This document shows, one piece after another, positions 1 to 64,000 of a stretch of 64,000 bases of DNA. The stretch spans positions 13,946 through 77,945 of the forward strand of contig PXUB01000029.1 in assembly GCA_003009755.1 (NCBI GenBank), read 5' to 3'. A program made the position numbers and the translations under genes. The DNA is from Thermoplasmatales archaeon SW_10_69_26 (GTDB lineage: Archaea; Thermoplasmatota; SW-10-69-26). Numbering within the stretch: the first letter of the stretch is position 1; every line of letters starts with the position of its first letter. The notes below the pieces were generated by a model that made no database searches, was not told the origin of the DNA, and worked only from the letters and a program-made list of their open reading frames with translations.

Positions 1-111
1 CTGCCAGGTCGGCGTCTTCTACGACGACAACGGCCACGACGACGCGCCGCTGCCGTGAGGCGGTCACACCGAACCGGTGAGCTTTTAGCCCGCGCAGGGC
101 CTCCCCCGGCC

Positions 112-384
112 ATGGCCATGGGACGCCTCCTGCGCGGCCTCACCGGGCTCGTCGCCTCCTCCGTCGTGCTCATCCTGCTCGGTCTCGTCTACTTCATCGT
201 GACCGCCTGGATCGTCTCCTTCGGCGTCGAGACGGTGATGGGCGCCACGCCCTCGGCCGATTTCGTCGCGCTGTCCGCCGCGCTGTTGTCGCTGGGCAGC
301 CTCGCCGGCTCCAGCTACTCGATGGGTGACCTCGGCTCCCAGGAGGCCGAGACGGACCGCTACGGGACCAGCGAGGTCGCCTGA
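112..384 (+). CDS. small membrane protein (2 TM helices)
   Basis: ATG at 112 or 118; two hydrophobic segments; host-like codon usage. Confidence 0.7.
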   Translation: MAMGRLLRGLTGLVASSVVLILLGLVYFIVTAWIVSFGVETVMGATPSADFVALSAALLSLGSLAGSSYSMGDLGSQEAETDRYGTSEVA

Positions 385-525
385 GGGACAGCCTCGATCT
401 CGGGACCGGCGTGGCCGGGCCGTGAACCAGGCCAAGCTGGGCCTGATCGTCGCCTTCGTGCTGGCCGCGCCCGTGACCGGGTGCGCCCAGGAGGCCGGCA
501 AACCAGTCCGGCGGCCTCGGCCCGC

Positions 526-885
526 TCAGAACGTCAGCGTCTCGTCGTTGCGCTTGGCCTGGGAGACGAGGTCGCCGGCGCCGCCGAACTCGGCCCAGTC
601 GACGAGGTCGGCCTCCTCGATGCCGCGCGCGCCGGCGCACGGCTCGCAGACGATCGCGCTGCGGATCGCATCGTTCTCGCGGAGCGCGTCGAGCACCTCG
701 GCCACCGGGGGCAGGCCGGGCGCCGTCAGCTCGCCCAGCTCGGCGCGCTCGGTGCCGAGGTAGGTCGCCTCCTGCATGAGGAACAGGTCCACCTGCTCGC
801 CGTGACCCATCGCGCCCTTCGAGGCCACGAACGGGAGCACCGCTTTCGTCGCGTTGTCGGGACCGATGGTGGAGATGACGTGCAT
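526..885 (-). CDS. DsrE family protein
   Basis: GPDNATKAVLPF...VDLFLMQEA...VCEPCAGARGI pattern typical of DsrE/F-like proteins. Confidence 0.8.
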   Translation of the reverse strand: MHVISTIGPDNATKAVLPFVASKGAMGHGEQVDLFLMQEATYLGTERAELGELTAPGLPPVAEVLDALRENDAIRSAIVCEPCAGARGIEEADLVDWAEFGGAGDLVSQAKRNDETLTF

Positions 886-1046
886 GGGATCGGCGACCGA
901 AGGCGCGGGCGGCCTAAACGGTTGAGGGTGGGACCGTCGGTCCCGCGGTCACTGCGATGGGAACATCGAGCCCGGTCGACGGGTATCCAGCTATCGACGC
1001 CGGTGATCGCGCATGCACGGCCGCATCGCGTTCCCGTCTCACTGCG

Positions 1047-1262
1047 ATGCGAGCATCGAGGCTAGCGGTATCCCCAAGCCTAGCGATGCTCGCAATTCGG
1101 ACGGGCTCGGCGGTTTCTGTGGTCGCCCGTCCTCTCGCCAGAGACCGCGTTCCCCGTCCCCGAGATCCCCGATGGCGGGCGGTCTCTGGCGATTCGTACG
1201 AACGCCTCGCCTGACGGCTCGCCGTTCGTACTCTCGGCGTGAAGTACCTCGAACGCTGCGGT
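1047..1262 (-). repeat. tandem array of alternating hairpins (two-hairpin module array)
   Basis: Inverted repeats 1048-1058/1084-1094, 1099-1106/1125-1132, 1135-1148/1179-1192 and 1196-1204/1223-1231, with GA and GAA linkers on the minus strand. Confidence 0.85.
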
Positions 1263-1565
1263 CTACCCTTCTCGGTACTTCACGCCGAACCCACCACGAG
1301 GATGGTTCCAGTCGACGCTGCCGGGGGTGCACACGATGTCGCAGGTGCCGCACTCCACGCAGTCCTCGTACTGGAACGTCATCTTGCCGTCGACGAGCGT
1401 GAAGCAGTTCACCGGGCACGAGTACATGCACATCCGGTGGGTGCACGTCTCGCAGATCTCGGGATCGATCGAGATGTGGGCGTGCTCCTCGTCGTCGAAG
1501 TTGTAGCTGGTCGCCCCCAGGCGTGCCTTGATGTCGAACTTCTCGTCGGTTAGTTGCTGGCTCAT
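1263..1565 (-). CDS. fixX: FixX-like 4Fe-4S ferredoxin
   Basis: CETC...CMYSCPVNCF...CVECGTCDIVC...WNHPRGGFGVKY; overlaps the fixC stop. Confidence 0.9.
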   Translation of the reverse strand: MSQQLTDEKFDIKARLGATSYNFDDEEHAHISIDPEICETCTHRMCMYSCPVNCFTLVDGKMTFQYEDCVECGTCDIVCTPGSVDWNHPRGGFGVKYREG

Positions 1566-2869
1566 AGGTTCTTCCCCGCGTTCAAGGCGTCCTTGATCAT
1601 CGTGAGCGGGCTCACGCCCTTCTCCTTCATCTGGTTGCGAACGACGTCCCGGGTCTTCTCCTTCGGCGTCTCATCCTGTGTGAACATTTCGGTGAACACC
1701 CCTTCCACTAATTCGGGGTACAGGTGGTGGATGCGTTGGTTCCAGACGACCTCCTCCATGTCGGAGAACCGCTGGAAGTCCTTCCAGATGTAGGACTGCT
1801 GCAGACGCCGCTTGTACTCCTGCATCGTCTTGCTGGAGAAGTCGCCGCGCTCCTTGGCATCGAGCACCGTCTCGGCGGCCCGGATGCCGGACCCGACGGC
1901 GTAGTTCATGCCCTGGATGACCATGCCGTTCGAGAAACAGAAGCCGGCCGCGTCGCCGACGAGCATCCAGCCGTCGCCGTGGCGCTTGTCGACGTAGTCG
2001 AGCCCGCCCTCGGGGATCAGGTGGGCCCCGTACTCGATCAGCTCGCCGCCCTCCAACAGCGGCTCGATCGAGGGGTGCAGCCGGAACTCCTCCATGATGT
2101 CGTGGCTGACCTTCTCCTGGTTCCACAGGCTCTCGACGCGGACGACCACGCCCAGGGAGATCGACTCCTTGTTCGTGTACAGGAAGCCGCCGGCCATGAC
2201 GTCGCCCTCGGTCCAGCCGCACACGTACTCGTGGGCGACGCCGGAGCTCCCGTCGACGTTGAACCGCTCGTCGATCGTGTCCTCGCCGAGCTCGACGATC
2301 TCCTTGATGCCGAGCGCGGCGTTCTCGATCGGGATCTTGTCGTCGGTCTCCTCGCGGAGCCCCATGTCGATGGACAGACGCGAGTTCGCGCCGTCGGCGA
2401 TGACGACCGCGTTCGCGCGGATCGTCTCGCCGGCCTGCTCGACGCCGACCGCCTTGCCGTCCTCGAAGACGACGGACTCGACGTTCACGCCCTCGACGAC
2501 CATGCCGCCTTGCTCCTCGACCTTCCCGGCGAACCAGGGATCGGTCTTGGCGCGCAGCACGATCCAGCCGGGGTGCGGGGGTTCACGCCATTCCCCCCGA
2601 TCGAAGTTCACACCGAAGTCCGAGCCCTCGGTCAACATGTGCACGCCCTTGCGGGTGACCGGGCGCTCCACGGGTGCCTCCTTGTACCAGTCCTCGCCGA
2701 CCAGGTCGTCGAGCTCGTGGCCCCAGATGACCCCTCCGGAGAGGTTCTTGGAGCCGATCGGTTTGCCCCGGTCGACGAGGAGGACGCTGGCCCCCTTCTC
2801 GGCCAGCCGGTAGGCGGCCGCGCAACCGCCCATGCCGGCGCCGACGACGATCGCGTCGAAATCGTCCAT
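1562..2869 (-). CDS. fixC: FixC-like ETF:quinone oxidoreductase (FAD-dependent)
   Basis: GAGMGG FAD motif, GSKNLSGG, EYGAHLIPEGG, VGDAAG; coupled to fixX. Confidence 0.9.
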   Translation of the reverse strand: MDDFDAIVVGAGMGGCAAAYRLAEKGASVLLVDRGKPIGSKNLSGGVIWGHELDDLVGEDWYKEAPVERPVTRKGVHMLTEGSDFGVNFDRGEWREPPHPGWIVLRAKTDPWFAGKVEEQGGMVVEGVNVESVVFEDGKAVGVEQAGETIRANAVVIADGANSRLSIDMGLREETDDKIPIENAALGIKEIVELGEDTIDERFNVDGSSGVAHEYVCGWTEGDVMAGGFLYTNKESISLGVVVRVESLWNQEKVSHDIMEEFRLHPSIEPLLEGGELIEYGAHLIPEGGLDYVDKRHGDGWMLVGDAAGFCFSNGMVIQGMNYAVGSGIRAAETVLDAKERGDFSSKTMQEYKRRLQQSYIWKDFQRFSDMEEVVWNQRIHHLYPELVEGVFTEMFTQDETPKEKTRDVVRNQMKEKGVSPLTMIKDALNAGKNL

Positions 2870-2959
2870 CGTGTGCCTCTACGTGGCTCGGTCATTTCAG
2901 TACTGCGCTGGGGAGCACCTGCGCGGTCCCCGTTCGGCCCAGCCTCTGCCGGGCCGTGC

Positions 2960-3222
2960 CCCCAACCCGGCTCGGCCGCCGACCTCGAGCAACCGGTCGG
3001 TCCGGCCGACCTTGACGCCCTCCTGCCAGATCGCCTCGACCGCGGCCTCGTGGTGGGCCCGGAACCGGTCTGGACCCCGCCGGCGAGCGTGCTCCCCGCC
3101 GACCAGGATGCGGCGCGTGTTCGGGGACCGGCGGCCCGTAGAAGGTCTCCCCCAGCTCCTCGGCGAGCCGACCGGTTGCCCACCCAGCTCCAGGCACGGT
3201 TGTCATCGAAGAAGACGTACAT
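2960..3222 (-). pseudogene. frameshifted DsbA/FrnE-like thioredoxin-fold remnant
   Basis: MYVFFDDNRAWSW (degenerate FDxxCPW), then other frames give ATGRLAEELG and FRAHHEAAVEAIWQEGVKVGRTDRLLEVGGRAGL. Confidence 0.55.
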
Positions 3223-3330
3223 CCGAGGCGAGGGGGTCACGGTAACCCACATCTGCGCCGAAGGCCTCGAACACCGGGTGAGGTCGCGGCAACCGGGACC
3301 CTGAAGTCCCACCCTGCCTTCGCCGGCACG

Positions 3331-3855
3331 ATGACCTCCCAGGCCTCCGAGGACGGCCGAGCCCTCGCCCTGGCCGTCGTGTTCGGCCTGCTGTCCGTGC
3401 CCTGGACGTTCGGTTTCGAGCTCGTCCCCGGGCTGCCGCTGTGGCCCGCGTTCGTGGCCTCGGCCAGCGTCTTCGCCGCCGGCGGCGGTGCCGACGGGTT
3501 CGCCCGCAGCCTCACGAACAACGCGCTCGGCGCTGGCTACGCTGCGGCCACGCTGCTCGTCGTCGCTTGGGCCGGTGCCGGCATCGGCGGGCTCAGCCTC
3601 GCCGTGGGCGCGTTCATGTTCCTCGCCAGCCTGCACGCGCTCGTCGACGCGCTGTCGTTCACGCCGGCCGTGTTCCTCGGCTACGCCTCGCTGTTCGGCG
3701 TGGACGCCGGGATCTACGGTCTCGTGTGGGCCGGGCTGGCCGGGACGCTGACGGCCGCCCTGGCTGCGATGGCGATCGGGGCCGGGCTCGGGTGGCTAGC
3801 CGAGACGCTCGCTGACCGGCTGGCCGCCCTTACAACACCAGGTCGTCGAACGTGA
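3331..3855 (+). CDS. DUF1097-like membrane protein
   Basis: LWPAFVASASVFAAGG...NNALG...SFTPAVFLGYASLFG; multiple TM helices. Confidence 0.7.
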   Translation: MTSQASEDGRALALAVVFGLLSVPWTFGFELVPGLPLWPAFVASASVFAAGGGADGFARSLTNNALGAGYAAATLLVVAWAGAGIGGLSLAVGAFMFLASLHALVDALSFTPAVFLGYASLFGVDAGIYGLVWAGLAGTLTAALAAMAIGAGLGWLAETLADRLAALTTPGRRT

Positions 3856-4411
3856 GTCCGATCGCGCCCTGCTCGAGCAGGTGCGCGATCGCCTGCTCGC
3901 CGTCGTCGGGGTCGACCGGCTTGAACGCGTCCATCAGCAGGAACACGTCGTAGCCGTGGTCGAGGGCGTCCTGGGCCGTGTTCTTCACGCAGTACTCGGT
4001 CGTGAGGCCACCGACGAACACGCGCTCGACGTCGTTGTCCTGCAGGAAGGCGTCCAGATCCGGACCGCCCTCGAACGCGCTGTAGTCCTCCTCGTCGGCG
4101 TCTCGGCCCTTCTTGACGTGGTGGGTGTCGGCGGGCAGCTCGAGATCGGGGTGGTACTCGGCTCCCTGGGACCCCTGCAGGCAGTGCGGGGGCCAGGGGC
4201 CGCCCTCGCCCTCGAAGGACATGTGATCCTCCGGATGCCAGTCCCGGGAGGCGGCGATCGGCAGCTCGGCCCGGTGGAAGTGCGTGATGTACTCGTTCAG
4301 CGGCGGAACGACCTTGTCCCCGTCCGGCGCGGCCAAGGCTCCGCCGGGCGTGAAGTCGCTTTGCACGTCCACGACGATCAGCGCGTCACCGCCGGTGATG
4401 GAGGCGCGCAT
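3830..4411 (-). CDS. pncA: nicotinamidase/pyrazinamidase
   Basis: VVDVQSDF, DWH, WPPHC, YSAF, GLTTEYCV isochorismatase-family motifs. Confidence 0.9.
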   Translation of the reverse strand: MRASITGGDALIVVDVQSDFTPGGALAAPDGDKVVPPLNEYITHFHRAELPIAASRDWHPEDHMSFEGEGGPWPPHCLQGSQGAEYHPDLELPADTHHVKKGRDADEEDYSAFEGGPDLDAFLQDNDVERVFVGGLTTEYCVKNTAQDALDHGYDVFLLMDAFKPVDPDDGEQAIAHLLEQGAIGLTFDDLVL

Positions 4412-4446
4412 CGGAGGTCACCACCCGTGCTAGGGGGGTCGCAGGG

Positions 4447-4683
4447 CTAAATAGCCTGCGCCGACCGCTGGCGACGCCACGCCCGCGCCTCGCGGACCCC
4501 GCCACCGAACAGCAGGCTGAACGCGATCGGCGGGACCAGCGTCGCCGCGGCCAGCTGGCCGCGCAGGAGCCGAGCGACCGCAGCCGGCACCGTCCACACG
4601 AGGAACGCCGCGAGGACGAACAAGCCCCCCGCTGCCAACCCGTGCAGGTGAGCCCGCCGACGGTCGATGGCCGGATCGGTCAC
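4447..4683 (-). CDS. small membrane protein
   Basis: GTG at 4683; two hydrophobic helices. Confidence 0.5.
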   Translation of the reverse strand: MTDPAIDRRRAHLHGLAAGGLFVLAAFLVWTVPAAVARLLRGQLAAATLVPPIAFSLLFGGGVREARAWRRQRSAQAI

Positions 4684-4790
4684 GCTATCCAGATGACCGC
4701 GACAGCACTTCAACCCCTCGCCGTCCCCCCAAGGCCCCACCTGGCCCACGTGGTGAACGCCTCGACCGCGGCTTGGCTCTCCCGGCCCGG

Positions 4791-4954
4791 CTGTCTGGTT
4801 AAGCAGGGGCCGCGGAGGACACGAGGGATCGCCAAGGCCACGAAGGGCCTGTGCACTCGCCGCCGGGCGGCGTTGTCACGGCAGCTGCTCCCCGTTGTGC
4901 CCTGGCGTCCCTTCGCGTACTTGGTGGTCCCCCCCCCGTTTCTTATCCTTACAG
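4791..4954 (-). mobile_element. MITE-like element, family 1, copy 1
   Basis: Reverse-complement near-copy of 39573-39733 and 56462-56623; ends CTGT-N5-TAAG on both sides; internal ~21 bp inverted repeat. Confidence 0.85.
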
Positions 4955-5016
4955 CGCGGCTCCCCCGGGACCCACACTTGAAGTACGAGGCTGACCCATC
5001 CCAGGACGGGCCCGAG

Positions 5017-6273
5017 GTGGACGACCTGCTCGATGCCGAGCTCGTGGACGCGATCCGCAAGGACTTCCCCATCCTGGATCGGAAGATGAGGGAGGACCAG
5101 CGGCTCGTCTACCTCGACAACGCAGCGACCTCGCAACGCCCCACGCAGGTCGTCGAGGCGATGCGCCGCTACCAGCAGGAGTCCAACGCCAACGTCCACC
5201 GCGGGATCCACCAGCTCGCCGAGGAGGCCACCGAGACCTACGAGCAGGCCCACGCGGACGTCGCCGCGTTCGTCGGCGCCGAGGGCATGGAGTGCGTGGC
5301 GTTCACGAAGAACACGACCGAGGCGATCAACCTCGTCGCGCAGGGATGGGGTCTCACCAACCTGGAGCCCGAGGACGCGATCCTCGTCACCGAGCTCGAG
5401 CACCACGCCAACCTGGTGCCCTGGCAACAGGTCGCCGACCGCACCGGCGCCGAGCTGCGCCACGTGGCCCTCACCGACGACGGCCGCTTGGACCGGGCCT
5501 CGTTCCACGACCAGCTCGACGAGGACGTGGCCCTGCTCGCCGTCAGCCAGGTCAGCAACGTGCTCGGCACCGTGAACCCGGTCGAGGCGATGACCGAGGC
5601 CGCCCACGACGTGGACGCCCGCGTGCTCGTCGACGCCGCCCAATCCGTGCCCCACATGCCCGTCGACGTCGGCGAGATCGGCTGCGATTGGTTGACGTTC
5701 TCGGGCCACAAGATGTTGGGCCCGACCGGCATCGGTGTGCTCGCGGGGCGCCGCGAGGCGCTCGAGGAGACCGAGCCGCTGTTGTTCGGCGGCGAGATGA
5801 TCCGCCGCGTCACCAAGGACGAGGCCGAGTGGGCCGAGATGCCGTGGTGCTTCGAGGCCGGCACGCCCCCGATGACGGAAGCTGTGGGTCTCTCGCAAGC
5901 GATCGACTACGTGGAACGCATCGGCCGCGAGGCGATCCACGAGCACAGCCGCGAGCTGGCGGCCCGCTGCCAGCGACGCCTCGAGGAGGTCGGCTGCGAG
6001 GTCTACGGGCCCGCGCCCGAGCACCGCAGCGCGCTGGTGAGCTTCAACGTGCCCGGCATCCACCCGCACGATCTCGCCAGCATCATCGACGACGACGGGG
6101 TCGCGATCCGCGCCGGTCACCACTGCGCGATGCCGCTGATGGACCACCTGGGCGTGGCGGCCACCGCCAGGGCCAGCTTCTACATCTATAACACGGAGGA
6201 GGACATTGACGTGCTCGTGAACGGGATCGAACGCGCCGAAGAGGTCATGAGCGTCGAGGAGGACGGCCGGTGA
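5017..6273 (+). CDS. sufS: SufS-type cysteine desulfurase
   Basis: YLDNAATSQ, ANVHRG, FSGHKM (PLP lysine), RAGHHCA; GTG start at 5017. Confidence 0.95.
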   Translation: MDDLLDAELVDAIRKDFPILDRKMREDQRLVYLDNAATSQRPTQVVEAMRRYQQESNANVHRGIHQLAEEATETYEQAHADVAAFVGAEGMECVAFTKNTTEAINLVAQGWGLTNLEPEDAILVTELEHHANLVPWQQVADRTGAELRHVALTDDGRLDRASFHDQLDEDVALLAVSQVSNVLGTVNPVEAMTEAAHDVDARVLVDAAQSVPHMPVDVGEIGCDWLTFSGHKMLGPTGIGVLAGRREALEETEPLLFGGEMIRRVTKDEAEWAEMPWCFEAGTPPMTEAVGLSQAIDYVERIGREAIHEHSRELAARCQRRLEEVGCEVYGPAPEHRSALVSFNVPGIHPHDLASIIDDDGVAIRAGHHCAMPLMDHLGVAATARASFYIYNTEEDIDVLVNGIERAEEVMSVEEDGR

Positions 6274-6692
6274 GCGACAGCGGCTCTTCGATGTACCGTC
6301 AGGACATCCTCGAGCACTACAAGAACCCGGACAACTTCGGGACGCTGGAACCTCACACGCTCGCGCACAACGGCGAGAACCCGCTTTGCGGGGACACGCT
6401 CGAGATCACGCTGAACCTCGGCGACGACGGTACGATCGAGGCCGCCCGCTTCGAGGGCCAAGGCTGCGCGATCTCGCAGGCCGCCACCGACATCCTGCTC
6501 GGCCGGATCGAGGAGATGGAGGCCGACGAAGTGCTCTCCATGGACGAGGACCAACTGCTCGACGTCCTCGGCATCGACGTCTCCCCGCTGCGCGTCAAGT
6601 GCGCCTGCCTGCCGCTCGTCACCGTGCAGGACGGCATCGAGATCCACCGCGGCACGATGGACCCGGTGGACGTCACCCGGACCGAGGATTGA
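6270..6692 (+). CDS. sufU: SufU/IscU-type Fe-S assembly protein
   Basis: NPLCGD, GCAISQA, RVKCA; GTGA overlap with sufS. Confidence 0.9.
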   Translation: MSDSGSSMYRQDILEHYKNPDNFGTLEPHTLAHNGENPLCGDTLEITLNLGDDGTIEAARFEGQGCAISQAATDILLGRIEEMEADEVLSMDEDQLLDVLGIDVSPLRVKCACLPLVTVQDGIEIHRGTMDPVDVTRTED

Positions 6693-6707
6693 GCGATCGC
6701 GATCGGC

Positions 6708-6747
6708 GCGGACCACACAGAGCCACGGAAACACAGAGGCACAGAGG
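6708..6747 (+). repeat. left arm of a 40 bp inverted repeat built from CACAGAGG-like octamers
   Basis: 38/40 identical to the reverse complement of 8167-8206. Confidence 0.9.
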
Positions 6748-6749
6748 GA

Positions 6750-7010
6750 AACCCGATCGAGTCGTCTAGCTCGCTGGTCGTCCCACCCGTCATGCGGACG
6801 AGGGCCGTCATGGCGGCCAGGTCGGTCACGACCGAGCGGGCGAGCTCGTAGCCGTCGACCAAGTCGTCGGGAAACACGACGCCGACGCGGTCCTCGACGA
6901 AGGCCTGCTGGTCGGCGATGAACTCCTCGATGCGGTCGTCGGTGAGGTCCTCGGTCGTGAACCCCATCCGGCCGCGCACGCGGTGGACGGTGGTGCGGAG
7001 GTCGCTCAGC
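6750..7010 (-). pseudogene. truncated ORF resembling a viral head-tail adaptor protein
   Basis: TTVHRVRGRMG...LTDDRIEEFIADQQAFVEDRVG...YELARSVVTDLAAM...ELDDSIG; runs into the repeat arm with no stop of its own. Confidence 0.4.
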
Positions 7011-7158
7011 GCCGGTGCCTCCCGCGGTGGGCTATCACGGGAGAGGAGTGGGCGGAGAGGGTGAAGAAGGATTCAGAACAGGAGAACCCCCGATTGGGAG
7101 CCTCGGCCCGAATTGCTGGGAAGGGGTTTAGAACGCGGCCGCCGCGTGTACCAAGCTG

Positions 7159-7806
7159 ATGATCAGACGGTTGGCTCTCGTCGCCATGCTCGTTTCGGTA
7201 GCGATGGGGGGATGCCTCACCGAACCCGGCAACGTCCGCTGGTCCAACCGGATCGTCGATGGGGAGGGGGTATTCTCCCCGGGGGAAACGATGCGGTTCG
7301 AGGTGACGAACGACGTATCTGGTCCGGGACAGTTCTCGTGGGATTTCGGTGACGGTAACGTTGCCACAGGGAGGACTGTCGAGCATACTTGGTCGAGCCC
7401 TGGAAGCTATCTGGTCACCGTCGAATCTTGGATGGGCTCGTCCATGGCGAGGATCGGGGTCGCCAATGAGACCGAGATCAGTGGGTTCGCTCCACTATCT
7501 GGCGGCCATGCGTCCGGGACGGTGAACAATTCATCGTCCCGCACGCTCGAACTGGATGAGCGGAACGAACGAACAGCAGCGAAGCTCGAATTCGATCGAG
7601 GTGGACCGACGAACCGCTACGAAGGCCGTCTGGTCGCTCCGAACGGTTCGGTCGTCAAGGCGGCCTGCTGTCCTACTTCCGAGTTAACCGTGACTGTCGA
7701 ACGACCTCTGCCGCCGGGCGAGTATGTGCTGGAGGTTGGGACCAGAGAGGGGGCCCCAAGTGATTACGCCGGACAGATCGAGATCCTTTACGAAAACCCG
7801 CCATGA
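7159..7806 (+). CDS. PKD-domain lipoprotein
   Basis: Lipobox MGGC; FSWDFGDG...VEHTWSSPGSYLVTV PKD motif; atypical codon usage. Confidence 0.8.
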   Translation: MIRRLALVAMLVSVAMGGCLTEPGNVRWSNRIVDGEGVFSPGETMRFEVTNDVSGPGQFSWDFGDGNVATGRTVEHTWSSPGSYLVTVESWMGSSMARIGVANETEISGFAPLSGGHASGTVNNSSSRTLELDERNERTAAKLEFDRGGPTNRYEGRLVAPNGSVVKAACCPTSELTVTVERPLPPGEYVLEVGTREGAPSDYAGQIEILYENPP

Positions 7807-7844
7807 TTTCTTGAATCCACGGCCGGCCGGATCAGGGGCTGGAG

Positions 7845-7887
7845 AAGATAAGAAAGGAAAGGAGGGGGAGGGCCGGCCCCCTCCCCG
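7845..7887 (-). terminator. GC hairpin followed by a pyrimidine tract
   Basis: GGGGAGGG/CCCTCCCC stem, then TTTCCTTTCTTATCTT on the minus strand, between convergent ORFs. Confidence 0.45.
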
Positions 7888-7908
7888 CGAAGCGTTGCTG
7901 CCGGAACG

Positions 7909-8139
7909 CTATGCGCACATACCGTTCACATCGTGGGCGCAGGGGTATTCTCCCGTGTTCCCGATCTCGTCGAACTCAAGGCCGCTATACTTATCGCCAT
8001 CGCGCGAAAGGACAGTGTCGAGGTGGTAGGAGCGGTGATCGGCGTACCAGCCCCAGTCGACGTACCAGACGTCCCCGTCGGGTTTCGGGTCGCTCTCGAC
8101 CTGAGGACATGCCGGCCGCCTACGCCTGCACTGAATCAT
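7909..8139 (-). pseudogene. C-terminal fragment of an unknown, probably secreted protein
   Basis: Protein-like W/Y/D/C-rich frame with a stop at 7909; 5' end abuts the inverted repeat. Confidence 0.4.
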
Positions 8140-8166
8140 GGATCTCTACGCCTCCCCAGCTCTGTG

Positions 8167-8206
8167 CCTCTGTGCCTCTGTGTCTCTGTGGCTCTGTGTG
8201 GTCCGC
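8167..8206 (-). repeat. right arm of the 40 bp inverted repeat
   Basis: CCTCTGTGCCTCTGTGTCTCTGTGGCTCTGTGTGGTCCGC. Confidence 0.9.
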
Positions 8207-8234
8207 ACCCACACCGAGCCGCTCTGAGCCTTCT

Positions 8235-8765
8235 CTACTCGGGCTTGACGGCGCGCAAGCGGACGAGCTCGCTGGCGTCGGGGAAGAACTGCAACCGGCG
8301 CTCGGCGGCGTGCTCGAACCCGGCCTCCTCCAGCATTGGCACCGCCTGCGGCGGCAGCTGGCGTGGAGCGTCCGGGTTCCGGGAGTTGGGTGCGCGGAAC
8401 AGGAACATCAAGCGACCCGCCGGCGCCAGCACGCGGAACCACTCCTCGAGCACCGCGGGCTTCCACGCCCGGATCGGCTCGTCGATCCAGACGCCGACGA
8501 TCGCCGCCAGCTGGTCGTCGTCGAACCGGAGGTCGCTGAAGGAGTCGATCGTCACGGTCTCGAGGTTGTCCGGCGCCTCGTCGACCTCGTTGGTGGTGCA
8601 GACGGTCCAACTGGGGACGTCCTCGGCGATCTCGCGGCCGACGTAACCTCGCGGGGAGCCGAGATCGAAGAGCTCGGTGCCCGGGAACCGGCCGGCCTGC
8701 ACGCGGATGCGGTCGGCCAACGGTTCGAGGAACCGCGGGGCGAGCAACTCCTCCTGCGGCAGCAT
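8235..8765 (-). CDS. divergent class I SAM methyltransferase-like protein
   Basis: LFDLGSPRG motif I-like; LRFDDDQL; LEEWFRVLAPAGRLMF. Confidence 0.65.
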   Translation of the reverse strand: MLPQEELLAPRFLEPLADRIRVQAGRFPGTELFDLGSPRGYVGREIAEDVPSWTVCTTNEVDEAPDNLETVTIDSFSDLRFDDDQLAAIVGVWIDEPIRAWKPAVLEEWFRVLAPAGRLMFLFRAPNSRNPDAPRQLPPQAVPMLEEAGFEHAAERRLQFFPDASELVRLRAVKPE

Positions 8766-8910
8766 CGTCACGGGCCACGCGCAGCACAGGGAAAAGCGTT
8801 CGCGGTTCACGGCGGCTGGCCCCCGGCTACACTCGCGCTGTGCGCCGGTTCGACAGTCCCCGAACTGGGCGATCCAGCGGTTGGCCGCCACGGCCGGGCG
8901 GCGGATGGCG

Positions 8911-9678
8911 CTACCCGATGTACTGCAGGTCGCCTTCCTCGCCGGGGCTGCCGGCTTGGCTCTCGATGTCCCGCAGCTGTTGGGTGAGCTTGTCCATCTG
9001 CTGGGCGCGGTCCTCGAGGTCGGAGAAGTCGATCTCCATCTCGAAGATCTCGGCCAGCACCTCGAGCAGGGCGCGCGCCGACCGGGGGTCGACGAGGTAG
9101 CCGCTCGTCTCGCCCATCAGGCAGATGCCCTCGATGTCGCGCGACTTGCCGAGGCCGAGCAGCAGGCCGGAGGCGCCGACGATGCCGCCGCCGGGCTCGT
9201 CCTTGCTGAACACGACGCCGTGCTCCTTCATCTCCTCGACCAGCGGCTCGTGCGTGGCGGCGCCGAGCACGCGGGCTTCGTCCAGGATCTGCCCGGTGCC
9301 GTAGCCGCCCAACGTGTAGAAGCGACCCACGGAGAGCTCGTCCATGATGTCGAGGATGGCGTTGGCGAGCGCGTACTGGCCCTCGCCGGTCAGGCCCTGG
9401 TAGTCGCCGATGAGGATGACGAGATCGCGGCCGCCGTCCGGGTTCTCCCAGACGTGCACCTCGTTGTTGACGAGGCGTACGGTCCCGTTCTCGTGCATCA
9501 GGACCTGGGGCGGGAAGTGCGGGGAGTGGATCTCGGCCACCTGTTCGGCGTCCAGCTCCTCGATGAGGTGGTCGGCGGCCAGCTTGCCGACGTTGCCGAC
9601 CCCCGGCAGGCCCTCGATCAGGATCGGATCGTTCAGTTCGCCGGGCTCCTCGAGCCACTTGATGTCGATGTCCTTCAT
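8911..9678 (-). CDS. proteasome assembly chaperone (PAC2 family)
   Basis: LIEGLPGVGNVGKLA, HFPPQV, CLMGETSGYLVDP; conserved position after nop10. Confidence 0.92.
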   Translation of the reverse strand: MKDIDIKWLEEPGELNDPILIEGLPGVGNVGKLAADHLIEELDAEQVAEIHSPHFPPQVLMHENGTVRLVNNEVHVWENPDGGRDLVILIGDYQGLTGEGQYALANAILDIMDELSVGRFYTLGGYGTGQILDEARVLGAATHEPLVEEMKEHGVVFSKDEPGGGIVGASGLLLGLGKSRDIEGICLMGETSGYLVDPRSARALLEVLAEIFEMEIDFSDLEDRAQQMDKLTQQLRDIESQAGSPGEEGDLQYIG

Positions 9679-9857
9679 GAGGATGCCTCGTCGTCGCTGT
9701 CGTCAGCTTCCTCCATGCGCTTCAGCTTGCGCCTGTAGGAACCGTACTTGTCCTCCGGCGAGAACTTCGCCGGCTGGGGGTCCTCGGTCTCGGCCCCGCA
9801 GCGCGGACACGTTCCCGAGAAGGTGTAGCGTCCGCACTCGGAGCAGCTGCGCATCAT
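9675..9857 (-). CDS. nop10: H/ACA RNP protein Nop10
   Basis: CSECGRYT...CPRCG...PAKFSPEDKYGSYRR. Confidence 0.95.
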   Translation of the reverse strand: MMRSCSECGRYTFSGTCPRCGAETEDPQPAKFSPEDKYGSYRRKLKRMEEADDSDDEASS

Positions 9858-9866
9858 GGACCGAGG

Positions 9867-10658
9867 CTACTCCTCGTCGAGCTCGCGGTGGAAGGAACCT
9901 TCGCCGCCGGTGTCGGCGATCGTCTCGATCGCTCGATCGGCGGCCTCCTCGAGCTCGTCCTCGGCGATCTTGTAGTCGGGCGCGGTCACGCGGACGCGGT
10001 AGCGGGGCGCGCCGACGTACTGGACCTCGATGTCGACGTCCTCGTACTCGGTCTCGCCGGCCGCCTCGAGCGCCGCCTGGACCTTGCGGACACCGTCGGA
10101 GGCGGGCGAGGTGACGTCGACGTACCCGGTGATCTGGACGAACGGGATCGAGATGTTCTCCTCGGCGAGCTCGGCGAAGCGGTCGAACCAGGGGCCCTCG
10201 AACCCGTCCTCCGCCAGCAGGGACGGATCGATCGCCGCCGTCTCGAAGGCCGCATACAGGGACCCGTAGGTCTCCTCCAGGTCGTAGCCGAAGTCCTCGT
10301 AGAGACCCTCGAGGTCCTCGTCGCGGTCCTCGGACAGGATCTCCATCAGCTTGCCGGCCTTCTGCTCGTTCTTCCACTCGTTGATCTTCTCGCTCTTCTG
10401 GTGGTCGTTGACCTGCTTGAACGAGAGGTCGACCTGGTCCTTGCCCTCGTTGACCTCGAGGACCTTGCAGACGACCTTCTGTCCTTCCTTGATGTGGTCG
10501 CGGACGTACTTCACCCAGCCCGAGGCGACCTCGGAGATGTGGATGAAGCCCTCCTTGCCATCGAACTCCTCGAGCTCGACGAACGCGCCGAAGTCCTCGA
10601 CCTCGGTGACCGTGCAGACGACGAGCGCTCCGGGATCGGGGTACTCCTGGCGCTTCAT
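9867..10658 (-). CDS. eif2a: translation initiation factor 2 alpha subunit
   Basis: S1 domain GFIHISEVASGW, VDLS, YVGAPRYRV. Confidence 0.95.
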   Translation of the reverse strand: MKRQEYPDPGALVVCTVTEVEDFGAFVELEEFDGKEGFIHISEVASGWVKYVRDHIKEGQKVVCKVLEVNEGKDQVDLSFKQVNDHQKSEKINEWKNEQKAGKLMEILSEDRDEDLEGLYEDFGYDLEETYGSLYAAFETAAIDPSLLAEDGFEGPWFDRFAELAEENISIPFVQITGYVDVTSPASDGVRKVQAALEAAGETEYEDVDIEVQYVGAPRYRVRVTAPDYKIAEDELEEAADRAIETIADTGGEGSFHRELDEE

Positions 10659-10664
10659 GGAAGA

Positions 10665-10874
10665 TCAGTCCAGATAGTCGATGAACGTGCTGCCCGTCAG
10701 ATCGGCCAGGCCGCCTCGCGGCTGGGCGAGCTCCGAGCCGCAGACCTCGCAGGTGATCGGGTTCGAGGGTCGGGCGAAGATGACCTGCTCGTTGCCGCAG
10801 TCCTCGCACTCGACCTCGGCGAACGTGCCGCGCTCCCGGGTTTCGGGTTTCTCTTGGGTTTGCTCCTCCGGCAT
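10665..10874 (-). CDS. rps27e: 30S ribosomal protein S27e
   Basis: FAEVECEDCGNEQVIF...CEVCG...PRGG. Confidence 0.95.
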   Translation of the reverse strand: MPEEQTQEKPETRERGTFAEVECEDCGNEQVIFARPSNPITCEVCGSELAQPRGGLADLTGSTFIDYLD

Positions 10875-10876
10875 GG

Positions 10877-11161
10877 TCAGGACTCCGTGAGCTCGAACTT
10901 ACCGGCGCGGAAGCACTCGGATGGCTGGTGCGCCTTGCGGCATTCCTGGCACCGGTAGCGCAGCTTGACTCGCTGCGTGGGCTTGCGGAGGCCCTCCGGC
11001 TTCGGCCGCGGGAAGCCCCGGTAGCCTCGCATGACGCGACGGAAGCGACGCTGGCCCTTCTTCATCTCGGAGGCAGGCTTGGTTCGGACTCGCTCCACGT
11101 CGTGATCGTGGTGCGCGTTGCAGAACGGGCAGTGTCGCTTAACGACCCTCGGCATCTTCAT
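10877..11161 (-). CDS. rpl44e: 50S ribosomal protein L44e
   Basis: MKMP...CPFCNAH...GQRRFRR..GY.GFPRP...KPT...YRCQEC. Confidence 0.95.
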
Positions 11162-11291
11162 TGGATGACCACCTGCGGGAACGGTTCGGGCGGTGGTAGG
11201 GCCGTCCTTCATTTAAGCATTACGCGGCGTCGCGGGAGCCAGCTGCCGGAGACCGGAACGTTTACCGCCCCGTCGGCGTTCGCCACCGGTT

Positions 11292-11795
11292 GTGGCTGAT
11301 CCCAGCGCGCCCGAGCCCGGCGAGGAAGCCACGCCGGACTCGCTGTCCACCTTCGAGACCGGGACCGAGCCCGAGGAGCCCTCGCCCGACCCGGAGCCGG
11401 CGGAGGACGAGACGGACGACCGCGGCCGTCGGACCCTGATCGCGATCGGGTTGGCCCTCGCGGTGAGCCTGGGGACGGTGATCGCCGCCCGTTCGTTGTT
11501 GATCGACACCGGCGTCGAGGTCGGCCTCGGCGAAACCGCCTCCGTCGGTCTCGTCGCCACGATCGTCGGCTTGGCGGCCTTCCTCCCGCTTCGGTGGGGG
11601 TTCTGGGTCGCCCCGCTCGTCGCGGGCGCCCACTACGCGCTGAACTTCTACAACATGCTGTTCACCGACGAGTCTGTGTACCAGTTCGTCGAAGGGTCGG
11701 CCATGGGTTACGCCGTGCTCACCCCCGCGATCGGCGTCGTCCTCGGGTTCGTGCTCGAGGGGGTCTACCGGTTGATCGTCCCGAGTGACGGGTAG
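11292..11795 (+). CDS. hypothetical membrane protein with acidic N-terminus
   Basis: About 4 TM helices; divergent from rpl44e with TTTAAG at ~11212. Confidence 0.7.
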   Translation: MADPSAPEPGEEATPDSLSTFETGTEPEEPSPDPEPAEDETDDRGRRTLIAIGLALAVSLGTVIAARSLLIDTGVEVGLGETASVGLVATIVGLAAFLPLRWGFWVAPLVAGAHYALNFYNMLFTDESVYQFVEGSAMGYAVLTPAIGVVLGFVLEGVYRLIVPSDG

Positions 11796-11858
11796 CGGAG
11801 GTTCCAACGACCCGGCCGCAAAATTAAACCGTTACGGAGGGTCATTCGGGAACGCTGC

Positions 11859-12242
11859 ATGGATCCCCTCCCCTGGGTCATCGACTGGAACCCTGATTTC
11901 GAGGACGATCCCCGGATGAAGCGAGCCGTGCTGACCGCGCTCCGCAAGGACGGGGTCGCCGATGCGATCCGGCGGCTGGCTCGCCGCGCTATCGAGGAGG
12001 TCGTCGAGAACGGGTTCGAGACCGAGCACCTGCTCTGGCTCGAGACGCGCGACCGGTTCGCGCTCTTCGTGCGCGTCTGGTACGAGCAGACCCAGGACAA
12101 GGTGTTCGCGGTCGTCGAGGAGAACGACCTCGGCGACGTCTGCTTCCTGATCCTCGAGGACTACGACTGCGCCAGCTACGAAGGCGAGGACGTCCTCAAG
12201 GTCGAGTTCGAGGATCCGGAGACGCTGGGCGTCGAGCCCTGA
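11859..12242 (+). CDS. hypothetical protein
   Basis: Host-like codon bias; AAAATTAAA TATA-like box at ~11820. Confidence 0.75.
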   Translation: MDPLPWVIDWNPDFEDDPRMKRAVLTALRKDGVADAIRRLARRAIEEVVENGFETEHLLWLETRDRFALFVRVWYEQTQDKVFAVVEENDLGDVCFLILEDYDCASYEGEDVLKVEFEDPETLGVEP

Positions 12243-12368
12243 CGCGCGCGGACCCCGGCGGCCGCCGAGGCCCGCTTGGCAGCGTTCACCTCTTCGCCGG
12301 CAACGACAGCTGCCGCTGCGAGGCAGGCGGCGGTCGGCGGGCCGGCGGCGGCCGATCCGCGCGTCCGA

Positions 12369-12773
12369 TCAGGAGACCTCGCGCGAGATCTCGACGATCG
12401 CGGCCGTGGCCTCGACGGCGTCGGCGCCCGCGAGCTCGGGGCCCAGCAGCTCGGCGCCGGCCTCGGCCCAGGCGCTCAGCGCCTCGGTGAGCGGCTCGTC
12501 GTCGGCGAGCACCTCGACGATCGCCAGCTGCTCGCGGTCCTCGGCCTGGCTGTCGTCCACCGGGCCGAGCTCGGCGGTGGGTTCGCCGCGCTCGTCGGCC
12601 CCCAGCGGCTCCTCGTCGTGGGCGACGGCGAGCCCGACGAGGAAGAGCCCGGCGTCCACGCGGGTCTCCCACAGATCCAACCCTAGCATACGGTCGACGA
12701 CCTCTTCGGTGGCCTCGCTGACGGCGAGGACCGGCTCCTCGTCGGCCTCGATCGGGGCGGCGGTCTGCGTCAT
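12369..12773 (-). CDS. small acidic partner of the SMC-like ATPase (resembles dnd-system-associated protein 4)
   Basis: ATGA overlap with the ATPase stop; LWETRVDAGLFLVGLA...PL...SAWAEAGAELL pattern. Confidence 0.6.
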   Translation of the reverse strand: MTQTAAPIEADEEPVLAVSEATEEVVDRMLGLDLWETRVDAGLFLVGLAVAHDEEPLGADERGEPTAELGPVDDSQAEDREQLAIVEVLADDEPLTEALSAWAEAGAELLGPELAGADAVEATAAIVEISREVS

Positions 12774-14767
12774 GCCGATCCCCCCTGCAGGCGGAGGGCC
12801 TCGACCTTGCCGGGCCGGATCCGCGTGTAGCCCTCGCGGTCGCCGCCCTTCTCCTGCATCCAGTCCATGCGGTAGACGTCGGGGTCGGCGGCCTCGACGG
12901 CGTCGTACCACTTGCCGTCGGGGAAGGCGTCCTTCGTGAACACGACGACCTGGCCCTCGTGGTCGCCGATGAGCTCGAGCAGGCGGTGGACGCCCTCGTC
13001 GTCGAGGGTGCTGAACGGCGCGTCGAGCAGCAGGAACGGGTGCTCGGCGGCGACCTCGCGCAGGGCGAACAAAAGCGCCAGGCCCAGCCGGGTCTTCTCG
13101 CCCTCGGAGAGAGGCACGATCTCCTCCTCGTCGCCGACGTCGCGGACGACGCGCGGCACCATCGAGGAGCCGCTGAGCGTGATCCGGTAGTCGGCGTCCT
13201 TCTGGAAGAGATGGTCGAAGATGCCCTGCGTGCGGTCGAGCAGGTCCTGGCGAAGCTTCGGGAGCGCGGCGTCGATCGTGCCGCGGATCGCATCTCGGTA
13301 CTTGCGGGCCCGTGAGAGCAGGGTGCTGTCGACGGAGACGTCGTCCATGTCGGCCAGTTTGGATTTGATCTCGTTGAGCCGCTCCTGGGCGTCGAGGTGC
13401 TTGCGGACGACCTTGGACTTCTCGTCCTGGATCGAGTTGACCTTCATCTTCTTGGCCTTGATGCGGCGCTGGATGAGGTCGCGCTTCTCCTCGACGTCCG
13501 TCTCGAGCTCGGCGTCGAGCTCCTCGAGCCGCTCGCGCTTGGCGCGCAGGTCCTCGGTGACCTCGGCCAGCCGTTGGCGCTGGGTCTCGATCGTCTCCGC
13601 CAGCTCGTCGGTGCCGTCCCCGCTGGCCCACTCCTGGAGCCGCCACTCGGAGACCGGCAGCTCGGGGACCTCGGGCTCGCCGGCGGTGAGGGCGTCGATC
13701 GTGCCGCGGATCTCCTCGCGGTGGTCGGCGTCCATCTCGGTCCCGCACCAGCACGTGTCCGCCTCGAGCCGATCCTCGAGGAGCTGGGCCTTCGTGACGT
13801 CCTCCTCCCACGCCTCGTGGGCTTCGACGGCTTCCTCGTGCTCGGCCAGCAGGGCTTCGACGGCGTCCTCGCAGCCGGCTTCGAGAAGCGTGGGCCAGCT
13901 GGGGGTCAGCTCGGCCCGGATGGAGGCCAGCTCGCGCTCGCGGCGCTCCTCGAGGTTGCGGACCTCCTCGCGCAGCTCTTCGCGCTCGGCCTCGCGCTCC
14001 TCGGCCTGGTCGAGCTTGGCTTGCTCTTGCTTGAGCTCCTCGACGTCGTCCTGCAGCTGGTGCTCCTCGATCTCCTTCTCGCGCTTCGTCTCGCGGAAGT
14101 TCTCCTCCCGCTCCTTGAGGTCGGCGCGCTTGTCCCGCAGCTTGCGGCGGCGCCGGTCGGCGCGTTCCTCGGCCTCGGCTTGCTTGTCGAGGTCGTCGAC
14201 GATGGCCTCCAGGGACTCGTCGAGGCTGACGATCTCGGGGTTCTGCAGCTGGCGCTCGACGCTCTCCTTCACGACGGGTCCGCTGAGTTCGGCGACGAAG
14301 TCGCGCACGTGCTCGCCCGTGAGCAGGTTGAAGCCCAACCGCTCGTGGGGGAGCAGCTCGGCGAGGAAGCCCTCGGGGTCGTCGATCGGGGCCCAGTCGC
14401 CGTCCTCGTCCCTCTCGACGACGAGGTCCGAGCTGGGCGAGGTGCCCCACTCGATCGATCGCTCGACGCGGTAGAGCCCGTCGTCGCCGACCTCCAGAAT
14501 CGCCTCCACGCGGCCGCCCTCCATGTTGCGGAACCGGTGGTGGTTGATGACGTTCTTCTCCTGCTTTTGCTTCAAGGAGCGGAACTCGTCGGCGTCGACG
14601 GCGGCCTTGCCGCGGATCAGCCAGCGGACCAGATCGATCGACGAGGTCTTGCCGTGACCGTTGGGAGCGTAGACGTAGGTGACGCCCTCGGTCGTCAGGT
14701 CGAAGACCTCCTCCTCGCGGAACGGGCCGACGCCATCGAACGTCAGCTTGCGGAGCAGGATGTCCAT
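12770..14767 (-). CDS. SMC/Rad50-like ABC ATPase of the DndD/CxC type
   Basis: Walker A APNGHGKTS, FNLLTGE, long coiled coils, central CWCG, signature LSEGEK, Walker B LLLDAPFSTLD. Confidence 0.85.
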   Translation of the reverse strand: MDILLRKLTFDGVGPFREEEVFDLTTEGVTYVYAPNGHGKTSSIDLVRWLIRGKAAVDADEFRSLKQKQEKNVINHHRFRNMEGGRVEAILEVGDDGLYRVERSIEWGTSPSSDLVVERDEDGDWAPIDDPEGFLAELLPHERLGFNLLTGEHVRDFVAELSGPVVKESVERQLQNPEIVSLDESLEAIVDDLDKQAEAEERADRRRRKLRDKRADLKEREENFRETKREKEIEEHQLQDDVEELKQEQAKLDQAEEREAEREELREEVRNLEERRERELASIRAELTPSWPTLLEAGCEDAVEALLAEHEEAVEAHEAWEEDVTKAQLLEDRLEADTCWCGTEMDADHREEIRGTIDALTAGEPEVPELPVSEWRLQEWASGDGTDELAETIETQRQRLAEVTEDLRAKRERLEELDAELETDVEEKRDLIQRRIKAKKMKVNSIQDEKSKVVRKHLDAQERLNEIKSKLADMDDVSVDSTLLSRARKYRDAIRGTIDAALPKLRQDLLDRTQGIFDHLFQKDADYRITLSGSSMVPRVVRDVGDEEEIVPLSEGEKTRLGLALLFALREVAAEHPFLLLDAPFSTLDDEGVHRLLELIGDHEGQVVVFTKDAFPDGKWYDAVEAADPDVYRMDWMQEKGGDREGYTRIRPGKVEALRLQGGSA

Positions 14768-14769
14768 CG

Positions 14770-14937
14770 TCAAGCCTCCTCCTGCAGGATCTCGCGGACG
14801 GTATCCTCGAGCTCTTCGCCTTCCACACGCTGCGCGGCTTGCAGCATGGATTCGACGACGTCCATCTCGAGGTCGCGCTCCTCGAGCTGATCCTCCAGGA
14901 GCGAGCGCACGCGCGGATCGAGTGTCGGTTCGGTCAC
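14770..14937 (-). CDS. small helical protein directly upstream of the ATPase
   Basis: GTG at 14937 (or 14970); stop 2 nt before the ATPase ATG; GGAGG in its 3' end could serve as the ATPase RBS. Confidence 0.7.
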   Translation of the reverse strand: MTEPTLDPRVRSLLEDQLEERDLEMDVVESMLQAAQRVEGEELEDTVREILQEEA

Positions 14938-15002
14938 GATCGATCGGGCCTCTGGCTCCACCGGGCCCACAGGGGTCCGATGGGACCCCCGCCAAGCCCC
15001 AA

Positions 15003-15016
15003 GGGGTATAAAAACA
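15003..15016. promoter_or_regulatory. TATA-like box between the divergent ATPase operon and trxB
   Basis: GGTATAAAAAC in very GC-rich surroundings. Confidence 0.55.
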
Positions 15017-15136
15017 GCGGGGAGTCACCCCTCGTGGTCGGGCGGCCAACGTGCCACGCCCTGCCGTGAAGTGCCGGGGGGCTGGCGCGTGCCCCGACGC
15101 AACGTATTTCTATCGGTCCCCGCTCATCGCTCGGGT

Positions 15137-16117
15137 GTGACCGTCCGCGACGTCGTCATCGTCGGTTCCGGCCCCGCCGGCCTCACGGCCGCGCTGTACA
15201 ACGCTCGCGCCAACCTGGACGTCCTCTGCATCGCCGGCTACGAAGCCGGCGGCCAGCTCATGCTCACCACGGACGTCGAGAACTACCCCGGCTTCCCCGA
15301 GGGCATCCAGGGTCCAGACCTCATGCAGAAGTTCCGCGACCAGGCCGCCCGGTTCGGGACCGACTTCATCGACCGCGACGCCACGGACGCCGACCTCTCT
15401 AGCCGTCCGTTCACGATCGAGGTCGAGGACGAGACGGTGAAGGCCCGCTCGGTCATCATCGCCACCGGCGCCAGCGCCCGCTGGCTGGGCCTCCCCGACG
15501 AGGAATCCTACCGCGGCAAGGGCATCTCGACGTGTGCCACCTGCGACGGCGCGTTCTTCAAGGACAAGGAGGTCGTCGTCGTGGGCGGCGGCGACTCCGC
15601 GATGGAGGAGGCGCTGTTCCTCACGAAGTTCGCCGACCAGGTCACGATCGTCCACCGCCGCGACGAGTTCCGCGCCTCGCAGATCATGGCCGACCGCGCC
15701 CTCGAGCACGAGGACATCGAGGTGCTGTGGAACACCGAGGCGATCGCGTACCTCGGCGACCCGACGATCGAGGGCCTCCGCCTCATCAAGCACCCCGACG
15801 GCCGGCCGAAGAAGCGCATCCCCGACGACGAGTGGGCCAACGCCGACGAGCACGGCGGCAAGGTGTACGACTTCGCCACCGACGGCGTGTTCATCGCGAT
15901 CGGCCACGACCCGAACACGCCGTTCCTCGAGGGCGAGATCGAGCTCGACGAGAAGGGCTACGTCGAGGTCGAGGGTCACACGCGCACGGACGTGGACGGT
16001 GTCTTCGCCGCCGGCGACGTCCACGACAAGCACTACCGGCAAGCCGTCACCGCGGCCGGGCTGGGCTGCCGGGCCGCGATGGACACCGAGCAGTGGCTGG
16101 AAGCCCAGGACGACTGA
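15137..16117 (+). CDS. trxB: thioredoxin-disulfide reductase
   Basis: GSGPAG, GGQLMLTTDVENYPGF, CATCDG, GGGDSA, RQAVTAAG. Confidence 0.95.
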   Translation: MTVRDVVIVGSGPAGLTAALYNARANLDVLCIAGYEAGGQLMLTTDVENYPGFPEGIQGPDLMQKFRDQAARFGTDFIDRDATDADLSSRPFTIEVEDETVKARSVIIATGASARWLGLPDEESYRGKGISTCATCDGAFFKDKEVVVVGGGDSAMEEALFLTKFADQVTIVHRRDEFRASQIMADRALEHEDIEVLWNTEAIAYLGDPTIEGLRLIKHPDGRPKKRIPDDEWANADEHGGKVYDFATDGVFIAIGHDPNTPFLEGEIELDEKGYVEVEGHTRTDVDGVFAAGDVHDKHYRQAVTAAGLGCRAAMDTEQWLEAQDD

Positions 16118-16124
16118 CCTGGGC

Positions 16125-16435
16125 TGGCTCCTCGGGGGTTGGACGTCGATCTCGCCGCCATGAGGTTCGACGATCTTGCGGCAGATCGCCGAGCCGACGC
16201 CGTGATTGGCGGACTCCTCCTCGGTGCCGCGGGCGAGCATCTCGAAGATGCTCTCGGGATCATCGAGACCGAGGCTCTGCCCGTTGTCGCGGACGGCGAA
16301 GGTGTGCTTCTGGTCGCCGGCTTCGTCGAAGATCTCGACACGGGGCGGCTCATCGTCCCGTCGGAACGTGATCGCGTTCTGGATGAGGTTCTGTGGCTGG
16401 CTCGCCTGGCCGTGCAGAGCACGATCAGGCTCCTG
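16125..16435 (-). pseudogene. histidine kinase HATPase_c remnant
   Basis: QNLIQNAITF...AVRDNG...IFEML...GVGSAICRKIVEPHGGEI; degenerate N/G/F boxes; no start, in-frame stop upstream. Confidence 0.75.
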
Positions 16436-16571
16436 TCCTAACCTGCCAGGGAATCCGTCAGCCTTGGCGGATGGTCCGGTCCCTTCCGCAGATCGAAGCT
16501 CCCGACCGGTCGGCGGAGGCGTGGTTGCGGCGGTAAGCTTTCAACCTTGACGCTACTGGACCGCTGATACC

Positions 16572-17459
16572 ATGACGAAGCTCGGCTTCGTGGGCGCCGG
16601 CCAGGTCGGCGCCACCGCTGCGTTCTCGTGCCTGCACCAGCTCGACGTCGACGAGATCGCCATCGTCGACATCCAGGAGGATCTGGCCGAAGGCCAAAGC
16701 CTGGATCTGGCCGCCGCCGCGGCCGGCCTGGGCGAGGTCCCCGAGGTCAACGCCGGCGGCGACTACGAGCTGCTCGACGGCGCCGACGTCGTCGTCTCCA
16801 CCGCCGGCTCCCCGCGCAAGCCCGGCATGGACCGGCTCGACCTCCTCGAGAAGAACGTCGGTATCACGCGCAACGTCGTGGAGGACACGTTCGCGCACGC
16901 GCCCGGCGCGCATCTGCTCATGGTGGCCAACCCGGTCGACGTGCTCACCTACGCGGCCTGGACGATCTCGGACCTGCCGCGCAACCGCGTGTTCGGCATG
17001 GGCAGCTGGCACGACAGCCTGCGCCTGCGCTTCGTCCTCTCCGACGAGGGCTACGGCACCGACGCCTTCATGCTCGGCGAGCACGGCGAATCGATGCTCG
17101 TCGCCAAGTCCGCCGCCGACGTCGGCGACACCGAGCCCGACTGGGCCGACATCCAGGACAAGATCTGCGGCCTGGCGATGAACATCATCGAGAAGAAGGA
17201 CTACACGAACTGGGCGCCCGGCGTCGCCACCGCCAACATGGTGAAGGCGATCGTCGAGAACGAGAAACGCGTCCTCCCGACCAGCACCGTGCTCCAGGGC
17301 GAGTACGGCATCGAGGGCGCCAGCCTCGGCGTCCCCGCCGTCCTCGGCCAGAACGGGCTCGAGCGCGTCCTCGAGTACGACCTCGCCGACGAGGACCGCC
17401 AACAGCTGCAGGACAGCGCGGACAAGCTCAAGAAGCAGATCGGCGAGCTGGACTTGTGA
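16572..17459 (+). CDS. mdh: LDH-like malate dehydrogenase
   Basis: GAGQVG, AGSPRKPGMDRLDL, VANPVD, DSLR, GEHG. Confidence 0.92.
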   Translation: MTKLGFVGAGQVGATAAFSCLHQLDVDEIAIVDIQEDLAEGQSLDLAAAAAGLGEVPEVNAGGDYELLDGADVVVSTAGSPRKPGMDRLDLLEKNVGITRNVVEDTFAHAPGAHLLMVANPVDVLTYAAWTISDLPRNRVFGMGSWHDSLRLRFVLSDEGYGTDAFMLGEHGESMLVAKSAADVGDTEPDWADIQDKICGLAMNIIEKKDYTNWAPGVATANMVKAIVENEKRVLPTSTVLQGEYGIEGASLGVPAVLGQNGLERVLEYDLADEDRQQLQDSADKLKKQIGELDL

Positions 17460-17665
17460 CGGTCGCGGTCGGCTCCCGTCGCCGGTTGTTTCACTGACCC
17501 CCCGCAGCGACGTTGATACCTGTCGCCCACCTCTCCGGAGTTGCCTCGCTTGGAGGGATGGAGGCACCATGGGAGGTGCCCTTCGAGCACGGCGCGTCTC
17601 GACCGGGAACGGTTCGAGCCTGTGGGCCCCGGAGGCCACGCCCCCGGGGCCCCACTTCTCCCCCT

Positions 17666-17913
17666 GAAGATCCTCTTTTCGACGGGGCCTAGCCGCCTCT
17701 CGACCGGGGAAAAGGAAAATCGCTGTTAAGGAAAACCCCGGTCGGCAGCGTCCGGAGGCGCCGGTGCCGACCGTCTGGCGCCTCCGGAGAAGACGGATCT
17801 TCGATCCGTCCGAAACGCAGGCCCCAGCGCCGCTGACCTTGGGCGCTGTTGGATCCTCGCGCAGGGCTATGTCCGCCTGACGGGCAACGACACCATCGCT
17901 CGTCGTGGGTCCC
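17666..17913 (+). mobile_element. MITE-like hairpin-rich repeat, family 2 (empty copy)
   Basis: Inverted near-copy of 33002-33346 lacking the 95 bp internal insert; partial copies at 42168-42320 and ~63965-64000. Confidence 0.8.
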
Positions 17914-18131
17914 CGACGACCGCCGCCGTGCCTCCGCGACGAAGGACGAGAACCCACAGGCGCAGGGCAACGCTGACGCCGGAGCCCTCAGGCGTGCTGT
18001 CTGCCCCGCCGGCTTCGGCGCGCCGCCGGCGAGGACCTCCAACATCTCCTACCGCCGTCACGTCGTCGCGGATCAGGGGTGTGAACCCGTTCGCGTCGAT
18101 GGCCGCACCAGCCGTGGTACCGTCCGGTCCG

Positions 18132-19289
18132 TCAACCTCTGTCGACCACGAGCAGGTGGATCGTCAACCGGCCGTGCTTGACGGTCTCGTCCTCGGCGAC
18201 CGTCAACCCGCGCTCGTCGGCGATGCGGTGGACGAGGTCGGCTTTCGGCGTTAACAGGCCGATCCTGCCGTCGTCGGCGAGGCTGGCGAGGCCGGCATCG
18301 ATGAGGTCCCGGTAGGTGTCCGCGAGCGGGGCCTCGCCCGAGCGGATGCCGTAGGGTGGGTTGGTGGCGACGAGCTCGGCGTCGTCGACGTGGTCGGGAA
18401 GTTGGCGGGCGTCGCCGGCGTAGGTGTCCACGAGGTCCGCGACGCCGGCGGCCTCGAGGTTGCGTTGGGCGCCCTCGACGTGGTTGGGGGCGTGGTCGCC
18501 GAGCACGAAGGCGGGCGCTTGCTCGCGGTCGACGAAGGCCTCCGGCGCGCCCAGGTTGGCCTGGTGCTCGGCGAGCGCGGGGGCGTGCCAGGCGAGCAGC
18601 TCGTCGCCGCGCAACCGCATCGGGGACAGGCCCAGCGCCCGGCCGACGGCCTCGGTGACGAGCGTGCCGCCGCCGGCCATCGGGTCGGCGAACGGGCCCC
18701 TCGCGCGGTGGTCGGCCAGCTCGAGCAACGCGGCGGCCAGGGAGGCTTTCATGCCGGCGGGGTGGTCGTAGTCGCGGTAGCTGCGTCGGTGCAGGCCGGC
18801 TTGGCCGGCCAGGTCAAGCCACAGGCGGGTGTGGCCGGCGTCGTCCACGTGCACGCGGACGATCGCGTCGGGGGCCTCGAGGTCGACGGGAGGTCGGGTG
18901 CCGAGCTCGGTCGCGAGGTGGTCGTGCAGGCGGTCGCCGACGCGGGCGGCCAGCTCCATGCTGGTGAACTCGTGGTCGCCGGTGCGGTGGCCGCGCACGG
19001 CGAAGGGGCCCTCGGCGAACCACGGGTCGACGTCGATCTCGTCCACGAGCGCGTCGAGCCCGTCCCAGGGGTCGTCGGGATCGAGCGAGCCGGCGGCCAG
19101 GACGAGACCGAGCCGGTGCAAGGTGCGCAGGCGGCCGATCGCGTCGGCGAGGTCGAGGGGTCCGTCGACGGTGAAGGTGGTCCAGCCGGCGTTGTCGAGC
19201 GCGTCGTCGACGGGGGTGAAGCCGTTGCGCTCGAGCTCGCGGTGGACGACGGGCCGGAGGCCGGGCGCGATCGTGGCGCAGGCGCGCAC
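18132..19289 (-). CDS. THUMP-domain RNA methyltransferase (Trm14/RlmL-like)
   Basis: FAVRG.RTG.HEFTS THUMP, LHRRSYR.YDHPA, DPMAGGGT, TNPPYG. Confidence 0.88.
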   Translation of the reverse strand: MRACATIAPGLRPVVHRELERNGFTPVDDALDNAGWTTFTVDGPLDLADAIGRLRTLHRLGLVLAAGSLDPDDPWDGLDALVDEIDVDPWFAEGPFAVRGHRTGDHEFTSMELAARVGDRLHDHLATELGTRPPVDLEAPDAIVRVHVDDAGHTRLWLDLAGQAGLHRRSYRDYDHPAGMKASLAAALLELADHRARGPFADPMAGGGTLVTEAVGRALGLSPMRLRGDELLAWHAPALAEHQANLGAPEAFVDREQAPAFVLGDHAPNHVEGAQRNLEAAGVADLVDTYAGDARQLPDHVDDAELVATNPPYGIRSGEAPLADTYRDLIDAGLASLADDGRIGLLTPKADLVHRIADERGLTVAEDETVKHGRLTIHLLVVDRG

Positions 19290-19637
19290 AGCGCGGGCAA
19301 CGGGGGCCCCGGCAAGAAGGCCTCGGTTGCGGGGCCCACGATCGTCCGCCTGCACCGCCAAGCGTGCCTGAACCGCCTTGTGCGGGTCCTCGGGGGAGGC
19401 GGCTCGGGAGGGCCGAGGTGACGGCGATCCCGGTCTTCGGTCACCCGACCCTCGTCGGGCTCGCCGCGTTCGCCGGCGTGGGCGTCGTGGCCCTCGTCGG
19501 TCGGCAGCGCTGAGGGGACCGACCCTCCGCGTAGCCGCGGGCTCGGCCCACGGCCTCCCACCGTCTGCCGTCCTCTCGCGACCTCGTCGCCGGCCAGGAC
19601 CCGGTGGCTCTTAGGAGGCGAGGGGATTGGGCCCACG

Positions 19638-20180
19638 ATGCGCGTCGTCGCGACGACGGGGATGCCCGGTTCCGGCAAGTCGTTGGCCGTGGACGTGGCC
19701 GAGGAGCTGGGCTTCGAGATCGTCGCCATGGGTGATCTCGTCCGGGAGGAGACCTGCAAGCGGGGGCTGCCGGCCGACCCGGAGAGCTTCGGCCAGGTCG
19801 CCAGCGAGGTCCGCGAGGACGAGGGCCCGGGAGCCTGGGCCAAGCCGACGGCCGACCGCGTGGCCTCGCTCGAGGCCGAGGGCGCGCTCGTCGACGGGCT
19901 GCGCAACCTCGAAGAGTTGGAGATTCTGCGCGAGGAGCTGGGTCGGCACGTGCCCGTGATCGCGGTGCTGGCCTCGCCGGAGACCCGCTACCGGCGCATG
20001 CTGGCGCGGGGCCGTGCCGAGGACGCCGAGAGCGAGGACGAGCTGCACGAGCGCGACCTGCGCGAGCTGGGCTACGGGCTCGGCGACGTGATCGCGATGG
20101 CCGACGTCTACGTCGACAACGAGGGCGATCCCGCCCAGACGAAGGCCACGCTGCGCGGCGTGCTGGGCGACGAAGGCTAG
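19638..20180 (+). CDS. archaeal nucleotide kinase (dephospho-CoA kinase-like, UPF0200)
   Basis: GMPGSGKS, MGDLVREE, VDGLRN, ERDLRELGYGLG. Confidence 0.85.
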   Translation: MRVVATTGMPGSGKSLAVDVAEELGFEIVAMGDLVREETCKRGLPADPESFGQVASEVREDEGPGAWAKPTADRVASLEAEGALVDGLRNLEELEILREELGRHVPVIAVLASPETRYRRMLARGRAEDAESEDELHERDLRELGYGLGDVIAMADVYVDNEGDPAQTKATLRGVLGDEG

Positions 20181-20199
20181 ATCGAACCCATGGCGTTGG

Positions 20200-20440
20200 G
20201 TCTCCCGGAAATCCCGCAACGTTTCCATGAACCGTTTGGCATCGTGGTAGGGATTGGTCCCGGGGCCGATATCCGCGACGACCGCCCGTGCAGGCGGCTC
20301 GGTCTCTTCGTTCGTCGCCCCCTCGCTCTGGGGCGACTCCGTCGCCGCTGGGGGTCCCTCCTCTCCGCCGATGCATCCCGCGAGGCCAGCCACCGCGAAA
20401 GCGGCGACCAGCATCGAGAGGCGAAGCGTAGAGAGGGGCC
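20200..20440 (-). pseudogene. internally deleted paralog of the adjacent S8 peptidase
   Basis: Lipobox LAGC + RAVVADIGPGTNPYH fused directly to AKRFM...RDFRET, matching the two ends of 20566-21939. Confidence 0.85.
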
Positions 20441-20565
20441 CGCGAGGGCCTCTCGGCCGACCCGTTAACACATCGTTGCAGAACCGCGCAGCCTCGGACT
20501 TGCGTATTCACTGGTCGGTAGAAGAACGCTGCCCACCTGTCCTACAAAAAGGGACAAGACTCCCC

Positions 20566-21939
20566 TCACGACTCGGATTCATTCGGCCACGGGTACAGTG
20601 TCTCGCGGAAATCCCGGAAAGCCTGCATGAACCGCTTGGCATTCTCGGACTTCTCCGGCAGCTCGCCGTTCCCCAAGACCACGTTCAACGCCCTCTCGGT
20701 CTCGTTGTCTCCCACGTATCCCCAACCCATCTGCACGTAGGGGCCCGGACCAGCGGGGGTTCTGAGCTGGGTTCCACACTCGTGCCTGTAGTCGCCCGTT
20801 TCGAAGTACGTTGCGGAGTGGTGGATCGCGGTTCGTAGCTCGGGCAACTGCAGGCGTCCGTCTGCCAAGGGCGAGTCCGGGACCGGGCTCCCCTTCCACA
20901 TCGTGGCGTTCTCCGAGTTCGAAGGCGGACCAGGGCCCTGAGACCGACGGAGCTCGAGGAGCAGCTCGCCGAGCTCGCCGGCGATCTGAGGGGCCGCGAA
21001 CGAGGTTCCGGATATGTTGGATCTTGCGGTCACGTGCGCGGGCTCGGGCAAGCGCTGGGTGAAATCGCCGACCACCTCCGGCGGTTTACCCGCCAGGCTC
21101 TCACTGCTATCGCATTCGGGGTGGGCTCCCCCAGCCAGATAGACCCAGGGTGGGAACTGGACCTCGGCAAGCGGGAACGGGTTCACATTCGGTCGGAACC
21201 CGGTCACGACCTGGTTGCCGGAGAAGGCCACGAACGGGGTCCCTGACTCCCAAACTTCGTACGTCGCCTCTGCGAACTCGCGATCCCCCTGGAAGGCGGT
21301 CTCGCTCCGATCCCCGAGAAGGAAGCTCGAGGTGGCGACGTCCACGTAGGTGAGGTTTCGAGCCATTTCCCGGACTGATCCGCCATCGAGACTGTTGCCA
21401 TCTTGGACAGCCAGGACGTAGCAGCGCTGGCAGGCATCGTTCACCGCCCCCGCCGTTGCCGCCCCGTGGGAACCCGTGCCGTCGTCCGAAGCTCGGCCGG
21501 TCGGTTGTTCCGAACACCTTACACCCTGGTCCTCACAGTCCCACGGCCGCGCCGTCCACAGGAGAAGGTTGGTTTGCTCGACCCAGTAGACCTGCCCGCG
21601 TTCGTAGGCCTCCCAGACCTTCTCGTCGGCTCGGAGGTTCTCGGTGTAGTCCCCCGAGAACGTCAGGTTCAACGTCGGGATCGAGCACGGCAGACCCGGC
21701 ACGCTGTGACAGGGATGCGCCGTCCAGTTCGGGCGGCGGAACGCCTCGTGGTAGGGATTCGTGCCCGGCCCGATGTCCGCGACGACCGCGCGCTCGGGCG
21801 CATCCGGTGCGGCTTGCGTATCGTTGGTGGAGGGCTCGACGGGTGTTGTCGAATTGGTCTCCGTGCCGACGCAGCCGCTCAGCGCGGACCCGACAAGCAA
21901 CGCCGCGATCAGCACAGGCACCCAGCTCTCGGAGGCCAC
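20566..21939 (-). CDS. subtilase (S8)-like lipoprotein peptidase
   Basis: Lipobox LSGC; VVADIG (Asp), SHGAATA (His), SGN, SGTSFAAP (Ser). Confidence 0.8.
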   Translation of the reverse strand: MASESWVPVLIAALLVGSALSGCVGTETNSTTPVEPSTNDTQAAPDAPERAVVADIGPGTNPYHEAFRRPNWTAHPCHSVPGLPCSIPTLNLTFSGDYTENLRADEKVWEAYERGQVYWVEQTNLLLWTARPWDCEDQGVRCSEQPTGRASDDGTGSHGAATAGAVNDACQRCYVLAVQDGNSLDGGSVREMARNLTYVDVATSSFLLGDRSETAFQGDREFAEATYEVWESGTPFVAFSGNQVVTGFRPNVNPFPLAEVQFPPWVYLAGGAHPECDSSESLAGKPPEVVGDFTQRLPEPAHVTARSNISGTSFAAPQIAGELGELLLELRRSQGPGPPSNSENATMWKGSPVPDSPLADGRLQLPELRTAIHHSATYFETGDYRHECGTQLRTPAGPGPYVQMGWGYVGDNETERALNVVLGNGELPEKSENAKRFMQAFRDFRETLYPWPNESES

Positions 21940-22113
21940 TGTAGCTCTCAAATAGTTCAAAGAACCGTATGAACTTTCCGTACGACCTCTTGTCGGACGG
22001 GATACCCGCCGGGGAGGACTGTCCCCGGCGGACCCGTCTCCACGCCTCTGTAGCCCGAACTCCCGGAAGTTGCCCGACGTGGAAGCCATCCACCAGTGAG
22101 CCTCGGCCGCCGG

Positions 22114-22929
22114 TCACACGGGGTCCGGCACCGGTCGGGCCGCCCGCGCCGTCGACAGCGCCCACGCGACCCCACCCCAGGCGAGGTAGGCCAGCAGGCC
22201 GGCGGCCACGAGCGGCAGGTGGGGCAACGACAGGTGCAGGCCGAGCAGGAACGCGCCGGCGGCGGCCACGCCGTCGGGCACGCTGGCGGCCTGGTCGAAG
22301 GCGTCCTGCGGGTCGAGCACGAGCGCCCCGCCGACGACGATCGTCGTCACGTTGGCGGGGAACACGGACGCGATCCCGCCCCACACCGGGCCCAGCAGGT
22401 CGGCCGCCAGCGTCGCCGCCAGCACGAGCAAGCCCCCGACGAGCGCCGGCACCCCGTAGCGGAGCACCGCGCCCCCGGCGACCCCCGGCGACCGGGAGGA
22501 CAGTCCCGGCTGGGCGGCCCGGGCCCGGCGGACGGCGAGCACCGAGAACGCGTAGGCGAGCCCGACGAGGCCCAGGTTCAGGCCCAAGGCCAACCCGGCC
22601 CCGGCCCACAGGTAGGGCCCCACGATGGCCGCGTAGACCGCCAGGCCGCCGGCCAGCGCCCCCCAGGGGTGATCGGGGCCGCGAGCGAGCAGCAGGGCCA
22701 GCGCGGTCGCGTAAACGATCACGGCCGCGATCCCGAACAGGGACGAGACCGCCGTCTCGGCCGCGAAGGCGCCGCCGTGCTCGTAGGCGATGACGAACAG
22801 GCTGACGGCCGAGGTCTTCGGCACGGCGCTGACGACCCCGCCGACGCGAGCGTCCACGTTGTCGCTGATCCAGAGGGCGAGCCCGACGACGGTCGCGCCG
22901 AGGGCGAAGCGGACGAGCAGGGCGAGCAC
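22114..22929 (-). CDS. multi-pass membrane protein (internally duplicated, DUF3147-like)
   Basis: Two repeats of GG..S..P...; about 8 TM helices. Confidence 0.7.
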   Translation of the reverse strand: MLALLVRFALGATVVGLALWISDNVDARVGGVVSAVPKTSAVSLFVIAYEHGGAFAAETAVSSLFGIAAVIVYATALALLLARGPDHPWGALAGGLAVYAAIVGPYLWAGAGLALGLNLGLVGLAYAFSVLAVRRARAAQPGLSSRSPGVAGGAVLRYGVPALVGGLLVLAATLAADLLGPVWGGIASVFPANVTTIVVGGALVLDPQDAFDQAASVPDGVAAAGAFLLGLHLSLPHLPLVAAGLLAYLAWGGVAWALSTARAARPVPDPV

Positions 22930-22956
22930 GTGGCAGCCGCCTTCAACCAGCCCAGC

Positions 22957-24108
22957 CTAAAGCCTTGGGTCTCGTGCAGTCGAGGGCCGATCGCGGCTCG
23001 GGGCGCCGGTCGAGAGCGCAACGTTTCCCAGCCCACGGCGAGCTCCGAACCCGTGCGAGGCCTGGGCCCGAGTGGGGCTGGCGAGAGACGCGAGGGACCC
23101 CCGACCCGTGAGGAGGGACCGGCGGGCGAGGAGCCCCCGGGCGCTCACCCCGGCGCCGGTCTGCAGGGCCGTCTCCATGAGCTCGTCGATCTCGGGGTCC
23201 TTGGCGAGCTCGTCGGCGACGAGCAGCGTCTCGACGGCGCCGAGGTCGAGCGCGTGCTCGACCTGGTCGGGGCCGTAGGTGGCCAGGCCGTCGGTGCCGA
23301 TGCGTTCGAGCAGCTCCTCGACGGCTTGGGTCTCCTCGCTGATGCGCGAGGACTCGGCGACCTGTTCGACGAGGCCGCGGTTCATCGCCTCGTGCACGCC
23401 CCGCATGCCGGGGTGGGCGGCGGCCTCGGTCACGATCTGCTCGACGCCCTCGACGGGGTCGTCCTCGAGGTAGGTGACGAAGTGCTCGCGCGCGAACCCG
23501 GGCCCGACGATGATCAGCGGGCAGTCGTCGGGGGCGGTCGTGGCCAGCACGTTGCGGATCGCCTCGTGGTAGGCCTTGTCGTCGCGCTCGGCGTCGTACA
23601 TCTTGCCGCCGCCGTGCCGGGTCTGGGTGGCGATCTCGCGGGGCCCGAACTGGTGGAGCACGGCCACGGTGGCCTCCTCGTCGTCCATGGCGACGATCAC
23701 GACCGTGGGCTCGGTGGTGGCTTCGACGGCCTCGTCGACGCGTTCGAGCTGGTGCTGGGGCCAGCCCTCGGGTTTGAAGATCTCGACCCAGTCGTGCTCC
23801 TCGAGGCTGATCGTGTGGTGGGTGCCGCGGGCGACCTCCTCGGGGCCTTCCTCGATGACGCCGAGCACGCGCAGGCGCTGGGTGGCCTCGTGGAACTCGA
23901 CGCTTTCGACGTCGATGCCGAGGGTGACGGTGACGCGCTGGGATTCCTTGTCGCGCACCATGTCGCGGTCGTCCTCCAGGCGGCGGTCGGTGACACCGCG
24001 CACGCGGTCGCCGGGGCGGATGATGTGGGACAGGTGCCACAGGTCGTCCATCCGGTCGACGCGCAGCTTGATGCGCCCGGTGTCCTTGTCCTGCTCGAGG
24101 ACCTTCAC
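22957..24108 (-). CDS. pelA: Pelota (Dom34) ribosome rescue factor with aberrant C-terminus
   Basis: DDLWHLSHII.PGD, LRVLGVI, HHTI, GPGF, YG..V..AL..GAVETLLV; final conserved segment missing. Confidence 0.9.
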   Translation of the reverse strand: MKVLEQDKDTGRIKLRVDRMDDLWHLSHIIRPGDRVRGVTDRRLEDDRDMVRDKESQRVTVTLGIDVESVEFHEATQRLRVLGVIEEGPEEVARGTHHTISLEEHDWVEIFKPEGWPQHQLERVDEAVEATTEPTVVIVAMDDEEATVAVLHQFGPREIATQTRHGGGKMYDAERDDKAYHEAIRNVLATTAPDDCPLIIVGPGFAREHFVTYLEDDPVEGVEQIVTEAAAHPGMRGVHEAMNRGLVEQVAESSRISEETQAVEELLERIGTDGLATYGPDQVEHALDLGAVETLLVADELAKDPEIDELMETALQTGAGVSARGLLARRSLLTGRGSLASLASPTRAQASHGFGARRGLGNVALSTGAPSRDRPSTARDPRL

Positions 24109-26117
24109 TGGTCCACCTCGGACAGCGCCTGCTCGTTGATGCCTTTCGAGCGGACGATGCGCAGGTCGCCGGGCGGGAGCACGCGTTGGATCTCCTCGAC
24201 GGGGACGTCGAACAGCTCGGAGAGGATCGAGGCGAGCTTGCCGGGGCGGGTGTTGCCGGGCTCGAGCACGAGGTAGCTCTCGGAGTGGTGCTCGACGCTG
24301 GCGACGGGGCCGCCCATGATCTTGAGGTGGCCATCGTGGCGGACGCGGCCGACCCCGATCTGGACCGGGGCGCGGATGTGGTTGCGGGTGCCGCGGATCA
24401 TGAACGAGCCGGTGGGCAGGTACTCGCCGGACTCGGGCGTCTTCGAGACCTGGGGTGGGGTGACCCAGTAGGCGGTGCCGCGGCCGACCTTGTTCGTCCA
24501 GGCCTTCGAGTAGGAGACGGCGAACTGGGCGGCCTCGGTCAGGGCTTCCTCGGGCACGTCCCCGTCCTCGGCTTTGATGACGACGCTGGGGGCGCCGGGT
24601 TCGCTGCTGTGGACGTAGCGGTCGTCGTTCTCGAGGTGCTTTTTGACGACCTTCTCGTTGCTCTTGGCGTCGCGGCCGCCGACCACGAGGTGGCCGGTGG
24701 AGGCCTTGGTCCAGCGGAACTTGTCGAACCAGAACTGCTGGGTGGGTTCGGGCTCGGCGCGCTTGGCCTCGAGCTCCTCGACGATCTCCTCACCGCGCTC
24801 CTCGACCTCCGTCAGGCGTTGCTTGGTCTCGGCCAGCGCCTTGCGAGCGCCGTCCTGCTTCTCGCGCAGCTCCTTGGCTTCCTCGTAGAGGCGCTCGGCG
24901 TTGCGGCCGACGTTGTCCTGGAAGTCGACCTCGATCTCGTGCATGGTACCCTCCCGGTCGGGCATGGCGAGCACGATGGCTCCGTTCTCGGGCTTGGGCT
25001 GGCTAAGACGGACGTTGCCGGATTCGATGTCCTCCTCGAACACCGGGCCCCAGCCCTCCTCGTCGTGCAGCTCGCGCGTGTGCTCGAGCACGGCCTCGAC
25101 GTCCTGGAAGTGGGCGTACAGCAGGTCGCCGTGGTCTTGGCTGATCTCCTCCTGCTCGGCGAACCCGCGGATCCGGTCGCCGATGTCCTCGATCTGACGC
25201 TCGAGGCGCTGTTTCATCTCCTCGACCTCGTCGAGGCGCTGGTCGCCGATGCCCTCCTCGACGTGGGGGCCGAACAGCTCGTCGTGGGCGGCCGAGAGGG
25301 TCTCGACGCGCTCCTGCTCGAGGTGGCTGTGGATCTCCAGGGGCAGCGGGGTGGCGGTCAACGGCTCGCCGTCCTCGTCGCGCACGAGCACGGGCTCGGG
25401 GTCTTCGACGACCTGATCGATCATGTCCATGACCTCGCGCGTCACGGTGGCCAGATCGTCGCTGGACAGCTCGTCGGGTTCGGCGGTCTTGGGCACGCCG
25501 GTCCGCTCGCAGACCTCCTCGGCGTAGACGGGGCCGAGGTTGCCGAGGCTGGACAGGGTGCGCACCATGTCGCTGTCGGAGTCGCGCAGCACCTCGATGT
25601 ACTGGGGCTCGGTCGCGGTGCGCGGGTTGATCTCGCTGGGCGGGTAGCGCCACTCGGCGTTGGGCCGGATCTCGCGCTCGGCCCACTCGGTGTGGATCAA
25701 CGGCAGCACGATCTCGTCGTCCTTGGCGAGGATCACGTTGCCGTCGTGGAAGCTCTGGACGATGATCTTGTACTCGCCGTCGCGCTTGCCGACGGTGAAC
25801 TCGAGGATGCGGTCGAACTCGTGTTGTTGGACGTCGAGCACGCGGCCGCCGGCGATGAACTCGCGGACCTGCTTGCTGAACTCGGGCGGTTGCTTGGGGT
25901 TGTCGCGGGAGCGGGTGGTGTGCGTGATGTAGCGGCCGAGGCCGATGGCGACGTCGTAGCGGCCCTCGCCGGGGGCGCGGAACGACAACAGGACCTCGTC
26001 GCGGCTGGGTTGGTAGCACTTGTCGAAGTTGCCGTCCACGAGCGTCTGGAACTCCCGTTCCAGGCACAGCAGGTCGAAGCCGGACATCTCGCGCTTGCGG
26101 TTGGTCACGGACGGCAC
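24105..26117 (-). CDS. rqcH: ribosome quality control factor Rqc2/RqcH (NEMF/NFACT)
   Basis: MSGFDL, FDRILEF, GNVIL, WFDKFRW, GGRDAKSNE, VSKTPESGEYLPTGSFMIRG. Confidence 0.95.
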   Translation of the reverse strand: MPSVTNRKREMSGFDLLCLEREFQTLVDGNFDKCYQPSRDEVLLSFRAPGEGRYDVAIGLGRYITHTTRSRDNPKQPPEFSKQVREFIAGGRVLDVQQHEFDRILEFTVGKRDGEYKIIVQSFHDGNVILAKDDEIVLPLIHTEWAEREIRPNAEWRYPPSEINPRTATEPQYIEVLRDSDSDMVRTLSSLGNLGPVYAEEVCERTGVPKTAEPDELSSDDLATVTREVMDMIDQVVEDPEPVLVRDEDGEPLTATPLPLEIHSHLEQERVETLSAAHDELFGPHVEEGIGDQRLDEVEEMKQRLERQIEDIGDRIRGFAEQEEISQDHGDLLYAHFQDVEAVLEHTRELHDEEGWGPVFEEDIESGNVRLSQPKPENGAIVLAMPDREGTMHEIEVDFQDNVGRNAERLYEEAKELREKQDGARKALAETKQRLTEVEERGEEIVEELEAKRAEPEPTQQFWFDKFRWTKASTGHLVVGGRDAKSNEKVVKKHLENDDRYVHSSEPGAPSVVIKAEDGDVPEEALTEAAQFAVSYSKAWTNKVGRGTAYWVTPPQVSKTPESGEYLPTGSFMIRGTRNHIRAPVQIGVGRVRHDGHLKIMGGPVASVEHHSESYLVLEPGNTRPGKLASILSELFDVPVEEIQRVLPPGDLRIVRSKGINEQALSEVDQ

Positions 26118-26160
26118 CTCCGGTGGAGGGCCCAGGCGGGCCGACGGGCGGTTGAGAGGG

Positions 26161-26364
26161 TCACTGGAAGACCATCGGGCCGACGACGAGCAGCAGGAAG
26201 CCGAGCGCGAGCAGGCCGTAGGTGATGTACATCATGCGCTTGCGCTTGTTCTCCTGCTCGGCGACCTCGTCGGCGCATTCGTCGCTGCAGGTCTCCTCGC
26301 CGAAGGGGATGGCCTTGTCGCACGTGACGCAATGGGAGTGGTTGGCTACCTTGGGGACCGCCAT
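26161..26364 (-). CDS. DUF2116-like Zn-ribbon membrane protein
   Basis: HSHCVTC...IP...CSDEC plus a C-terminal TM helix. Confidence 0.8.
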   Translation of the reverse strand: MAVPKVANHSHCVTCDKAIPFGEETCSDECADEVAEQENKRKRMMYITYGLLALGFLLLVVGPMVFQ

Positions 26365-26411
26365 CGATGGCAGTGAGCCCGCGGTCTGCCAAAAAGGCTG
26401 GGTTGGCGTAC

Positions 26412-27098
26412 TCAGGGTGCTTCGACGACCGTCGTGCCCTCGAACGCGACCCCGTCGACGGCGCTGGCGACGTTGGCTTGGTCGTCGCCGTCGACGACGC
26501 GGGTCTCGATGCCGGAGCGTTGGATGATCTGGGCGGCCAAGGGGTCGACGACGGCGGAGTGCCCGGCCTCGCGGCCGGCGCCGGTGATGCCGACGAGGTC
26601 GCTGAACGAGATCTCGTCCAGGCGGTCGGCGTCGGGATCGCGCTTGGGGTCGCTCGTGTAGACGCCGTCGACGTTCGTGACGACGACGAGGCGCTGGGCG
26701 CCCAGGCGTTCGGCGGTCATCGCGGCGACGGCGTCGGTCGTGTGCCCAGGGTGGGTGCCGCCCATGCACACGCGGTCGTAACTGCGGAGGGCGGTGGCCG
26801 CCTCGTCGAAGTCCTCGGCCGGTTTCGGATAGGCTTGGTCGCCGAAGGCGGCGACGAGCAGGCGAGCGTTGGCGCGCGTGAGCTGGATGCCCAGCTCGTC
26901 GAGGCCGGATTCGTCGAGCCCGAGCTCGCGGGCGGCCGAGATGTAGGTGCGGGCGGCCGCGCCGCCGCCGACGACGATCGCCAGCGGTGCCTCGATCCGC
27001 TCGAGCGTGGAGGCGAAGGCCTCGATCGGTGGGGCCTTCACCTGCTCGCCGGCGAGCACGCTTCCCCCGACGGAGACGACGACCGGTGGCTGGGACAC
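26412..27098 (-). CDS. pyrH: UMP kinase
   Basis: VSVGGS, VGGGAAARTYI, GGTHPGHTTDAVA, TNVDGVYTSDP. Confidence 0.95.
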   Translation of the reverse strand: MSQPPVVVSVGGSVLAGEQVKAPPIEAFASTLERIEAPLAIVVGGGAAARTYISAARELGLDESGLDELGIQLTRANARLLVAAFGDQAYPKPAEDFDEAATALRSYDRVCMGGTHPGHTTDAVAAMTAERLGAQRLVVVTNVDGVYTSDPKRDPDADRLDEISFSDLVGITGAGREAGHSAVVDPLAAQIIQRSGIETRVVDGDDQANVASAVDGVAFEGTTVVEAP

Positions 27099-27613
27099 GC
27101 GTGGTCGTATCGGCCGGGCCAAGAAAAGACTGCCGGCCTCGCGCCGCTCGTCGTGGTATCCGGTCGAGATCTCCTCGCACGCTCCACCCCCTCCTCCACC
27201 CACCGCGCAAACGATGCAACAAGGGACGGCTGGGCAAGCCGACCGAACGCCTCAGCCGGCGTCTGGAACGCCTCCCGGGCGAATCCAGGACGAGCCGTTC
27301 CTGGCTCATTCTCCGAGAACAACTACAACAGAGCCGGCGACCACCCGGGAAGCCAATTGCCGGGGGACCTCCATTGACTCCGGTCACCTCGCAACGCCAG
27401 GACCCGCCAGCCGTTCACCGAGGAGCTCAGAGGCCCACGCGCGATCCACCGGACGATGCTTCTCAATCGCTATCCAGGGGACATGACCTATCCGATGCGG
27501 GTCCGCCAGAGAGATCGTTTCGGGAGCGACCTAACGAGTCCCTGGTCTTTATTCGGCTGAGTCCGGTGGCTGGAATGTGAGGGGTCGTACCCATTCGCTA
27601 TATCGTTCTCATC

Positions 27614-28609
27614 TTGGTCACGATTGCATTCATTCCGGGGCTCGCCTCGGCGGCCAATCACAGCGACGAGCTCGGGACCTTCGAAAGGGAGGGGGATCGG
27701 TTCGTCGGAGAGGAGACTGCGTTCGCTCTCGACGAGGACCTTCCCGGGATACGGAACCTGACGGACCAGACCACGGGCGAGGTCGTCTTCGACGAGGTTC
27801 GTCTGGCGGAGCCGGGGGCGATGGACTGGACGATCGGCTTCGATACTTTCACGCTCTCGGCTCAAGACCGCCCGGGCCTGCTCATGGTCCAGGACGACGC
27901 CCCGCCCACCTTCCGCGCCTGGTTCCCGGGAGACCAGCAGGGAGTCTGGAACCTTTCCCTCGCGCCCGGGATCTCGGTCCAGCCAGTGGACGAGAGCAAC
28001 CAGAAGACGCTGATGTCCACCCACGACACATCCTACGAGCTGGACTTGACTAGCAGCAGGATCACCTACCTCGTCGGACAGGGGATCGAGTACGACCCCC
28101 CAAAGCGGGTCTTCACCGTTCGCGACCTCTCGCTCGTATACCAGGCAGACCGCGTCACCGTCGAGGGCGACGACGAGGGCTGTCGGGAGGGGCCGGTATG
28201 CATGCGGTTCCAGGGGTTCCCAAAGAACCCGGCGCCCGGGGATTCGGTTCAGCTCCGCTTCGAGAACGAGGGAACCGACACGCATGGCCTCTGGGTGGCC
28301 GCCAGCGAACCCCTCGACGGGACGAACGCGTCCCCAGAGGAGGCGATCGCAAGCATCGAGGAGGTACCTCCCGGCCAGACAGCATCCGTCAACTTCACCG
28401 TTCCCGACGGCGCCGAGAGACTGTACCTGTGGGACGACCGAGACGACCACGAACAGCGGGGGGAATCTCTGCGGTGGGAGCTCGAGAGCGCCTCGCCCGG
28501 CGGAAACTCCGGAGAGGTGGAGGATCGGACGAGTACCCCTTCGGCGGGCTGGCTTGCGTTCGCTGTCTCCTCGATCTCGGCCGCGATCCTCCGGACCCGA
28601 TGGACGTAG
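27614..28609 (+). CDS. secreted protein with a cupredoxin-like domain and C-terminal anchor
   Basis: Signal peptide; FENEGTDTHGL...VPPGQTASVNFTVP...YLW...HEQRG; TP-hydrophobic-RxR tail; start uncertain. Confidence 0.65.
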   Translation: MVTIAFIPGLASAANHSDELGTFEREGDRFVGEETAFALDEDLPGIRNLTDQTTGEVVFDEVRLAEPGAMDWTIGFDTFTLSAQDRPGLLMVQDDAPPTFRAWFPGDQQGVWNLSLAPGISVQPVDESNQKTLMSTHDTSYELDLTSSRITYLVGQGIEYDPPKRVFTVRDLSLVYQADRVTVEGDDEGCREGPVCMRFQGFPKNPAPGDSVQLRFENEGTDTHGLWVAASEPLDGTNASPEEAIASIEEVPPGQTASVNFTVPDGAERLYLWDDRDDHEQRGESLRWELESASPGGNSGEVEDRTSTPSAGWLAFAVSSISAAILRTRWT

Positions 28610-29099
28610 GTCTGGTCCCGACAGGATCCCCCAGCATAACCGCCATACCCAGTGGCCTCGATTCCAGATGCAGGGGACTTGGGTGGTGAGAGCGAGCCGG
28701 GTCCGACGCGTGGCGCAAGGAGTGGGAGATCCACGCAGGTGCCTACAATCGTTACATCAACTGGTCCCTCCAAGCGGTCGGAGGTTCCCCCTCGGGCGCC
28801 ACCCTCATCGGAGTCTATCTATTCCTCCGGGGCGGCGCCACCACAGCGTCACGGACACCGGTGGCCCCGTTCGTGGCTGGCCCTGCTGGCGTCGGGGTTT
28901 ACTTCTATAGCCACGATATCGGTTACGAGGCTGGTGTGAATCTCGCCGAATGCGGGGTTATCATCAATATCCCTGCTGATTTCGTCGAAATCGGGGGCTA
29001 GGCTGGCGAGACTCCGCTGAAGTAGCCGGGCAGGCGGCTGGGTGGCTCCTGCCATCTTCCCCAGTTTTCATCTTTTTTCCATTCTCGTTACTCGTGTGA

Positions 29100-29633
29100 A
29101 TGGTTCGGCCTGAATTGATCCTCGCTGTCGCAACCATCCTGGCCTCAGCCGGATGCATCGGCACCCCGGGCCAGGATACGCCAGCGGAAGCCGAACCCGC
29201 GGACGTCAACCAGGATCGAACCACGAACGCGAGTCGGCCCTCGAACACGACGATCGCCAAGCAGACGACGATCCTCGTCGGCTTCGAGGCGACCACCTGC
29301 GCCGACCAGGTTCCGCGGTGTGGCGGCGCGTTCTGGTCTTCCCAGACGCGCCCCTTCACCGTGTTCGGCATAACCGGCGAGAACGCGACCGTGAACGTCA
29401 CCGCGAACTGGACCCCGAGCACACCGCTCTCGGAGACGCTGCGCCTCACCGTCACGAACGCCGAAAACGAGATTCTGGTCGACGAGGCGGGACCCAGCCC
29501 GCTCGCCGCGACGTTCCAGGCCTCGGCCGGCGAGTGTACGGCCTCCGTCGGAACCGATCCCCAACCCCTGGCCAGCGCGACCGTGGACCAGGAGATCGCC
29601 TACGCGATCCGCGGCCCCGTCGACGAACGCTGA
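29100..29633 (+). CDS. hypothetical lipoprotein
   Basis: Lipobox SAGC, several N-x-S/T sequons, beta-rich. Confidence 0.7.
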   Translation: MVRPELILAVATILASAGCIGTPGQDTPAEAEPADVNQDRTTNASRPSNTTIAKQTTILVGFEATTCADQVPRCGGAFWSSQTRPFTVFGITGENATVNVTANWTPSTPLSETLRLTVTNAENEILVDEAGPSPLAATFQASAGECTASVGTDPQPLASATVDQEIAYAIRGPVDER

Positions 29634-30138
29634 CCACCACGCACCCCGGTCGCTAGCCCTCCCCCGTGAGGGGTCGAGCAGGCCTCCGCGCCGGCTCCGG
29701 CGAGCCCGTCCCCGACTTGCGCATAGAGGCAAGCGCCTGCTCGGGAAAGCCGACGGGGCCTTCCCCTAACTATACGAATACGAGGCTCGTCGCCGCCCCC
29801 GTGGACGCGCCCCTGGCCGCCGAGCGCACGATCGTCGACGACCGGCAAAAGCTCGCCATCTGGGCCAACGGTGAGCGCCACGTCGTCGAACCGCCGATCC
29901 TGCCCTACTGCTGCGCGAAGACGCCGTTCGACGAGGGCCCGGTGCGGGAACGCCAGCTGACGCGCAAGGCCCTGTCCACGCCCGAACCCGCCGAGTGGAC
30001 GAAGGCCATGACCCGATCATCTAGTCGCGGCACTACGTCCTCCGAGTCTGTGGAACGGCGCTCGCCGAAGCGCATATTGGCGGACAGCATAGCTCTTAGC
30101 CATGGGCGAGGCTCACGGGCTCGCGACGGCTCTGGAGG

Positions 30139-30648
30139 TCAGTGGTCGGCGCGGATCCGAGCGCCCACCTCGATCAGGCGCGGGGCGGGCTCGGTCTCCA
30201 ACAACTCGGCCAGCCGGTCCCACGTCCACGCCAGCGTGCGTTCCTCGACGCTGGGATCGTCGACGACGAGTTCGTCGTCGTCCTGGCGGAGGACGAGCAG
30301 GAACGGCGGTCCATCGCCCGGGCCCGACACGATGACGGGGCGGCGAGCCGCGAGCGCGGTCTCGACGGTGACCGTGTCGGCGGCCTCGTGGACCTGGAGC
30401 CCGGCCGAGCGCGCCTCGTCCGGGACCTCGTCGGGCTCGGGCGTGTGCAGATGGACGTGGTAGCCCAGCCCCAGGGCACGGTGAGCCAGCGCGGCGGCCG
30501 TCCGCGTGGCCTCGATCCGCTCGACGAGCTGGGCGGCCTCCCGCCCGTCGAGCGCGGCGGCCGCCATCGCGAGCGTCGCCGGGCCGGTCTCCTCCTCGGC
30601 TGCCCCGATCGGCGACGGCACCGTCAGGTTCGCGAGCGCGGGCTGCAC
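30139..30648 (-). CDS. C39 peptidase-like protein lacking catalytic residues
   Basis: EETGPATLAM (cf. xCGPAxLAM), RRPVIV, LVVDDP. Confidence 0.55.
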   Translation of the reverse strand: MQPALANLTVPSPIGAAEEETGPATLAMAAAALDGREAAQLVERIEATRTAAALAHRALGLGYHVHLHTPEPDEVPDEARSAGLQVHEAADTVTVETALAARRPVIVSGPGDGPPFLLVLRQDDDELVVDDPSVEERTLAWTWDRLAELLETEPAPRLIEVGARIRADH

Positions 30649-30774
30649 GGACCGGGGAACCCGCGGGAGCGGCTTGAGGCTTTCCCACGGCCAGCGCAGA
30701 CCGGATGCGCCGGCCGGTTGTAACTCGATGCGAACCGTCGATGGTCTTTTCATCGACTCGGTGGATACGGAGCC

Positions 30775-31185
30775 GTGTCGAGGAACCGTTCGGGAGGCTC
30801 GGCCGGAGGAGCTCGTCGATCGATCGTCCCTCTCGTGCTGGCGATCGGTCTCGTCGCGATGACGATGGCGCCCGTCGCGGCCGCCGACCACCAGGACATC
30901 GTGATCAGCATCTCCGTCCCGGGGGGAATAGTATGCGTCGGGACGATCGAGGACGATCAGACGGTCGGTCAGGCGGACCGCCCCGGCCCGAACGCGACCG
31001 TGACGGTCCAGGGCGAACCCGTGGTCGCCTCCGAGGGCCCCGAGGGAAGCACGGTCTGGGTGAGCACGCCTTCGTTCGGCCTCGCCGTCGACGGGTCGGT
31101 CACCGCGGAGGCGACGACCCCGAGTGAGACGGTGTCGTCGACCACGGTCGTCGACCCCGTCTCCGTCGGTGTCTGCATCCGATAG
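30775..31185 (+). CDS. small secreted hypothetical protein
   Basis: RR plus hydrophobic signal ending AAA; two Cys. Confidence 0.55.
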   Translation: MSRNRSGGSAGGARRSIVPLVLAIGLVAMTMAPVAAADHQDIVISISVPGGIVCVGTIEDDQTVGQADRPGPNATVTVQGEPVVASEGPEGSTVWVSTPSFGLAVDGSVTAEATTPSETVSSTTVVDPVSVGVCIR

Positions 31186-31236
31186 CGACCGTCGCCCGAA
31201 CAACCTTGAAGCCCCCGACCCCATGCCCGGCCACGG

Positions 31237-32451
31237 ATGTCCTCGACCGTGGCCTGGACGCGGAAGCTGCTGCGCCACTACTACCGGCGCAACCCCGTCT
31301 ACCTGCCGCCGCGGTTCGGCCGGCGGGAGTACGGGTTCCTGTTCGTGGGCCAGGACGGCATGAAGCGGCACACGACGTTCGCCACGCGAGAGGACATCGG
31401 CGAGTTCCTCGCCGAGCGCGGTCCCGCCCACGCCTACTACTCGGCCGCCTACTACGAGCAGCCCGAGGCCTCCCGCATGGACGACAAGGGCTGGCTGGGG
31501 GCGGATCTCATCTTCGACCTCGACGCCGACCACATGCCCGGGCACGAGGAGATGACGAAGGCCGAGATGCTCGAGCAGGTGCGCGTCGAGGCCCTCAAGG
31601 TCGCCGAGGAGTTCCTCGTCGGCCACTTCGGGTTCGATCCCGAGGACATGAAGATCGCGTTCAGCGGGGGACGAGGCTACCACATCCACGTCACCGACCC
31701 CGTCGTGCACGAGCTCGGCAGCGCCGAACGGCGCGAGATCGTGGACTACGTGACCGGGAACGGGATCGCCATCAGCCGGCTCGTGCGCCGGGAGACGTTC
31801 AGCACCGAGGAGGTGGCCGGCCACGTCGACGAGAAGCAGCGCTGGCGGTTGCCGGCGGTCGGCGACCCCGGGTGGGAGGGGCTGTTCGCCCGCGAACTCG
31901 TCGACCTGTTGGACGAGTGGCGGCAGCTGCCGCGCGAGGAGGCCCTCGAGGCGTTCGGCGACCTGCACGGCGTCGGCGACAAGCGGGCCGAGAGCCTGGT
32001 CGACCAGCTCGACGAGGACGCGATGGCGGCCGTGCGCGAGGGGCGGGTCGACAGCGTGCCGGCGCTGGCGAACAAGACCGTGATCGAGGCGGTGACCGAC
32101 CGCGTCCGGCGGGCGGCGATCGGGGAAGCCGACGAGCCCGTGACCGCCGACGTGCACCGGCTGATCCGGTTGCCGGGCAGCCTTCACGGGCGCACGGGGC
32201 TGCGCGTGACGCCGTTGACGCTGGAAGGACTCAAGGACTTCGACCCGCTGGTGGACGCGATCGCGTTGCCCGCGAAACCCGTCACGCTGGAGCTCGAGGA
32301 GCCCGAGACCGGTCAGATCGGTGGCGAAAGCTACGATCTCCAGCCTGGCACGCACGAGGTGCCCGGCTACCTGGCCGCCTTCGTCGCCTGGCCCAGCGTA
32401 GGGACCACCAAGCCCGACCGACCCGTCGTCCGGGAGGGAGCCCCAGCGTGA
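31237..32451 (+). CDS. priS: DNA primase catalytic subunit
   Basis: REYGF, YYSAAYY, ADLIFDLDADH, FSGGRGYHIH, DEPVTADVHRLIRLPGSLHG. Confidence 0.95.
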   Translation: MSSTVAWTRKLLRHYYRRNPVYLPPRFGRREYGFLFVGQDGMKRHTTFATREDIGEFLAERGPAHAYYSAAYYEQPEASRMDDKGWLGADLIFDLDADHMPGHEEMTKAEMLEQVRVEALKVAEEFLVGHFGFDPEDMKIAFSGGRGYHIHVTDPVVHELGSAERREIVDYVTGNGIAISRLVRRETFSTEEVAGHVDEKQRWRLPAVGDPGWEGLFARELVDLLDEWRQLPREEALEAFGDLHGVGDKRAESLVDQLDEDAMAAVREGRVDSVPALANKTVIEAVTDRVRRAAIGEADEPVTADVHRLIRLPGSLHGRTGLRVTPLTLEGLKDFDPLVDAIALPAKPVTLELEEPETGQIGGESYDLQPGTHEVPGYLAAFVAWPSVGTTKPDRPVVREGAPA

Positions 32452-32996
32452 GCGACGACGAGGACGGCGTCAGCTACGAGACGATCAAAAGCCACCTCGA
32501 CCAGCAGAAGCGCTCCAACAAGCCGATCGAGGTCGCGGCGACGTTCTACGAGGAAGCCCAGGCCTACCTCGACCAGCTGCGGGAGGAGTACGAGGACGTG
32601 CACGCCCGCGATCCGGCCAGCAAGGAGGTGCAGATCCTGCGCGACGAGCTGTTCCGGGCCCGCGAGGCGCTCAACGACCTGTTCGACCTGCGCGCCAAGC
32701 GCATCCTCTCCCACACCTTGTCCGAGGACACCGAGATCGACGAGGCGGACCTGACGGCCGAGGAGCGGCTGCTGTTCGACAACGTGCAAGAGCAGGTGAG
32801 CAGGACCCGCGAGCAGGCGCTCGAGCGCGCCAAGCGCAGCAGCGAGCTCCGGGTCGTGCGCGTGCTCGAGGACATGCCCTCCTTCACCGGCGCCGATTTG
32901 CGCATCTACGACCTGGACGCGGAGGACATCGTGTCCCTGCCGGGCGAGACGGCCGAGCTGCTGATCGGCGAGGGCAAGGCCGCCGAGCTCGGCTAG
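32448..32996 (+). CDS. GINS subunit (Gins51-type)
   Basis: FYEEAQAYL...LR.KRIL...LT.EE A domain; VRVLEDMPSFTGADLRIYDL B domain; overlaps priS. Confidence 0.88.
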   Translation: MSDDEDGVSYETIKSHLDQQKRSNKPIEVAATFYEEAQAYLDQLREEYEDVHARDPASKEVQILRDELFRAREALNDLFDLRAKRILSHTLSEDTEIDEADLTAEERLLFDNVQEQVSRTREQALERAKRSSELRVVRVLEDMPSFTGADLRIYDLDAEDIVSLPGETAELLIGEGKAAELG

Positions 32997-33001
32997 GGCG
33001 C

Positions 33002-33346
33002 GGGACCCACGCGGGTCCGCTCGCGTCGAAGCTCGTCAGGCGGACATAGCCCTGCGCGAGGATCCAACAGCGTCTAAGGTCAGCAACGCTGGGGTCTGCG
33101 TTTCGGACGGATCGAAGATCCGTTCTCTCCCGAGGCGCCAGACGGTCGGCACCGGCGCCTCCGGACGCTGGCGACCCCAGTTTTCTTCCGGAGATCGGCG
33201 ACACCGTTCGGTCTCCGGAGAGGCCGAAGCTCCGCTTCGGCCGGATTGCGAGGGTTCCTGCCGCCAGGCGAACCCTCCATCTTAACAGCGAAGATTTCTT
33301 TTCCCCGGTCGAGAGGCGGCTGGGCCCCGTCGAAAAGAAGATCTTC
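33002..33346 (-). mobile_element. MITE-like repeat, family 2 (filled copy with 95 bp hairpin insert)
   Basis: Homologous to 17666-17913; extra 33186-33280 consists of three hairpins. Confidence 0.8.
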
Positions 33347-33822
33347 TATTCGACGAAGTCGCCCTTCGAGACGTCGGGCAGCTTGCGGAGGTCGGCGGCC
33401 TTGATCTCGAGCATGACGTCCTCGCTGCCGCCGCCGACGTACACCATGTCCTGGTCGAGCACGCGCTGGTCGATGAGCGTGCGGAGCGGGCGTTCGTGCC
33501 CGATGGGCGGTACGGCGCCGACGGGGTAGCCGGTGAAGGACTGGATCTCGTCGGGTTCGGCCAGGCGCACGTTCTCCTCGGCGTCGACGCTGACGTGGTC
33601 GGCGACCTTCTCGAGCGAGACGACGTCGGGGCCGCGCACCAGCACGACCACGGGCTCCTCGTCGGCGACCATGAGCACGATGCTCTTCCCGATCTGGTCG
33701 GCCTCCACATCGAGGGCGTCGGCTGCGGCTTGCACCGTGCTGGCATCCTGGAGCTGCGCGTGGAGGTCCGCCTGGATGCGGAGCTCCTCCGCTGTCCGTT
33801 CGACGTCCGAGGAGTCTCGCAT
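33346..33822 (-). CDS. YbaK/EbsC aminoacyl-tRNA deacylase
   Basis: QIGKSIV, TGYPVGAVPPIG, YVGGGS. Confidence 0.9.
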   Translation of the reverse strand: MRDSSDVERTAEELRIQADLHAQLQDASTVQAAADALDVEADQIGKSIVLMVADEEPVVVLVRGPDVVSLEKVADHVSVDAEENVRLAEPDEIQSFTGYPVGAVPPIGHERPLRTLIDQRVLDQDMVYVGGGSEDVMLEIKAADLRKLPDVSKGDFVE

Positions 33823-33895
33823 CGCAGCAGCCGTACTCGTCGATGCGAGAAGAGGTCTTCGGTTGCCGCCCTCGCAGGCGGCTGGCGCTGGGCCC

Positions 33896-35275
33896 TCACT
33901 CCTCGACGAGCTCGGCTTCACGCTCGGCCAGCGACAGGCGGACGGATTCGAGATCGAGCACGGTCGGGTCGGCGTCGGGATCGACGATGACGAGCGGGAC
34001 CTCGAGCTGGGATCGCAGCCGGCCGACGATGTCGTGCTCGCGCCAGGTCATCACGGTGTGCTTGCGTGGCGGCCCGAGCGCGACGGCGCCGCACGCGTGG
34101 CGGTCGACGAGCTCGGGGATCCGCTCGACGAAGTTGCCCGACTCCATGACGAGATCGATCCCGACGTCGCGACCGGCGGCGGTCGCTTGGAAGACCTCGG
34201 CGGCGCGCTCGCCCGCCCGTCGATCGTGGAGGGATGGGCGGGTGGGGATGTGGGCGAGCACGATGTTGGCGTCGAGGTGCTCGGCGAGGTCGATGATCGC
34301 GTCCGCCTTGCGGCGGGCCGGGCTGGGCCCGGACGTGGCCACGAGCAAGCGCCGAGGGCCCAACGTGGGTTGGCCCAGGTCCTGGGGGATCCCGGCCGCC
34401 GGCTCGTCCTGATCGGCCTTGTCGACCAGCGTGCGGTGGGGGTAGGGTACGGCGACACCGTTCTCCTCGAAGGCCTGCAGCGTGGCCTTGCGGAGGTCGG
34501 AGGCGATCTGGTAGCGGTTGCGTGTCTCCGAGGTGTGGCACCAAAGCTCCAGCTCGACGCCGCTGTCGCCGGCCTGCTGGACGAGGACGCGGGGTTCGGG
34601 GAACTCGAGCACGTGGTCGTGCTCGCGGGCGCCCTGCAGCATCAGGCGCTCGGCGAGGTCGACGTTGCTCTCGTAGCTGATCTCGACGGCGACCTCGATC
34701 CGCAGCTCGGGGTAGCCCTTGGTGAAGTTCCAGATCTCGCGCTCGTCCATCAGGCGGTTGGGGACGATCACGTACTCGCGGCGAGCGGTGAGTATGCGCG
34801 TCGAGCGCAGCCCGATCTCCTCGACGTCCCCCCAGTAGTCGCCGATCTGGATCCGGTCGCCGACCTCGAAGGGGCGGTCGGTGGCGAGCGCGATGCCGCC
34901 CATGATGTTGGCGACCGATTCGCGTAGGCCCAACGCCAGCCCGGCGCCGACGAGGCCGAGTGTGACGGCCAGGTCGAGGATGTTGATGCCGACGTAGGTC
35001 AACGAGAGGCCGATCCCCACGAACATCGTGAGCCCGAAGATCAGCCGGTCGGCGATCGAGGCGACCATCGGCCGCACCCGCTCCTCGGTCAAAAGGGTCC
35101 GGTCGAGGATCCAGACGATCCCTCGTGAGAGCAGGTAGAAGAGGACGAGGACGGCGACCAAGCGGGGGAACCGGTCGACGAACCAGGAGATCTCGCCCGG
35201 CGTCACCTCCAGCGGGCCGAAGAAGTACCGCTGGAGCCCCGTCACGAACCGGTCCCACAGGGAGCCCAGCGACAC
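33896..35275 (-). CDS. MscS mechanosensitive channel with C-terminal USP-like domain
   Basis: PFEVGDRI, VEEIGLRST, VPN, VPYPHR; C-terminal RLLVATSG...PLVIV. Confidence 0.88.
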   Translation of the reverse strand: MSLGSLWDRFVTGLQRYFFGPLEVTPGEISWFVDRFPRLVAVLVLFYLLSRGIVWILDRTLLTEERVRPMVASIADRLIFGLTMFVGIGLSLTYVGINILDLAVTLGLVGAGLALGLRESVANIMGGIALATDRPFEVGDRIQIGDYWGDVEEIGLRSTRILTARREYVIVPNRLMDEREIWNFTKGYPELRIEVAVEISYESNVDLAERLMLQGAREHDHVLEFPEPRVLVQQAGDSGVELELWCHTSETRNRYQIASDLRKATLQAFEENGVAVPYPHRTLVDKADQDEPAAGIPQDLGQPTLGPRRLLVATSGPSPARRKADAIIDLAEHLDANIVLAHIPTRPSLHDRRAGERAAEVFQATAAGRDVGIDLVMESGNFVERIPELVDRHACGAVALGPPRKHTVMTWREHDIVGRLRSQLEVPLVIVDPDADPTVLDLESVRLSLAEREAELVEE

Positions 35276-35357
35276 GGCGCCGTCCACCGTGCGGGGTCGG
35301 CAAAGACCTTCCGGGTTCGCCCCGCCCCGTCGGGTAGCGAGGGTCAGCTCGGAGACG

Positions 35358-36452
35358 TCACCGGGGGACCGACGCGCACAGCTTCTCCAGGGTCTCGAGG
35401 TTCTCCTTCTCGCCCAGTGCGACGAGCTGGTCACCGTGGCGCAGAGGCTCGCCGGGATCGGGGTTGAACGTCATCTCGCCTTCGGAGCCCTTGATCGCGA
35501 CGACGATCACGCCGGTGCGGTTGTTGATGTCGCCCTCCTGCAGCGTCAGCCCGTCGAGCGGGCTGCCGTTCTCGACCTGGATCTCTTCCAGGCTGAGCTG
35601 TAGGTGGTCGCGGGGCGTGGCGAGCTCGGTGAACTCGACGACGCTGGGCTTGATGGCGACCTGCACGATGCGGTTGCCGGCCGCCTCGAAGGCGGAGACG
35701 ACCTCGTCGGCTCCGCCGCGGCGCAGGTTCATCGCGGCCTTCTGATCGCTGGCCTGGGCGATCACCCGGATGTCCGGGTTGCTGTTCTTGGCGCTCATCG
35801 TGACGTACAGGTTGTCGGCGTCGGAGGGCAGCATCGCCAACAGCGAGTCGGCCCGGCGCACGCCGGCCCCCTCGAGCACGTCCTCCTCGGTGGCGTCCCC
35901 GATCAGGTAGGGGTGGCCGTCCTCCCGGAGCTCGGTCTCCCGGGCGGTGTCGGCCTCCACGATGCAGAAGTCCTCGCCGGCCTCCATGAGGCCGCGGACG
36001 ACCGGTTGGGCCGTCTTGCCGTAGCCGCACACGATGTAGTGATCCTCGAGTTCCTCGAGCTCTCGTCGCATCCTTCGTCGCCCCAGCATGTCCGCGAGCT
36101 CGCCCTCGACCACCATCTGGCCGATGCTCGTGAACGCGTAGAACACGGTCCCGATGCCGGCGAGGATGAGGAAGCTCGCGAAGAAGCGCGCTTCGCCGGT
36201 CAAGGGCGGGTTCACCTCGCCGTAGCCGACCGTCGAGAGGGTGATGACGGTCATGAACGCGGCGTCGGAGAAGCTCCAACCCATCGCCATGAAGCCGCCC
36301 GTCCCGACGACGACCCAGAGCAACAGCAGGAGCGTGGGTGGCCACAGCCCGCCGCCGCGCACGGACGCCAGGTCGGCGATCTTCTCGCCGAGCCACGAGC
36401 CGTTGCCGGGCCGGTGATCGTCGCGATCGGGGTCGGCGATGGCGTCGTCCAT
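35358..36452 (-). CDS. 2TM potassium channel with RCK (TrkA-N/C) domains
   Basis: TVGYGE selectivity filter, CGYGK, GDAT, TrkA-C. Confidence 0.92.
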   Translation of the reverse strand: MDDAIADPDRDDHRPGNGSWLGEKIADLASVRGGGLWPPTLLLLLWVVVGTGGFMAMGWSFSDAAFMTVITLSTVGYGEVNPPLTGEARFFASFLILAGIGTVFYAFTSIGQMVVEGELADMLGRRRMRRELEELEDHYIVCGYGKTAQPVVRGLMEAGEDFCIVEADTARETELREDGHPYLIGDATEEDVLEGAGVRRADSLLAMLPSDADNLYVTMSAKNSNPDIRVIAQASDQKAAMNLRRGGADEVVSAFEAAGNRIVQVAIKPSVVEFTELATPRDHLQLSLEEIQVENGSPLDGLTLQEGDINNRTGVIVVAIKGSEGEMTFNPDPGEPLRHGDQLVALGEKENLETLEKLCASVPR

Positions 36453-36625
36453 GAGCGGTCTCCGTCGGCGGTCGGAACCGTCAGCGGCTCAGGCCGAGGT
36501 GCTGGGAAAAGCGTTCCGTCTCGTCCCCGGCCCGGGGGTCGGCGTCCTGCAGACGAACCCTGGTACGAAGCCTTATGCCGACCCGGCTCCTTGGATTGCC
36601 ACCCTGGCTTCCAGGGGTGGCCTCC

Positions 36626-37357
36626 ATGGTGGACGTGCGCCTGCTCGCGATGACCGACGACCCCGAAGAGCTCGTTTGCCGTTGCGCTCGCAACGACTAC
36701 TACGACGGCAAGATCCCCGACGACGATTTCCCGACCGTCATGAACGGCGTCGGCGGGGACACGGTCGACGAGAAGCAGGCCACGCTCGTCAAGAAGCTCA
36801 TGCTGCGGGGTCACTGGGGCGTCTTCGAGCACCCGCAGATGACGCTGTGGTTCCGCGTCTCTCGCTCGTGCATGGCGCAGATCACCCGCCACCGCCACGT
36901 CAGCTTCGACATCCAGTCGATGCGCTACGTCGACTTCTCCGAGGTCGACCCGACGAGCGAAGAGGACATCAAGCGCCCGCGGACCTGGGATCAGGAGAAG
37001 GTGTCCACGCGGGAGGGCACGCGAGCGATCGAGGGGCCGGTCGAGGAGCGCCGCGAGCTCATCGACGAGACCTACGAGCGGTGCGTGGAGGCCTACAACC
37101 AGCTCGTCGACGCCGGCATGCCGAAAGAGGACGCCCGCATGCTGTTGCCGATCGGGACGAAGGTCAACATCACGGCCAGCATGAACGTGCGCGCGGCCCT
37201 GCACATCATCAGCATGCGGGGGGCCGGCGACGCGCAGGCCGAGATCCAGGAGCTGGCCGACGGGGTCCGCGACGTGCTCGAGGAGCACATGCCGACGACG
37301 ATGCGCATCTGGAACGAGAACCAGAAGGCGATCGAGCGGCAGCGCTTGTCGCCATAA
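36626..37357 (+). CDS. thyX: flavin-dependent thymidylate synthase
   Basis: GHWGVFEH, RHRHVSFDIQSMRY, EDAR.LLP, AQAEIQ. Confidence 0.95.
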   Translation: MVDVRLLAMTDDPEELVCRCARNDYYDGKIPDDDFPTVMNGVGGDTVDEKQATLVKKLMLRGHWGVFEHPQMTLWFRVSRSCMAQITRHRHVSFDIQSMRYVDFSEVDPTSEEDIKRPRTWDQEKVSTREGTRAIEGPVEERRELIDETYERCVEAYNQLVDAGMPKEDARMLLPIGTKVNITASMNVRAALHIISMRGAGDAQAEIQELADGVRDVLEEHMPTTMRIWNENQKAIERQRLSP

Positions 37358-37524
37358 GGGCAGAGAGCGGCGGGCCCGAGCCCTCAGATAGGAGCGAACA
37401 GACACCCAGGATGCACACGGCCAGGAAGCCTCGGACACAGAGGGGCCAGAGGACGACAGAGGTCGGCGACGGTGACTGGGGCCGTCGTTAAGTAGGAGGG
37501 GTTGGCAAGCCTTGCTCGTGGCTT

Positions 37525-37812
37525 ATGTCCTCACCTGTTTCCTCCCTCAGCTCCAAGCCCGTGCGCGATGCCCGTGACCGTCCCTTCGGCCGCGTCGCCG
37601 GGTCCCAGGTCCAGCCCGACACGCGCGGGCCCTCCTGGCTCCTCGTCGAGCTCGCTCCGGAGGCCGCCGGGGAGCTGAACGGCGAGGGCCGGTTCTGCTG
37701 GCTCCCCTATGCGGCGGTGGGCGGCATCCGCCGGGATGCGGTCAGGTTGGCCGAAAGCGCCGGCCTGGTGCTCGAGGAGGTCGACGGACCGGTCTCGCGG
37801 CCGCAGCCCTAA
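37525..37812 (+). CDS. PRC-barrel-like protein
   Basis: [17 protein letters not shown]...WLLV...[16 protein letters not shown]. Confidence 0.55.
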
Positions 37813-39011
37813 CCCTGATCGGTCGGCTCGACGGCGTCGGCGGACCGCCGGGCGCGCTCGCGAGCTTCGTCGGTGGAGTCGCCGCGAGCCACGGCCACAC
37901 CCATCCGCCGGCCGGGGTAGGCTTCCGGCTTGCCGAACAGTCGCAGCTCGCTGGTGGGCACCGACAGCGCCTCGGCCACGCCGTCGTAGGCGGGCATCGC
38001 CAGCTCCTCGTCGGCGAGCACGACGGCGCTGGCCGCCGGCGAGGTCGCCTCGATCTCGGGGATCGGCAGGCCGAGGATCGCGCGGGCGTGCAGCTCGAAC
38101 TGGCTGGCGGGCTGGGAGGCCAGCGTCACGAGCCCGGTGTCGTGCGGGCGCGGCGAGAGCTCGCTGAACAGGACCTCGCCGTCGTCGACGAAGAACTCGA
38201 CGCCGAAGATGCCCCATCCGCCCAGGCCCTCGGTGACCTCCCGCGCCATCTCTTGGGCGTCGGCCAGGGCCTGATCGGGCAGATCCGCCGGCTGCCAGGA
38301 TTCGCGGTAGTCGCCGTCGCCCTGCGTGTGGGCGACCGGCGGGCAAAAGCTCGTCCCGTCGGCGTGCTGCACGGTCAGCAGGGTGATCTCCCGATCGAAG
38401 TCGACCAGGTCCTCGACGATGACGCGCCCCGTGTCCGACCGGGTGCCTTCGACCGCCGTCGTCCACCCGTCCTCGATCTCGTCCTCGGTCTCGACCACGC
38501 TTTGGCCCTTGCCCGACGAGGACATCGTCGGTTTCACGACGACCGGCAGGCCGATCTCCTCGACGGCCTCGCTGTAGGCTTCGGGACCGTCGGCGAAGGC
38601 GTAGTCGCTCGTCGGCAGGCCCAGGTCGTCGGCGGCGAACTCGCGGATCCACTGGCGGTCCATCGTCAAACGGGTCGCTTTCGCGGTCGGGATGACGTTG
38701 TGGCCCTCGTCCTCGAGGGCCTGGAGCTCGTCGGTCGCGATCGCCTCGATCTCGGGCACGATCAGGTCCGGGTCCTCGCCTTCGACGATCTTGCGGACCT
38801 GGCCGGCGTCGGTCATGTCGATGACGTGCGATCGGTGGGCGACTTGCATCGCGGGCGCATTCTCGTAGCGGTCGACCGCGACGGTCTCGACGCCCAGCCG
38901 CTGGGCCTCGATCAACAGCTCCTTGCCCAGCTCCCCGGAGCCCAGCAGGAGCAGCTTCGTGGCGTTCCCGGCGCGCGGCGTTCCGAGCTGGTCGAGGTCC
39001 GAGGTGGGCAT
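37809..39011 (-). CDS. purT: formate-dependent GAR transformylase
   Basis: [43 protein letters not shown]. Confidence 0.95.
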
Positions 39012-39065
39012 CACCGCCGCGACAGGGGTGGACGGTCAAAAGCCTGCCGGCAGCGGCGAACCGGA

Positions 39066-39449
39066 CTAGGCGGGGGCGTGGCGCTCCTCCTCGAGCTCCT
39101 CGAACAGCGCCTCGACCTCGCGCTGGCGGATCGGCTTCTCCAGCACGTCGAAGGCGCCCAGGGCGACGAGCTGCCGCACGCGGCCATCCTGGGGGTCCAG
39201 CGCGGTCATCGGGACCAGACGCAGGTCGGGAGCCTCCTCCATGAGCACGGCGCCGATCTCCTCGCCGGGGATGTCGGGCAACACGAGGTCCAACAGCACC
39301 AGGTCGGGCGATCGAAGATCGCAGAACGTCAACGCGTCGCGAGCCGCGTCGACCTCGTGGATGTGGTCGGCGGGCACACCGATCTCCTCCAGGATGGCTC
39401 GGACCGTGTTCCGGACGCTCTCGGCGTCGTCGACGACGAGCACGTCCAT
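39066..39449 (-). CDS. single-domain response regulator
   Basis: LVVDD, LLDLVLP, TA, KP receiver motifs. Confidence 0.88.
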   Translation of the reverse strand: MDVLVVDDAESVRNTVRAILEEIGVPADHIHEVDAARDALTFCDLRSPDLVLLDLVLPDIPGEEIGAVLMEEAPDLRLVPMTALDPQDGRVRQLVALGAFDVLEKPIRQREVEALFEELEEERHAPA

Positions 39450-39508
39450 CGCGACCGGTCGATCCCAACCCTGGCTCGGCATAAGCGAAGGTTGTCAGGT
39501 CCCCCTAC

Positions 39509-40947
39509 ATGCGGGCCTGTGTGCCCGAACATGTTCGGGACCAGCGCGGCCGAGCGGGCCTGCAGACGGGGGCTGTAAGGATAAGAAATGGGGGGGACCA
39601 CCATGTACGCGAAGGGACGCCAGGGCACAAAGGCGAGCAGCTGCCGTGACAAAGCCGCCCGGCGGCGAGTACACAGGCCCTTCGTGGCCTTGGCGATCCT
39701 TCGTGTCCTTCGCGGCCCTGCTTAACGAGACAGTCCTCGCCATCTCCCTGGTCACGGTCGGATGCGCCGGCCCGGCCGGGGAGCAGGTCGAGGACGCCGA
39801 GGCGATGACGCTATCGCCCGGCACCGACGCCGGCATGCCGCTCGTCCTGAACGAGACCAACAACACCGAGGACGTCACCGTCTCGACGAGCGAGGCGGGC
39901 GTCGAGGCCTCCCTGTCCGAGCCCGGCGAGGACGCTCCCGAGGGCTTTGCCGGCTGGCTCACCGTGTCCGCCAGCAAGGATGCCGAGGACGGGCAGCGGA
40001 TCATCGAGGTCAGCGTCGACGACGAGGAGCGCGAGCTCCCCGTCACCGTCGACGAGGCCGACGAGCCGGTCGAGATGGGCCAGACCGCCAACCTCACCTT
40101 CTCGGCTCGCACGCTCGAGGGCGAGCTCGTGCTGACGAACGACGCCAACGCGACCTCGGCCCCGATCCCGCAGGCGGCCTCCTTCCAGGAGCCCCGCAGC
40201 TTCGGTCCGACGTCGGTGCAGATCTCCCAGCGCAGCCAGCTTCCCACCGAGCTCGTGCAGGCGATCAACGGCTCCGAGGTCGGGCACAGCCTCACCGTCG
40301 AGGTGCCCGAGGTCTTCGGTCCCGAGAAGGTCGAGGATCAGACCGCCCGCGAGGAGACGATCGAGCGCGAGACGGAGATCCCCAACCAGCTCGACCTCCC
40401 CCGCCGCCAGGCCCAACAGCTGATCCCCCAGGACGCTCAGGAGGGCGACGAGGTCGACGTGCCCGTCACCCGGGACGGCCAAGGCGTCCCCTACGTGATC
40501 GAGAGTCTCGGTGAGCGCCAGGTGAGCCTCGCCATGGCCCTCGACGAGGGCGCCAACGTGACCCTCTACGAGGCCTGGCCCGACCAGGCTCAGGTGACCA
40601 ACACCACCGGCGAGAACGCCACGATCCAGCTCTCGCCCGACGTTAAGGAAGGCCACACGCTCACCTGGAACGAGAACTGGGGCAACGTGACCGAGGTCAC
40701 CTCCTACACGAACGAGACGATCGTCCTCCGCCACACCCCGGAGATCGGCACCACCTACGAGACGACCGACCGCCGCTCGCAGCAGGCGATCGAGACGGAG
40801 GTCGTCGACCTGACCGAGGATCAGGTCATCCTCGAGCAGACGAACCCGCACCCGCTCGCCGGGCAGACGATCGTCTTCGACGTCACGATCGAGAGCGCCC
40901 AGGACGCGCCTCAACAGCCCCGCCCCCCGCAACGACCGCAGCGCTGA
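39509..40947 (+). CDS. FKBP/SlyD-like lipoprotein, signal peptide interrupted by a MITE
   Basis: Lipobox TVGC; split FKBP fold ending NPHPLAGQTIVFDVTI; ATG 39509 is in frame only if 39573-39733 is removed; alternative GTG 39703 lies inside the MITE. Confidence 0.75.
39573..39733 (+). mobile_element. MITE-like element, family 1, copy 2, inserted in the 5' end of the FKBP gene
   Basis: CTGTAAGGATAAG...CTTAACGAGACAG; 161 bp. Confidence 0.88.
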
Positions 40948-40989
40948 TGCCTCACCCGGGTGAGGCCGGCCGCTCGCGGGTGGCCCCAG

Positions 40990-41190
40990 CGGCCGCCTGC
41001 AGGCTCGGCCACGCGCTCGACGGGATCGAACCCGTGCTCGGCCGCCACCGGCCGGCGGGGGTCGAGGTCGCCTTGACGTCGTAGAGGACCCGCCGGCCCT
41101 CGGGCGTCTGGAGGGACTCGACGGCGACCACGTCGGTCCCGGCCGCCTCCACGATCCGCCGGCCAGTCTCGACGGCTTCCTCGGGCTGGG
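40990..41190 (-). pseudogene. ATP-grasp (RimK-like) C-terminal remnant
   Basis: AVETGRRIVEAAGTDVVAVESLQTPEGRRVLYDV, then frameshifted RPVAAEHGFDPVERVAE. Confidence 0.6.
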
Positions 41191-41200
41191 CGTCCTTGTC

Positions 41201-41494
41201 GCAGTGGGACCCTGGTCTGGGCAACGGGGCTGGCCTGGACAGCCGGTGGCGTCCCGAGACGCGGGGAAGATCGTTCGCGTCTCGGCAAAGGACGACCGCC
41301 GAGCGGTCGTCCGGACAGGCCTCCGCAGGTTCGATCACGAGAGCCGAAGGGGGGTGGCCCGGCTCTCGTGAGAGCCCGAGGGCGGCGAGGTCGCTCGCCT
41401 TCGGGCGGATCGCCAGGGCGCGGCGGCCACGGTTCGGGCCTTGGCGAGAGCAGGTCCGGCCGGAGGGAGGACGTGCGGAATCCTGCCCCCTGCA
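41201..41494 (+). ncRNA. expanded tRNA-Leu-derived copy with 64 bp and 145 bp hairpin inserts (pseudo-tRNA or novel RNA)
   Basis: Removing 41252-41315 and 41335-41479 leaves 85 nt colinear with the tRNA at 41536, with 6 substitutions. Confidence 0.8.
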
Positions 41495-41535
41495 TCGCAG
41501 GGTTCTTCCAACGCGCTGGGCTGGGCGTGCTTGTC

Positions 41536-41620
41536 GCAGGGGTACCCTAGTCTGGGCAACGGGGCTGGCCTTAAGAGCCGGTGGCGCAGGCCTCCGCAGG
41601 TTCGAATCCTGCCCCCTGCA
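41536..41620 (+). tRNA. tRNA-Leu (TAA), no encoded CCA
   Basis: GCAGGGG/CCCCTGC acceptor, CTGGC-CTTAAGA-GCCGG anticodon arm, long variable arm, GCAGG-TTCGAAT-CCTGC T arm, A73. Confidence 0.95.
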
Positions 41621-41664
41621 CTGACGGACTCGAGCCAAGGATGGCGGGGCAGGATGAGAACCCT

Positions 41665-41768
41665 GGTTCGATCCGGAGATTCGGCGGAGAAGGGGATGAA
41701 TCTGCGGAGCGGCCGAACGAGCACCGCGAGTTCGGCCAGAATCCTGCCCCCTGCACTGACGAACTCGA
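41665..41768 (+). repeat. duplicated tRNA 3' end carrying a 69 bp two-hairpin insert in the T-loop
   Basis: GGTTCGA[41672-41740]ATCCTGCCCCCTGCA; 41739-41768 matches 41604-41633 at 29/30. Confidence 0.85.
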
Positions 41769-41901
41769 CGAGGGCCCGCACCCCCTTCCGAGGCCGTTTC
41801 GACGAGAGCATCGCCTCCCGAGGCGGTCTTCTCGGCTGAGACGAGCTGTGGGACAGGACCGAGAAGCGAAGGCTTATGAACGGAGCGCGCGTGGCCCTCG
41901 C

Positions 41902-42096
41902 ATGGCCACCGGCAAGGTCGCGTTCTTCCACGATCGGAAGGGCTACGGTTTCATCGAGACGAGCAGTGCCGACGACGACGTTTTCTTCCACGCGGAGGAC
42001 TTCGACGGCCCCGACCCCGAAGAAGGACAAGAGGTCGAGTTCGAGATCGAGCAAGCGGACCGCGGTCCCCGGGCAGTGAACCTCGAGTTCGCGTAG
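41902..42096 (+). CDS. cold-shock protein
   Basis: GKVAFF..RKGYGFI, DVFFH, RGPRAVN. Confidence 0.92.
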   Translation: MATGKVAFFHDRKGYGFIETSSADDDVFFHAEDFDGPDPEEGQEVEFEIEQADRGPRAVNLEFA

Positions 42097-42167
42097 CGGC
42101 TCCTTCCGTCCGTCTCGGCCTTCCCGCCGGCCCCTCCCGGGTGCCCGGTGCGGCTCCCATCGAACAT

Positions 42168-42320
42168 TTTTCGTTCCGAGGGCCTTGGCGTCTCTCGACA
42201 GGGTGAAAAAGACGGATCTTCGGCAACGAGGAAACCTCCTCGGGAGCGACCCAGCCGCCAGCGTCGCTGGTCTCGGGCGCGGTTGGATCCTCGCGCAAGG
42301 CTCCCTCGGCTTGACGGGCA
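42168..42320 (+). repeat. degenerate family 2 repeat copy
   Basis: Shares CTCTCGAC, GACGGATCTTCG, GTTGGATCCTCGCGCA and TGACGGGCA with the 17.7 kb copy. Confidence 0.7.
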
Positions 42321-42503
42321 GTGGTGTAAGTCCTGGCGTGGGGGGTCCGACGCCGGGAAACGAGATCCTCGGCGAGGAGGGGAACGGGGGTCCGGCGTCC
42401 GTCGGCCGGCGCCTTGGACTTCGTGGAGGACCATCCCCCCGGGCGACCGTCCGCGGCTTCGAGACCCCTCAGGCTTTCATAGCTCGGTTGCGGTGGCTCG
42501 CTC

Positions 42504-43532
42504 ATGCGCGCGTTCGGCTTCGAACAGCACGGCGGTCCCGAGGTCCTCGAGCACTTCGAGGTCGACCGGCCCGAGCCTGGCCCTGGCGAGGTCCGGGTCA
42601 AGACGGAGGCGGTGGCTCTCAACCACCTGGACATCTGGGTGCGCGAGGGCTGGCCGGGTCTGGATCTCGAGCTCCCCCACGTCCTCGGCACGGACACGGC
42701 CGGCGTCGTCGCCGAGACCGGTCCCAACGTGCAGGGCCTCGACCGTGGCGACCCGGTCGTCGTCAACCCGGCCCTGTGGTGCGGGTTCTGCCGCGCTTGC
42801 GAGCGCGGCGAGCAGTCGCTTTGCGAGAACTTCACGATCCTCGGCGAGCACGTGCGCGGCAGCCTCTGTGAGGAGGTCGTGGTGCCGGCCCGCAACGTGC
42901 TCGTCCGACCGGGGCGCCTGGAGACCCACGAGGCGGCGGCCGTTCCGCTCGTGTTCCAGACCGCTTGGCGGATGGCCAACCGCGGCGACATCCGGCCCGA
43001 CAACATCGTGTTCGTGCCGGGCGCCGGCGGCGGCGTCGCCACCGCCTCGATCCAGATCGCCAAGCACCTGGGCGCGCAGGTCATCGCTTCCACCAGCAGC
43101 GAGGAGAAGGCCGCCAAGGCCGAGAAGATCGGTGCCGACGACGTCGTCGACTACACCGAGGACGACTGGGGCGAGCAGGTGTACGACCTAACGCAGGGTG
43201 AAGGCGTCGACGTCGTGCTCGACAGCGTCGGCGAGGAGGTCTGGGCCGAAGCCCAGCGCTTCCTCACGGACGGCGGCGACCTCGTCTGCTGCGGCGCCAC
43301 CAGCGGCCCCCAAGCGCAGCTGGATCTGCGCTACGTGTTCTACAACCAGCTGAGCTTCGTCGGATCCACGATGGCGTCCGCCAGCGAGTTCGACGAGATC
43401 ATGAGCCTGGTCTTCAACGGCTGGATGGAGCCGATCGTCGACTCGACGTTCAGCTTCGAGGAGGCGAACAAAGCCTTCGAGTACCTGGAGGACGGCCGCC
43501 AGTTCGGCAAGGTCGTCGTCGAGACGGCCTGA
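42504..43532 (+). CDS. zinc-binding alcohol dehydrogenase family oxidoreductase
   Basis: LNHLD, PHVLGTD, CGFCRAC...C, GAGGGVA, FGKVV. Confidence 0.9.
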   Translation: MRAFGFEQHGGPEVLEHFEVDRPEPGPGEVRVKTEAVALNHLDIWVREGWPGLDLELPHVLGTDTAGVVAETGPNVQGLDRGDPVVVNPALWCGFCRACERGEQSLCENFTILGEHVRGSLCEEVVVPARNVLVRPGRLETHEAAAVPLVFQTAWRMANRGDIRPDNIVFVPGAGGGVATASIQIAKHLGAQVIASTSSEEKAAKAEKIGADDVVDYTEDDWGEQVYDLTQGEGVDVVLDSVGEEVWAEAQRFLTDGGDLVCCGATSGPQAQLDLRYVFYNQLSFVGSTMASASEFDEIMSLVFNGWMEPIVDSTFSFEEANKAFEYLEDGRQFGKVVVETA

Positions 43533-43544
43533 CGGATCGCGCCG

Positions 43545-45074
43545 TCACGGGACCTGGGTTCCGTCCTCCGCCCTCGGGGGATCGAACGTGGGCCAGGTGG
43601 CGATCTCGACCTGGCGCCCGGTGGTTTCCTCGAGGTTCGCCATCGAGAGGGCGAGGTTCGAGATCCCGACCGCACCCGGCGGGACCACGTGCAGCGTGAC
43701 GATCGTCCCGACGGCGTCGCCCTCGGCGTCGATCACCGGGCTGCCCGAATCGCCGCCGGTCGGGGGCATGCCGAAGTGCGCCATGGTCGAGTCCTCGTTC
43801 TGCTGCAGCACGACGCCGGTCCGCGAGTCGCCGACGTTGGCGTCCTCGCCGGCGTCGCGGACGGGCGAGTTCGCGTACGGGTAGATCTGGGACCCCACGC
43901 TCGGCGGTTCGGCGATCCCCGTCGGTCCACCCCAGACGCGCAGCGCGGGATGCCCCTCGTCTCGGGCCTGATCGGGGATCTCGAGGAGGGCGAAGTCGTC
44001 CCAGTAGCCGGGATCGGAGGGCCGCGTCGTCGGGCACGTGAGCAGATCGAGGAGGGCGGCGTGGCTGCAGTGGGCCAGCCCGGCCTGGATCTGCCCGTCC
44101 GCGATGCCAACGGGATCGCCGAGGTCGAGGCCGCGCACGCAGTGGGCGGCGGTGCCGACGTAAAGCGTCCGATCGTCGGGGGTCGAGAAGACGAAGTTGC
44201 CGGTACAGATCGGCAGGCCCTGGACGTCGCGCTCGCCGAGCGTGACTCCGGGGCGGAACGTGGCCTCGTCGAGGTTGGGCCAGCCGGGGTCGACGGTGTC
44301 GTTGCCGGCCTCGGGGACGAGCGTGGGGACATCGGGGGCCTCGGGGTTGGCTTGCACGGTCAACGTGGCCGTGAAGGCGACCGGCTCGGCGGCCGCCTCA
44401 GGTGTGCGTGGTCCCCCGTCGTGAACGCAGGGGTCGCCTCCGGTCGGCGCTTGCTGTTGGGGGCACCGCGTGACGTGGACGCTCCAGTTCGTCGGCTCCT
44501 CCCGAGCGAGCGCGGAGACTCCACAGCTCGCCTGTTCCTCGCCGGCGTCCTGGCAGAGGAACGTCGTGTCGGGGGCGTCCAACTGCGTGGCCAGCGCCGC
44601 CGGGCTCTCCAAGGCCAGCTCGGCCTCGACGGTGTAGGCGGTCGTCGTGGGGACCTCGATGGCCGCCTGCTTGCCCAGCGAGGTGTTCGCGGAGGCGAGG
44701 CGCTCGTTGGCGGCGGGCAGCTCGTCCTCCCAGGTGAACACGATCGTCGAGTCGTTCACGCGCTCGCGATCGGCGCCCTCCATCGAGAGGTTGCCCAGCC
44801 GGGGCTCGTCCTCGTCCGTGTCGTTCCCGGCGTCGCCGTCGTCGGCTGATTCGTTCGCCGTAGCGTTGTGATCGGTGGGGGCGGGCTCGGGATCGGCCTC
44901 CCCAGTTCTGTTGGACCCAGCGTACCTCTCCCCGTCGGCGTTGGCGTCCTCCTGGTCTGTCGTCTCCTCGGACGCGAGGGGATTGACAGGAGCACGAACG
45001 TCCAGAGGAGGGCCCCCGGCGCCTCCGGCAACGATCAGGACAGCCAGGCCCAGGGCCAGCAGGCGTCGGTACAT
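43545..45074 (-). CDS. secreted trypsin-like (S1) serine protease
   Basis: Signal peptide; CT.NF, TAAHC, DFAL, GDSGSP. Confidence 0.85.
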   Translation of the reverse strand: MYRRLLALGLAVLIVAGGAGGPPLDVRAPVNPLASEETTDQEDANADGERYAGSNRTGEADPEPAPTDHNATANESADDGDAGNDTDEDEPRLGNLSMEGADRERVNDSTIVFTWEDELPAANERLASANTSLGKQAAIEVPTTTAYTVEAELALESPAALATQLDAPDTTFLCQDAGEEQASCGVSALAREEPTNWSVHVTRCPQQQAPTGGDPCVHDGGPRTPEAAAEPVAFTATLTVQANPEAPDVPTLVPEAGNDTVDPGWPNLDEATFRPGVTLGERDVQGLPICTGNFVFSTPDDRTLYVGTAAHCVRGLDLGDPVGIADGQIQAGLAHCSHAALLDLLTCPTTRPSDPGYWDDFALLEIPDQARDEGHPALRVWGGPTGIAEPPSVGSQIYPYANSPVRDAGEDANVGDSRTGVVLQQNEDSTMAHFGMPPTGGDSGSPVIDAEGDAVGTIVTLHVVPPGAVGISNLALSMANLEETTGRQVEIATWPTFDPPRAEDGTQVP

Positions 45075-45127
45075 GCCCTGGGGTGGGTGTGTGGGCTGTT
45101 GAGTCGTGAGGCCACGGGGTTAAAATT

Positions 45128-45424
45128 TCACGATCCGCCGTTGCGTTTCGAGGTTCGACGCGTCCGATCGCTGATGGTCGGCGCCTCGCCCAGTCGCGCC
45201 TCGATCTCGGCTTGCCGGTCCTCGTGGCTGCGCTTCTTCTTCAGCAGCCGCTCGGCCTGCGGGTTCAGGGACGTCGGGCAGCGTTGGCAGTTGACGGTGC
45301 CCAGCTCGCCCTCGATCCGCTGGATCTTCTCCTCGAGGCGCCGGTACTCGCGCTCGAGGGTTTCGCGCTCGTACTCGTCGGGCTCGTCCAGGCCGAGCCA
45401 CCGCTTGACCGTCGCGAACACCAC
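45128..45424 (-). CDS. small coiled-coil protein (paralog B, with CxxC)
   Basis: GGAGG RBS; similar to 45468-45749. Confidence 0.75.
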   Translation of the reverse strand: MVFATVKRWLGLDEPDEYERETLEREYRRLEEKIQRIEGELGTVNCQRCPTSLNPQAERLLKKKRSHEDRQAEIEARLGEAPTISDRTRRTSKRNGGS

Positions 45425-45467
45425 GTCGTGGTCCTCCTAAGGCCTCTTCAACTCTCGCTTGAACGGC

Positions 45468-45749
45468 TCAGTCCCGGCGCCGGGCCTGCCCGCCGGTCTT
45501 CGGGGGCCCGCCGAGCTTGGTCTCGACCTCGTCCTGGCGCTTGCGGAGCTTGCGCATCTCGTCGATCAAGCGCCGCGCCTTCGGGTTCTGCTTCTTCTTG
45601 CTCTTGGCGGTGGGCGTGTCCTCGAGCTCGCGCTCGCGGCGCTGGATCTTGCGTTCCAGGCGTTTGTACTCGCGCTTCAGGGCCTCGCGCTCGTAGCCTT
45701 CGGCTTCGTCCACGAGCCCGAGCCACTGCTTGAGCTTCCCGAGCACCAC
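45468..45749 (-). CDS. small basic coiled-coil protein (paralog A)
   Basis: KQWLGL..YERE.L.REY.RLE.KIQR...NP.A.RL...RQ.E.E..LG shared with its neighbour. Confidence 0.75.
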   Translation of the reverse strand: MVLGKLKQWLGLVDEAEGYEREALKREYKRLERKIQRRERELEDTPTAKSKKKQNPKARRLIDEMRKLRKRQDEVETKLGGPPKTGGQARRRD

Positions 45750-45856
45750 CCCAAGCAGGCCGGCGGATGCGCCTTGAAGGTTGCGCCTTGCACCCGCCCA
45801 CCCCCGGCTGGGCCGCTCGGGGCTGGCGGCGTGGGGAGCCAGGGCCTCGTCTTCCC

Positions 45857-46324
45857 CTAACCTCCCGAGGCCCTCATCCGAGCGGCGATGACGCCGTTGA
45901 TCACGAGCTCGACGCCGCCCTCGGCGCCCTCGACCTCGACGTGTTCCTGGGGGGCCGCCGCCGGCAGCACGGCCTGGCCCTCGGTCGCGTTGAGGTAGGC
46001 GTCCGGCGTCTCGAAGTCCAGCGGGATCAGCCGGTAGGCCTGGCGCTTGACGTAGGGGATGGGCTGACCTTCGGCTCGCGTCGTGATCGTGACGCGGTCC
46101 CCCGGCTCGAGGTCCGTGTTCTCCTGCAGCGCCTGGCGGTGGAGGCCGAGCGCGTCCTCCGGCAGCTCCTCGGAGAACCCACCGAGCACCGTCAGGTAGG
46201 CGTGCCGCGTGGTCTCGACGGGCCAAGGCAGGCCGCCGAACTGGTAACCGTCGATCTGGTCGGGGTCCGAACACCAGGCCCCACTCGTTCGACGCTCGCC
46301 GTCGGGGTTCCGGGGCAGCTCCAT
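45857..46324 (-). CDS. hypothetical protein
   Basis: Host-like codon bias; TTAA promoter-like element ~30 nt upstream. Confidence 0.65.
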   Translation of the reverse strand: MELPRNPDGERRTSGAWCSDPDQIDGYQFGGLPWPVETTRHAYLTVLGGFSEELPEDALGLHRQALQENTDLEPGDRVTITTRAEGQPIPYVKRQAYRLIPLDFETPDAYLNATEGQAVLPAAAPQEHVEVEGAEGGVELVINGVIAARMRASGG

Positions 46325-46425
46325 CGCGTGGTATTGTCTTGCACGGACGGGTTAAGGGTTTCGAAAAGCCTCCGAGTTCTTTCCGCACGAACGCCACATC
46401 GGGCTGATAGCACGATGTTGGTTCG

Positions 46426-47196
46426 TCATACGTCCGAAACGGGGGGCCGAGCCGGCCGACGGCGGTGGCCGGAGGTGCGCTGGCAGTCCGGGCACCAGAA
46501 CGTGATCCGATCCCACTCGCCGACCCGAGCGCGTTCGACGTCGGCCCCGCAACCGGGGCACTCGCTGGCCCGGTAGATCCGACGACCCCCCTGGTTCGGG
46601 TAGGGACCGCCGCGCTCGTACCAGGCCTCGGTCACGGAGATCGCCTCCTCCAAGACCCGCTGGCGATCGCGCTCGGGGATCTCGCAGGCGGGCGTCCTCG
46701 GGTGGACGCATGCGTTGTACAGCGCCTCGTTCTTGATGATGTTGCCCACGCCGCCGAACACCGACTGGTCCAACAGCACGCTGGCGACCACGTCCTCTCG
46801 GGCCGCCAGCGCCTGCAGCGCCCGCGCCTGATCGAAACAGGGCTTGAGCACGTCGCCGGTGGGATCGAGCTCGTTCGCGAGCTGGTCGGGCTCCCAGACC
46901 TTCGCCGAGCAGTTGTAGGTGGAGAACTCGTCCTCCTCGCAACGCAAGGAGAGGCGCGGCGGCTGGTCCTCGCGCCGCTCGTTGACCCGGTAGGTCCCGT
47001 ACATGTAGAAGTGGAACACGACCGCGGGCCCGTCGGTCTCGATCACCAGCCGCTTCTTGACGGGACGGACGGTCTCGATCGCGCGGCCGGCGAGCTGTTC
47101 GATCGGCTGGCGGGCGTTGCCGGCGACCTCCTGGATGCGCTGGCCCTCCAACGGCGACAGCCGGTCGGCCAGCGCGTGGATCGGGGGTCCCTCCAT
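46426..47196 (-). CDS. Fpg/Nei family DNA glycosylase-like protein
   Basis: HFYMYG, LLDQSVFGGVGNIIKNEAL (H2TH), CPGC...WCPDCQ zinc finger. Confidence 0.88.
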   Translation of the reverse strand: MEGPPIHALADRLSPLEGQRIQEVAGNARQPIEQLAGRAIETVRPVKKRLVIETDGPAVVFHFYMYGTYRVNERREDQPPRLSLRCEEDEFSTYNCSAKVWEPDQLANELDPTGDVLKPCFDQARALQALAAREDVVASVLLDQSVFGGVGNIIKNEALYNACVHPRTPACEIPERDRQRVLEEAISVTEAWYERGGPYPNQGGRRIYRASECPGCGADVERARVGEWDRITFWCPDCQRTSGHRRRPARPPVSDV

Positions 47197-47331
47197 CGGG
47201 GATCGACTCCCGGCAGGCTCTCCTCCCTGTTAACCCGTGTGGGAACGGCCTTCCCCGCCGCCTGGGCCAGCCCAGGTCTCGCGGCCGAGCCACTTATCAC
47301 GGGCCCACGGCCTCCCCTCGTCGAAGCCCGC

Positions 47332-48684
47332 ATGCCCGTGCACGACAGCATCCTCGACACCGTCGGCCGGACGCCGCTGGTCCGCCTGGACGAGGTCGTG
47401 GCCGAGGGGCCCGAGGTCCTGGCCAAGGTCGAGAGCTTCAACCCTGGCGGCAGCGTGAAGGACCGGATCGGTCGCTCGATGATCGAGGCCGCCGAGGAGG
47501 CCGGCGATCTCGAGCCCGGCGGCACGATCGTCGAGAGCACCAGCGGCAACACCGGGATCGGGCTCGCCATCGCGGCCACGCAGATGGGCTATGATGTCGT
47601 GTTCACGATGCCGGACAAGATGGCGGTCGAGAAGGAGCGCATGCTGCGCGCCTACGGCGCCGACGTCATCCGCTGCCCGACCGGCGTCGAGGCCGAGGAC
47701 CCCCGCTCGTACTACTCCGTCGCCGAACGGATGGCCGAGGACCTGGACAACGCCATCTACGTCAACCAGTACTACAACGAGGCCAACCCCGAGGCCCACG
47801 TCCGCTCGACGGGGCCGGAGATCTGGGAGGCCACCGACGGCGAGGTCACCCACTTCGTCGCGGGCGTCGGCACCGGCGGCACGATCTCGGGCACCTCGCG
47901 GTTCCTGAAGGATCAGGACCCCAGCCTGACGACGATCGGGGTCGACCCCGAGGGCTCGATCCTCGCCCACAAGCACGAGACCGGCGAGACCGAGCCCGAT
48001 CTGGCCGAACCCTACCTCACCGAGGGCATCGGCGAGGACCTGGTCCCCTCGACGGTCTGGTTCGAGGAGATCGACGAGTTCGTGCGCACCGACGACGAGG
48101 AGAGCTTCGCCATGGCTCGCCGCCTGGCCAAAGAGGAAGGCATCCTCAACGGCTCCTCGTGCGGGTCCGCCGTCGTCGGCGTCAACCGCGCGATCGAGCA
48201 GGGCCTCATCGACGACGACGCCACGGTCGTCGTCATCCTGCCGGACACCGGCGAACGCTACCTCTCCACCGCCTACGACGAAGCCTGGCTGCGCGGCAAG
48301 GGCCTCATCGAACCGGCCGAGACCGTCGGCGAGGCGGCCGCGACCCCGATCCCGAAGGTCACCCCCGACGACGGGCTCGAGGCGATCTTGCGCGTGGCTC
48401 AAGCCCGCGAGGTCCCCAGCGTGCCCGTCGTCGAGGACGACGAGGTGCTGGGCCTGGTCGTGCTCGACGAGGTGTACGGCGAGCTGCTGCAGTCCACCCG
48501 ACCGCGCGAGCGCAACGCCCACCAGCTGGCCAGCCAGACGCCGCCCAGCGTCGACGCCGACACCCCGCTGGGCTCGGCCGTCGCCACGCTGTCCAAGGAG
48601 CACACGCTCGTCGTGACCGACGAGGGCACCCCCCACGGCCTCCTGACGCGCGAGGCCGCGCTCCGCCACATGGGCCGCCTGTAA
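47332..48684 (+). CDS. cystathionine beta-synthase/cysteine synthase with C-terminal CBS domains
   Basis: FNPGGSVKDR, STSGNTG, GVGTGGT, EGIG, LPDTGERYLS. Confidence 0.92.
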   Translation: MPVHDSILDTVGRTPLVRLDEVVAEGPEVLAKVESFNPGGSVKDRIGRSMIEAAEEAGDLEPGGTIVESTSGNTGIGLAIAATQMGYDVVFTMPDKMAVEKERMLRAYGADVIRCPTGVEAEDPRSYYSVAERMAEDLDNAIYVNQYYNEANPEAHVRSTGPEIWEATDGEVTHFVAGVGTGGTISGTSRFLKDQDPSLTTIGVDPEGSILAHKHETGETEPDLAEPYLTEGIGEDLVPSTVWFEEIDEFVRTDDEESFAMARRLAKEEGILNGSSCGSAVVGVNRAIEQGLIDDDATVVVILPDTGERYLSTAYDEAWLRGKGLIEPAETVGEAAATPIPKVTPDDGLEAILRVAQAREVPSVPVVEDDEVLGLVVLDEVYGELLQSTRPRERNAHQLASQTPPSVDADTPLGSAVATLSKEHTLVVTDEGTPHGLLTREAALRHMGRL

Positions 48685-48698
48685 GCCGAGGTGGTCGC

Positions 48699-49769
48699 CT
48701 GGCCCTCAAGGACCGCGTCCTGGCTGAGATCGACCGCGAGGGCCCGATGACGTGCGCCCGGTTCATGGAGCTGGCCCTCTACGACGACGAGACGGGCTAC
48801 TACATGGTCGACGAGGTGCGAGCCGGGCGCGAGTGGGTGACCGCGCCCACGCTGTCGCCGATCTTCGGCCGCGTGCTCGCCCGGCTCGTCGAACCCGGGC
48901 TGACCGGCCGCCAGGCACCGATGCTCGTCGAAGCCGGCACCGGCGGCGGCGAGCTCGTCCGCGACCTCGCCTACGGCCTCCACGACGAGGCCCCCGACGT
49001 GTTCGGCGACCTCGAGCTGGTACCCGTCGACCGCAGCCCGAGCGCCCGCCAACGCTGCCGGGACACGCTCGAGGAGGCCGGCATCGACCTCGCCGACGTC
49101 GACCTGCGGGACACGCTGCCGGAACGGGTCGAGGGCGTGCTCGTCACGAACGAGCTGCTGGATGCCCTCCCCACGCACGTCTGCCAGCACACCGAGCAGG
49201 GCCTGGCCGAGATCCACCTCGAACCCGGCGACCCCACGCTGGCCCCCACGCTGCGCGGCCCCTCCCAAGAGGCGATCATGGAGCTGGCGAGCCGCTTCCA
49301 GACCCAGCTCGAGCCCGGGTTGCGCTTCGAAGCGCCGCTGGCCGCCTACGACTGGTACCGGGAAGCCGCCTCGCGCCTCGACGAGGGCCTCATCGTCACC
49401 GTCGACTACGGCGCCCGGCGCCGCAAGCTGCTCGAAGACCACCCCAAGGGCACGATCCACGCCTACCGGCAGGGCCAACGCGTCGAGGAGTTCTGGTACG
49501 ACCCTGGCCGCATGGACCTCACCTACCGCGTCCCGTTCGACGAGATCGCCCGGGTCGGCGAGGAGGAAGGCCTCCAGACGCTCGTCTACGGCTCCCAAGG
49601 TCGCGTGTTGACCGATCTGGGCATCCGCGAGATGGCCAGCGAGGTCGGTGCCGGCGCCCCGCTGGCCGCCAAGAAGCTCGTCGACCCCGACGGCGCCGGC
49701 GGCACGTTCCGCGTGCTCGTGCAAGGCCGCGGCGTCGATCCCGACCGGCTGCCTCTCGCCTCACGATAG
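48699..49769 (+). CDS. NDUFAF7/MidA-like SAM-dependent methyltransferase
   Basis: GPM...FMELALY...GYY, VTAP, EAGTGGG, NELLDALP, VDYG, PG.MDLT; start uncertain. Confidence 0.88.
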   Translation: MALKDRVLAEIDREGPMTCARFMELALYDDETGYYMVDEVRAGREWVTAPTLSPIFGRVLARLVEPGLTGRQAPMLVEAGTGGGELVRDLAYGLHDEAPDVFGDLELVPVDRSPSARQRCRDTLEEAGIDLADVDLRDTLPERVEGVLVTNELLDALPTHVCQHTEQGLAEIHLEPGDPTLAPTLRGPSQEAIMELASRFQTQLEPGLRFEAPLAAYDWYREAASRLDEGLIVTVDYGARRRKLLEDHPKGTIHAYRQGQRVEEFWYDPGRMDLTYRVPFDEIARVGEEEGLQTLVYGSQGRVLTDLGIREMASEVGAGAPLAAKKLVDPDGAGGTFRVLVQGRGVDPDRLPLASR

Positions 49770-49852
49770 GGGCTCGAGGGAGGGCTTGGCCGGCCCAGGA
49801 GAGGCTTGTCTGTTCATCGTGAACAACCGACGAACCATCCTCCCGGACGTGG

Positions 49853-50059
49853 TTGGTCAAGGTGGAGTGGAGCCCCGTGTACATCGAACCCGACGATTCG
49901 GACGAGGAGACCAAGACCGTGAAGGTGAAGCTGCCCGCCGACCTCTACCTCAAGCTGCACAGCTTGAAGGTCCTCGAGGGCGGCACGATCAGCGAGCGCG
50001 TCGAGACGGCTCTCGACTCGCACTTCGAGGGCACGCCCTTCGCGGATCTGGAAGGCTAG
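49853..50059 (+). CDS. small ribbon-helix-helix-like protein
   Basis: KTVKVKLPADLY.KL...TISERVETAL..F. Confidence 0.7.
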   Translation: MVKVEWSPVYIEPDDSDEETKTVKVKLPADLYLKLHSLKVLEGGTISERVETALDSHFEGTPFADLEG

Positions 50060-50203
50060 ACTGCCGGCCGTGCTTGGGTTAAGCTCTCGCTCGGCCTCAG
50101 GTGCGTGAAGGCAAGGAGCCGAGATGAGGGAGGGGCCGCAGGCCCTTTCGAATCGCAGGCGACACCGCCTGAGGGACGGAAGCCTCGCTTCGTCCAGGCA
50201 GTC
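50059..50203 (+). mobile_element. MITE-like element, family 3 (GACTGCC...GGCAGTC)
   Basis: First ~75 bp shared with 63883-63957; 7 bp terminal inverted repeat; starts within a TAG stop. Confidence 0.65.
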
Positions 50204-50378
50204 ACCTCCCGAGGGCGACCCCCTGGGCGTCGGCCCGAGCCCCTCCGTCCATCGAGCTTCCATCGAAGAGCGGAGAGAGCCGAGAGCGTGCTCCTTCTGG
50301 CCGACAGGCCTTCCACTGGCTCAGGCCGACGCCAGAGGCGGGTAACCCTTTTGCCCGCTGGTGGCCATCCCCACCCCG

Positions 50379-50918
50379 ATGCCCCGACTGTTCGTCGGCG
50401 TACCCGCCCCCGGCTCGCTGGATCTCTCCGGCGTCCGGGGCAGCCTCGAGGACGAGGGTGGCGTCAAGCTCGTCGACCCCGCCAACTACCACGTCACGCT
50501 GGCCTTCCTCGGGGATACCCCCGAGGGCCGGGTCGACGCCGCGCTGCAAGCGATCCGCGAGGTCGTCGAAGGCACCGGCGCCCACGAGGGCCGCGCTCGC
50601 GGCCTCGGGGCCTTCCCGAGCGAGGAGAACGCCAGCGTCGTCTGGACCGGCATCGAGGAGACCGAGCTGGACCCGCTGGCCAACGGCATCCGCGAGAGGC
50701 TGCGCTCGCGCTCGATCGACGTCGACGACCGCAACGACTTCCACCCCCACCTCACCCTCGGGCGGCTGCGCGACAAGCGCGACATGACCCACCTGCTCGA
50801 ACCGCACGCCTCCACCGACTTCGGCGGCTTCCCCGTCGAGCAGGTCCACCTCTACGAATCCACCCTCACGCCTGAAGGCCCGGAGTACGAGATCCGCGGC
50901 ACCGCCGAGCTGGGGTGA
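50379..50918 (+). CDS. thpR: RNA 2',3'-cyclic phosphodiesterase (2'-5' RNA ligase family)
   Basis: HVTLAFLG and FHPHLTLGR 2H motifs; S.LTPEGPEY. Confidence 0.92.
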   Translation: MPRLFVGVPAPGSLDLSGVRGSLEDEGGVKLVDPANYHVTLAFLGDTPEGRVDAALQAIREVVEGTGAHEGRARGLGAFPSEENASVVWTGIEETELDPLANGIRERLRSRSIDVDDRNDFHPHLTLGRLRDKRDMTHLLEPHASTDFGGFPVEQVHLYESTLTPEGPEYEIRGTAELG

Positions 50919-50922
50919 CCCG

Positions 50923-52308
50923 ATGGGCGAGGACTGGCGAGCGCGCGTCCTCTACGAGATCGAGCCGACACCAGCGGAGGATCAGGCCGTCCAAGAGGAC
51001 GCCCGTGCCCTGGAGAACGCCGTCGAGGCGTTCCTCGAGGAGAAGGGCTGGACGGGCGAGGCCCGCGTCGAGGGATCGCTGGCCAAGGGCACCTACCTCG
51101 CCGGCGACGCCGACATGGACTGCTTCGTCGCCTTCCCCCCCGACGTCGACCGCGCCGAGCTCGAGCGCCGAGCCCGCGCCATGGGTGGGATCCTGCCCGA
51201 CGCCGTCGTCGCCTACGCTGAACACCCCTACGCCGAGGGCACCTGGCGCGGCCAGGACACCGAGATCGTCCCCTGCTACGACCTCGACGACGCCAGCCAG
51301 CTCAAGTCCGCCGTCGACCGCACCCGGTTCCACACCAACTACGTCAACGAACGCCTCGACGACGGGACCCGCCGCGAGACCCGGCTGTCGAAGGCCTTCC
51401 TCCGCGGCGTCGAGGTCTACGGCGCCGAGGAGAGCGTGCTCGGCTTCTCCGGGTACCTCGCCGAGCTGCTCGTGCTCGGCCTCGGCGGGTTCGAGGACGT
51501 GCTCGCCTGGGCCCGCGAGGGCTTCCCCCACCCGCTGGAACCCGGCCCCGAGGCCCAGCGCCGCTTCGAGGAGGACCCCCTGGTCGTCGTCGACCCCGTC
51601 GACCCGACCCGGAACGCGGCCGCCGCCGTGGCCCGCTCGTCGCTGGTCCGCCTGCGCGAGGCCGCGGCCGCCTTCTGGGCCGATCCCGGCCCCCGGTTCT
51701 TCGGCGACCCCCCCCAGCCTCGCCTCGAGCCCGAGGAGGCCCACGATCGCTGCCAGGCCCGGGGGACCCGACCGCTGGCGGTCGAGATCCCGACCCCCGA
51801 CGAGGAGCTGGCCGACCCCGTGCACGCCCAGCTGCGCCGGGCGTTGACCTTGGCCGTCGAGGAGATCGAACGCAAACAGGTCCCCGTCGCCGCCAGCGCC
51901 CTCCACGTCGAGACCGACGACGAGGGCCGCCCCGAAACCGGCTGGCTGCTCGTCGAGGCCGAGGAGCAACCGCTCCAGGAACCGCTGCTCCACGAGGGCC
52001 CGCCGGTCCACGTCGGCGACCACGCCGACAGCTTCCGCGAATCCTGGGAGGACGAGCCCCGTGCCGCCGGGCCCGTGTTCGAGGAGGACGGCCACCTGTT
52101 CGTCCGCATCGAACGCGAGGCCGTCAGCCTGATGACGATCGTCGAGCCCCACTTGCGCGGCGCGAAGGCGGGCAAGGTCGTCGACCGAGCGATCGAGGAC
52201 GACGCCGTGCTGGCCCTCGAGGGACCCCAGGCCGTCGCTCGCGCTCCCGAGGAGCCGCTGGGGCGGCTGCTGGACCGTCGCCCTCCGTGGGAACGAGCCT
52301 CACAGTAG
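50923..52308 (+). CDS. cca: archaeal class I CCA-adding enzyme
   Basis: GSLAKGTYL..D.D, YAEHPY, SAVDRT.FH, GFSGYL.ELL, DPVDPTRN. Confidence 0.95.
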   Translation: MGEDWRARVLYEIEPTPAEDQAVQEDARALENAVEAFLEEKGWTGEARVEGSLAKGTYLAGDADMDCFVAFPPDVDRAELERRARAMGGILPDAVVAYAEHPYAEGTWRGQDTEIVPCYDLDDASQLKSAVDRTRFHTNYVNERLDDGTRRETRLSKAFLRGVEVYGAEESVLGFSGYLAELLVLGLGGFEDVLAWAREGFPHPLEPGPEAQRRFEEDPLVVVDPVDPTRNAAAAVARSSLVRLREAAAAFWADPGPRFFGDPPQPRLEPEEAHDRCQARGTRPLAVEIPTPDEELADPVHAQLRRALTLAVEEIERKQVPVAASALHVETDDEGRPETGWLLVEAEEQPLQEPLLHEGPPVHVGDHADSFRESWEDEPRAAGPVFEEDGHLFVRIEREAVSLMTIVEPHLRGAKAGKVVDRAIEDDAVLALEGPQAVARAPEEPLGRLLDRRPPWERASQ

Positions 52309-52641
52309 GCCGACGCCGGCCGCCAGGTAGGCGCCCGCGCCGGCGACGACCAGCAGGACGAGCAAGGCCGCCAACGCCCGCAGCGTCGGCCGGACCCTGG
52401 AGCCCGCGCCCGCATGACCCGTGTTGCGTGACATGGACGGAACTGGACGCCCGTGGTACAAGGGACCGCCGCAAGCGTTCCCTCGCCCCCGAACAGATGC
52501 GGTCCCGCGCTGGCTGGGCCTCGGACCGAAGGGCCGCTTGGCCGCTGGTGCCCTCCGGCCCAGAACGATCCGAGTCCGTCACCGGCCCGCCCGGCCTCGG
52601 CCGGAGGCTTTACAACCCCCAGTCGCTTGCGCGAGCCGCGC

Positions 52642-53019
52642 ATGGCCATGGCCGAGGCCGCCGAGAACGAGGAAGTGGACCCGGAAGGCGAAGAGGAGGT
52701 CCAGCTTCCCGAGCCCGACTTCGACGATGTCGACCACATGCAGGAGGAGGTCGAGAAGGGCAAGCTGGCGGTCATGAACACCGGCTACGGCATCTTCCTC
52801 GCCGCGATCACGGTCGTCGTCCAGTCCCTGTACACCGTCGACTGGAAGGTCGGCTGGATCGTGCTCGCGGCCGGCGTCAGCCTGCTGAGCTACGTCTACC
52901 GGCTCGGCGGTGTGCGCTCCCACGAGTGGGGCGCCAAGGAGTGGCTGGCCCGCTACGTCACCCTGTTCTTCACGTACCTGGCGTTCTGGTACATCTTCTC
53001 GAACCCGCCGTTCGTGTAG
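52642..53019 (+). CDS. 3-TM membrane protein (EMC6-like)
   Basis: P.FD...E..K, three TM helices, KEWL...FFTYLAFW..NPPF. Confidence 0.65.
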   Translation: MAMAEAAENEEVDPEGEEEVQLPEPDFDDVDHMQEEVEKGKLAVMNTGYGIFLAAITVVVQSLYTVDWKVGWIVLAAGVSLLSYVYRLGGVRSHEWGAKEWLARYVTLFFTYLAFWYIFSNPPFV

Positions 53020-53199
53020 GCGAGAGGGCCCGGCGAGAGCCTTGGATCCGCCTCGACCCGGTGAAAGCGCCCGATGGAGGGAGGTCGAGCCGCCCGAGAC
53101 GTGGAGCGGCCGCTGGCCGACCGTCGTGGGTCTGTCCGTGATCTCGGTCCCTCCCCGCGGTGCCGAGGCGCTGATCTGCTCCTTCGGCTTCCCCCCTTC

Positions 53200-53676
53200 G
53201 TGGCCCACGTCGAGGTCACCCGCGAACGCGAGCTCGCCCACCCGCTCGAGGCCTGCTACGACTGGTTGACCACCGACGTGGGCAGCGACCCGGCCCGCGC
53301 CGGGGCGGTCATCGAGGCGCGAGACGTGGTCACCGAGGACGAAAAGGCGGGCCAGACCGAGCTGGCCGACCGCATCAGCGCGCTCGGCTTCCAGCGCCAG
53401 GTCCGCACGATCGTCGACCTCGACCCGCCCGACACCTGGCGGGCCCGCGTCTTCGAGAGCACCGACGACGCGCCCGACGTGTTCACCTACGAGCTGGAGC
53501 CGGTGACCGAGGACCGCACCCGGCTGAGGGCCACCTACCGCTTCGAGGGGCTCGACGGGCTCGAGACCCTGCTCGTGCGCTTGCTCTCCCCGGTGGTCCG
53601 CCGGCGTCTGGACCGGATGTGGGACGGCTTCGAGCAGGCGATGGACCGCGAGCTGGACCGCGAGCACGTCGTCTGA
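53200..53676 (+). CDS. SRPBCC/START-like protein
   Basis: V.RE...PLE.CYDWL...YELEP...RTRL...C-terminal helix. Confidence 0.65.
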   Translation: MAHVEVTRERELAHPLEACYDWLTTDVGSDPARAGAVIEARDVVTEDEKAGQTELADRISALGFQRQVRTIVDLDPPDTWRARVFESTDDAPDVFTYELEPVTEDRTRLRATYRFEGLDGLETLLVRLLSPVVRRRLDRMWDGFEQAMDRELDREHVV

Positions 53677-53732
53677 GCCCGGCCCCTCCTACGAGCCCAC
53701 CCTTATACGAGAGCGATGCCTTGGGGCCGGCG

Positions 53733-55613
53733 ATGATCGAGAAGGTTGCCGTGCTGGGAGCCGGGACGATGGGCGCCGGCATCGCCCAGGCGTGCGCGCA
53801 AAGCGAGTTGGAGGTCACCCTGCGAGACGTCGAGCAAAGCTACCTCGAGTCCGGGATCAAGCGGTTGCGGCAACCGCTCGAGGAGCGCGTCGAGAAGGGC
53901 AAGACCGACCGCGAGACCGTCGACGCGATCTTCGCTCGCATCACGACGACGACGGACCTGCAGGAGGCCGTCGAGGACGTCGACCTCGTGATCGAGGCGG
54001 TGCCCGAGGAACTCGAGATCAAGCACGAGGTCTTCAGCGAGGTCGAGGAGCACGCCGACGAGGACACGATCTTCGCCACGAACACCAGCTCCCTGCGGGT
54101 GTCGGACATCGCAGAGGCGACCGACCGGGCCGACCGGTTCGGCGGTTTGCACTTCTTCTACCCTGCCCAGATCAACAAGCTGCTCGAGGTCGTCGCCCAC
54201 GAGGGCACCAGCGAGGCGACGCTCGAGGCGCTCGAGCGGTTCGGCACCGCGATCGGCAAGATCGCCGTCGAGACGGCCGATCGGGCCGGCTTCTGCGTGA
54301 ACCGCTTCTTCGTGCCCTGGGTCAACGAGGCCGTGCGGATGCTCGACGAGGGCGTGGCCGACGTGCCCACGATCGAGGCCGCCGCAACGGACGCCTTCGA
54401 CGTCCCGATGGGCCCGTTCGAGCTGATGAACGAGACCGGCGTCGCCATCAGCCTGCACGCCCAGCGCTCCCTGCACGGGGCCTTCGGCGACTTCTACGAG
54501 CCCGCCCGGGGCCTCGTCGAGCAGGTCGAACAGGAGAAGGGCGACTGGGAGATCCACGGCGAGCCCGACGAGGACCGCATCGCCGACGTGCAGCGACGCC
54601 TGAAGGCCGTCGCCTACGGCGTCAGCGCCCAACTCGTCGACGAAGGCGTCGCCACGCCCGTCGACACCGACAAGGGCGCCGTCGTCGGTCTGCGCTGGTC
54701 CAAAGGCCCCTTCGCGATGATGAACGAGGACGGTATCGAGCAGGCCCGCGACACCGTCGCCGCGCTCGGCGACGAGTTCGGCCGCTCGTTCCCCGTGCCG
54801 ACCCTCCTCGAGGAGAAGGCCGAGGCCGGCGAGGGCTTCGATCTCCCCACCGTCGGGCTCGAGCTCAAGGACGAGGCCGCGTTGGTCCGCATCCAGCACC
54901 CGGCCACGCGCAACGCCTTGTCCACGCGCGTGCTCGAGGACCTGGAAGCCCGCATCGAGGAGGCCGAGACCACCGACGCCCGCGCCATCGTTCTCACCGG
55001 CGAGGGCACCACGTTCGTCTCCGGCGCCGACATCGCCGAGATGAAGGACAAAACGCCCCAGGGGGCCCGCGACTACGCCGAGCTCGGGCAACGCGTCAGC
55101 CAGCGGCTGGAGGACTCCCCGCTTGTGACGATCGCCGCCATCAACGGGTACGCCTTCGGCGGCGGCCTCGAGATCGCGCTCGCCTGCGATCTGATCTACG
55201 TGGCCGAGGACGCCACCTTGGGCCTGCCGGAGACCAGCCTGGGCATCCAGCCGGGCTTCGGCGGCACCCAGCGCCTGCCCGTCCACGTCGGCGTGCAGTG
55301 CGCCAAGGAGCTGATCTTCACCGCCGACCGGATCTCGGGACCTGTCGCCGACGACATCGGGCTGGCTCGCAACGTGTTCAAGCGCGCCGAGCTGCTGCCC
55401 GAGGCGCTCGCCATCGTCGACCGCGTCGCGCAGAACGCTCCGCTGGCCGTCGAGGCGGCCAAGCGCTCGATCGAGCGCGGCATCGACGTCGACCAGGAGA
55501 CCGGGCTCGCCTTCGAGCTCGAATCCAGCTCCAAGCTGTTCGGCACCGACGACCAGGTCGAGGGCATGGAAGCCTTCGTGGAGCGCCGCGAGCCCGACTT
55601 CACCGGCGAATAG
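53733..55613 (+). CDS. 3-hydroxyacyl-CoA dehydrogenase/enoyl-CoA hydratase fusion
   Basis: GAGTMG, EAVPE, TNTSS, LHFF, PMGPF; SGADI, GGGLEIA, PETSLGIQPGFGGTQ. Confidence 0.93.
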   Translation: MIEKVAVLGAGTMGAGIAQACAQSELEVTLRDVEQSYLESGIKRLRQPLEERVEKGKTDRETVDAIFARITTTTDLQEAVEDVDLVIEAVPEELEIKHEVFSEVEEHADEDTIFATNTSSLRVSDIAEATDRADRFGGLHFFYPAQINKLLEVVAHEGTSEATLEALERFGTAIGKIAVETADRAGFCVNRFFVPWVNEAVRMLDEGVADVPTIEAAATDAFDVPMGPFELMNETGVAISLHAQRSLHGAFGDFYEPARGLVEQVEQEKGDWEIHGEPDEDRIADVQRRLKAVAYGVSAQLVDEGVATPVDTDKGAVVGLRWSKGPFAMMNEDGIEQARDTVAALGDEFGRSFPVPTLLEEKAEAGEGFDLPTVGLELKDEAALVRIQHPATRNALSTRVLEDLEARIEEAETTDARAIVLTGEGTTFVSGADIAEMKDKTPQGARDYAELGQRVSQRLEDSPLVTIAAINGYAFGGGLEIALACDLIYVAEDATLGLPETSLGIQPGFGGTQRLPVHVGVQCAKELIFTADRISGPVADDIGLARNVFKRAELLPEALAIVDRVAQNAPLAVEAAKRSIERGIDVDQETGLAFELESSSKLFGTDDQVEGMEAFVERREPDFTGE

Positions 55614-55685
55614 CAGCTCACAGAGGCACGGAGCTCCCCGCGGCGCAGACCGGCGCAAGCGGTTCGGCGAAACCAGTCCGGCAGT

Positions 55686-56408
55686 CTAAGGCTCCGGTTC
55701 GGGTCCGCGGTGGACGCTCATCCCTTGCGTGATGTGCCGCCAGTGGACGAGGACCTCGCTGGCGGCGGTCCACACGCTGAGGGGCTTGGGGTGGATGCTC
55801 CACGTCTCGTCGGCGAGTCGGTCGACGGAGCTGGTGTAGGAGCCGGAGGGGAACCCGCCGAGGACGAGGCACACGTGGTCGTGTTCGCCGGCGTGCCAGG
55901 CCAGCTTCTCGGCCGGGTCGGTCGCCTGGCCCTCGGGGTCGAGCGCGATCACGCGGTCGGCGTCGATGCGGTCGAGCACGGCGGCCAGCGGGGCCGGCTT
56001 GGCCAGCTGCATCAACGGGTCGCGGTCGGGCGGGCCGACCTCGCCTTCGGCGAACAGTTGGCCCATCAGGCCCTTGAAGCGCGGGTAGGCGCGGATGATG
56101 CGCGTGGCGGGATCGATGCGGACGTGCTCGTCGTTGCGGGTGTGGATGTGCGTCTGCAGGCCGCCCTCGAGGTTCAGGGCGGAGTCGAGCGCGTTCAACA
56201 GGAACAGGTGTGCCAGGTCGGGCCGTCCGCGGCCCTCGCGCTCGTCGAGATCGTGCTCGTCCATCGCCCAGTGGTGGATGCTGGCGTCCAGCAGCATCCG
56301 CTCGGGGTCGACGTCCTTGCGCTGGGCGGGCTTGGTCACGGTCGGGTGGTCGCGCAGCGGCTCGGGCACGGGCTCGAGCTCGCTGTCCGCGAGGACGAGG
56401 GAGAGCAC
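55686..56408 (-). CDS. nep1: Nep1/EMG1 16S rRNA pseudouridine methyltransferase
   Basis: LLDASIHH.AM, RGRPDL.H, DS.LN, Y.RF.GL..QLF, GGFPSG. Confidence 0.92.
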   Translation of the reverse strand: MLSLVLADSELEPVPEPLRDHPTVTKPAQRKDVDPERMLLDASIHHWAMDEHDLDEREGRGRPDLAHLFLLNALDSALNLEGGLQTHIHTRNDEHVRIDPATRIIRAYPRFKGLMGQLFAEGEVGPPDRDPLMQLAKPAPLAAVLDRIDADRVIALDPEGQATDPAEKLAWHAGEHDHVCLVLGGFPSGSYTSSVDRLADETWSIHPKPLSVWTAASEVLVHWRHITQGMSVHRGPEPEP

Positions 56409-56461
56409 GGGTGGGCAATCCCCGCATCTGCCATCATCCTTGGTCCCCGCCGGGAGGCGCG

Positions 56462-56623
56462 CTGTAAGGATAAGAAACGGGGGGGGACCACCAAGTACGC
56501 GAGGGGACGCCAGGGCACAACGGGGAGCAGCTGCCGTGACAAGGCCGCCCGGCGGCGAGTCACAGGCCCGTCGTGGCCTTGGCGATCCTTCGTGTCCTTC
56601 GCGGCCCCTGCTTAACGAGACAG
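56462..56623 (+). mobile_element. MITE-like element, family 1, copy 3
   Basis: CTGTAAGGATAAG...CTTAACGAGACAG; 162 bp. Confidence 0.88.
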
Positions 56624-56699
56624 CCGGCCGGTGGGCAAGAGGGCGCCGGCGCCGCCGCGGCCCCGGTCTTCATATAGGACGGCGCCTGCTGGGCCCGCC

Positions 56700-57950
56700 G
56701 TGCCCGTCGAGCGCACCTGCCACCTGTGCAGCTCCCCGATCCGCGAGGGCGTCGCCTACACGCGGACGGGCGCCTTGGACGAGGGCCATCGTCGCCTGTA
56801 CGTGCACGCCGAGTGCTACTTCGAGCACGTTCCCGAGGATCGGCGAGACGACTACTGGCGCGAGCTGTCCAGCCAGCTCGCCCAGGGCTCCTCCCTCGGC
56901 ACGGGGGCCTCGGTCACCACCCAGTCCAGCGCGCGAGCACGCACCGACGGCGGCTCCGAGCCCAAGCGACCCACGGCGATCGAGGTCGACGGCCTCGCCA
57001 AAACCTACCCGGACGGGACCCAGGCCGTGCGCTCGGTCTCGTTCACCGTGCAAGAGGGGGAGGTGTTCGGCGTACTGGGCCCCAACGGCGCCGGCAAGTC
57101 CACCCTGATCGGCATGCTCGGCACGCTCGTCGAACCAAGCCAGGGCCAAGGCACCGTCGCCGGCGTCGACGTCCGCGAGGATCCCGACCAGCTCAAGCCC
57201 AGGCTCGGGTTCGCGATGCAGGACGTCGGGGTCGACGAGCTGGCCACCGGCCGCGAGTTCCTGCACCTGCAGGGCCGCCTGTACGGCCTCTCCAAGCAGC
57301 AGACCCGCGAACGCAGTGACGAGCTGTTGGCGATCTTCGACCTCGAGGACGCCGCCGACCGCCGCATCGAGAGCTACTCCGGCGGCATGCAACGCCGCGT
57401 GGACCTCGCCGGCGCCTTGATCCACGAACCCGAGATCGTGTTCCTCGACGAGCCGACCGAGGGCCTCGACCCCCGCGGTCGCCGGGAGATGTGGCACCTC
57501 CTCGAGGACCTGAACGAGCGGCTGGGCGCCACGATCCTCCTCAGCACCCACTACATGGAGGAAGCCGACGCCCTGTGCGACCGCCTGGCGATCATGGACG
57601 AGGGCCGCATCGTCGCCCGCGGCCGCCCCGAGGAGCTGAAAGCCACCGTCGGACCCGCCTCGATCCAGCTGCGATGGACGCCCGAGCGCACGCCCGAGGC
57701 TCTCGACGAGGCGCGGGAGCTCATACAGAGTCGAGGCGTCGCCGAGCGGCTGCAACGCTCCGGCGACCAGCTGTACGTCTACGTCCACGACCCGCCGCGA
57801 GCGATCCCGGGCCTGTTGCGCCGGCTCGGGGCCGCCGACCTCGCCCCGGATAGCCTCTCCGTCGAGGAGGCCAGCCTCGACGACGTCTACCTCGCCTACA
57901 CCGGACGCTCGCTCGAGCAGGCCGAGCAAGCCCAGGAGGGGTCGGGGTGA
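56700..57950 (+). CDS. DrrA-type ABC ATP-binding protein with N-terminal CxxC...HxxC domain
   Basis: GPNGAGKS, YSGGM, FLDEPT, STHYM; N-terminal CHLC...HAEC. Confidence 0.9.
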   Translation: MPVERTCHLCSSPIREGVAYTRTGALDEGHRRLYVHAECYFEHVPEDRRDDYWRELSSQLAQGSSLGTGASVTTQSSARARTDGGSEPKRPTAIEVDGLAKTYPDGTQAVRSVSFTVQEGEVFGVLGPNGAGKSTLIGMLGTLVEPSQGQGTVAGVDVREDPDQLKPRLGFAMQDVGVDELATGREFLHLQGRLYGLSKQQTRERSDELLAIFDLEDAADRRIESYSGGMQRRVDLAGALIHEPEIVFLDEPTEGLDPRGRREMWHLLEDLNERLGATILLSTHYMEEADALCDRLAIMDEGRIVARGRPEELKATVGPASIQLRWTPERTPEALDEARELIQSRGVAERLQRSGDQLYVYVHDPPRAIPGLLRRLGAADLAPDSLSVEEASLDDVYLAYTGRSLEQAEQAQEGSG

Positions 57951-58723
57951 GCCAGCTGTGGAAGCCGACCTGGCAGCTCACCCGCCGCGCGCTCGTCCAG
58001 TTCCCGCGCATCCCGACCGTGCTCGTCTTCTCGATGATCCCGCCCCTCGTCCAGTTCCTGCTGTTCGGCTCGATCTTCGGTGACCTGCCCGACCAGCTGG
58101 CGACCTTCCCCACAGACAACTACCACGCCTACCTGGCCCCGGCGATCGTGTTCTTCACCACGATCATCGGTGTCGCCAACGCCGGCATGGCGCTCGTGCG
58201 CGACTTCCGCAACGGCTACTTCCGCAAGCTGTTGCTGGCGCCGATCAACAAGTGGGCGATCCTGTTGGGGCGGCTGCTGGCAGACGGCGTCCGCGTCTAC
58301 GTCCAGGCCGGCTTGATCTTGCTGCTGGCCTTGGCCTTCGACGCCTCCGTCGTCACCGGCGTCGCCGGCGCGCTCGTCATGCTCGCCATCTCGACGCTGT
58401 TCAGCTTGTTCACCGTCGGCGTGCTGGTGGCCAACGTCGGCCTGCGCACGAAGAACGAGGAGGCGGTCCAGTCGATCTTCCCCGTCTTCTTCATCGGCAT
58501 CTTCCTGACGACCGCCTTCCTTCCGAAGGCCAGCATCGGCTCCGACCTCGTCAAGACCTTGATCGATGCCAACCCCGCCGAGTACGTGATCCGGCCGATG
58601 CGCGAGCTGATGCTCGTCGGCTGGGACCCAAGCGGGTTGCTGCTGGCCGCCGGCATCACGGTCGCCTCCGCCGTCGTCGGCGTGGCGATCACGGCGCTGA
58701 ACTTCCAGACCGTGTACGAGTGA
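57947..58723 (+). CDS. ABC-2 type permease
   Basis: About 6 TM helices; D..NGYF.KLL.AP, NP..Y; GTGA overlap. Confidence 0.9.
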   Translation: MSQLWKPTWQLTRRALVQFPRIPTVLVFSMIPPLVQFLLFGSIFGDLPDQLATFPTDNYHAYLAPAIVFFTTIIGVANAGMALVRDFRNGYFRKLLLAPINKWAILLGRLLADGVRVYVQAGLILLLALAFDASVVTGVAGALVMLAISTLFSLFTVGVLVANVGLRTKNEEAVQSIFPVFFIGIFLTTAFLPKASIGSDLVKTLIDANPAEYVIRPMRELMLVGWDPSGLLLAAGITVASAVVGVAITALNFQTVYE

Positions 58724-58734
58724 CCGGGTCGGCC

Positions 58735-59160
58735 TCAGCCCGGGTCCCCGCGGCAGGCGGACCCGGACCACGGCGCCTGAGGGGTCGGTGTCCTCCTCGA
58801 CCTCGCCGCCCAGGCGCGCGACCAGGCGCCCTGCCAGGGACAGGCCGCCGCCCGTGGGCGACCGCTCGCGGTCGTCGAAGACATCCATCCTCCCCTCGTC
58901 CGGCACGCCGGGGCCATCGTCCTCGATCCAGAGGCCGCCCGGCTGTCGGCCTCACCGGTGACCGTCCCAGCGATCGTCCGCGTCTCGTCGAGCAGGTCGA
59001 CCGCTTCCAGCGCGTTGCCCTGCATCACCTGGGCCTGGTCTCGGACCTCCTCCGGCCCAGGCGGGTCCTCACCCGGGTCCGCTTCGAGGAGACCGGCGGT
59101 GCTCGAGACGGCCGCCAGGCGGTTGCGACGGTCGCGAGGGATCACGCTGTCGACCAACGG
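58735..59160 (-). pseudogene. sensor histidine kinase remnant
   Basis: Degenerate H box (PRDRRNRL) frameshifted to IEDDGPGVPD...GGGLSLAGRLVARLGGEV; middle portion missing. Confidence 0.7.
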
Positions 59161-59256
59161 CTCGAGCCAACGCCTCGCGATCGAGGACGACCCCGTTCGG
59201 CCGACAACAGAGGGTCGGCTCGAGCGGCCGCGATGAGGGCGGTCCCCGGGGCCCGG

Positions 59257-61485
59257 TCAGCGCATCCGTCCACCCAGCCGTTCGACGACGGCCTGCTTCA
59301 GCGTGCGGCGGGTCTGCTGGGCGCCGCGCGCCATCAGCACGGTGCCGGAGGCCTGCCCGGCGATCGACTGCGGGATCGAGCCGTACAGCGCTTGCGCGAC
59401 GAGGTTGCGGCCGGTCACGCCCACGCACACGGTGTCGACGTCTGCGACGGCGTCCAGCAGCGTGCCGGAGACGTCCTCGGCCACGCGCACGTCGGCCTCG
59501 TACTCGTCCTCGCCGATCGCGGCCACCTCGGCCACGTCCTCGATGATCGCTCGCCCGTCGGCCTCGGGGTCGTCATCGTCGTCCTCGGTCGCCGGTTGCA
59601 CGTTCAGCAACCGCAGCGGGGCGTCGAACGAGCGAGCCAGCTGGACGGCGTGGCGGGCCGCGGCCGGAGCGTTGTCGCCGCGCCCGGCCAGGGCCACGAT
59701 CTCGTCGACGTCGCGCGGGTTGCGGACCAGCGTCACCTCGCAGGGCGCCCGCTCGAGGATCGGGTCCACGGTCGTGCCGAACACGACGTCGCGCCGTCGC
59801 CGCGGCGTCCAGCCCAGCATGACCTGGTCGGCGTCCTCGTCCTCGATGACGTCGAGCAGCGCCTCCGGCGCCGAGCGGCCGATCAGGGCCCGCGTGCGGA
59901 CCGGGATGTCCAACCGCTCGCCGGCCTCGCGCGCCCGCTCGAGCAGGTGCTGTTGCAGCTGGACGCGCTTCTCCTCGGCCTCGGCCTCTTGCGTCAAGGA
60001 GGTCTGCGGGGGGACCTCTTGAACGTTGACGGCCACGACCTCGGCCTCCTGCCCGGTGCCGGCCGAGCTGGCCGCGGCGACGCGCAGCAGCATGTCCTCG
60101 GTGGCTGGGTTCGCGACCGGGACGACGACCGTGTAGCGGTCGGTGGCCTCCTCGCCCTCGCGGGCCTCGGGCGCGATCGCCTCGCCCAGCAGGCTGTCCA
60201 CCTCGGCCCGGTCGCGGGCGTAGAAGACGTACCATGCGACCCCGATCGCGACGATGCCGGCGCCGGTCAGCTGGACGACCAACCGCATCTGCACGATCAC
60301 GCCGATGCAGGCCAGGAAGCCCAGGGCCGGAACGATCGGGTACAACAGCGAGGGGATCGCGAAATCCGGCTCGTAGTTCTCGGGCCCGGCCTCGCGGAGC
60401 ACGATGACGCTGACGTGCACCAGCGCGTACGTGACGAGGTACATGAACGCGGCCACGTCCGCCAGCGTGCTGATCGGGACGGGGCCGGCGATGAGGATCA
60501 AGATCACGACGCCGGTCGTCATGATCGCTCGGTAGGGGGTGCGGAAGGTGTCGTGGATGCGGTTCAGCCAGTCGGCCAGGATCTTGTCCCGGCCCATGGC
60601 GAAGTTCACGCGGGCCGCGGAGAGGATCGAAGCGTTGGCAGAGGACACCGTGGCGAGAACGGCGCCGACGATCATCGCCAGCGACCCGGCGTCACCGAGG
60701 AACTGGCGGGCGACGTCGGCGACCGGGATCTCGGAGGCTTCCAGCGCGTCGACCGGCAGGATGCCCGTCGAGACGAGCATGACGAGCACGTACAGCAGCG
60801 TCGGCGTCACGACGGCCGCGATCATCGACAGCGGCAGGTTGCGAGCCGGGTCCTCGATCTCCTCGGCCGAGGTGGCGATCACCTCGAACCCAATGAAGCT
60901 CACGAACACGGTCCCGGCCGTCAAGCCGACGGCGCTCCAGCCGTGGGGGTTGAACGGCGTCAACAGCGAGGTGTCGAGGATCGATAGCCCGAACGCGATG
61001 AAGCCCACGATCATCACGACGAGCAGGATGACGATCACGTTCTGCAAGGAGCCGGTCTCCTTGACGCCGCGGTAGTTCACGATCGTCAACAGGGCCGCCA
61101 TCGCCAACGCCGACCCGATCACGGGCAACACGGGGCTGAGCCCGGCCAGGTACTGGCCGAAGCCCAACATGTAGAACGCTGTGGCGAACATGAGCCCGCC
61201 CCACATCCCCCAGCCGACGATCGACCCGGCCAAGCCGCCCAGGGCCTGGTTCACGTAGTAGTAGCTGCCGCCGGCCTTCGGCATGCCGGTCGCAAGCTCG
61301 GAGAGGGACAACGCGGCCAGCAGGGCCACGACCCCGCCCAGCGCGAAGGAGACCATGCTGGCGGGTCCGGCCTGGCCGGCCACGATGCCGGGCAGGACGA
61401 AGATCCCCGCCCCGATCATGGTGCCGAGACCGAGCGTGTAGGCTTCCAGGAAGCCGAGGTCGCGTGCGAGCTCGGGTTCGCTCAT
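59257..61485 (-). CDS. APC amino acid permease fused to two USP domains
   Basis: GTMIGAGIF, ELAT.MPKAGG, FIGFE, 12 TM; VVVPVANP, USP repeats. Confidence 0.92.
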   Translation of the reverse strand: MSEPELARDLGFLEAYTLGLGTMIGAGIFVLPGIVAGQAGPASMVSFALGGVVALLAALSLSELATGMPKAGGSYYYVNQALGGLAGSIVGWGMWGGLMFATAFYMLGFGQYLAGLSPVLPVIGSALAMAALLTIVNYRGVKETGSLQNVIVILLVVMIVGFIAFGLSILDTSLLTPFNPHGWSAVGLTAGTVFVSFIGFEVIATSAEEIEDPARNLPLSMIAAVVTPTLLYVLVMLVSTGILPVDALEASEIPVADVARQFLGDAGSLAMIVGAVLATVSSANASILSAARVNFAMGRDKILADWLNRIHDTFRTPYRAIMTTGVVILILIAGPVPISTLADVAAFMYLVTYALVHVSVIVLREAGPENYEPDFAIPSLLYPIVPALGFLACIGVIVQMRLVVQLTGAGIVAIGVAWYVFYARDRAEVDSLLGEAIAPEAREGEEATDRYTVVVPVANPATEDMLLRVAAASSAGTGQEAEVVAVNVQEVPPQTSLTQEAEAEEKRVQLQQHLLERAREAGERLDIPVRTRALIGRSAPEALLDVIEDEDADQVMLGWTPRRRRDVVFGTTVDPILERAPCEVTLVRNPRDVDEIVALAGRGDNAPAAARHAVQLARSFDAPLRLLNVQPATEDDDDDPEADGRAIIEDVAEVAAIGEDEYEADVRVAEDVSGTLLDAVADVDTVCVGVTGRNLVAQALYGSIPQSIAGQASGTVLMARGAQQTRRTLKQAVVERLGGRMR

Positions 61486-61632
61486 CGTGCATCCCACCGA
61501 CCGCGCGGTCGAGGCCCGCTCGGGCGGGGAACGAGCGACGCCACGTCGGCCAAGGGATAAGTTCGTTGGCACCGCGAGGCCTTACCTCGAGGGGGACAGC
61601 CTTCATCGGGGACGGCGCCGCTGACGGCCACG

Positions 61633-62061
61633 ATGACGGCGAGCTTGCTCGAGCGCGTGCTGGTGCCCGTGGCCAACGAGGAGGACACCGAAGCCACGTG
61701 CGCGGCGATCGAGCCCTACCTCGACGAGATCGGCGAGATCGTGCTGGTGCACGTCGTCGAGCAGACGCCCGGCTACATGGACCACGGTTCGCCGGAGGCC
61801 CTCGCCGAGGACGCCCAGCGGTTCCTCGCGATGGCCCGACGCGAGCTCAGCGAGGACACCGTCGTCCGCGCCGAGGTGCGCTACGGAGACGACGTGGCTG
61901 CCGAGATCGCCGACGAGGCTGACGAGGTCGAGGCGACCGCGATCGTGTTCCATCCGCGGGACAAGGGCCTGCTGGCTCAGCTCGTCGACGGCGACCACGA
62001 GGGCCAGCTGATCCGCGCCGGCCCGGTGCCCGTGATCGCGCTCACTCGGTCGGCCCGCTGA
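61633..62061 (+). CDS. universal stress protein
   Basis: RVLVPVA, VHVVE, PVPVIAL. Confidence 0.88.
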   Translation: MTASLLERVLVPVANEEDTEATCAAIEPYLDEIGEIVLVHVVEQTPGYMDHGSPEALAEDAQRFLAMARRELSEDTVVRAEVRYGDDVAAEIADEADEVEATAIVFHPRDKGLLAQLVDGDHEGQLIRAGPVPVIALTRSAR

Positions 62062-62066
62062 CCTGG

Positions 62067-62819
62067 CTACCCTCGCAGGTAGCTTGCTCCGTTCACGTCG
62101 AGCACGGCGCCGGTCGTGAACGGGCACTCCTCGCTGGCGAGGAACGCGACCGCGGCCGCGATCTCCTCGGGGCGTGCGACCCGATCCATCGGGCTCTGGG
62201 CCCGGATCGCGTCCCCTTGCTCGCCCTCGAGCACCTGCTCGACCATCGGCGTCCTCACGAACCCGGGGGCCACCGCCGCCACGCGGATGCCCTGCTCGCC
62301 CAGCTTCCTGGCCAACGATCCCGTCAGCGAGCTCAGGCCGGCCTTGCTGGCGCCGTAGGCGGGCGCGTCGGGTTCGCCGCGGTAGGCGCCCCGCGAGGAG
62401 ACGTTGACGATGGCGCCTTGGCCGTCGGCGAGCTCGTCCTGGGCCAGGAACGACAGGTGGGCCGGCGCCGCCAGGTTCAACGCCAGCGTGCGCTCGAAGT
62501 CCTCCCGCCACCGCGCGTAGGACACCTCGTCGGGCGGATGCTCGACGAAGCGGCCGGCGTTGTTGACGAGGACCTCGAGCCCGCCCCATCGAGTCTGGAC
62601 GCGATCGATCAGCTCCTCGGGGCCGGTCTCCTGCATCACGTCGACGTGGAGCACCTCGTGCTCGCCGGGCAGCTCGTCGGCCAGCTCGTCGGCTTCCTCG
62701 GCTCGGCTGTACGTGTGCAGGCCCACGCGGGCGCCTTCCTCGGCCAGCCGGCGGGCGATCGCTTCCCCGATCCCGCCGGTGGCTCCCGTCACCAAAGCTC
62801 GCTGCTCCTCGAAGCGCAT
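62067..62819 (-). CDS. SDR family oxidoreductase
   Basis: TGATGGIG, NNAG, YGASK, VAPGFVRT. Confidence 0.92.
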   Translation of the reverse strand: MRFEEQRALVTGATGGIGEAIARRLAEEGARVGLHTYSRAEEADELADELPGEHEVLHVDVMQETGPEELIDRVQTRWGGLEVLVNNAGRFVEHPPDEVSYARWREDFERTLALNLAAPAHLSFLAQDELADGQGAIVNVSSRGAYRGEPDAPAYGASKAGLSSLTGSLARKLGEQGIRVAAVAPGFVRTPMVEQVLEGEQGDAIRAQSPMDRVARPEEIAAAVAFLASEECPFTTGAVLDVNGASYLRG

Positions 62820-62924
62820 CGCGCCGGGCAAGCAGGGCCCCGGTTAAGGCCCCATCGACGCCGGCTTCGGTGGCGGCCGAACGCATCCGGGGTTTACATG
62901 GTGCTCGGCGGGTACGTGGGCGCG

Positions 62925-63890
62925 ATGCGGAACCACCACGTGCTGCTCGCGGCCGCGTTGCTCCTCGTCCCGCTGGCCGGCTGCATCGACGGAGCCCAGG
63001 GCGCTCCCGAGGGGGCGGTCGCGTTCGAGACGATCGACCGAGGCCCAAACTCGGGCATCGAGGAGGAGCGCACCGTCGTCGTCCGCGACCAGGCGGCCTT
63101 CGAGGACCTGTGGGCCGAGCACCAGGCCAACCGGTCCGGCGAGCCCGACGTCCCGAGCGTCGACTTCGACGAGCAGGTCGTCGCGGCGATCTTCAAGGGC
63201 GAGAGCCCCGACGGTTGCCACGGCGCCCAGATCGAGAACGTGACCGGGGACGGGGACCAGATCACCGTGTCGGGCGCCTTCTTCGAGGTCACCGACGCCT
63301 ACTGCACCCAGCAGATCACGCACCCGTTCCACATCGTCGCCTTCGACCGGTACGACGCCGAGACCACGTTCGCCATCCGAGAAGAGACCCGCCAGCAGGG
63401 CAACGGCACCGATGGCGACAACGGCACCGACGAGGGGGCCGCCGACCAGGGCAGCTACACGTGCCGCGAGCCCGGCCCAACGGACGCCTCGACGACCGGC
63501 GCCAACGTGACGTTCGCGACGATCGAGGGGGGCGAGCAGTCCGGCATCGAGCAGCCCTGCGTCACGGTCGCCCGCAACGAGACCGCCTGGCGGGACCTCT
63601 GGCGCGACCACTACCCGACCTCGACGGCCGACGACGAACGCCCCGAGGTCGACTTCGACGAGAGCATCGTTGCGGCGATCTTCAAGGGTGAAAGCCCCGA
63701 CGCCTGCCACGGCGCCGAGATCGAGGAGGTCACCCCCGAGGGCCAGGACCTCGTCGTCCACGGCGTCTTCTACGTCGTCGAGGACCAGGCCTGCGCCGAG
63801 GTCGTCACCTACCCGTACCACATCGTCGAGCTCGAGCGCCCCGAGGGCGGTCTCGTTTTCGACGTCCGCGAGGAGACGCGCCAAGGCTAG
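62925..63890 (+). CDS. lipoprotein with two tandem PrcB-C-like domains
   Basis: Lipobox LAGC; two repeats P.VDFDE..VAAIFKGESPD.CHGA.IE.V...C....T.P.HIV. Confidence 0.8.
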   Translation: MRNHHVLLAAALLLVPLAGCIDGAQGAPEGAVAFETIDRGPNSGIEEERTVVVRDQAAFEDLWAEHQANRSGEPDVPSVDFDEQVVAAIFKGESPDGCHGAQIENVTGDGDQITVSGAFFEVTDAYCTQQITHPFHIVAFDRYDAETTFAIREETRQQGNGTDGDNGTDEGAADQGSYTCREPGPTDASTTGANVTFATIEGGEQSGIEQPCVTVARNETAWRDLWRDHYPTSTADDERPEVDFDESIVAAIFKGESPDACHGAEIEEVTPEGQDLVVHGVFYVVEDQACAEVVTYPYHIVELERPEGGLVFDVREETRQG

Positions 63891-64000
63891 ACTGCCGGCT
63901 GTGCTTGGGTTAGGCTCTCGCCGCCCTCAGGCGGTGAAAGCGCGGAGCCGAGACGAAGGTTCGCCCGGATCGAAGATCCGGACTCTCGCGAGGATCCGCC
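63890..64000 (+). mobile_element. family 3 element (truncated by window end) running into family 2 motifs
   Basis: TAGACTGCCGG start shared with 50057; then CGGATCGAAGATCCG and CGCGAGGATCC as in 33002-33346. Confidence 0.7.

Follow-up and report, generated by a model that had tools for sequence, protein, structure and literature searches.

The region at positions 41183-41495 of the DNA analysed here (64,000 nt from Thermoplasmatales archaeon SW_10_69_26, hereafter the window) is probably a tandem duplicate of the tRNA-Leu(UAA) gene, leader included, that does not function and carries three inserted hairpin modules. The module is one of a pool of hairpin repeats scattered genome-wide, and duplicated pieces of tRNA lie beside about one-third of the tRNA genes. 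The duplication, the family membership of the inserts, the occurrence of modules in the loops of other redundant copies, the adjoining intact gene and the variation among strains were all observed directly. In architecture and motifs, the repeat family resembles the poorly understood RtT elements of bacteria.

The original prediction described a tRNA-Leu duplicate that is complete, preceded by leader and expanded by inserts, and this description was accurate in every detail: 41183-41495 contains 18 nt of leader and the full 85-86 nt of tRNA-Leu(UAA). A repeat search revealed three blocks upstream of the intact gene that are collinear with tRNA-Leu: 41183-41251 corresponds to 41518-41586 (69 nt, 90%, including the 18-nt leader), 41316-41334 to 41587-41605 (19/19), and 41478-41494 to 41604-41620 (17/17). 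On the forward strand, the first block consists of the duplicated 5' leader (41183-41200) and nt 1-51 of the pseudo-tRNA (41201-41251), which cover the acceptor 5' strand, the D arm, the anticodon arm with the anticodon GGA, and the start of the variable arm. The second holds nt 52-70 (41316-41334), with the 3' side of the variable arm, the T stem 5' strand and the T loop as far as GGTTCGA, while nt 71-86 (41480-41495), assigned from the repeat family of the tRNA 3' end and the in-silico comparison, supply the 3' part of the T loop, the 3' strands of the T and acceptor stems, and the discriminator. The inserts lie in loops as claimed, the variable loop having gained 64 nt and the T loop 145 nt. 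Deletion of 41252-41315 (64 nt) and 41335-41479 (145 nt) in silico left a joined sequence of 86 nt, which ARAGORN read as tRNA-Ser(gga), in agreement with the predicted change of anticodon. Compared with the intact gene, it carries the six predicted substitutions, at nt 5 (G>T), 8 (T>G) and 14 (A>G) and, in the anticodon loop, at nt 37 (T>G), 38 (A>G) and 40 (G>C), and the last nucleotide also differs. For three of six changes within one given 7-nt loop, a post hoc test gave P = 0.006. Apart from the six substitutions every stem of the copy is preserved, and half of these changes sit in the anticodon loop, a pattern that might be due to selection and not to drift.

Together the inserts comprise three copies of a module with two hairpins (HP1-GAGAG-HP2, 64-75 nt), which is found again throughout the genome; the T-loop insert had been correctly recognised as two units, but the membership of all inserts in a wider repeat family had not been noticed. 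Module 1 (HP1, linker and HP2) occupies the variable loop at 41252-41315 on the forward strand and was matched by our model R1 over 41231-41328 (46.3 bits, E 1.6e-9), with 41252-41298 being 85% identical to C34:9903-9948 beside tRNA-Arg(CCT). Module 2, the first two-hairpin repeat in the T loop (41335-41404, forward strand), was matched by R1 at 37.2 bits over C29:55271-55354, which is 41326-41409 of the window, and includes a 12/12 inverted repeat (41335-41346/41360-41371). Module 3, the second such repeat (41405-41479, forward strand), scored 24.6 bits (E 4e-4) over 41402-41495, and its sequence at 41413-41488 is 78% identical to C46:10658-10731 beside tRNA-Gln(CTG). Modules 2 and 3 are inserted at position 58/59, and the T-loop insert ends with AATCC and the tRNA 3' end.

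The intact tRNA-Leu(UAA) gene lies 40 nt downstream of the expanded copy, at 41536-41621 on the forward strand (Rfam tRNA, 50 bits); it was the only tRNA-Leu(UAA) identified by ARAGORN in the genome and the single tRNA call in the window. In contigs of a relative, positions 41569 and 41577 have both changed in such a way that an anticodon-stem pair of this gene is preserved. It is followed on the same strand by an RtT-like 3' unit (41646-41756), which R1 scored at 93.3 bits (E 3e-21), this unit being among the R1 training sequences. The unit comprises, in order, the T arm and acceptor 3' strand copied in inverted orientation, a GAACC..GGTTCGA hairpin, HP1, the linker and HP2, closes with AATCC and the tRNA 3' end, and has a four-way junction as its minimum-energy fold. 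The earlier local inventory was right about the expanded copy but overlooked a third, partial copy at 41739-41768 (forward strand), which runs from the T loop through the tRNA 3' end, includes 13 nt of the trailer and is 97% (29/30) identical to 41604-41633. Further downstream, a cold-shock protein gene (41902-42096, forward strand; Pfam CSD, 63 bits) provides genomic context; in relatives it is found on the opposite side of the tRNA gene and on the opposite strand. No Pfam family was detected in ORFs overlapping the expanded-copy region, and an FKBP domain considered for the upstream 568-aa ORF was unsupported by Pfam.

Support for the structure was sought in the 10 sequencing runs listed for this DNA, all labelled halite metagenome, with no RNA run among them. 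A 919-nt contig from run X1 equals 41039-41957 with zero differences; a 411-nt contig from X4 covers 41170-41581 with four differences and one gap, and a 292-nt contig from X2 covers 41268-41560. The X4 and X2 contigs, which come from a study other than that of X1, extend across the inserts into the real gene and differ by 1-1.4%. Since contigs of independent runs span the expanded copy, 41183-41495 is not regarded as an assembly artefact, and the concern raised at the outset that reads might not support it has been answered. The region is repeat-rich and short-read contigs break nearby in several runs, as a chimeric join of repeat-containing reads would lead one to expect, but given the error-free X1 contig and the bridging X4 and X2 contigs such a join is extremely improbable. 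The same data uncovered strain variation. Position 41238 reads A instead of G in X2, X3 and X4, and therefore the anticodon there is GAA, not GGA. X4 additionally has 41241 A>G, X3 has 41209 A>G, X2 lacks 1 nt at 41210, and the change 41367 C>G disrupts a hairpin pair; variation of the expanded copy includes sites inside the anticodon and the D stem.

Could the expanded copy nevertheless be a tRNA gene that works, its two or three non-canonical introns being spliced out to leave an 85-nt product with a leucine-type body and a GGA anticodon? The cloverleaf obtained after removal of the inserts is accepted by ARAGORN, the genome contains at least one intron-bearing tRNA (tRNA-Tyr, 115 nt), and a tRNA-splicing endonuclease is encoded on contig C41, where the 348-aa form has two PF01974 matches (68.7 and 28.2 bits) in one 350-aa frame and bears the same name in the Atlas. 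However, in the uninterrupted sequence (41150-41530) ARAGORN found no tRNA, and an Rfam search at E<=1 over 40000-43000 matched only 41536-41621, to the tRNA model RF00005, with no other family. The canonical bulge-helix-bulge motif consists of a helix, a 3-nt bulge, a 4-bp helix, a 3-nt bulge and a helix across both junctions. A helix scan (4-bp central helix, outer helices of >=2 bp, junctions slid +/-3 nt), which 632 of 20000 random intervals (~3%) pass, found none at either insert, confirming the absence previously stated for the T-loop junctions, and we take an endonuclease with two catalytic-domain matches in one frame to require canonical motifs. Moreover, it is well established that U8, A14 and a fully paired acceptor stem are universally conserved in tRNA; here the two nucleotides have been replaced (T8>G, A14>G), and G5>T faces C, giving a U-C mismatch at pair 5-68. 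The anticodon is strain-dependent (GGA versus GAA), a normal tRNA-Ser(GGA) is already present at C1:103670-103754, and modules of the same kind occur in truncated tRNA copies incapable of function and far from any tRNA. Based on the missing bulge-helix-bulge, the lost U8 and A14, the acceptor mismatch and the strain variants in the anticodon and D stem, the expanded copy is interpreted as a decaying duplicate, and a working, spliced gene is very improbable; the proposal that a spliced product would misread Ser codons is likewise unlikely in view of the absent splicing motif, the normal tRNA-Ser(GGA) and the GAA in X2-X4. A hammerhead-like core in GGAUGAG was also considered and rejected, as C3 and U4 are missing by eye and other copies have the plain T-loop complement; Rfam found no ribozyme over 40000-43000 at E<=1.

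The original prediction viewed a single locus, whereas the expanded copy turned out to be one instance of a genome-wide RtT-like family. The standard unit, 105-130 nt long, consists of an inverted T-arm copy, GGTTCGA, two hairpins, and AATCC with the tRNA 3' end. In the default ARAGORN run (the long-intron setting gave mostly spurious calls), 18 of the 57 tRNA calls were followed at short distance by a repeat of their own 3' end (last 16 nt, <=2 mismatches, within 700 nt), and four of the 57 had 5'-end copies upstream; these 57 calls include false ones, with Rfam confirming 41 tRNAs among 53 candidates scored. tRNA-Trp was not found by ARAGORN in either the default or the long-intron run. A total of 27 units were extracted from the genome, and an alignment of 18 units gave a common structure with 24 pairs, of which 16 show compensatory changes. 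R1 yielded at least 41 genome matches at E<=0.01, with 150 of ~4800 candidates scored. As to whether other tRNA loci carry similar expanded duplicates, as the original prediction proposed to check, partial duplicates with modules in D, anticodon and T loops were detected at several loci. These include a tRNA-Ser(TGA) copy that starts at the D loop and has modules in its anticodon and T loops, a 5' copy of tRNA-Val(TAC) with a module at the anticodon loop, and reverse-orientation D-loop insertions upstream of tRNA-Ser, tRNA-Arg(TCG) and tRNA-Arg(CCT). With respect to conservation in relatives, related genera do have expanded partial duplicates, but the one of tRNA-Leu(UAA) differs: G003 and G005 harbor a different expanded partial copy of the same gene. 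Hairpin sequences also change between genera at the same tRNA locus. Within the class, 6 of 21 genomes had units, as did two genomes from a different family of the phylum.

Modules are not confined to the vicinity of tRNA genes. The genome contains 137 adjacent hairpin pairs, 94 of which have no ARAGORN tRNA call within 800 nt, and modules also form arrays away from tRNAs. Within one array, the tRNA end, trailer and inverted copy are 92-100% identical, and the hairpins are 57-65% identical, which is about the level expected of unrelated sequence. As the array hairpins differ while their flanks match, simple duplication is no explanation. In single units, the trailer is not duplicated. No enzyme able to move the modules was found in searches of the genome for a Y1 transposase (PF01797), a TnpB nuclease domain (PF07282) and a reverse transcriptase, none of which gave a match; the assembly is 95% complete, so these absences are not proven.

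The T-loop junction, with GGTTCGA, hairpins, and AATCC plus the 3' end, is common to the expanded copy and the standard 105-130 nt units, which gives the expanded copy the look of an RtT-like unit that has kept the whole 5' part of the tRNA in place of the usual inverted T-arm copy. Under the preferred interpretation of a decaying, colonised duplicate, modules would enter tRNA-type hairpins at their tips, by insertion or by recombination, and would survive only in a redundant copy because insertion in a working gene would presumably be selected against. The duplicates and inverted copies might arise through fold-back or template-switch replication, or through recombination at the palindromic arms of tRNA, and colonisation by modules and then unequal crossing-over may follow; these steps are guesses. 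The earlier suggestion of a pseudogene that acts as a landing pad with a preference for loops fits the modules in D, anticodon, variable and T loops of other redundant copies, in this genome as in relatives, the decay at U8, A14 and the acceptor stem, and the strain variants.

Two further explanations address the family as a whole. The expanded copy and the standard units may be functional structured RNAs of the RtT type, co-transcribed with the tRNA and released by tRNA-processing enzymes; the closing stem would then mimic an acceptor/T minihelix, and the hairpins would bind protein or act as a sponge or regulator. The conserved four-way-junction fold with its many compensatory changes, the lack of an oligo-T tract between tRNA and unit in the window, and the occurrence of units in the 6 of 21 class genomes and the two of another family of the phylum are consistent with such a role. 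In addition, the GGATGAGAACC..GGTTCGA motif of the archaeal units and GAGC-N3-5-GCGAG, read by eye in 8 of the 18 aligned HP2 loops, also stand in the Rfam RtT consensus. The related GAGC-N2-6-GCGAG is uninformative outside hairpin loops because its genome-wide count is no higher than that in reversed sequence (1215 vs 1287). However, complementarity in hairpins is equally expected of palindromic repeats at the DNA level, the hairpins at a given tRNA locus change in sequence from genus to genus, bacterial examples have a terminator hairpin and T-run between tRNA and unit, the expanded copy is without the inverted T-arm copy that closes standard units, and it varies among strains, with one change breaking a stem. 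A tRNA-scaffolded ncRNA, which the original prediction also put forward, found no direct support but may still apply. RNA function is considered unlikely as the overall explanation; the conserved fold and the motifs held in common with bacterial RtT could still point to a function at the RNA level that a plain 'junk' reading would overlook.

Alternatively, the duplicated tRNA ends may be attL/attR scars of integrase-driven elements at the T, anticodon and D loops whose interiors have been lost, in which case the hairpins would be leftovers of element arms. In line with this, the direct repeats resemble those of classical tRNA integration in that they begin in the T loop and reach the 3' end, single units show no duplication of the trailer, and all three tyrosine-recombinase matches in the genome adjoin tRNA genes, one with modules in between. 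Partial tRNA duplicates arising from integration are described as pervasive in PMC9897764. Yet the expanded copy duplicates the entire gene with its 5' leader and not one end, the units are merely 105-130 nt long, non-coding, and conserved in fold unlike random remnants, and an inverted, tRNA-matched T-arm copy is no product of simple site-specific integration. Between the tRNA copies there are only 105 nt (41634-41738) or hairpin modules, with no cargo, no integrase and no Pfam family; a 3'-end copy more than 260 nt away, with cargo, was not found in 120 bacterial stretches, and module arrays also occur away from tRNAs. An origin of the family in integration scars is accordingly quite doubtful.

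A broader interpretation, which we put forward tentatively as a possibility with the odds somewhat against it, is that RtT-like units form one family across Bacteria and Archaea, that the modules are mobile cassettes homing to the tips of tRNA-type hairpins, and that the giant copy represents an early step in the birth of a unit. Each unit would then combine two copies of the T arm and 3' end of its host tRNA, one inverted and one direct, and the giant copy a whole-gene duplicate that is already colonised and as yet untrimmed. At the centre of the inverted copy TC has repeatedly given way to GA, and these two bases would form tandem G.A pairs with G57 and A58.

Several implications follow. Long tRNA-like stretches beside tRNA genes can be decaying, repeat-loaded duplicates and call for caution, and the expanded copy represents a natural experiment on the insertion sites of hairpin repeats, in which only the loops of a structured target were used. 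RtT-like units accompany about one-third of the tRNA genes of this halite archaeon. If these and the bacterial units are one family, a tyrT-type feature would be a general property of prokaryotic tRNA loci whose origin is open to comparative study, and if the giant copy is truly an early step, it would offer a handle on the decades-old question of the nature and origin of RtT.

Compared with known systems, the tRNA scars of integrative elements do not include a full duplicate of gene and leader, and here, unlike in such scars, the small inserts are conserved and structured and an inverted copy of the target is present. Transposed archaeal introns form bulge-helix-bulge motifs and sit in the sole functional copy of a gene, whereas the present inserts are found in redundant or truncated copies, also in reverse orientation, and without that motif. 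The two are alike in that related short inserts occur at non-canonical D-, variable- and T-loop sites in several tRNA genes of one genome, as reported for Thermoproteales and other archaea. PMC4090602 is one of the papers on such introns. The modules are also similar to short palindromic repeats in being short hairpin repeats with fixed linkers that form arrays and are scattered between genes. REP, BIME and REPIN elements and the haloarchaeal PATE are such short palindromic hairpin repeats; the term PATE occurs with PMC3119063. Unlike REP-type repeats, the modules are strongly tied to tRNA loops and tRNA ends, and no Y1 transposase (RAYT/TnpA) or TnpB was found in the genome.

There is a close likeness to bacterial RtT RNA (RF00391). 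By the history told of the tyrT repeats, RtT reportedly denotes repeat units that follow the E. coli tyrT tRNA-Tyr genes, and to our knowledge no function has been assigned to it. RF00391 had no match at E<=1 over 40000-43000, and its best score in the genome was 18.5 bits against a gathering threshold of 45 bits; two of four weak genome matches coincide exactly with R1 units. Conversely, a search of 183 kb with R1 detected the RtT units of Erwinia together with further bacterial units (E 8e-5 to 0.01), a test that is partly circular because the loci had been chosen by the shared motif. Among the 7 bacterial loci tested, RF00391 recognised only the enterobacterial ones, and the signature motif with the layout of tRNA, unit and 3'-end copy was present in 54 of 120 bacterial stretches from many phyla. 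The literature searched, with subscription journals and supplements outside its scope, contained no archaeal RtT-like units and no trace of this module family. The archaeal units differ from RtT in their two long hairpins drawn from a genome-wide repeat pool; moreover, the expanded copy has the real tRNA 5' part instead of an RtT-type inverted T-arm copy. In other respects the two correspond closely: both lie directly 3' of a tRNA gene, RtT often in tandem; RtT starts with sequence complementary to the T stem and acceptor 3' strand, continues with GGAUGAGAAC..GGUUCGA, contains small hairpins including a GAGCGAAGCGAG-type one, and ends with AAUCC and the tRNA's own 3' end, as the archaeal units do with their own hairpins. 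In the Rfam consensus, an outer stem pairs the complementary start with the tRNA 3'-end copy, and the unit at 41646-41756 likewise has an RtT-type core, an outer stem and a 3'-end copy from the T loop (41739-41768).

The tRNA-Leu(UAA) gene at 41536-41621 was the sole recognisable tRNA gene of the window (ARAGORN; Rfam tRNA model, 50 bits) and the only tRNA-Leu(UAA) gene in G000, the assembly holding the window (2.8 Mb, 49 contigs, 69% G+C). Together with 18 nt of leader, it was repeated upstream as three collinear blocks at 41183-41251 (62/69 identical to the gene and leader), 41316-41334 (19/19) and 41478-41494 (17/17). In silico deletion of 41252-41315 (64 nt) and 41335-41479 (145 nt) joined this giant copy into 86 nt, mismatched to the gene at nt 5, 8, 14, 37, 38 and 40 and at the last base, which ARAGORN called as tRNA-Ser(GGA); with the inserts left in, ARAGORN made no tRNA call. 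From the block matches and these ARAGORN results, the original prediction was exact in its description of the blocks, insert sizes, six substitutions and GGA anticodon. It had overlooked a third copy of the tRNA-Leu 3' end, extending 13 nt into the trailer (41739-41768, 29/30). Directly past the 3' end of the giant copy (41491-41506), an 8-nt piece identical to the leader's last 2 nt and the tRNA's first 6 nt hints that the duplication history was more complex.

All sequencing runs containing the stretch were labelled as halite metagenome. In the best holder, run X1, a 919-nt contig spanned 41039-41957 with zero differences. Two runs of another study, X4 and X2, yielded contigs of 411 nt (41170-41581, 4 differences and 1 gap) and 292 nt (41268-41560, 3 differences and 1 gap), both bridging the inserts into the real gene. 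The giant copy is real, occurring in at least two samples, and did not arise as an assembly accident. Strain variation within it included 41238 G>A at the middle anticodon base (X2, X3 and X4), by which GAA replaces GGA, as well as 41241 A>G (X4), 41209 A>G (X3), a 1-nt deletion at 41210 in the D stem (X2), and 41367 C>G, which broke a hairpin pair. In contrast, the real tRNA-Leu gene on a relative's contigs carried 41569 C>G paired with 41577 G>C, keeping the anticodon-stem pair.

Pieces of the giant-copy region matched elsewhere in G000, each time adjoining tRNA genes, namely tRNA-Arg(CCT) on contig C34, tRNA-Gln(CTG) on C46, tRNA-Gln and tRNA-Val on C42, and tRNA-Leu(TAG) on C14. Among 57 ARAGORN calls, an overcount given that the Rfam tRNA model confirmed 41 of 53 candidates scored, 18 had a downstream copy of their own 3' end (last 16 nt, ≤2 mismatches, ≤700 nt), at least one of which, a 'tRNA-Val' on C11, looks like a false call within coding-like sequence; an upstream copy of the first 16 nt accompanied 4 of the 57. 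The 27 downstream units extracted followed one plan: a trailer, the uninterrupted T arm in inverted copy along with 2-5 nt from the 3' strand of the acceptor (GGAT-TCGAACC-like, or frequently GGAT-GA-GAACC), a short turn, GGTTCGA, hairpin 1, a GAGAG-type linker, hairpin 2, and AATCC with the remainder of the tRNA 3' end. Minimum-energy folding predicted a four-way junction in almost all units, and an 18-unit alignment contained compensatory changes in 16/24 consensus pairs. RtT-like units with no adjoining ARAGORN tRNA were also seen in G000 at C17:3795-3908 (-), C1:114241-114341 (-) and C2:37493-37589 (+), the first ending in a copy of the tRNA-Arg(TCT) 3' end (that gene is on C19). No tRNA-Trp was found in G000 by ARAGORN, introns allowed or not; since the assembly is 95% complete, this gene may be unassembled, or interrupted beyond ARAGORN's reading.

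R1, a covariance model built from the archaeal units, matched at least 41 places in G000 at E≤0.01, with 150 of ~4800 candidates scored. Since three matches fall inside the giant copy (41231-41328, 46.3 bits; 41326-41409, 37.2 bits; 41402-41495, 24.6 bits), its two inserts are three copies of a two-hairpin module (HP1-GAGAG-HP2). Modules also occurred far from tRNAs, arrayed with fixed linkers: 43 of the 137 adjacent hairpin pairs in G000 lay ≤800 nt from an ARAGORN tRNA call, and in the window R1 matched away from the tRNA at 17749-17815 (+), 33101-33167 (-) and 33165-33257 (+). The modules at 17749-17815 and 33101-33257 belong to a ~250-nt composite hairpin array that recurs at C9:35400-35700, C9:39273-39413, C32:73650-74000 and C8:11857-11955. 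In the C32 array of tRNA-flanking units, the tRNA end, trailer and inverted copy were 92-100% identical between units, whereas the hairpins were only 57-65% identical; other arrays (C27) consisted of plain duplicates (96%).

A spliced, functional giant tRNA that misreads Ser codons, one of the roles originally proposed, is unlikely. Scanning ±3 nt around each junction revealed no canonical helix-bulge-helix-bulge-helix motif, as commonly defined, at either insert. The splicing endonuclease of G000 (348 aa, two catalytic-domain matches) is of a type that needs canonical motifs, and the tRNA-Tyr of G000 carries an ordinary intron. Moreover, the giant copy no longer retains U8 or A14, a U-C mismatch interrupts its acceptor stem, its anticodon differs between strains (GGA vs GAA), and G000 has a normal tRNA-Ser(GGA). 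That three changes cluster in the anticodon loop (post hoc P = 0.006) is the one feature hinting at more than drift, and a single multi-base event would account for it just as well. The inserts are probably not introns, and the giant copy is probably not a tRNA.

Another proposal, a pseudogene serving as a landing pad with a preference for loops, is supported by modules in the loops of other redundant tRNA pieces, such expanded duplicates having been found at tRNA-Ser(TGA), tRNA-Arg(TCG), tRNA-Arg(CCT) and tRNA-Val(TAC). Downstream of tRNA-Ser(TGA), a gene copy running from the D loop through the 3' end had a module in each of the anticodon and T loops; upstream, a reverse-orientation module split each of three copies of the leader and 5' end in the D loop, after which the D-loop region recurred in inverted form. 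Similar 5' copies occurred at the other three genes, with the module at anticodon-loop position 32/33 in tRNA-Val(TAC), and R1 matches on the corresponding strands agreed with these duplicates.

In G003 (locus L002) and G005 (L006/L036), genomes from genera of the same family, a different expanded partial tRNA-Leu(UAA) copy lay ~250 nt upstream, in the order 5' part as far as the anticodon stem, two modules, and anticodon loop with stem. This retained anticodon loop, after the module end, resembles an AACCTTA-type box ~40 nt upstream of other G000 tRNA genes, and may be the promoter of the real tRNA-Leu gene. Standard units with unrelated hairpin sequences followed tRNA-Leu(UAA) in G005 and G010. 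R1 units were present in at least 6 of 21 genomes of the class (E≤1e-5) and in two of another family of the phylum (G024 and G035), in these two each time just past a tRNA gene; the numbers of genomes are lower bounds, as R1 scored 62-150 candidates in each and many assemblies are incomplete. In G001-G005, tRNA-Leu(UAA) is preceded by the cold-shock gene on the opposite strand; in the window this gene follows it on the same strand (41536-42096; compare loci L002-L006). An X4 contig links 41552 on one strand to 41901 on the other, and the two observations point to a local inversion in this lineage.

Regarding origin, the tRNA-Leu gene and leader underwent tandem duplication; the copy downstream is intact, and the one upstream carries three modules and point changes. 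The module sites seen here and in other redundant tRNA pieces (D loop, position 32/33, variable loop, position 58/59) suggest that modules would enter at the tips of tRNA-type hairpins and would persist solely in dispensable copies. The duplicates and the tRNA-matched inverted copies may arise by fold-back or template switching at the T-arm palindrome, with the T arm, the 3' end and the trailer then copied anew. Such a scheme would give the observed order in arrays with a repeated trailer (C29, C32 and C14), but would not explain the single units lacking that repetition (C46, C34 and C42), and it leaves the recurrent TC-to-GA change unexplained. The main alternative is that the duplicated tRNA pieces are integrase scars, in line with the position of all three tyrosine-recombinase (PF00589) matches in G000 beside tRNA genes: C2:33474-33929 (-) beside tRNA-Gly(CCC), with hairpin modules between the two, C19:59113-59667 (-) beside tRNA-Phe, and C1:122312-122803 (+) beside tRNA-Glu/Ser. 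However, the units are without cargo and share a conserved fold. No Y1 transposase, TnpB or reverse transcriptase was found in the 95%-complete G000.

A scan for GGATGAGAACC-N1-8-GGTTYG, with one genome per species, returned at least 120 stretches, almost all bacterial. Among the 120 listed, 54 combined the motif with a same-strand tRNA upstream and repeated the 3' end of this tRNA within 260 nt; in 15 the motif lay 13-250 nt past a tRNA with no 3'-end copy seen, some ending with the stretch; and 51 had no tRNA within 900 nt, ~13 of these, by our reading, being placed right at a stretch end. Cases, often in tandem, came from Alpha- and Gammaproteobacteria, Paenibacillus, Gemmatimonadetes, Opitutaceae, Bacteroidota-type genera and Saccharibacteria. 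Among the public bacterial loci (L053-L172), RtT-like units with a tRNA, GGATGAGAACC..GGTTCGA, hairpins and a tRNA 3'-end copy are seen across many phyla and behind many different tRNAs. Of seven listed loci compared with Rfam, only that of Erwinia passed the threshold, its units being RtT RNA (RF00391, known from E. coli tyrT; 86.6 and 84.5 bits); one gammaproteobacterial locus scored 38.5 bits, under threshold, and the remaining five had no RF00391 match. R1 matched 12 units in 24 bacterial loci (E 8e-5 to 0.08), a partly circular test because the loci were picked by a motif contained in R1. Conversely, RF00391 reached ~18 bits at best in G000, with two of four weak matches exactly on R1 units, and had no match in the window region.

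The mode of action of rtT RNA is described as unknown in a passage of one preprint (10.1101/2024.07.17.603846). The RtT consensus in Rfam shares with the archaeal units the outer stem, a 5' stretch pairing with the T stem and acceptor 3' strand, GGAUGAGAAC..GGUUCGA, a GAGCGAAGCGAG-type hairpin, and AAUCC with the tRNA end; GAGC-N3-5-GCGAG occupied the hairpin 2 loop in 8/18 archaeal units by our reading of the alignment. Because the architecture is alike and the RF00391 score test failed, the archaeal units are filed as RtT-like rather than as members. The larger result is a family of RtT-like repeats flanking tRNA genes in an archaeon, with similar-looking units in bacteria of many phyla.

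Follow-up and report, generated by a model that had tools for sequence, protein, structure and literature searches.

Small two-hairpin DNA units at tRNA and gene 3' ends of a halite archaeon

Bacterial REP elements are well studied and are moved by RAYT transposases; to our knowledge, small palindromic repeats have barely been described in archaea. Here we analyse a stretch of 64,000 nucleotides (the window) from an archaeon of salt crust (halite), in which short units made of two adjacent hairpins recur. The closest described kinds of repeat are the bacterial REP/BIME sequences and the PATE/SMR repeats of Haloquadratum. As far as the available text of PMC3733652 and PMC3116915 goes, the units resemble REP, BIME and REPIN sequences in being GC-rich palindromes of small size that lie outside genes, conserve a few bases and carry a 3-nt tail, in having stems that vary between families, and in lying clustered at gene 3' ends. 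The same text divides REPs into GTAG- and CGTC-tagged super-families, the CGTC class being without a dedicated transposase. REPs are single palindromes of 20-40 nt; each carries its tetranucleotide tag (GTAG or CGTC) unpaired, and most are joined in head-to-head pairs, whereas our units consist of two unlike hairpins, are directional and follow one another head-to-tail. The mobile REP/REPIN pair is tied in those accounts to RAYT, in contrast to the unit-bearing genome, which is archaeal and without a Y1 or RAYT gene, and in which one arm of the unit is host-derived.

The PATEs (palindrome-associated transposable elements) and SMRs of Haloquadratum walsbyi, in the available parts of Dyall-Smith et al. 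2011 (PMC3119063), are likewise non-coding, with near-terminal palindromes, no inverted terminal repeats or target duplication, and a minimum of ~52 bp (terminal-only PATE forms are 52 bp). They too form heterogeneous families and insert into other repeats, and the mode of SMR mobilisation is given as unknown. PATE ends are shared there with IS605-type (TnpB/TnpA) transposons, which are abundant in Haloquadratum, whereas the searches found no such genes in unit-bearing genomes; the same parts of that paper describe no inverted copy of a host 3' end, no association with tRNA T-loops and no head-to-tail A-B arrays. The host of the units groups with Thermoplasmata-type MAGs, not with Halobacteria as for the PATEs, and the comparison was made by published description. 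A full-text literature search found no description of this double-hairpin element or of host-derived hairpin arms. What is new here is the co-oriented placement at gene ends, the clustering downstream of tRNAs, the hairpin arm taken from the host 3' end and the tracking of that arm at three orthologous ends.

The tRNA-Leu(TAA) locus and the anatomy of the units

Four units lie around a tRNA-Leu(TAA) gene at 41183-41775 of the window (bit scores of the units from covariance model R1):

41183..41500, plus strand: dead copy of tRNA-Leu(TAA), duplicated in tandem together with ~20 nt of its leader and interrupted by units 1-3
41252..41315, plus strand: unit 1, 64 nt, in the variable loop of the dead copy; 62.6 bits; its empty paralogue is the intact tRNA
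41335..41409, plus strand: unit 2, 75 nt, leading a tandem pair of units in the T-loop of the dead copy; 63.7 bits
41410..41479, plus strand: unit 3, 70 nt, head-to-tail with unit 2; weaker hairpins (z -3.2); 29.7 bits
41536..41621, plus strand: intact tRNA-Leu(TAA), called by ARAGORN and by Rfam RF00005 (50 bits)
41646..41671, plus strand: inverted copy of the tRNA-Leu 3' end, with 10 nt of perfect complement to the T-stem/acceptor 3' strand
41672..41740, plus strand: unit 4, 69 nt, flanked by half a T-loop and by a directly repeated tRNA 3' end; 56.5 bits
41741..41775, plus strand: direct second copy of the tRNA-Leu 3' end and trailer (34/35 match)

The dead copy has an acceptor-stem mismatch, four consecutive altered anticodon-loop bases and a pyrimidine at position 37, and neither ARAGORN nor Rfam calls a tRNA at 41183..41500. 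The intact gene serves as reference for the empty site, and the copied 3' end derives from it. When 41252-41315 and 41335-41479 are excised, the upstream copy matches tRNA-Leu(TAA) plus 20 nt of leader without gaps (96/103), and excision of 41672-41740 joins a tRNA 3' part and trailer that match in 34 of 35 positions; the three precise inserts proposed in a first-pass annotation of this DNA are thus borne out. The T-loop insertions are only part of a larger pattern, one that this annotation did not describe, in which the 3' end of a tRNA or gene is followed by an inverted copy of itself, a B-type hairpin, a unit and a direct copy of the 3' end, in that recurrent tandem order. At this locus a short B-type hairpin comes after the inverted copy, its last bases being the first half of a T-loop, and the same module of inverted copy and B-type hairpin is also found behind other tRNAs. 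Locally, units spread in the form of tandem arrays, and a copy of the host 3' end travels with them. The E. coli tyrT/RtT repeats (Rfam RF00391) are similar in being tandem repeats behind a tRNA gene with copies of its 3' end, but are without the double-hairpin unit or the inverted copy. At E≤1 Rfam gave one weak RtT match, well below threshold (18.3 bits against a gathering score of 45, E 0.87), and one plastid match; at gathering score no family of Rfam 15 matched except tRNA itself.

Hairpin A (12-15 bp) is flush with the 5' end of the unit and has TC...GA edges. A 2-nt linker, mostly GA, joins it to hairpin B (8-10 bp, G-nn-CG...CG-nn-C), which is followed by a 3-nt tail of GGA, GAA or AGA. 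Units are non-coding and about 50-100 nt long, the smallest being 51-54 nt. This two-hairpin grammar had been proposed from six units, and each of the six does form a pair of adjacent hairpins (z-scores of -3.2 to -5.9 relative to dinucleotide shuffles). It had also been proposed that structure is conserved over sequence, and indeed only the structure and a few edge bases are conserved across units: pairs 1-2 of A (U-A, C-G), the GA linker, pairs 1, 4 and 5 of B, and the RRA tail. The conserved bases are either paired (TC/GA, G-nn-CG) or belong to the linker or tail, and in the folded unit all of them cluster where its two ends meet, which is where an enzyme reading shape and a few bases would act. 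The unit ends (TC... and ...RRA) form a mutual inverted repeat of at most 2-3 nt, so that there are no terminal inverted repeats. Classification of the units as MITEs was rejected, both terminal inverted repeats and target-site duplication being absent.

Further units in the window are:

1096..1192, minus strand: 97-nt unit with the two-hairpin fold, of a subfamily with dispersed copies whose mutual homology ends at the unit ends
1193..1288, minus strand: unit at the end of a fixX-like ferredoxin gene, the 5' arm of hairpin A being the last codons of the gene
17751..17814, plus strand: unit (50.8 bits) whose empty paralogues lie elsewhere in the genome, one of them without gaps at C17 82969-83026
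33102..33165, minus strand: unit in the composite repeat of 33187..33245, in opposite orientation; 48 bits
33187..33245, plus strand: 59-nt unit in a composite repeat of ~320 bp; 53.4 bits
63960..64000, minus strand: partial unit in a copy of a TIR element, its 5' end cut by the end of the window and contig; 38.8 bits

The ~320 bp composite repeat around 33187..33245 recurs on contigs C9 (twice), C32 and C8. A separate TIR element of ~330 bp has inverted ends and contains a unit in some of its copies.

Copy number, covariation and exact insertion

A strict grammar of edges and stems found 59 sites in the genome, as against 5, 7, 11, 10 and 9 in five first-order Markov genomes, a hit rate well above that of random sequence. 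Genome and relatives were also scanned with a covariance model, as the first-pass annotation had proposed. Built from 14 units, the model gave at least 72 matches in the genome at E≤0.01 (150 of ~6850 candidates scored) and, merged with the grammar hits, a family of at least 86 units in 2.8 Mb. Within the class, 6 of 21 genomes carried units at E≤1e-5, with 50, 18, 13, 8, 3 and 1 matches, and one further genome of the phylum had a match at E≤1e-4; neither of the two genomes of the sister genus g2 contained any in the model search.

In the set of 14 units, whose alignment was rebuilt after MAFFT of all 21 first units had staggered the 5' ends, 98% of the cells in stem pairs were paired and both sides had changed in 15 of 21 pairs, values that 0 of 500 shuffles reached. 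Among 63 model-found units, relatives included, pairing was 96.1% against 65.6% in shuffled sets, with 368 compensatory cells against 107, and again 0 of 500 shuffles reached the observed values. The paired percentage is partly built in, since units were chosen by grammars and models that demand pairing; the excess over simulated genomes and the filled and empty sites are independent of that selection. Of the stem pairs, 93.7% are Watson-Crick and 2.4% G.T, which suits templating at the DNA level. Covariation bears out the compensatory stem change proposed earlier, but in large part that change probably arose when one arm served as template for the other, and not by slow selection of point mutations.

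Queries made by joining the flanks of the 86 units found gap-free empty paralogues for at least 11 of them, in at least 7 site families. Filled/empty junctions were exact and without target-site duplication; in one pair, C12 53-104 and C25 172167-172244, identity was 100% over 78 nt, and one TIR element was represented by 9-10 empty and at least 8 filled copies. Dispersed copies agree with this in that their homology stops at the unit boundaries, BLAST placing those of 1096..1192 at -1/+1 relative to a copy on C45 and at -1/-2 relative to the copy at C29 6767, and units occur in both orientations within composite repeats. Whole units are therefore inserted, or lost, exactly at their ends, although each filled/empty pair could in principle reflect a precise deletion. 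With the head-to-tail arrays, these data sustain the earlier description of a non-autonomous, multi-copy, array-building element.

No shared target motif was seen by eye in the left flanks of 13 sites, a small sample, whose ends include GGTC, TTCT, CAAG, AGCG, TTCC, CTCG, CGCG, CATG, GGCG and TCGA, and when empty sites were folded the insertion point had no consistent position relative to loops or local folds. Contigs from other halite samples carry the identical filled arrangement (41170-41581). Across 40600-42400, contigs from four metagenome runs of another study did not differ in filled or empty state, and none joined across a unit, which gives no sign of current mobility. Two odd joints in this region (a 132-nt skip at 41755/41888 and a strand change) were each on a single low-depth contig and not at unit ends.

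Placement behind genes and the host-derived arm

Twenty-two of the 86 units have a same-strand tRNA no more than 800 nt upstream of them, where fewer than one would be expected from the share of sequence. Across 63 clusters, and with gene calls from a crude GC-frame filter, the feature on the 5' side was co-oriented in 46 and opposed in 14, so that, of the 60 clusters that have such a neighbour, 46 lie behind a gene or tRNA of their own orientation, a placement at gene 3' ends like that of REPs.

An inverted copy of at least 10 nt of the tRNA's own 3' end was present within 160 nt downstream of 14 of 54 tRNAs in this genome and of 7 of 26 in unit-bearing relatives. In unit-free relatives from the same family the count was 0 of 31, and upstream of the tRNAs, as a control, it was 0 in each of the three groups of genomes. 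Protein genes have the same signature. Perfect stems of at least 11 bp that use the last 45 nt of coding sequence were found at 26 of 2095 gene 3' ends, compared with 8 at gene 5' ends and 4 in mid-gene, and at least 14 of the 26 continue into the start of hairpin B. At 1193..1288, for example, the stop codon of fixX is followed by a perfect complement of the gene's last codons, then by GA and hairpin B. Hairpin A thus often combines the host gene's own 3' end with its complement, the latter immediately preceding GA and hairpin B.

At three orthologous gene ends (fixX and two others) the complement tracks the coding arm of each genome. Counted by eye, every coding-arm difference has its counterpart in the complement, 4 of 4 at fixX and all of the ~5 at each of the other two loci; in the unit-free sister genus g2 the hairpin is absent at all three ends. 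A host-derived arm that follows coding sequence in this way is unusual; roughly one tRNA gene in four and several protein genes are affected.

Ripley-type quasi-palindrome correction, which reportedly turns imperfect palindromes into perfect ones, offers a likeness to this tracking. We know of fold-back copying as a mutational accident and not as the regular companion of a mobile element, and the fixed junction of complement, GA and hairpin B is unlike such accidental copying. If the arm is made by templated synthesis, it would be a regular, site-directed form of a process known only as an accident. In the available portion of PMC7467729, foldback inversion and template switching at DNA hairpins produce an inverted copy of adjacent sequence, as in the host-derived arm.

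Movement of the units and competing readings

On balance, we think that the units are probably a lineage-restricted family of small non-coding mobile DNA, with precise insertion, placement at gene 3' ends and a host-templated hairpin arm. The family is a clean case, having exact filled and empty sites, defined ends and strong covariation. Movement would proceed through single-stranded DNA, the hairpins being recognised by a nuclease or transposase supplied in trans. Template switching of the fold-back or quasi-palindrome type, as the hairpin is replicated, would both write the complementary arm and maintain its perfect match, a match that would not be owed to slow compensatory mutation. From the units' persistence and orientation it would seem that the upstream transcript tolerates, or profits from, the 3' hairpins that result. 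A bolder version, which we regard as rather doubtful, is that hairpin B and the GA/GAA edges form the core of an undescribed archaeal mobile element that depends, for insertion or for maintenance, on hairpin-primed (fold-back) DNA synthesis and appends to itself, in inverted form, the 3' end of any gene or tRNA upstream; the resulting 3' hairpin would be self-correcting and would track the host sequence in evolution, and the enzyme would belong to no known transposase family.

The first-pass annotation had placed the mobilising enzyme outside the window, and none was recognised in the rest of the genome either. In this draft, which is 95% complete, there was no match to PF01797 (Y1 HUH transposase) or to PF00078 (reverse transcriptase); PF04986 also gave no match, but that search was silent in every control genome and carries little weight. 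PF07282 (TnpB) had no match in this genome or in 19 of 20 relatives (draft MAGs), the sole positive, G004, being without units. The genome does hold two and a half IS110-family genes, one DDE transposase gene and three tyrosine recombinase genes; no unit adjoins the IS110 or DDE genes, whose loci were scanned with the covariance model. The one region flanked by inverted unit pairs, on C9, encodes only a BNR-repeat protein and no transposase. The search for an enzyme gene flanked by units, also proposed earlier, therefore turned up no transposase, though two integrase loci beside tRNAs hold units. Exact insertion in the company of no recognisable transposase points to an unknown way of moving DNA. 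Two GIY-YIG matches were also seen, one in an open frame of 595 aa and one in a small stand-alone protein with no unit nearby.

The units could instead be PATE-like derivatives that retain only the ends of an IS200/IS605-type transposon, moved by 'peel and paste' of a Y1 HUH enzyme whose gene is missing from the drafts. Two hairpins, sizes down to 51-54 nt and the lack of terminal inverted repeats or target duplication are all as published for PATEs, and filled/empty sites are exact, but we consider this explanation unlikely. PF01797 has no match here and PF07282 none in 20 of the 21 genomes of the class, the exception being unit-free, and the 13 left flanks, few as they are, share no tetranucleotide or pentanucleotide visible by eye. 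The hairpins of IS608-type ends are subterminal, whereas those of the units abut the ends (0 and 3 nt). Unit copies also diverge far more than 'homogeneous' PATEs.

Alternatively, the hairpins may be host RNA modules for 3'-end formation, termination or stability, multiplied in place by local duplication and not transposable. Their co-orientation behind genes (46 against 14 clusters) and the structure kept across genera at three orthologous gene ends speak for this. So do better folding of the sense than of the antisense strand in 70 of 86 units and an excess of G.T over A.C in stems (29:12), two measures that are biased by the way units were found. Hairpins able to terminate transcription in Haloferax, described in the available text of PMC7237163, count on the same side. 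As a replacement for mobility we nevertheless judge it improbable: exact filled/empty pairs occur in unrelated contexts such as a dead tRNA and other repeats, dispersed copies have sharp homology boundaries, composite repeats hold units in both orientations, and stem pairs are overwhelmingly Watson-Crick. The RNA module suggested in the first-pass annotation gained no direct support, G.T pairs being few. An RNA-level role could hold in addition to mobility, and co-orientation and better sense-strand folding would also fit it.

It is very unlikely that tyrosine integrases, integrating and excising again and again at tRNA 3' ends as attachment sites, left the arrays behind as debris. The three PF00589 matches each adjoin a tRNA gene, two of them beside units, and an island of 4.4 kb that contains an integrase gene is bounded by tRNA-Gly(CCC) and by another copy of that tRNA's 3' end. 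Integration yields direct repeats only, however, which leaves the inverted copies unexplained and gives no account of units of 60-100 nt with conserved edges of their own. The identical architecture at protein-gene ends, the units inside non-tRNA repeats and the disproportion between three integrase genes and at least 86 units tell against it further.

Non-canonical archaeal introns do occur at variable-loop and T-loop positions of tRNAs, as the inserts at tRNA-Leu do, but that these are bulge-helix-bulge introns spliced from a functional multi-intron tRNA is scarcely credible, given that by hand reading two 3-nt bulges around a 4-bp helix cannot form at the junctions, hairpin A begins at the first inserted base and the bases before the splice points are unpaired, that the host copy, with its acceptor-stem mismatch and pyrimidine 37, is called by neither ARAGORN nor Rfam, and that most units lie outside tRNAs. 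In practical terms, unit repeats break assemblies, create pseudo-tRNAs and can mislead the annotation of tRNAs and their introns.

Two-hairpin repeats in the host genome and its relatives

The two-hairpin element proposed in the first-pass annotation is real and richer than described there. Judged from sequence, it is best read as a directional, fixed-edged mobile repeat for which no mobilising enzyme is known; its units colonise sequence 3' of genes and tRNAs, grow into arrays and take the host 3' end into their first hairpin. A unit reads 5'-TC, stem A, GA, a GA linker, hairpin B (G-nn-CG...CG-nn-C) and an RRA tail. The six units first listed in the window each fold into two adjacent hairpins (z -3.2 to -5.9):

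41252-41315, plus strand: unit 1
41335-41409, plus strand: unit 2
41410-41479, plus strand: unit 3
41672-41740, plus strand: unit 4
33187-33245, plus strand: unit in a composite repeat
1096-1192, minus strand: 97-nt unit

The draft host genome (G000; 2.82 Mb, 49 contigs, 69% G+C) has 95% completeness and 2% contamination, and the window corresponds to positions 13946-77945 of its contig C29. For one protein encoded in the window the best matches are MAGs of Thermoplasmata or Thermoplasmatales archaea (69-74% identity), the runners-up being mostly Halobacteriales at no more than ~51%, and the stretch is also present as DNA contigs in public halite metagenome runs.

The edge-plus-stem grammar occurs at 59 non-overlapping sites in this genome, against 5-11 in five Markov-simulated genomes. 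A covariance model built on 14 seed units and 21 pairs gave at least 72 matches at E≤0.01 with 150 of ~6850 candidates scored, and merging these with the grammar matches yielded at least 86 units in 63 same-strand clusters. Covariation was evaluated with 500 shuffles of an alignment of 63 units that the model had detected in the host and its relatives. Pairing, a percentage that is partly circular because the units were selected for it, held in 96.1% of cells against 65.6% after shuffling, and 368 cells were compensatory against 107; no shuffle reached either value, and sliding the partner column by one reduced pairing to 31-51%. That circularity does not touch the surplus of sites relative to the simulated genomes, nor the filled/empty and placement tests. 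The earlier claim of a structure-conserved, sequence-divergent family is borne out.

Near-fixed pairs are U-A at pair 1 and C-G at pair 2 of hairpin A (56/61 each), and G-C at pair 1 (58/60), C-G at pair 4 (57/60) and G-C at pair 5 (58/58) of hairpin B. Among the 63 units the linker is GA in 45 and the tail GGA in 27, GAA in 18 and AGA in 6, while A and B hairpin types recombine freely from unit to unit. Six of the 21 species genomes that make up the host's GTDB class carry units at E≤1e-5 (50, 18, 13, 8, 3 and 1 matches), and elsewhere in the phylum one more genome shows a single match at E≤1e-4. Single matches inspected in other families show the full grammar, and one relative has five head-to-tail units with zero spacer.

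Precise insertion at filled and empty sites

The sole tRNA called in the window by ARAGORN and Rfam is tRNA-Leu(TAA) at 41536-41621. When 41252-41315 and 41335-41479 are removed, an upstream copy aligns without gaps to this tRNA plus 20 nt of its leader (96/103); removal of 41672-41740 leaves downstream sequence matching the tRNA 3' part and trailer (34/35). Given that these in silico excisions restore both matches, the three precise inserts proposed initially are real. The upstream host of units 1-3 reads as a dead tandem tRNA-Leu duplicate, with an acceptor-stem mismatch, four consecutive anticodon-loop changes and a position 37 occupied by a pyrimidine; ARAGORN and Rfam both fail to call it as a tRNA. 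The four bases that differ from the live gene lie within 41232-41238 between intact stems, which is odd for random decay.

Halite contigs of another study hold the same three units inside the dead copy, so the filled arrangement is not an assembly artefact; no presence/absence polymorphism of units was seen at this locus in those contigs. In unit 1, pair 2 of hairpin A is disrupted by a C at 41286; contigs from three further halite runs have G there, which regains the canonical pair. The syntenic locus is plain in relatives G001 and G004 and has the same architecture, with other unit sequences, in G003 and G005.

For all 86 units, the two 40-nt flanks were joined and run against the host genome. 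Paralogous empty copies with contiguous flanks were found for at least 11 units at no fewer than 7 kinds of site, with junctions exactly at TC...RRA and zero bases duplicated or lost. These exact junctions uphold the claim of precise insertion, and the units appear to be mobile DNA. At the clearest site, a ~330-bp TIR element, 9-10 empty copies stand against at least 8 in which a 51-54-nt unit occupies the same position, with a junction match of 100% over 78-80 nt. The filled copies of this element may descend from a single insertion after which the host element spread; the remaining filled/empty sites are independent. Within the unit, dispersed copies of a 97-nt subfamily share 78-81% identity, and their homology ends within 1-2 nt of the unit ends.

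Two larger repeats were observed:

Window 63887-64000 (contig end); host contigs C2 1-350, C12 1-150, C32 1-200, C34 1-270, C14 16700-17000: ~330-bp TIR repeat
Window 33022-33340; host contigs C9 35380-35700, C9 39154-39477, C32 73669-73975: ~320-bp composite repeat of two divergently oriented units and a T-rich stretch

The TIR repeat has dozens of BLAST hits and probably breaks the assembly, since copies are often at contig ends. Between the two C9 composite copies lie 3.6 kb in which a BNR-repeat protein is encoded but no transposase.

Placement and host-derived arms at 3' ends

Of the 86 units, 22 lie ≤800 nt downstream of a same-strand tRNA gene, a space of <1% of both strands, and by our count this concerns ~15 of 57 tRNA genes. 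From crude gene calls, the 5'-side neighbour of unit clusters is co-oriented in 46 cases and opposed in 14. Behind many tRNAs, the tRNA 3' end (T60 to discriminator) and a short trailer are followed by the reverse complement of that end, often on through the T-loop, then by a short B-type hairpin ending in the first half T-loop, a unit, and the second half T-loop with the tRNA 3' end again; this series recurs two or three times. The T-loop insertions noted at 41672 and elsewhere are one part of a larger repeated tRNA-end architecture that the first-pass annotation missed. So are the tRNA 5' fragments upstream of tRNA-Ser, where units in reverse orientation sit at the D-loop position.

Own-3'-end inverted copies (≥10 nt, within 160 nt downstream) accompany 14 of 54 tRNAs in the host and, among relatives with units (G002, G003, G005), 7 of 26, whereas the sister genus without units (G001, G004) has 0 of 31; a control on the upstream side gave 0 in all three groups.

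At C1 123200-123782, at least four partial 5' copies of tRNA-Ser(TGA) precede the real gene, each leading, where the D-loop would be, into units that point the other way; tRNA-Glu and a gene for a tyrosine recombinase adjoin the region. Another gene of that recombinase type is found in a 4.4-kb island (C2 33058-37680), which is flanked by tRNA-Gly(CCC) with hairpins and by a second tRNA 3'-end copy with the same hairpins and is probably an integrated element inside a hairpin array.

Protein genes contribute arms as well. In the unit at 1193-1288 (minus strand) the 5' arm of hairpin A is the last codons of a fixX-like gene, whose stop codon is followed by a perfect 15-nt complement joined straight to GA and hairpin B. 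Among 2095 gene 3' ends genome-wide, 26 have a perfect stem of ≥11 bp that draws on the last 45 nt of the CDS, compared with 8 at 5' ends and 4 mid-gene, and at least 14 of the 26 lead directly into the start of hairpin B. In arrays the complete A+B unit repeats in tandem, gene-end copy included, as in five 90-nt periods on C19.

At three orthologous gene ends (fixX and two others) the hairpin is present in unit-bearing genera and absent in the unit-free genus, and the downstream arm complements each genome's own coding sequence. Counted by eye, all four fixX coding-arm differences between the host and G002 are matched in the complement, as are ~5 at each of the other loci; exceptions at fixX are one mismatch in G002 and three in G003. 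B hairpins after these arms keep their outer bases and vary inside. Because the complement tracks the coding sequence, the gene-end hairpins are old orthologous structures, still paired while the genes diverged to ~80% identity.

Fold-back or quasi-palindrome template switching is an established mutational route. A process of this kind, in which one arm serves as template for the other, would fit stems that are perfect with few intermediates (in the units as a whole, Watson-Crick pairs make up 93.7% and G.T pairs 2.4%), and slow compensatory selection on RNA would fit them less well. Much of the paired change described earlier as compensatory is probably such templated copying. The units may have an additional RNA-level role in view of two asymmetries, both biased by the unit-finding method: the sense strand folds better in 70/86 units, and G.T exceeds A.C by 29 to 12.

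Known systems and candidate enzymes

A bulge-helix-bulge splice motif cannot form at the insert junctions, which were read by hand, and no Rfam family matches the units. A MITE is dismissed because terminal inverted repeats and target duplication are both absent. Nearest in kind are the PATE/SMR repeats of Haloquadratum (PMC3119063), compared by description, and, in bacteria, REP/BIME (PMC3733652). In defining features, the units differ from PATE/SMR in being without cognate transposon or transposase and target motif, and from REP/BIME in being without transposase, REP tag and inverted pairing. A literature search found no description of this double-hairpin repeat, published PATE-type end sequences lying outside the comparison.

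The mobilising enzyme had been placed outside the window; profiles recognised none genome-wide either. PF01797 (Y1 transposase), PF07282 (TnpB) and PF00078 have zero matches in the 95% complete host draft, and PF04986 likewise, but with none in any control genome. TnpB occurs in one of the 21 class genomes, which is without units. The host also has a DDE transposase gene, a small GIY-YIG gene and two and a half genes of the IS110 family, none with units beside it. The IS110 genes encode DEDD transposases, and two lie at contig ends:

C3 88341-88769
C2 62978-63406
C41 8005-8124

These three IS110 loci have no match in five relatives searched (G001-G004 and G006; unit-bearing or close kin), and one such gene was seen in G007, a unit-free genome. 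Another hairpin repeat, AT-rich with a ~124-nt period and outside the double-hairpin grammar, stands in four copies 3' of a gene end at C5 ~5250-5700 (minus strand).
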